A DNA stretch of 10,523 bases, from contig JAWCFL010000004.1 of NCBI GenBank assembly GCA_038858525.1, positions 101,884 to 112,406 of the forward strand, in the 5' to 3' direction. A program made the translations under genes and the position numbers. The DNA comes from Candidatus Jordarchaeales archaeon (GTDB lineage: Archaea > Asgardarchaeota > Jordiarchaeia > Jordiarchaeales > Freyrarchaeaceae). The notes under the pieces are model-generated. The model was not told where the DNA came from and did not search any database. It saw only the letters and a program-made list of their open reading frames with translations. Positions 1-10,523 of the stretch are shown one piece after another. Each line of letters begins with the position of its first letter. Positions within the stretch are counted from its first letter, which is position 1.

Positions 1-10
1 ACGTGGCTCC

Positions 11-20
11 TTTAAATATA
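11..20 (+). promoter_or_regulatory. Candidate TATA box (TTTAAATATA) upstream of ssb
   Basis: Matches the archaeal TTTAWATA consensus. It lies at the window edge, so it could instead serve a divergent gene outside the window. AAGTATTAAA at ~59-68 is an alternative. Confidence 0.35.
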
Positions 21-87
21 CTTGAAATCGTCTTTCTGCCTTGTCTTGGTTGACCGATAAGTATTAAAGAGTGTGTTGCAGAAAATT

Positions 88-162
88 TGTTGAGCGGGAG
101 AAGTAAAGGGGCGTTTTTTCTGCTTCTGCGGAACGCCTTTTTCTTCTTTCGCTATTTCAACG
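88..162 (+). ncRNA. Long stem-loop (structured 5' leader or small RNA) upstream of ssb
   Basis: 93-113 pairs with 134-153 (20 bp, single bulge at T104). 118-123 pairs with 128-133 around a TTCT loop. There are five G-U pairs and no A-C mismatches, which points to an RNA fold on the + strand. GTTGA (89-93) / TCAAC (157-161) can extend it. Confidence 0.5.
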
Positions 163-180
163 TTGGTTTGAGGGTCCAAG

Positions 181-636
181 TTGGAAGAAAATGTGGAGTT
201 TAAGTCCGTGAACGAGTTGAACCCTGCTTCTAGAAGGGTGAACCTGAAAGTTAAAGTTGTGAATGTTAGCGACGTCCGAGAAGTTGTTTCTAGGCGCGAC
301 GGGTCAGTGCACAAGGTTGCCGAGGCACTTGTAGGAGACAAAACAGGATCCATACTCCTAACACTATGGGACGATGCTATATCAGAGGTCTCCCCGGGCT
401 CATCCATGATGATAAAAAACGGTTACGTTAGCCTCTTCAGGGGGCAAATGCGCCTTAACCTAGGACGCTACGGCAACATAGAAACAATAGAGGAAGAAAT
501 AGAGGCAAACACAGACAACAATCTCTCCGACAACGTTTACAGGCAGCCAAGCATGCCACGCTCCTCTTTTGGTCAAGGCGAACCTTACAGGAAAAAGCCC
601 CGGAGAGGAGGACAGAAACCTAGACGGAGAAGGTAA
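181..636 (+). CDS. ssb: Single-OB-fold single-stranded DNA-binding protein (crenarchaeal SSB / hSSB1-like) with a basic disordered tail
   Basis: VNLKVKVV...VAEALVGDKTGSILLTLWD...IKNGYVSLFRGQMRLNLGRYG matches the Sulfolobus-type SSB OB fold. TTG start with SD-like GAGGGT at 170-175. Confidence 0.92.
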   Translation: MEENVEFKSVNELNPASRRVNLKVKVVNVSDVREVVSRRDGSVHKVAEALVGDKTGSILLTLWDDAISEVSPGSSMMIKNGYVSLFRGQMRLNLGRYGNIETIEEEIEANTDNNLSDNVYRQPSMPRSSFGQGEPYRKKPRRGGQKPRRRR

Positions 637-668
637 GCCCCGAAGGGCTCCACTTTATTGTCAATTAT
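636..668 (+). terminator. Hairpin plus T-rich tract between the convergent ssb and GTPase genes
   Basis: AGCCC-CGAA-GGGCT (636-649) lies immediately at the ssb stop and is followed by CTTTATTGTCAATTATTTT. Confidence 0.5.
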
Positions 669-1187
669 TTATTCAATTTTACGGGAGATTAGTCTCTCAG
701 CGATCAGCTCAAAAATCTTGATAACGTTCTTACCGCTTTTTGCAGATGTTTCCACGTAGGGGAATCCTAGTTTATCTGCCTGCTCCATGGCTTCATCAAG
801 TGAAACCTGTCTTTCCTCTATGAGGTCTGACTTATTTCCAACTATTATTATGGCTAAATTAGGGTTCGCATAAGTCTGCATACGTGAAATCCATTTGGGT
901 ATGTTATCGAAGGTTTCTCTACGAGTTAGGTCAAAAACAGCTAATCCTCCTGCCGCGCCTTTATAATATGCCGGCGCAAGTGTGTCGAACTTCTCCTGTC
1001 CCCCAATATCCCAAATGGAAAGCTTAACAGTTACCCCCTTCACGTAAACTTCCTTACTCATTATCTGAGTTCCCACGGTAGCCTTGTAATCGTGCTGGAA
1101 GAAGCCCTGCACATACCTCATAACAAGACTAGTCTTTCCAACAGCAGGGTCGCCAACCATCACTATCTTAAAGAGATACGCACTCAA
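669..1187 (-). CDS. Rab-like small GTPase (Ras superfamily; eukaryotic signature protein)
   Basis: G1 GDPAVGKTS, G2 T in KATVG, G3 WDIGGQE, G4 NKSD, G5 ETSAK. RabF-like motifs VGTQI, KLSIW, KFDTLA, YYKGA, AVFDLT. No C-terminal Cys. TTG start with SD GAGGAGTGA just upstream. Confidence 0.95.
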   Translation of the reverse strand: MSAYLFKIVMVGDPAVGKTSLVMRYVQGFFQHDYKATVGTQIMSKEVYVKGVTVKLSIWDIGGQEKFDTLAPAYYKGAAGGLAVFDLTRRETFDNIPKWISRMQTYANPNLAIIIVGNKSDLIEERQVSLDEAMEQADKLGFPYVETSAKSGKNVIKIFELIAERLISRKIE

Positions 1188-1577
1188 GCAGTCACTCCTC
1201 CATATTTATTTTTCATTTCTGAAAAGAAAGCTTGGATCTTCTTCGTCCTTGCCTTCACACGTTCTGCCAAAGTATTTCACAAAACTTCTCGGTCCGTTTC
1301 ACCATCCGGTCCTTTATTTGCCAGCTGGCCCCTCTTATTGGGGGACAAGCGCCTCCACCATGACGTTTACCTGCGGCTCACTGTTTGTCTCAGATTTAAT
1401 TTCGCTGCTTTTAAAAAATAATCTTTTCGTTGTAAAGTATTATTGCTGTTCTCTTTACGCTTAGACGCTGTTCCTCTTGCCTGCTAATGACTAAACCAGT
1501 TTCTTCATGGAAGCGAAAAACCCTTATTCATTATTGTTCCTTTTTTTATGGAATGAAATTTTGAGGAGGGAATAGTT

Positions 1578-3200
1578 CTGTCTGGCGCATCTGTTGTTCA
1601 TGCCTTAAAGAGCAGGGTTGACGAGGCTAAACAGGCTTTGGACAGGAGTGTTAAAGAGATTCTCGGAAAAATTAGCGAGCTTGAGGCGTACGTTTCCTCT
1701 TCATCAGTCTCCCTGGGAGGGGCGTTGGAGGAGGCACTGAAGGGTAAGGTGGCTGAGCTTGAAGCGTCCGTCAATTCCCTCTCGGATAAAGTAGCGGAGT
1801 TCGTGAATGCTTTCTACGAACGGGAGTCATCCTCGCTGAAAGAGTTCTATGAGCTTCTGTCTTCCGTTGTCGCGTCGTCGTCGGAGTCAACGTCCTCGGC
1901 TCTTAAGGAGTTGTCTGCTTCATCCTCGTCAGCTATAAACTTAGCGGTCAGTGATGCGTCCTCGTCCAGCAAGCAGGCGGCCGGTAGCGTGGCTAGGCTT
2001 GTTGGGGAGCAGAAAGGAGGAACTATGGCTAGAGTTGATGAGCTGGTTTCATCGCAACTATCAGCATTCAAAAGTAAGGTTTCCACCATTGAGAAGTCCA
2101 CCTTTGACCTCATAGACTCCTCCTCGTCGCTATCTGCTGAAGCAATCAGCAGGGCGTCAAGCGTCGTCCAGTCAGCTGTTTCGGACTTGGTGGCGCAGCT
2201 TCAGGACATGCAAAGGCGACTGCACGACGTCGGCGTCTCCCTTCAAGGTAGCTTGGAGGAAGCTAAGAACAGAGTTTCCCAAGAGTCGGAGAAGGCTAAG
2301 AAGAGAGTTGATGAGTCATTCAGGCTCGCCATATCGGACGTGGAGAAGGGCTTCTCATCTTTTAGCGGCGAGGTAAAGCTCAGCATTGAAAGGCTGGCAT
2401 CATCGGTGTCAAGCTTGGTGGAAGGAGAACTTAGCAGCTTAGCCTCAAAAATAGAAGGTGTACTAAGAAACGTGAAGAAGGAAGTGGAAGACTCCCTATC
2501 TTCGGCCTCAGAAAAGGTCAAACGAAGCTTGATGGATGCTCAAAACCAGGTTTCCGTGAGGCTTTCAGAGTCTTTGGAATCAGGCAAGACATCAACGGCA
2601 GAACTTGTAAAGAACGTTGAAGAGGAACTATCAAGAGCCCTGAAAACAGTAGGCGAGATCAGCTCTGAGGCTTCAAAGAAGGTTTCCTCAGTCCTCTCGC
2701 CTCTCAGCCAGAAGGTTACAGGCGAGCTAGAAAGCGTTAAGGCTAAAGTTGAGGAGATCGTTGGAACGATGAAGAGCATAGCCTTCACGGAGATAGTGGG
2801 CGTGGGACTTGTCGCAGGCTACGGCAACGTTAAAGAATACCTAAGGCAGTTAGTTAAGTCAGCTAAGTCCTCCCTCTTGCTCGTGATCCCAAATGTGGAG
2901 ACAGGAGATGTGGAGGCCATATTATCCATAAATCCCAGGGTGGCGCTTCAAGTAGCAGCTTCAGGGGACCCAGCCCTCCTAAGGAAGATCGCCTCTAGGC
3001 CAAATACTACTCTAAGAGTCCTATCGTCAGAAGAAGAAAAAATGCTGGGCGCCGTGAAGGATAGAGAAGAAGCTGTGTTTGCTTGGATACCCCCAAAAAG
3101 GGAGCAAACGGTTGCCATATGCAGCACGCTAGAAGGGTACATAGAGGAGTTTTCGAGGCCAATAAAGGAAACATGGTTTAAAGCGAAAAAATTAGAGTAA
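1578..3200 (+). CDS. Ser-rich 11-mer (hendecad) repeat helical protein with a C-terminal TrmB-effector/PLD-like domain; probable CTG start at 1578 (track start: TTG 1638)
   Basis: The frame is open from 1557, after TGA at 1554. SD GAGGAGG at 1563-1569 precedes the in-frame CTG at 1578. 11-residue hydrophobic periodicity runs over ~1749-2771. The C-terminal segment VAGYGNVKEYLRQLVKSAKSSLLLVIP...DREEAVFA...F..PIKETWFKAKKLE has the TrmB C-terminal/PLD-fold pattern without an HKD motif. Confidence 0.85.
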   Translation: MSGASVVHALKSRVDEAKQALDRSVKEILGKISELEAYVSSSSVSLGGALEEALKGKVAELEASVNSLSDKVAEFVNAFYERESSSLKEFYELLSSVVASSSESTSSALKELSASSSSAINLAVSDASSSSKQAAGSVARLVGEQKGGTMARVDELVSSQLSAFKSKVSTIEKSTFDLIDSSSSLSAEAISRASSVVQSAVSDLVAQLQDMQRRLHDVGVSLQGSLEEAKNRVSQESEKAKKRVDESFRLAISDVEKGFSSFSGEVKLSIERLASSVSSLVEGELSSLASKIEGVLRNVKKEVEDSLSSASEKVKRSLMDAQNQVSVRLSESLESGKTSTAELVKNVEEELSRALKTVGEISSEASKKVSSVLSPLSQKVTGELESVKAKVEEIVGTMKSIAFTEIVGVGLVAGYGNVKEYLRQLVKSAKSSLLLVIPNVETGDVEAILSINPRVALQVAASGDPALLRKIASRPNTTLRVLSSEEEKMLGAVKDREEAVFAWIPPKREQTVAICSTLEGYIEEFSRPIKETWFKAKKLE

Positions 3201-3209
3201 CTTTATTTT

Positions 3210-5045
3210 TCATATTCCTTTTTCTACGAGTTCCAGTATTCCAAGTTCTTCCAGCTTCTCTCTCGTCGGGATGCCGTCACGGCTCCATCCTCTAAGCTCA
3301 TAGTAAGTGTCTAGCATGCGCTCGTAGCTTTCAGCATCAAGCTTTACGCCCTTAAATGGGCCGCTGGGAAGTGGCTCGTTGAATACCCTCTTGGGAGGAT
3401 AGTCGTCTTTGCGTGATACCCCTCGCCTCACGCTTATCATCCTAGTCAAATTGAATATTCTCTCCGAAGCCTTCAGTATCTCTTTCTCGCTAAGGTTTAT
3501 GCCCGTCGCAGCAACATAGAAACCCACATAGTACTCGAAGGGAAGCTTAGTTTCGCACCATGGGAACCTGCAGACGCCAAGCGCATCGAAAAGACTTCTC
3601 TGATGCTGGAGAAGTATCTGCACCTCAACCTTCTCTCTGCCCGTCCCCAGCCTATCGTTCCTAGACTCCCACCCTATTATCGTCGACCTGTTATGGTGCG
3701 CTCCAACGTCACACGTTCCGTAGGCGAGGCTCATGCCGGGAGCAGCCCTAGTCTCGTAACCTGACTGTTCAAGCCCCTTAACATGCATAGCGTAGTTCTC
3801 ACAGCCACCTCCAATGATCTCAGCAGCTCTCCTCACGCCCTCAGCAAGTATGCCCCCTATACCCCTGCGGTAAGCGATTCTCTCAAGAAGGCTAAGAATG
3901 GTATCCCTGTTACCCCACTCGGGCTTCAGCCCGTCAAGGGTCAGCAGGCCGCGCTGAGCACACTCTATGGCGAAACCCACAACCACGCCAGCTGATATGG
4001 CGTCCATGCCATAGTGGTCGCACAGGTAATGAGCCGCGACAAGGTCATCCACGTTGCTGACACCCAAGTTCGAGCCAAGGAGCGCCATCGTCTCGTACTC
4101 CGGTCCGTCCAAATAAAATGTTTCGCCATTCAGTTTCACCTCACTAATAGTCCTGCAGGCTATTGGACATGCAAAGCACCCCCTCTTACCTCTCATGACC
4201 TTCATCTCGACAGTGCTGGCACTTATGCCTTCAGCCCCCTCAAAGACACTCTCAGCGAAATTCCTCGTTGGCAGACAGGCAACGTCCTGAGCCCAATCCA
4301 ACGTCATCATCGTTCCATACCTGCTGAACTGCCCAAAAAGCTCCCTATTCTCTATTATTCTTTCTTTTGCCTCTTCAAGTAGCCTCAGGAGACCCTCCCT
4401 GTCAGCCACGGGGACTTCTGCGTCTCCATCAAAGACTACGGCCTTGAGGCCCTTAGACCCCATGACCGCCCCTGTTCCTGTTCTGCCAGACTGCCTCCCG
4501 TAGTCGCTGGTTACACAGGCGAATAGGACAAGGTTCTCTCCTGCTGGCCCTATAGTTAGGGTTGCAACGCCACTTCCATGCTCCTTCCTTAGCTCCTCCT
4601 GAGCCTCTATACTGCCCTTCCCGACAATATGGGAGGCATCCCTGAGCTCCACGCAATCATCGCTGACGTAAAGATAAGCGAACTTTTTCCTCCAACCCTT
4701 AATAACCACGGCATCGTATCCGCACTGCTTAAGCTTCAATCCTGCATATCCGCCTACAGCGCTGTCCCCCCATATTCCTGTAAGCGGGCTCAGAGAACAA
4801 ACCGAAATTCTAGGTCCAGGCACCGGTAGCCCCGTCAGCGGACCAGCAGCCAGCACAAGAATGTTCTCCGGTCCAAGTGGATCAGTGTATTTGCCTGTAT
4901 GCTCCCAGATCATTTTTGCCCCGAATCCTCTTCCCCCTATGAACTTCAGCCACTCGTCCTTCTCTGTTGTCCAATCAATAACCTTGTAGCTGCCATCACC
5001 TACATCAACGACGAGTATCTTACCAATGTATCCGCCCTTCATCAC
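3210..5045 (-). CDS. aor: Tungsten-containing aldehyde:ferredoxin oxidoreductase (AOR/WOR family)
   Basis: GGRGFGAK, SPLTG.WGDS..GG, GRTGTGAVMGSKGLKAV, Fe-S ligands CFACPIAC plus GVCRF, GPEYET, GMDAIS, HVKGLE, C-terminal YYELRGW...GIPT.EKLEELG. 611 aa. Confidence 0.96.
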   Translation of the reverse strand: MMKGGYIGKILVVDVGDGSYKVIDWTTEKDEWLKFIGGRGFGAKMIWEHTGKYTDPLGPENILVLAAGPLTGLPVPGPRISVCSLSPLTGIWGDSAVGGYAGLKLKQCGYDAVVIKGWRKKFAYLYVSDDCVELRDASHIVGKGSIEAQEELRKEHGSGVATLTIGPAGENLVLFACVTSDYGRQSGRTGTGAVMGSKGLKAVVFDGDAEVPVADREGLLRLLEEAKERIIENRELFGQFSRYGTMMTLDWAQDVACLPTRNFAESVFEGAEGISASTVEMKVMRGKRGCFACPIACRTISEVKLNGETFYLDGPEYETMALLGSNLGVSNVDDLVAAHYLCDHYGMDAISAGVVVGFAIECAQRGLLTLDGLKPEWGNRDTILSLLERIAYRRGIGGILAEGVRRAAEIIGGGCENYAMHVKGLEQSGYETRAAPGMSLAYGTCDVGAHHNRSTIIGWESRNDRLGTGREKVEVQILLQHQRSLFDALGVCRFPWCETKLPFEYYVGFYVAATGINLSEKEILKASERIFNLTRMISVRRGVSRKDDYPPKRVFNEPLPSGPFKGVKLDAESYERMLDTYYELRGWSRDGIPTREKLEELGILELVEKGI

Positions 5046-5048
5046 CTG

Positions 5049-5378
5049 TCACCTCAGTCTCAAAGCTCCCTTAGGACACTTCTGGACGCATGCAGGCATA
5101 TCAACTCCTAAAGACTCGCAGAGGTCACAGTTCTCTAGGAATATGACCTCAGCAGTTGGAAGTTTGTTCTCAACTCTTAACCTTGCACTTGAAGGGTTCA
5201 GCGAACTAGTATGCTCCACGGCGCATGCAACCATGCACAACATGCACGCAGTGCATCTCTCCGGCATTAGGAAAATGCGCCTGCTTCCATTCGAATTTTC
5301 CTTTTCAAAATTAGGTTTCGACTCAAAAAGCGTCGTGTTCAGGTAGAAATTCAGTCTAGCACTTCGGAAGGCAACCAC
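5049..5378 (-). CDS. 2x[4Fe-4S] ferredoxin-like subunit co-transcribed with aor; start position uncertain
   Basis: CTACMLCMVAC and CDLC...PACVQKCP (8 Cys). The stop lies 3 nt before the aor start. The first ~30 codons do not resemble ferredoxin sequence. Confidence 0.88.
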   Translation of the reverse strand: MVAFRSARLNFYLNTTLFESKPNFEKENSNGSRRIFLMPERCTACMLCMVACAVEHTSSLNPSSARLRVENKLPTAEVIFLENCDLCESLGVDMPACVQKCPKGALRLR

Positions 5379-5426
5379 CCATACCTAAAAACCCCCTTAA
5401 GTAGGGGAACAATGAACTTCTTCTCC

Positions 5427-5440
5427 ATTTATATTTTTCG
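5427..5440 (-). promoter_or_regulatory. BRE-TATA promoter of the ferredoxin-aor operon
   Basis: The minus strand reads CGAAAAA-TATAAAT, a canonical BRE plus TATA. The predicted TSS is near 5400-5403. Confidence 0.6.
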
Positions 5441-5579
5441 TTCCGGCATGCCATACGTTTTTAACCATTCGTGAGTTCCAGACTCCAGAAAAGGCGCTTC
5501 CTAGGTGTAGCTCTTAGCGTTAGCGTCAAGAGACTTTCTCTGTAGGCTTAGCCGTCTACGTTAACCCGTTCCCCTCTGG

Positions 5580-5610
5580 CAAGTTAATGCTCTTTTAACT
5601 TGTTTAAACA
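5580..5610. promoter_or_regulatory. Inverted repeat CAAGTTAA-N7-TTAACTTG with abutting palindrome TGTTTAAACA; candidate operator
   Basis: Perfect 8-bp arms at 5580-5587 and 5595-5602, and a perfect 10-bp palindrome at 5601-5610, in the divergent intergenic region. Confidence 0.5.
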
Positions 5611-5623
5611 GTAATGTTTTGTC

Positions 5624-5638
5624 GATAAAGTTTAATTA
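5624..5638 (+). promoter_or_regulatory. BRE-TATA for the small wHTH gene
   Basis: GATAAAG-TTTAATTA, ~40 nt upstream of the TTG start at 5679. Confidence 0.45.
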
Positions 5639-5678
5639 TTCATTTCTCTCTTCTTACTCATAGAGAAGGGGTGGTATA

Positions 5679-5966
5679 TTGTCGAACCAAGTTTTTTATC
5701 TCCCCGAAGAAGCTAAGAGTGCTCTAATTCTACTCTCCCAAATGTCCCGGGGGGAACGGTTAAAGAACATCGTCAAGCGGCTTGAACGCTCCCACAGGCC
5801 TTGGACTTGTGGTAAGGCTGAGATGACACCTGAAGAAACGATAGAGTGGCTGGTTGACAGAGGGCTGGCCACTATGACTAAAGCAGGGTGGGTGGAAATA
5901 ACCACTGAAGGGAGAAAGCTCGTTCAGAAAATATGGATTGAAGTTCATAAGCAAAAAACAACGTAG
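5679..5966 (+). CDS. Small winged-helix protein, putative DNA-binding regulator
   Basis: IEWLVDRGLATMTKAGWVEITTEGRKLVQKI fits the wHTH recognition-helix/wing pattern (L...GL.......Y/V.LT..G..L). SD-like AAGGGGTGG precedes the TTG start. Confidence 0.7.
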   Translation: MSNQVFYLPEEAKSALILLSQMSRGERLKNIVKRLERSHRPWTCGKAEMTPEETIEWLVDRGLATMTKAGWVEITTEGRKLVQKIWIEVHKQKTT

Positions 5967-6030
5967 CAAAACCACCCCCTTCTTCACCTGCCTTTGCTTG
6001 TTGCTTCACTGGGTTGGATCCGTACCCATT

Positions 6031-7194
6031 CTATTTTTCTTTCGCGGCGTGTTGCTCTATTATGGTCCACGAGTATATTGGCCCATATTTTTCCTCAGCT
6101 TTCTTATCATACTCCCCCTCTATCAGGGGTTTAGGATCCTTAAACACTAATCTAGTTATCATGGATGCCTCCATGGAGAATTTCGGGTAAAACTCTATGA
6201 ACTTCGACGACGGCTTAAGTGCTTCTTCGACATGTTTATAGTACTCTTCTAGGTTCGGCCTCCTTGTCGCCTCGAGAAAGAGCGCCATTAGTTTCTCGTC
6301 TTCGTTCCTTGGTGTGGTGTACTTTATGGATGCAGGTAGCATTCCTTGTATGACCCCATTCATATCGTTAATTATCAGCTTCAGCAGCCTTTGCCTAGTT
6401 TCAAAAGTCATTAGTAGTGGTTCGTTCACAGTCTGAAAGACAAAGTAGCCAGTGGTCTCGATGCCCCGCTTAAGAGCTGAGACCCCCCTGCTCACGAAGA
6501 GAAGTATCCCGCCTAAGCAGTGAGGCGAGTCCGTGCAGAACGTGTCAAATGACCCCTGAAGCTCCTCCGGGAGCGGGTGGACGAGGTTATGCTTGTACGT
6601 CTCTATTTCCAGCCCGTATTTTTCTGAGAGCTCTCTTATTCCCTCTAGGAGCCTTTCGTCTAAATCTACTACGACGACGCGCCTCGGTCTTCCTAGGAGA
6701 CTGCACGTGACGCTCAGGAAGTCATCATCCCCTATGAATATCATTTCTTTCCCATCAACATCTTGGAAAGACTGCATAAACGCGAATTTCCTCATTAGAC
6801 TGTCGCGATTTATTGGGAGTTGCGAGAACTCGTATATTATCCCCATATCCCTCTTTCTCAAAGTGTCTTCGAGCGATTCAGCCCTTGGGAAAGAATAAAC
6901 GGTTCCCCTAATTTCGAGCTCGACAAGTGACTTTACATCCCACTCAACTTTGGACGTGAGTCCGACAGTTAATCTTTCACTGTTAACTTTAAGCATACCC
7001 TTATAATACAGGAAACCTAGAGCAGCCATAACAGATAAAACTTCCATCTTGCACGCTATTCCCCCTATAGTGGTTTCTCCCTCAAGTATCCTGAGCAACC
7101 TCAGCACCTCATAAACCGTCAGGTTCGGATCGTCAGCCACGAAAGCCTTGCAAGCCTCTACCATTTCATTCACGAATTTCTCGTCTACTCTCAG
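6031..7194 (-). CDS. bpsA: Branched-chain polyamine synthase homologue (N4-bis(aminopropyl)spermidine synthase, DUF43); probable CTG start at 7194 (track start: GTG 7173)
   Basis: IFIGDDDFLS, VVVDLDERLL, PLPEELQGSFDTFCTD, FVSRGVSALK and GYF follow the Thermococcales BpsA pattern. SD GGAGGTGG (7207-7200) lies 5 nt before the in-frame CTG, which directly follows an in-frame TAG. Confidence 0.85.
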   Translation of the reverse strand: MRVDEKFVNEMVEACKAFVADDPNLTVYEVLRLLRILEGETTIGGIACKMEVLSVMAALGFLYYKGMLKVNSERLTVGLTSKVEWDVKSLVELEIRGTVYSFPRAESLEDTLRKRDMGIIYEFSQLPINRDSLMRKFAFMQSFQDVDGKEMIFIGDDDFLSVTCSLLGRPRRVVVVDLDERLLEGIRELSEKYGLEIETYKHNLVHPLPEELQGSFDTFCTDSPHCLGGILLFVSRGVSALKRGIETTGYFVFQTVNEPLLMTFETRQRLLKLIINDMNGVIQGMLPASIKYTTPRNEDEKLMALFLEATRRPNLEEYYKHVEEALKPSSKFIEFYPKFSMEASMITRLVFKDPKPLIEGEYDKKAEEKYGPIYSWTIIEQHAAKEK

Positions 7195-7223
7195 CTAAAC
7201 CACCTCCAGCTTCTCTCCAAGGA

Positions 7224-7254
7224 ACCTGAGCCACGCTTAACGCGTAGCCCAGGC
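7224..7254 (-). other. 13-bp intercistronic stem-loop between speD and bpsA
   Basis: Minus strand GCCTGGGCTACGC-GTTAA-GCGTGGCTCAGGT. Its three G-U pairs work only on the transcribed (-) strand. Confidence 0.6.
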
Positions 7255-7260
7255 GCTCAG

Positions 7261-7620
7261 TCATTCCTCCTCATCTATTAGTCCTCTTTTTATCTCGATT
7301 TCCATGTGGCGTCTAGCCCTCATTCTCGATATAATATGGCGGTAAGCCTCCCAGCACTTTCCAACGTCGCCGCAAGTGAATATGTCTATCGCCGCATACC
7401 CGTCCTCTGGCCAAGTGTGGATCGACACATGGGACTCTGATATCAAAATTATGCCGCTAACACCCACAGGCTCGAACTTGTGGAACTTCACGTCCAGAAC
7501 GTTTAGCCCAGCTATCTCTGTCGCCTCCATGAAAACTTCCTTGATAAATTCCAAGTCATCTAAAACCTCCGGGTCCGCGAAAACCTCACCTATAATGTGG
7601 TGTCCCCTAGGAACCATCAT
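7261..7620 (-). CDS. speD: S-adenosylmethionine decarboxylase proenzyme (class 1B, pyruvoyl-dependent)
   Basis: GHHIIGE, HKFEPVGVSG, self-cleavage motif ISESHVSIHTWPE, DIFTCG. SD GGAGGTG (7633-7627) lies 6 nt before ATG 7620, so the track start at 7629 falls inside the SD. The archaeal arginine-decarboxylase paralogue cannot be excluded from motifs alone. Confidence 0.9.
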   Translation of the reverse strand: MMVPRGHHIIGEVFADPEVLDDLEFIKEVFMEATEIAGLNVLDVKFHKFEPVGVSGIILISESHVSIHTWPEDGYAAIDIFTCGDVGKCWEAYRHIISRMRARRHMEIEIKRGLIDEEE

Positions 7621-7804
7621 CACTACCACCTCCCTTCACTTTTACGAGAAGAGAAGTGAAGGACTCCGCACGGGGCGGGGAGACAGCGGAAAGACGCACG
7701 AGGCGCAGAATGAGAAACATACTAACGGCTACCCAACCCCCAGATGGGGCGGTCACCGACTCACAAACCGCTGAGTAATTGGGTAGCCAAACTCGTAGTA
7801 CCAT
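7607..7804 (-). CDS. Possible 65-codon upstream ORF spanning the speD leader and overlapping the speD start out of frame
   Basis: ATG 7804 is preceded by AAGGGGAG, and the frame is open to TAG 7609-7607. No recognisable protein family, so translation is unproven. Confidence 0.3.
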   Translation of the reverse strand: MVLRVWLPNYSAVCESVTAPSGGWVAVSMFLILRLVRLSAVSPPRAESFTSLLVKVKGGGSDDGS

Positions 7805-7820
7805 CTCCCCTTAAGGGAAG
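7621..7820 (-). ncRNA. Structured 5' leader of speD (candidate riboswitch or attenuator)
   Basis: Perfect 10-bp helix GGCTACCCAA/TTGGGTAGCC (7788-7779 with 7736-7727) encloses three small hairpins. A 10-bp hairpin (7663-7654 with 7641-7632) overlaps the SD. A further hairpin lies at 7820-7805. Confidence 0.6.
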
Positions 7821-7855
7821 CGCAGGCTTTTTTAGCACCTAACCTAAAAACGTCT

Positions 7856-7870
7856 CAAAATATAAATATT
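7856..7870. promoter_or_regulatory. TATA element in the speD / FAH divergent region, readable on both strands
   Basis: The + strand reads CAAAA-TATAAATA and the - strand reads AATATTTATATTTT. Confidence 0.5.
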
Positions 7871-7891
7871 CCCCCCTCCCGGGCAGCAGAT

Positions 7892-7933
7892 ACGCTTCCA
7901 AAGTAAATTTTACACGCTTCTAAAGTAAATTTT
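7892..7933 (+). repeat. Two-copy 20-bp direct repeat with a 22-bp period
   Basis: ACGCTTCCAAAGTAAATTTT (7892-7911) and ACGCTTCTAAAGTAAATTTT (7914-7933), one mismatch. Confidence 0.85.
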
Positions 7934-7986
7934 TTTAGTTGTCTCCTCGCCTGAGGATACTAACAAGCTCTCTTTGAGGGAAAACT

Positions 7987-8886
7987 ATGAAGCTTGTCTG
8001 CTTCTTTCGTGATGGTGCTCAAAGGGTAGGCGTGCTGGTTGAAGGTGACGTAGTGGTTGACCTCTCCTTCCTACTTAAAGACGCAGTCAAAGAGCTAAAC
8101 ATGATCTCCATTTTGTCTGCCGGCGAGTCTCTCCTGGAGCGGATCCGTGAATTTGCTCTCTCCCTGTCGGACAAGCTTCAGGATGGCTTTTTGCGTGATA
8201 AGCGCATAGCCTATTCTCTCGCCGACGTGAAGTTAATGGCGCCCATCCCCAGACCGGGAAAAATAATATGTCTCGGGTTGAACTACTCTGACCACGCCGA
8301 GGAGGCAGGGTTGAAGCCCCCCGATGAACCGGTCCTCTTCTCTAAGCCAGCAACAGCTGTAGTTGGACACGACGACCCGGTAATATACCCGAGGGTTTCA
8401 AGCCAAGTCGACTACGAGGTAGAGCTGGCAGTCGTAATAGGAAAAAAAGGAAAAGACATCACTGAGGAGGACGCATACGAGTATGTGGCAGGGTACACCG
8501 TGTTTAACGACGTATCAGCTAGAGACATTCAGTTCAGGGGAATCCAGTGGTTTAGGGGAAAGAGCTTCGACACCTTCGCCCCCATGGGTCCATGCCTCAC
8601 ACTCAAGGACGAAATTCCAGACCCCCACAACCTGAAAATGCAAATGAGGATCAACGGCGAAGTCAGGCAGAAAGGCTCCACCAAGAACATGATATTCAAA
8701 ATTCCCTACCTACTATCATTCATATCAGCAGGAATGACGCTGGAGCCAGGCGACGTAATAGCAACAGGAACACCATCAGGCGTCGGCATATACTCGAAAC
8801 CCCAAAAACTACTGAAACCCGGAGACGTTATGGAAGCCACCATAGAAAAAATAGGAACACTCAGGAACAAAGTCGTCTCACCATGA
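7987..8886 (+). CDS. Fumarylacetoacetate hydrolase family protein (2-hydroxyhepta-2,4-diene-1,7-dioate isomerase / FAHD2-like)
   Basis: KIICLGLNYSDHAEE, FSKP, DYEVELAVVIGK, GYTVFNDVSARDIQ, GKSFDTFAPMGP, PGDVIATGTPSGVG. Confidence 0.95.
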   Translation: MKLVCFFRDGAQRVGVLVEGDVVVDLSFLLKDAVKELNMISILSAGESLLERIREFALSLSDKLQDGFLRDKRIAYSLADVKLMAPIPRPGKIICLGLNYSDHAEEAGLKPPDEPVLFSKPATAVVGHDDPVIYPRVSSQVDYEVELAVVIGKKGKDITEEDAYEYVAGYTVFNDVSARDIQFRGIQWFRGKSFDTFAPMGPCLTLKDEIPDPHNLKMQMRINGEVRQKGSTKNMIFKIPYLLSFISAGMTLEPGDVIATGTPSGVGIYSKPQKLLKPGDVMEATIEKIGTLRNKVVSP

Positions 8887-8950
8887 ATTAAAAAACACGG
8901 TTTTCCTTCACGAAAAAGAAACGAGCACTTAAAAAGACCCTTTACGAGTT

Positions 8951-10195
8951 TTAAACCTCCTTGCTGTTCTCTTTCTCAACCCTTCTTTTTTCAGCTTCAC
9001 GTTTTTCCCATCGGCTTGTCGTGAACACATAGGAAGCTGCGGCTAGAACGATCTGCCCGAAAGTGTAAGCTGCGGCGAACCCCATTAGCTGAAGCCAGCC
9101 TCCAAGCAAAACTATCCCTGCTATGTAAACGGCAAACATTGCTGCGTGACAAACCATAGCTAAGCCAGCCTTTTCCTTGCTGTAAAGCTCGCTCACCTTT
9201 ATGTACGCTATACTCGCCGGAACAACTGATAAACTGAGCACCTGAATCGCGCCAATACTTTCCTCAAAACTCTGAAAGACCAATTTAATAAAGTATGGCA
9301 CTACAATGATGCCTGCTAGGGTGACGAGTGCCGCTGCGGCAATGCCAAGCACCTCCACTTCTTTCCTGACTTTCCCTCCAGATTTTTCCGGAAGAAGAAA
9401 GCTGAACAGGCTTATAGGAACAATCATAAGCGCAGTGAGAAACTGGAAGGCAAGGTGATAGTTTCCCAAAGAATACATGCCGAACAAGGCTCCTATGACC
9501 ACCTTGTCTAAGCTCCCTATGGAAGCCGTGAACACGCTTGAGACCGCCGCTGGAAGGCAAAACCTCCACTTGGCGCGAACCTCGTTGAACGAAAGGTTAA
9601 ACTTAATAAGTCTGAAGTAGCCGTAGCCCGCAGCCAAGTAAGCGATGCTGTAGGCGAGAAGTATAACCTCCTCCAGCCAAGCCAGGAACCAGCCGGTGAA
9701 AGCAACGAAAAGATAGAATAAAACTAGGAGAGCGCACTGCCCCACCCTCATCCCCGTCATAATTAAAGCGTATTTCTTATACTCCTGTCTGCCTAGTGCG
9801 AAGTTGACGCTCATGCTAAACGCCGTCCCTCCGAAAATGATGAGTATCGCTGGTAGGAGGGGTGCGTCAAAGAAGACTACCGCCGCCAGAACAACGGTTG
9901 AAGCGGCGAAGTCCAGCAGGAAGCTTAAGGTCGCGGCTTGCCTCACGAACTCCAAGTTCTTCTCCTTAGGGTAAAACGTCACAATAGCGGTCTGCAATCC
10001 AAGAATAGTGAACGTAACCCCCACAAAGCCGACCGAAACATTATAACTCAAAACACCATAACTTTCAACGCACAGGATACGTGCCGCCAAAAAGAAAAAT
10101 AAGAATCCCAACCCGGCATTAGCAAAGTTTCCAATCGTAACGTAGATGAAGCCCTTTACCCTAAGCCCCTTCCTGATAAGCTCCAGCAACTCCAA
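8951..10195 (-). CDS. MOP-superfamily oligosaccharide flippase (Wzx/RfbX-like polysaccharide export protein)
   Basis: About 12 hydrophobic segments, ARIL..ESYG and DKVVIGALFG.YSLGNYHLAFQF motifs typical of polysaccharide biosynthesis transporters. TTG start with GGTGGTG SD. Confidence 0.85.
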   Translation of the reverse strand: MELLELIRKGLRVKGFIYVTIGNFANAGLGFLFFFLAARILCVESYGVLSYNVSVGFVGVTFTILGLQTAIVTFYPKEKNLEFVRQAATLSFLLDFAASTVVLAAVVFFDAPLLPAILIIFGGTAFSMSVNFALGRQEYKKYALIMTGMRVGQCALLVLFYLFVAFTGWFLAWLEEVILLAYSIAYLAAGYGYFRLIKFNLSFNEVRAKWRFCLPAAVSSVFTASIGSLDKVVIGALFGMYSLGNYHLAFQFLTALMIVPISLFSFLLPEKSGGKVRKEVEVLGIAAAALVTLAGIIVVPYFIKLVFQSFEESIGAIQVLSLSVVPASIAYIKVSELYSKEKAGLAMVCHAAMFAVYIAGIVLLGGWLQLMGFAAAYTFGQIVLAAASYVFTTSRWEKREAEKRRVEKENSKEV

Positions 10196-10237
10196 GCCGC
10201 ACCACCAGCCAAAACACCAGAGTCAAGAACTCAAACA

Positions 10238-10253
10238 ATATAAAAGGATTTTC
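10238..10253 (-). promoter_or_regulatory. BRE-TATA for the flippase gene
   Basis: Minus strand GAAAATCC-TTTTATAT, ~43 nt upstream of the TTG start at 10195. Confidence 0.5.
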
Positions 10254-10523
10254 ATGAGCTCATACATAGCCCCCCATCACACTCGCCCTCCCCCATTAAC
10301 CTGCAATACCCAAAGGAAAAATATTCCTTCTTCTTCCACTCTATGACTGCACACGTTAACAACCCATAGAACCTTCTAAGAGCGCTCGGCATCAATCACT
10401 GAGTTCACCTTCTAGTTGACTTTTTGTTAGGCTATTTTTGTTCACCACATAAAAGGACCTATGCTGTTCTGCGTAAATTTTTAAACCACAAGTCTTATGT
10501 TTCACATGTTCTTCTTACTATGT

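Follow-up and report, generated by a model that had tools for sequence, protein, structure and literature searches.

In the 10,523-nt window analysed here (the whole stretch of DNA, from contig JAWCFL010000004.1), an Asgard archaeon (Candidatus Jordarchaeum) encodes a protein of 540 residues in which a hendecad helical rod is followed by a TrmB/TrmBL2-type C-terminal domain (C-domain). It is a headless "stretched TrmB", since an N-terminal TrmB winged helix precedes the rod in 37 of 58 representatives that share the C-domain. The rod probably folds back on itself, capped by a PLD-like domain, and this member of the TrmB lineage would have a structural or adaptor role. The features of the locus are as follows, with residues numbered in the 540-aa protein.

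1578..3200, + strand: probably the complete gene (540 codons and a stop), its start set by ortholog alignment
1638-3200, + strand: listed ORF for the rod protein, starting at TTG 1638
1565..1569, + strand: GGAGG Shine-Dalgarno-like motif, 8 nt ahead of codon 1578, read from the sequence
1608..2219, + strand: predicted rod arm 1, a helix of residues 11-214 in hendecad register (AlphaFold DSSP, periodicity)
2181..2207, + strand: conservation peak of the rod, at its geometric midpoint; residues 202-210, motif SDLVAQLQ (conservation score)
2220..2237, + strand: predicted turn, residues 215-220, HDVGVS, pLDDT <50, with the largest phase slip, ~60 degrees (AlphaFold, phase analysis)
2238..2774, + strand: predicted rod arm 2, a helix of residues 221-399 in hendecad register, with a single conserved Pro in SPLSQ (AlphaFold, alignment)
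2802..3197, + strand: C-terminal alpha/beta domain, residues 409-540, TrmB/TrmBL2-type PLD-like, no HKD, pLDDT 85-92 (Foldseek, VIA-align)
669..1187, - strand: Rab/Ras-like small GTPase, divergently transcribed neighbour of the rod gene (PF00071, E 3.5e-53)

Ortholog starts align with CTG 1578, 20 codons upstream of the listed TTG. The start codons of orthologs at the aligned position are ATG or TTG, and the window reads GTT CTG there. The reading frame is open from 1557, and its translation, LSGASVVHALKSRVDEAKQAL, matches the N-termini of orthologs.

The first-pass annotation had read 1749-2771, residues 38-378 of the ORF that starts at TTG 1638, as a hendecad helical rod in an archaeon, with an 11/3 rather than a heptad period. 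Its coordinates were right and its periodicity was borne out. Fourier analysis of Kyte-Doolittle hydrophobicity over these residues peaked at a period of 3.67, with a power of 459. This is about nine times the best peak of shuffled sequences (200 shuffles, mean 51 ± 10.5, maximum 88). The periodicity extends over the whole N-terminal ~390 residues, and a further run of the analysis gave a power of 488 at 3.67, with shuffles averaging 53 ± 14. A harmonic at 2.2 was also present, and the spectrum had no heptad peak (3.5). Register positions 4, 8 and 11, which had been called hydrophobic or small, were V/I/L/M/F/Y/W in 71, 69 and 60% of cases, and the flanking positions 1 and 7 in 38 and 35%, so that the hydrophobic core is an a/d/e/h hendecad pattern plus one flanking position. 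An 11/3 period with hydrophobic a/d/e/h positions over many repeats, as in a hendecad coiled coil, was thus found in the rod. The composition was also as first described: Ser makes up 84 of 378 residues (22%), Pro occurs once, including over the full rod of ~390 residues, and Trp and Cys are absent.

The earlier count of about 31 uninterrupted repeats held as to the repeats themselves, with number and continuity both revised. Because orthologs start 20 codons upstream of TTG 1638, the periodic region is larger than first stated: it begins near residue 11, counted from the true N-terminus (~1608 in the window), and ends at ~2774, which makes ~35 hendecads. Nor is it strictly uninterrupted: the largest local phase slip, ~60 degrees (0.6 residue), coincides with the rod midpoint, through which coherence is 0.94. 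What the rod shows is periodic patterning rather than sequence repeats of recent origin. DNA tandem repeats were absent from 1550-2800, and at the protein level lag 11 alone beat a register-preserving shuffle (0.495 vs 0.159 ± 0.087).

Residues 409-540 form a TrmB/TrmBL2-type, catalytically dead PLD-like domain. Foldseek matched the C-domain to TrmBL2 (5bpi) at E 5e-10, and VIA-align matched it to TrmB (2f5t, Z 15.2, rmsd 2.6 A over 130 residues; 3qph, Z 14.0) and to Nuc/NucT (Z 13.7-15.0, with NucT at 15.0). The HKD motif (HxKxxxxD) of catalytic phospholipase D is absent, and residues 409-540 contain no His. It is structure that places the C-domain with TrmB/TrmBL2 behind a coiled-coil helix; by sequence alone the match is sub-threshold, PF11495 scoring 15.9 bits (E 0.0077) against a cut-off of 22.2. 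The 2f5t match spans only residues 110-242 of that chain, and the sugar/effector-binding beta-barrel subdomain of TrmB proper is absent. TrmBL2 likewise stops after the PLD-like subdomain without a sugar-binding barrel. TrmBL2 and TrmB (5bpd/5bpi, 2f5t, 3qph) share with the rod protein the PLD-like alpha/beta C-fold and a coiled-coil helix ahead of it; they differ in that this helix is ~30 residues long, against ~390 hendecad residues here, and in their winged-helix head.

That head was sought in several ways. PF01978, the N-terminal TrmB winged helix, gave no match at E <= 1, and the helix already begins at residue 11. An HMM of the family heads had no match in the protein or within the 390 nt upstream of it, and a split upstream winged-helix (wHTH) gene was found neither in ORFs 1092-1421 and 1249-1464 nor in the six frames of 1188-1640. 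We recognised no DNA-binding element in the rod protein.

Relatives were recovered by an exhaustive profile search, which gave 173 matches, whereas a word-index homolog search gave only two. The C-domain was carried by 58 of 151 sequences examined, and in almost all 58 it follows rods peaking at 3.66-3.68. In the 37 that bear the TrmB wHTH, the rod spans 200-1100 residues. PF01978 was above threshold in P0017, in P0029 and in a 1307-aa paralog of the same genome (42.6 bits); this paralog matches residues 181-509 at E 9e-11. The protein is therefore homologous, through these 37 representatives and its own paralog, to proteins with both TrmB end domains. The top AFDB-cluster matches were named TrmB N- or C-terminal-domain proteins. 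Orthologs 538-543 aa long occur throughout the order and also in further families of the phylum; one in a Candidatus Jordarchaeum MAG is 84% identical, another (from genome G006) 27%. Rod indels among orthologs are mostly of 11 residues and compensated. The stretched TrmB family is apparently undescribed: the literature searched on Asgard TrmB coiled coils, archaeal hendecads, archaeal PF01442 and Jordarchaeia held no description of the protein or family. An ESM Atlas feature search gave no usable match.

The rod had been proposed to form a continuous helix of ~50 nm, which is probably twice too long, given that AlphaFold models of both the rod protein and the G006 ortholog fold back and that conservation and phase single out the midpoint. 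A ~29-nm fold-back rod is likelier than a ~58-nm single helix. The models (monomers, pTM 0.32-0.33) place helices at 11-214 and 221-399 in the rod protein, and at 11-205 and 211-403 in the ortholog, with a break at residues 206-210 and rod pLDDT 75-87. These turns, where pLDDT is <50, lie ~10 residues apart, and AlphaFold, when run on a monomer, may bend any long amphipathic helix back at its middle. Solved antiparallel hairpins can be superposed on both models, with residues ~208-215 as the centre of symmetry: the Maxi antifreeze protein 4ke2 (Z 11.3/12.0, rmsd 3.7/2.0 A over 190/194 residues), the MCP 2ch7 (Z 12.2 and 13.8, over 309 residues) and the Smc coiled coil 5xg2 (Z 10.8 and 11.8; 5nnv also matched).

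Conservation, which is independent of AlphaFold, was maximal in the rod at residues 202-210, around the geometric midpoint at 205. The smoothed BLOSUM sum-of-pairs score there was 1.93, compared with means of 0.84 for the rod and 2.09 for the C-domain, and the D/L/V/Q/L/Q columns of the midpoint motif were invariant. Of 44 family rods, 23 had their largest phase jump between 0.4 and 0.6 of the rod's length, against about nine expected. In close orthologs it fell at 0.49-0.52 in six of six, though these are not independent observations. In several family members the midpoint jump was ~135-180 degrees, and in several head-bearing ones ~180 degrees, more than a continuous helix with one stripe could take up. 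In the subfamily of the rod protein the slip was only ~60 degrees, which a continuous helix can tolerate.

These observations have to be weighed against a continuous ~390-residue helix pairing antiparallel with a second copy, to make a ~58-nm rod of two-fold symmetry that would carry a PLD-like domain at both ends and act as a bivalent bridge or spacer. It would be a stretched form of what is seen in TrmB, where the coiled-coil helices of the two monomers lie antiparallel to each other (F81/I91', F84/L88'; PMC4158304); a domain-swapped dimer would give the same residue pairing as a hairpin. The nearly continuous register at the midpoint fits such a dimer, as does the alignment of distant orthologs, which has no conserved Gly or Pro, and hence no helix breaker, at the turn; a conserved midpoint is also expected at a dyad axis, and a monomer AlphaFold run cannot show a dimer state. 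Both models nevertheless break the helix near the midpoint, and the jumps of ~135-180 degrees elsewhere argue for a real break in the family; we regard the dimeric rod as unlikely. Mirror-image complementarity of charge and hydrophobicity between the arms reached its minimum (r -0.40) at centre 210.5, a value reached by 171 of 300 block shuffles and therefore uninformative. An uncontrolled homodimer prediction (two copies, residues 36-535; score 0.00) counts for neither reading.

On the fold-back reading, which we hold to be the likeliest, the protein would be cytoplasmic and serve as a structural element or adaptor, a TrmB-lineage member whose winged-helix DNA-binding head was lost or never present. 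Its rod would bend at the midpoint into an antiparallel, nearly untwisted two-helix coiled coil with ~190-200 residues per arm, the hendecads serving helix-helix packing rather than lipid binding. This would place the N-terminus beside the C-domain and leave the conserved tip (SDLVxQLQ) exposed, as in the hairpins of chemoreceptors and SMC arms. The PLD-like domain, and possibly a wide hydrophobic stripe, may mediate oligomerisation, for example into a dimer of hairpins; tip and C-domain would then act as a pair of interaction surfaces on a spacer or scaffold of fixed length.

A likeness to a helical bundle of the MCP or SMC kind had been named in advance as a reason to abandon the rod; it proved real for hairpin geometry and false for sequence membership. 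In MCP hairpins and SMC/Rad50 arms, too, two antiparallel helices form a long fold-back rod that is constant in length and most conserved at its tip. Their likeness to the rod is one of geometry only, with identities of 4-12% (7-12% for 2ch7) and Z scores typical of any long helical hairpin. Their periodicity is heptad, against hendecad here. Pfam gave no MCPsignal match at E <= 1 and none for SMC_N, AAA or hinge, so the rod is without MCPsignal, SMC head or hinge; its protein ends in a bare helix on one side and the PLD-like domain on the other. Perilipin, synuclein, LEA, MCP and SMC membership had no support in the same Pfam listing (E <= 1). A PDB sequence search gave only weak matches of the periodicity type, to LXG, ZorA-like, apolipophorin-III, apoA-IV and keratin chains (E at least 1.8e-4), with the apolipoprotein entries 1aep and 9hx4 at E ~2-3e-3.

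The apolipoprotein- or perilipin-like lipid coat favoured by the first-pass annotation fared worse than its rod. It would make the protein a giant amphipathic 11/3 helix lying flat on a lipid or membrane surface, coating or tethering membranes as apolipoproteins, perilipin-4 or alpha-synuclein do. The 11/3 period, the Ser/Ala-rich flanks and the near absence of proline all suit this idea, the mean hydrophobic moment is 0.37 vs 0.17 ± 0.02 in shuffled sequences, and Apolipoprotein (E 4e-12), ApoLp-III and phasin-type models matched below threshold. PF01442, however, scored only 46.6 bits against a cut-off of 90, and 103 bits on the wHTH-bearing paralog, so that the model detects hendecads, not apolipoprotein homology. 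Exchangeable apolipoproteins (ApoA-I/A-IV/E, apolipophorin-III) share the 11-residue amphipathic period with the rod, but have Pro-punctuated 22-mers, class-A charges and a signal peptide that the rod protein lacks. Neither proline punctuation nor the class-A pattern (Lys/Arg at the interface, Asp/Glu at the polar-face centre) was found in the rod, which is net negative with no Lys/Arg at its polar/non-polar interface. The HeliQuest-type lipid-binding discriminant (D > 0.68) was passed by only 15% of 22-residue windows. Perilipin-4 and alpha-synuclein have a very long, proline-poor 11-mer period with many small polar residues. The rod differs from them in its bulky V/L/I at 60-71% of three positions, its midpoint discontinuity and its TrmB-type domain; three strong and two half hydrophobic positions in 11 are the a/d/e/h pattern of a coiled coil. 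A lipid coat also predicts no special midpoint, contrary to conservation and phase, and the rod is homologous to rods of TrmB-family relatives that carry DNA-binding heads. We consider it the least probable of the readings. Comparable in periodicity are the tetrabrachion stalk and the E-G peripheral stalk of A/V-ATPases (PMC3293630), rigid spacer rods with an 11/3 period and an a/d/e/h core; these are parallel separate chains with no sequence relation to the rod, which is predicted to be an intramolecular antiparallel hairpin.

Two further readings give the rod a specific partner. Rab and Arl GTPases bind coiled-coil golgins, and the rod gene lies head-to-head with a Ras-family GTPase whose G1-G5 motifs are intact, with no C-terminal Cys. 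The rod protein could be an effector or tether of this divergent Rab-like GTPase, whose GTP-bound form would bind the rod or C-domain in golgin fashion. Every Jordarchaeaceae-level relative examined, to as low as 49% identity, kept the order Ssb-OB / GTPase / rod / AFOR, which favours a link. Adjacency of GTPase and rod was kept only within this family (f1), however. Six genomes of a sister family (f2), at 26-28% identity, keep rod and AFOR side by side, but with an HTH_24 protein upstream, which did not match the TrmB head HMM, and no GTPase near; both neighbours are missing beside the remote orthologs of genomes G026 and G033. Synteny therefore reaches no further than gene order is ordinarily conserved, and since Asgard genomes are rich in such GTPases, chance adjacency is likely. 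We judge the effector reading quite improbable, and very improbable in its stronger form, in which the headless rod would be a dedicated effector of the adjacent GTPase, a prokaryotic golgin/EEA1-type tether recruited in a nucleotide-dependent way through its tip or PLD-like domain. The GTPase gene is a neighbour of the rod gene, and its product only a candidate partner. It is highly improbable, too, that the headless protein heterodimerises through the shared C-domain with a head-bearing paralog, as a dominant-negative or capping subunit. PLD-fold domains commonly dimerise, as established for Nuc, the same genome encodes the 1307-aa paralog with wHTH, rod and C-domain, and two other genomes (G002 and G004) have both forms too. 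The two C-domains are nonetheless only ~26% identical over the local match (residues 181-509), the rods differ threefold in length, and the genes lie on different contigs with no shared context.

In Asgard archaea the TrmB regulator family has given rise to hendecad rods of fixed length, some with the DNA-binding head and some lacking it. The headless form, its length kept across an order, shows that rod plus PLD-like domain make up a self-sufficient functional unit, and as the simplest member it is the one from which to learn the role of the rod. A Pfam "Apolipoprotein" match in an archaeon is a sign of 11-residue periodicity rather than of lipid transport. In eukaryotes, long coiled-coil rods are central to how the cell is organised, acting as tethers, scaffolds and organisers of chromosomes; to our knowledge, they are rare in prokaryotes. 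If the GTPase link were true, it would speak directly to how GTPase-controlled tethering arose, since these archaea belong to the lineage closest to eukaryotes.

The 11-residue periodicity that the first-pass annotation had marked at 1749–2771 is real and strong. This segment corresponds to residues 38–378 of a 520-codon ORF at 1638–3200 on the plus strand. A Fourier transform of its hydrophobicity gave a single dominant peak at period 3.67 (11/3), of power 459 and with a harmonic at 2.2, and no heptad peak; for residues 1–378 the power at this period was 488. The best peaks of 200 shuffled sequences averaged 51–53 (sd 10–14). Local hendecad phase stayed within −9 to +73 degrees throughout the periodic region. 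Of the residues at positions 4, 8 and 11 of the originally proposed register, described there as hydrophobic or small, 71, 69 and 60% are large and hydrophobic, compared with 38 and 35% at positions 1 and 7; these five positions are neighbours on an 11/3 helical wheel, matching the hendecad a/d/e/h core plus one flanking position. The composition was also as described: 22% Ser, a single Pro, and neither Trp nor Cys. We found no DNA tandem repeat in the periodic region, and in protein-level self-similarity lag 11 alone exceeded a register-preserving shuffle; the periodicity is thus position-specific, rather than a product of recently duplicated repeats.

The rod frame is open from 1557, and translation of the 20 codons upstream of TTG 1638 gives a stretch alignable with the N-terminus of every ortholog. 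The ortholog start codons, ATG or TTG, lie at the position of CTG 1578, which follows a candidate ribosome-binding motif read from the sequence:

1565–1569, GGAGG motif, 8 nt upstream of 1578

In the closest relative, an ortholog with 84% identity in a Candidatus Jordarchaeum MAG (an Asgard archaeon), the ATG corresponds to GTT (1575) here. No canonical start codon occurs at the conserved N-terminus (1572–1640); the next, TTG 1638, would drop 20 conserved residues. The cause may be initiation at a non-canonical codon, an error in the assembly or a truncated protein. The 540-residue numbering counts from candidate start 1578, and the 520-codon ORF from TTG 1638.

The rod gene and a Rab/Ras-like GTPase gene are transcribed divergently; on its other side, an aldehyde:ferredoxin oxidoreductase (AFOR) gene is transcribed towards it:

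669–1187, minus strand, Rab/Ras-like GTPase with intact G1–G5 motifs (GDPAVGKT, DIGGQE, NKSD, SAK)
3210–5378, minus strand, AFOR and 4Fe-4S ferredoxin pair
6031–7629, minus strand, AdoMet decarboxylase and branched-chain polyamine synthase (BpsA)

The polyamine genes are consistent with a thermophilic lifestyle. The GTPase lacks a C-terminal cysteine, so any membrane association would not be through prenylation. All same-family relatives, down to 49% identity, preserve the order Ssb-OB, GTPase, rod, AFOR. Sister-family genomes keep only the rod–AFOR pair and have an HTH_24 protein gene upstream, and in remote orthologs neither GTPase nor AFOR lies beside the rod gene. The GTPase link therefore does not go beyond ordinary short-range synteny, and AFOR is the sole neighbor conserved at the order level. 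In the complete sister-family genome (G006) the gene in the GTPase's place (L021:9955–10821, minus strand) is on the rod gene's strand, 215 nt upstream of it, and encodes 288 aa, in which ∼140 N-terminal residues with no domain assignment (…LSGFISAIVSFSEELL…) precede an HTH_24 winged helix. One 49%-identical ortholog (locus L025, JAPDJY010000053.1), which shares the synteny of the Jordarchaeum genomes (Ssb-OB, two Ras GTPases, rod, AFOR), is labelled "Thermoproteota archaeon", probably wrongly; the source is likely an Asgard MAG.

Residues 409–540 form an alpha/beta domain (pLDDT 85–92) in an AlphaFold model built from a 14-sequence alignment. Foldseek against PDB ranked TrmBL2 chains best (E 5e-10), then the PLD-family nucleases Nuc and NucT, then TrmB; VIA-align gave Z 15.2 for TrmB 2f5t (rmsd 2.6 Å over 130 residues), 15.0 for NucT and 13.9 for TrmBL2. 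The domain contains no histidine and hence no HKD motif. Like TrmBL2, the rod protein lacks the sugar-binding barrel.

A word-index search returned only two homologs, and an exhaustive profile search gave 173 matches at E ≤ 1e-3. The same C-terminal domain was present in 58 of 151 sequences examined (domain E < 1e-5), almost all with 200–1165 residues ahead of it showing a period peak at 3.66–3.68. Several of these carry an N-terminal TrmB winged helix that scores above the Pfam threshold (PF01978), and an HMM built from these heads matched 37 of the 58, leaving 21 headless; it did not match the 288-aa HTH_24 protein. AFDB clusters matched over the full length bear TrmB N- or C-terminal-domain names and have long rods. 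The window's own genome (2.09 Mb, 92.7% complete) also encodes a head-bearing paralog of 1307 aa (L005:5278–9201; contig C1, about 20277–24200), comprising a TrmB winged helix (PF01978, 42.6 bits), a hendecad rod of ∼1070 residues (coherence 0.97) and the same C-domain. The rod protein thus belongs, as a headless form, to a large Asgard family of hendecad rods derived from TrmB; we found no description of this family in the searchable literature. No separate winged-helix gene is encoded upstream near the rod gene. Its headless group is strikingly constant in length, at 538–543 aa with one at 561, and spans the same genus and family, every one of the six sister-family genomes (26–28% identity) and no fewer than four further families of the phylum. 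Rod indels among orthologs typically measure 11 residues and tend to offset one another, indicating selection on rod length and register. Protein P0006 and the L023 ortholog, for example, gain 11 residues near alignment column 40 and lose 11 near column 147, keeping 538 aa.

The repeats had originally been read as a possible apolipoprotein- or perilipin-like lipid coat, which we now consider very improbable. PDB sequence matches did include apolipophorin-III and apoA-IV (E 2–4e-3), but the Pfam Apolipoprotein model scored 46.6 bits on the rod protein against a cut-off of 90. The same model reached 103 bits on the 1307-aa paralog; since that protein bears a winged helix, the model reports periodicity, not homology, and the match is likely a false positive. 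In HeliQuest-type measures of the rod (<H> 0.21, mean muH 0.37, slightly negative net charge), a class-A charge arrangement was absent and the lipid-binding discriminant was exceeded in just 15% of windows.

Rod geometry was judged from structural matches of AlphaFold models. The rod is modeled as helices 11–214 and 221–399 (pLDDT 60–71) around a low-confidence break at 215–220, and solved antiparallel hairpins superpose on it over ranges centred on residue ∼215: MCP 2ch7 (Z 12.2, residues 47–383), Maxi antifreeze 4ke2 (Z 11.3, rmsd 3.7 Å, 118–311) and the Smc coiled coil 5xg2 (Z 10.8, 98–331). A 27%-identical ortholog from the complete genome gave helices 11–205 and 211–403 at pLDDT 75–87, matching 4ke2 (Z 12.0, rmsd 2.0 Å over 194 residues), 2ch7 (Z 13.8) and PrgA, Smc and Rad50 hairpins. 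These Z values describe geometry only; any long helical hairpin would score in this range. Because a monomer run might halve any long amphipathic helix, we sought evidence independent of AlphaFold. Across eight diverse orthologs, rod conservation peaks at residues 202–210 (score 1.93; rod mean 0.84, C-domain mean 2.09); the geometric midpoint of helix 11–399 is residue 205. Among 44 family rods of 277–1069 residues, the largest hendecad phase jump fell at 0.4–0.6 of rod length in 23 (∼9 expected), and in six close orthologs it was 57–92 degrees at 0.49–0.52. Conservation and phase thus both single out the midpoint. This is expected if the rod folds back or forms a dimer with two-fold symmetry, and is not expected of a helix lying on lipid or of parallel bundles. 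Several features speak against a simple hairpin: the turn lacks Gly and Pro in distant orthologs, the break differs in position by ∼10 residues between the two models, and the phase slip is small in the headless subfamily. Because the coiled-coil helices of two TrmB monomers pair antiparallel (PMC4158304), an antiparallel dimer that pairs the same residues by domain swapping is also possible. With 190–200 residues per arm, we estimate ∼29 nm for the hairpin and ∼58 nm for the dimer.

In its most likely structure, the rod protein folds back into a hendecad coiled coil of ∼29 nm that has a conserved tip and is capped by a PLD-like domain of TrmBL2 type; it would most likely serve as a fixed-length scaffold or adaptor. 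Several head-bearing members have midpoint phase jumps of 135–180 degrees, with which a continuous single-stripe helix could not be reconciled; flips of about this size lie at 0.40–0.55 of the rod in P0041, P0029, P0021, P0040, P0114, P0049, P0052, P0144 and P0032. Such a sharp midpoint flip could provide a sequence-only marker of the fold-back point.

Follow-up and report, generated by a model that had tools for sequence, protein, structure and literature searches.

The window analysed here, a stretch of 10,523 nt, covers positions 101884-112406 of contig 4 of a 2.09-Mb Asgard MAG. On its minus strand lies speD, which runs from an AUG at 7620-7618 to a stop codon at 7263-7261 (7620..7261 from the AUG, or 7261..7633 when the Shine-Dalgarno (SD) sequence GGAGGUGG at 7633-7626 is included). 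Its product is a pyruvoyl-type S-adenosylmethionine (SAM) decarboxylase (Pfam AdoMet_dc, E = 6.5e-34). Downstream on the same strand is bpsA (6031..7173), the gene for branched-chain polyamine synthase (Pfam BpsA_C, E = 2.1e-37), and the gene order speD-bpsA is kept in relatives. On the other side of speD, a divergent gene for a fumarylacetoacetate (FAA) hydrolase starts at 7987, and the 367-nt gap between this start and the speD AUG holds a structured leader. Within the leader, also on the minus strand, there is an upstream open reading frame (uORF) of 65 codons (7607..7804), which begins with an AUG at 7804-7802, ends with a UAG stop at 7609-7607, and overlaps the start of speD by 14 nt.

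Five Jordarchaeaceae species genomes were searched, this one included, and all five carry speD, as does a sister family within the order. Leaders for comparison were collected by pattern scans of metagenome and genome collections and from the members of the speD protein clusters with their contigs. This gave 12 distinct Jordarchaeaceae speD leaders, ten from Jordarchaeum and two from Freyrarchaeum, which cover only about six semi-independent lineages. (One metagenome match, L034, was due to chance.) A leader core of 106 nt aligns across all 12 with just two 3-nt insertions, and the speD SD and its spacing are kept in every one (12/12).

The promoter for this transcript (7860..7876, minus strand) consists of a G-rich, BRE-like run at 7876-7871 followed by the TATA box TTTATAT at 7866-7860. 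The sequence GGGGGG(T/A)AATATTTATAT is conserved, with small variants, in the Jordarchaeum leaders for which upstream sequence is available; Freyrarchaeum lacks the G-run and retains just GGAATATTTATAT. Given the usual archaeal spacing between a TATA box and the start site, transcription is predicted to begin near 7836, about 32 nt before the uORF AUG, which would place the start above the structured element, as the original prediction requires. Directly 5' of the uORF AUG is a small hairpin, CUUCCC-UUAA-GGGGAG (7805..7820, minus strand). A pyrimidine tract and an invariant GGGGAG precede the AUG in 12/12 leaders, and the local folds that they form range from -4 to -10 kcal/mol, apart from that of L052 (-1.8 kcal/mol), whose contig contains only 9 nt of upstream sequence. 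The hairpin shows no covariation because its G's are invariant. Folding predictions also give GGGGAG alternative partners, which are either the pyrimidine tract just upstream or pyrimidine tracts downstream. Since GGGGAG abuts the AUG, it lacks the spacing of a normal SD, and initiation at the uORF is unlikely to follow the usual SD-led route; elsewhere in the window, other genes have an SD 5-8 nt before the start. (It should be noted that this reasoning uses the general archaeal consensus and the other genes of the window, as a pattern search found no 16S 3' end in the MAG.) Counted from the A of the uORF AUG, the first helix of the conserved fold, P1, begins 16 nt downstream, a distance that corresponds to the leading edge of an initiating ribosome.

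The original prediction described the fold in this leader as a four-way junction, in which a perfect 10-bp helix encloses three hairpins. The fold was evaluated with RNAalifold and by explicit pair counting over the 12 distinct leaders. The closing helix, GGCUACCCAA (7788-7779) paired with UUGGGUAGCC (7736-7727), is indeed present, and a U-G pair between 7789 and 7726 extends it to 11 bp (P1, 7789-7779/7736-7726). P1 is 99% paired across the 12 leaders, and two of its pairs are changed on both sides: pair 27-86 is A-U, G-U or G-C, and pair 31-82 is A-U or G-C. The hairpin ACUCA/UGAGU is found as described, and its four inner pairs are conserved (hairpin 1, 7775-7772/7763-7760), with pair 36-51 occurring as four pair types. 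The hairpin CCCC-AUCU-GGGG is likewise present, and three of its pairs are conserved (hairpin 3, at least 3 bp, 7749-7747/7739-7737), with pair 68-80 being C-G in 9 sequences and G-C in 3. The middle hairpin, CGG-UGA-CCG, is present in this sequence, but it is not conserved (its closing pair is 42% paired); consequently, the conserved fold (7726..7789, minus strand) is a three-way rather than a four-way junction.

An outer helix, P0 (7719..7800, minus strand), in which UACUA (7800-7796) pairs with UAGUA (7724-7720), adjoins an asymmetric internal loop (CGAGUU). This helix, also part of the original prediction, exists in genus Jordarchaeum only. It is 87-92% paired, lacks covariation, and is broken in Freyrarchaeum and in L053; furthermore, an alternative register is equally good, in which CUAC (7798-7795) pairs with a GUAG-like sequence at 7722-7719 (GUAU here, which leaves one C-U mismatch). 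When P1, hairpin 1, hairpin 3, and P0 are tested together as one structure, 96.6% of the cells are paired and 4 pairs are changed on both sides across the 12 leaders. This covariation was reached by 0/500 shuffles, and shifting the 3' partners by 1-3 columns lowers the pairing to 22-52%. In this genome, a 91-nt stretch folds to -34.1 kcal/mol (z = -2.1 relative to dinucleotide shuffles). The G-U variants among the leaders would be C-A mismatches on the opposite strand and thus the structure belongs to the mRNA; a palindrome at the level of the DNA was rejected on this basis.

The leader fold is therefore a three-way junction, a new lineage-specific structured RNA within a conserved uORF, and in this respect the proposal of an undescribed, conserved, and covarying cis-RNA in an Asgard speD-bpsA leader has held up in the 12 leaders. 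A covariance model built from the leader alignment (R1) gives exactly one match per Jordarchaeaceae genome, always before speD (119 bits here), and no match in 56 other Asgard genomes. Rfam yielded no match at the gathering score for the window and 7 related loci and nothing relevant at E <= 10 for positions 7550-8050, in agreement with the earlier view that the fold is not SAM-I. The C/D sRNA and the SAM-I or spermidine riboswitch were rejected as candidates, given that Rfam gave no match, and a tRNA-like RNA or tmRNA was rejected, as ARAGORN found none in the window. A dispersed repeat or MITE was also rejected, since the element is present as a single copy in the 2.09-Mb genome both by BLAST and by the covariance model.

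The original prediction took the fold to be a riboswitch aptamer for SAM, dcSAM, MTA, or a polyamine; in a classical riboswitch of this kind, ligand binding would change access to a start site. In its favour, the leader of this metabolic operon does contain an RNA with several conserved, covarying stems, and a few unpaired G and U residues are kept. In addition, the precedent that had been cited, a spermidine-sensing variant of SAM-I that controls bacterial speD, holds in the literature: bacterial spermidine riboswitches precede speD, speE, and speB (PMC10853860). However, the element lies inside a conserved open frame, and only two unpaired junction or loop nucleotides, G42 and G54, are invariant, with G40, U56, and G57 nearly so. 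Of the joining strands, the one between P1 and hairpin 1 is variable throughout and the one between hairpins 1 and 3 accepts 3-nt insertions, all of this within one family. The alternative or pseudoknot pairing that had been proposed as the switch, GCGGU/ACCGC, is 68% paired, which is below all 500 shuffles, and no other conserved switching helix was found. Moreover, the motif is confined to a single gene in a single family, Rfam contains no relative of it, and an analogous fungal hairpin, the SDC motif, bound neither spermidine nor spermine (PMC5640933). A classical riboswitch is thus a doubtful explanation for the junction.

A second possibility is an RNA thermometer, in which heat would melt the outer helix and the pairings of the start regions and thereby increase translation of speD-bpsA, whose products are needed when it is hot. 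By prediction, heating from 65 to 80 C opens P0 and the pairings at both starts while P1 remains folded; the record names place the hosts in hot springs and hydrothermal sediment; and Thermococcus without branched-polyamine synthesis is compromised in growth at very high temperature (PMC12979288). Against this, the conserved core is far too stable, with predicted energies of -6 to -12 kcal/mol at 80 C, and the predicted unpaired probabilities of the start regions rise only gradually with temperature. The open frame is left unexplained, and a mesophile-like sister family also has a uORF leader. We consider a thermometer unlikely.

The junction could instead be a site for a protein that recognises the GGCUAC/GUAGCC helix, for example an autoregulatory RNA-binding protein or a nuclease. 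The most invariant blocks of the leader are P1 and its 17-nt 5' flank, GGGGAGAUGGNACUACG, with conservation peaking in these 17 nt before the junction and not in the junction itself. A second hairpin with a GGCUAC/GU(A/G)GC core lies between speD and bpsA, and a similar helix closes the leader domain of the sister family. Nevertheless, in L053 the intercistronic hairpin covaries away from the GGCUAC/GU(A/G)GC sequence, there is no known candidate protein, and here too the open frame goes unexplained, so that a protein site, like a thermometer, is improbable. (A K-turn or L7Ae site was sought by eye, as tandem GA in the two strands of the asymmetric loop; no consistent pattern was seen.)

The open frame itself is a conserved feature of these leaders. 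It has 63-79 codons and overlaps speD by 11-34 nt. The AUG is invariant, and in 12/12 leaders the frame has 0 stops until it has passed the speD start; the other two frames have 3-7 stops each. By dinucleotide shuffling, the chance of such an open frame is 0.04-0.09 per sequence. The conserved core contains five UGA or UAG triplets, every one of which is out of frame. Over six clade representatives, the open-frame probabilities for the divergent second half alone multiply to 6.5e-4, but because this half is pyrimidine-rich, each clade contributes only 0.13-0.58 and the lack of stops in it is just mildly improbable. In 10/10 Jordarchaeum leaders, the AUG and the speD SD are 168, 171, or 174 nt apart, all multiples of 3. 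In Freyrarchaeum this length is off by 23 nt and the frame is still open; between L013 and L035, the two leaders of this genus, a +1/-1 pair of indels restores the uORF frame.

The way in which the uORF meets speD varies. The uORF stop lies 8-11 nt past the speD AUG in Jordarchaeum and 31 nt past it in Freyrarchaeum, and the frame of speD relative to the uORF differs by clade (+1, 0, -1). In the Jordarchaeum clade of L012, L040, and L052, the spacer between SD and AUG is 1 nt shorter and the uORF is consequently in frame with speD, giving a continuous open frame of about 190 codons; it is possible that this clade makes an N-terminally extended SpeD proenzyme.

At the level of the peptide, there is little sign of constraint. 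The first, second, and third codon positions of the uORF have column entropies of 0.63, 0.59, and 0.52, so that no codon periodicity is seen; for comparison, the values for the first 20 codons of speD are 0.13, 0.00, and 0.84. Furthermore, changes that restore a helix are non-synonymous in the uORF: Val to Ala in L051, Trp to Arg in L053, and Gly to Ala in L012. Taken together, these results indicate that selection acts on the RNA fold and on the open frame, not on the peptide. They speak against a functional small protein and equally against an arrest peptide that depends on its sequence. Although the open frame, the invariant AUG, the 3-nt indels, the in-frame fusion to speD in the L012, L040, and L052 clade, the UCC UAG or CCC UAG ends of the uORF in +1-offset leaders, and the A AAA AAA run in the uORF of -1-frame leaders could all be accommodated by a gene for a protein of 63-79 residues with an incidental RNA fold, or by a uORF joined to SpeD through programmed frameshifting, this explanation is the hardest to credit, given the missing periodicity, the non-synonymous helix-restoring changes, a C-terminal half that is unalignable as protein, and a frame relation to speD that varies among close relatives, against a required fusion. 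(A frameshift fusion of the uORF with SpeD was judged unlikely on this last ground.)

As to the two frameshift-like sequences, the antizyme frameshift site is UCC UGA, and the UCC UAG or CCC UAG end of the uORF (7607-7612 here) resembles it; the A-run before the SD has 8 residues in L013 and 7 in L035. Both likenesses are probably coincidences imposed by the codons of speD.

Between the junction and speD, the second half of the uORF forms a pyrimidine-rich linker (7642..7718, minus strand) with a between-clade identity of 48-72%. Within the linker, UCUCCCC (7683-7677) can pair with either GGGGAGA (7810-7804) at the uORF start or the speD SD, and predicted folds pair the linker with both of these purine-rich start regions. 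Next to the SD is a further hairpin, CCUUCACUU/AAGUGAAGG (7633..7662, minus strand), a perfect 9-bp inverted repeat that abuts it; relatives have, by eye, different local hairpins at this site. In predicted ensembles, the speD SD is mostly paired, with an unpaired probability of 0.06-0.36 at 65 C. The native linker is, however, no better than dinucleotide shuffles, linkers shuffled at constant composition masking the SD about as well; a specific SD-masking structure is therefore doubtful, and the masking is probably a matter of composition.

The reading that we favour, at a probability of about 0.55, is that the speD-bpsA leader controls translation in cis: a thermostable RNA junction would gate a uORF that is coupled to speD. 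The element would then belong, as a variant, with leader- or uORF-based control of translation and would not form a new class of riboswitch. Starting from the observed fold, the open frame, and the geometry that relates them, we infer that the uORF is translated, in the following manner. The mRNA would begin about 30 nt before the invariant uORF AUG, at the predicted start. The junction and its flanking helices would limit either initiation by ribosomes at the uORF or their passage through it. Those ribosomes that do traverse the uORF would open the start region of speD and terminate just beyond it, tying the output of speD and bpsA to the traffic on the uORF. The direction of such control could be either positive, with speD promoted by unfolding or re-initiation, or negative, with speD repressed by occlusion. 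The clade-to-clade variation in frame relation (+1, 0, -1) rules out a single precise mechanism based on termination.

The level of polyamines is the most plausible input to this leader, with temperature as the second candidate. Branched polyamines stabilise RNA and the translation apparatus (PMC12979288). Long or branched polyamines could act in this leader by stabilising RNA structure and affecting elongation, and in this way the product would feed back on its own synthesis. That the junction and uORF together make up a true polyamine sensor, whether through a specific aptamer or through polyamine-dependent progress of ribosomes across the structure, is a more speculative reading, considerably less probable than translational control as such. 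In a more exotic form of it, the uORF would be joined to SpeD by frameshifting at UCC UAG or at A AAA AAA.

Insight into the generality of this arrangement comes from the sister family, an AT-rich genus in the same order (L014-L018) in which speD is followed by speE, not by bpsA. Its speD leader is about 220 nt long, is conserved and structured, and carries a uORF of 48-63 codons whose end lies 7-36 nt upstream of speD. In 3/5 genomes, the first AUG of the uORF falls within a 10-bp helix, AUGAGCUACU/AGUGGCUCAU. The uORF includes MSYSTKMFQNKQHLG... (in L018, MMEKRQRIRYNQ...), and between the two lineages it differs by conservative amino-acid replacements. The recurrence across the order of a uORF in a structured speD leader supports the general uORF-leader reading. 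Any homology between the two leaders is tentative: the Jordarchaeaceae covariance model has no match in the sister-family leader, and only a GCUAC/GU(A/G)GC helix core, recognised by eye, is shared.

Control of SAM decarboxylase (AdoMetDC) by uORFs is well documented in eukaryotes. The AdoMetDC mRNAs of animals, plants, and fungi are controlled in this way, an arrangement that arose at least three times, and uORFs are the common device of polyamine-responsive control in eukaryotes (PMC2811004). The mammalian MAGDIS uORF and the tiny and small uORFs of plants resemble the Jordarchaeaceae leader in that a uORF is placed before the same enzyme step, and the plant small uORF, at 48-55 codons, is similar in length to the 63-79 codons seen here (PMC2811004). 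The common logic of the eukaryotic uORFs and the proposed Jordarchaeaceae leader would be translational autoregulation of polyamine synthesis. The eukaryotic mechanism, however, depends on scanning ribosomes and a sequence-dependent nascent peptide, whereas in the Jordarchaeaceae the peptide is not conserved, the main frame comes with an SD of its own, and its start is overlapped by the uORF. The AdoMetDC classes of the enzymes differ as well, and no homology is implied.

The fungal SDC motif provides a second parallel. It combines an 11-bp hairpin with uORFs in the leader of a SAM decarboxylase gene and represses translation, and no binding of spermidine or spermine to it was detected (Li and Breaker 2017, PMC5640933). 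The 11-bp stem, the uORFs, and the SAM decarboxylase gene are shared with the Jordarchaeaceae leader, the comparison being made with the published description of the motif. In contrast, the SDC motif is described as a simple hairpin that directly precedes the gene, its uORFs lying in the same 5' UTR but not around it, whereas the Jordarchaeaceae structure is a three-way junction located inside the uORF. In addition, the SDC motif functions in a spliced eukaryotic mRNA, and no sequence relation between it and the Jordarchaeaceae junction is apparent.

Among prokaryotic systems, bacterial leader-peptide attenuation or coupling of translation (ermC and cat type) is similar to what is proposed here for the Jordarchaeaceae, as translation of a uORF remodels the mRNA around the SD of the next gene. 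Known attenuators rely on one particular peptide for stalling and on a defined set of alternative hairpins, and the Jordarchaeaceae conserve neither. Translational coupling by termination and reinitiation is known in archaea (PMC6728339). Like the Jordarchaeaceae leader, these systems have a short uORF and an overlap of the stop and start regions. The overlap is 11-34 nt in the Jordarchaeaceae instead of 1-4 nt, and in one clade the two frames are fused. The bacterial spermidine riboswitch is like the Jordarchaeaceae leader in being a cis-RNA before polyamine genes that include speD, but it has the four-stem core of SAM-I and resides in an untranslated leader, in contrast to the three-way junction seen here (PMC10853860).

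In the literature searched, cis-regulatory control of archaeal polyamine synthesis was not described anywhere, and few regulatory RNAs have been validated in archaea. The leader described here joins a covarying three-way junction to an open uORF with a drifting peptide, before the committed step of polyamine synthesis. Its host belongs to the archaeal group closest to eukaryotes, which regulate the same step through uORFs. If the leader is functional, it would provide a model for structure-gated translation of a uORF in archaea and a possible sensor of polyamines or temperature for the speD-bpsA (branched-polyamine) operon. If it were truly a polyamine sensor, it would represent the first archaeal circuit in which SAM decarboxylase is autoregulated through a uORF, a hybrid of riboswitch and leader peptide. 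Even if it merely provides constitutive coupling, it is a clear case of overlapping selection at the levels of the RNA and of the reading frame.

Several other features of the window were observed. Directly after the speD stop and before bpsA, the minus strand contains a 12-bp hairpin, CCUGGGCUACGC-GUUAA-GCGUGGCUCAGG (7225-7253), which is not followed by a U-run. It is kept in L011 and L013, covaries in L053 (GGGUUGCGCAC/GUGCAACCC), and has the GGCUAC/GU(A/G)GC core in common with leader helix P1; it may be an element for processing, stability, or protein binding. Between the divergent promoters of the FAA-hydrolase gene and speD there is a tandem 20-nt direct repeat, ACGCTTC(C/T)AAAGTAAATTTT, at 7892-7933 (plus-strand coordinates) with a spacing of 22 nt. 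A related motif, TTTACTTGGAAA, also occurs in L010 and L011, and the tandem repeat is probably a site for a transcription factor. At the far end of the window, a small GTPase of the Ras/Rab family is encoded on the minus strand (669-1187; Pfam Ras, E = 3.5e-53), and divergent from it is a gene for a 520-residue protein (1638-3200, plus strand) with weak matches to apolipoprotein-like repeats, a pair that fits an Asgard origin.
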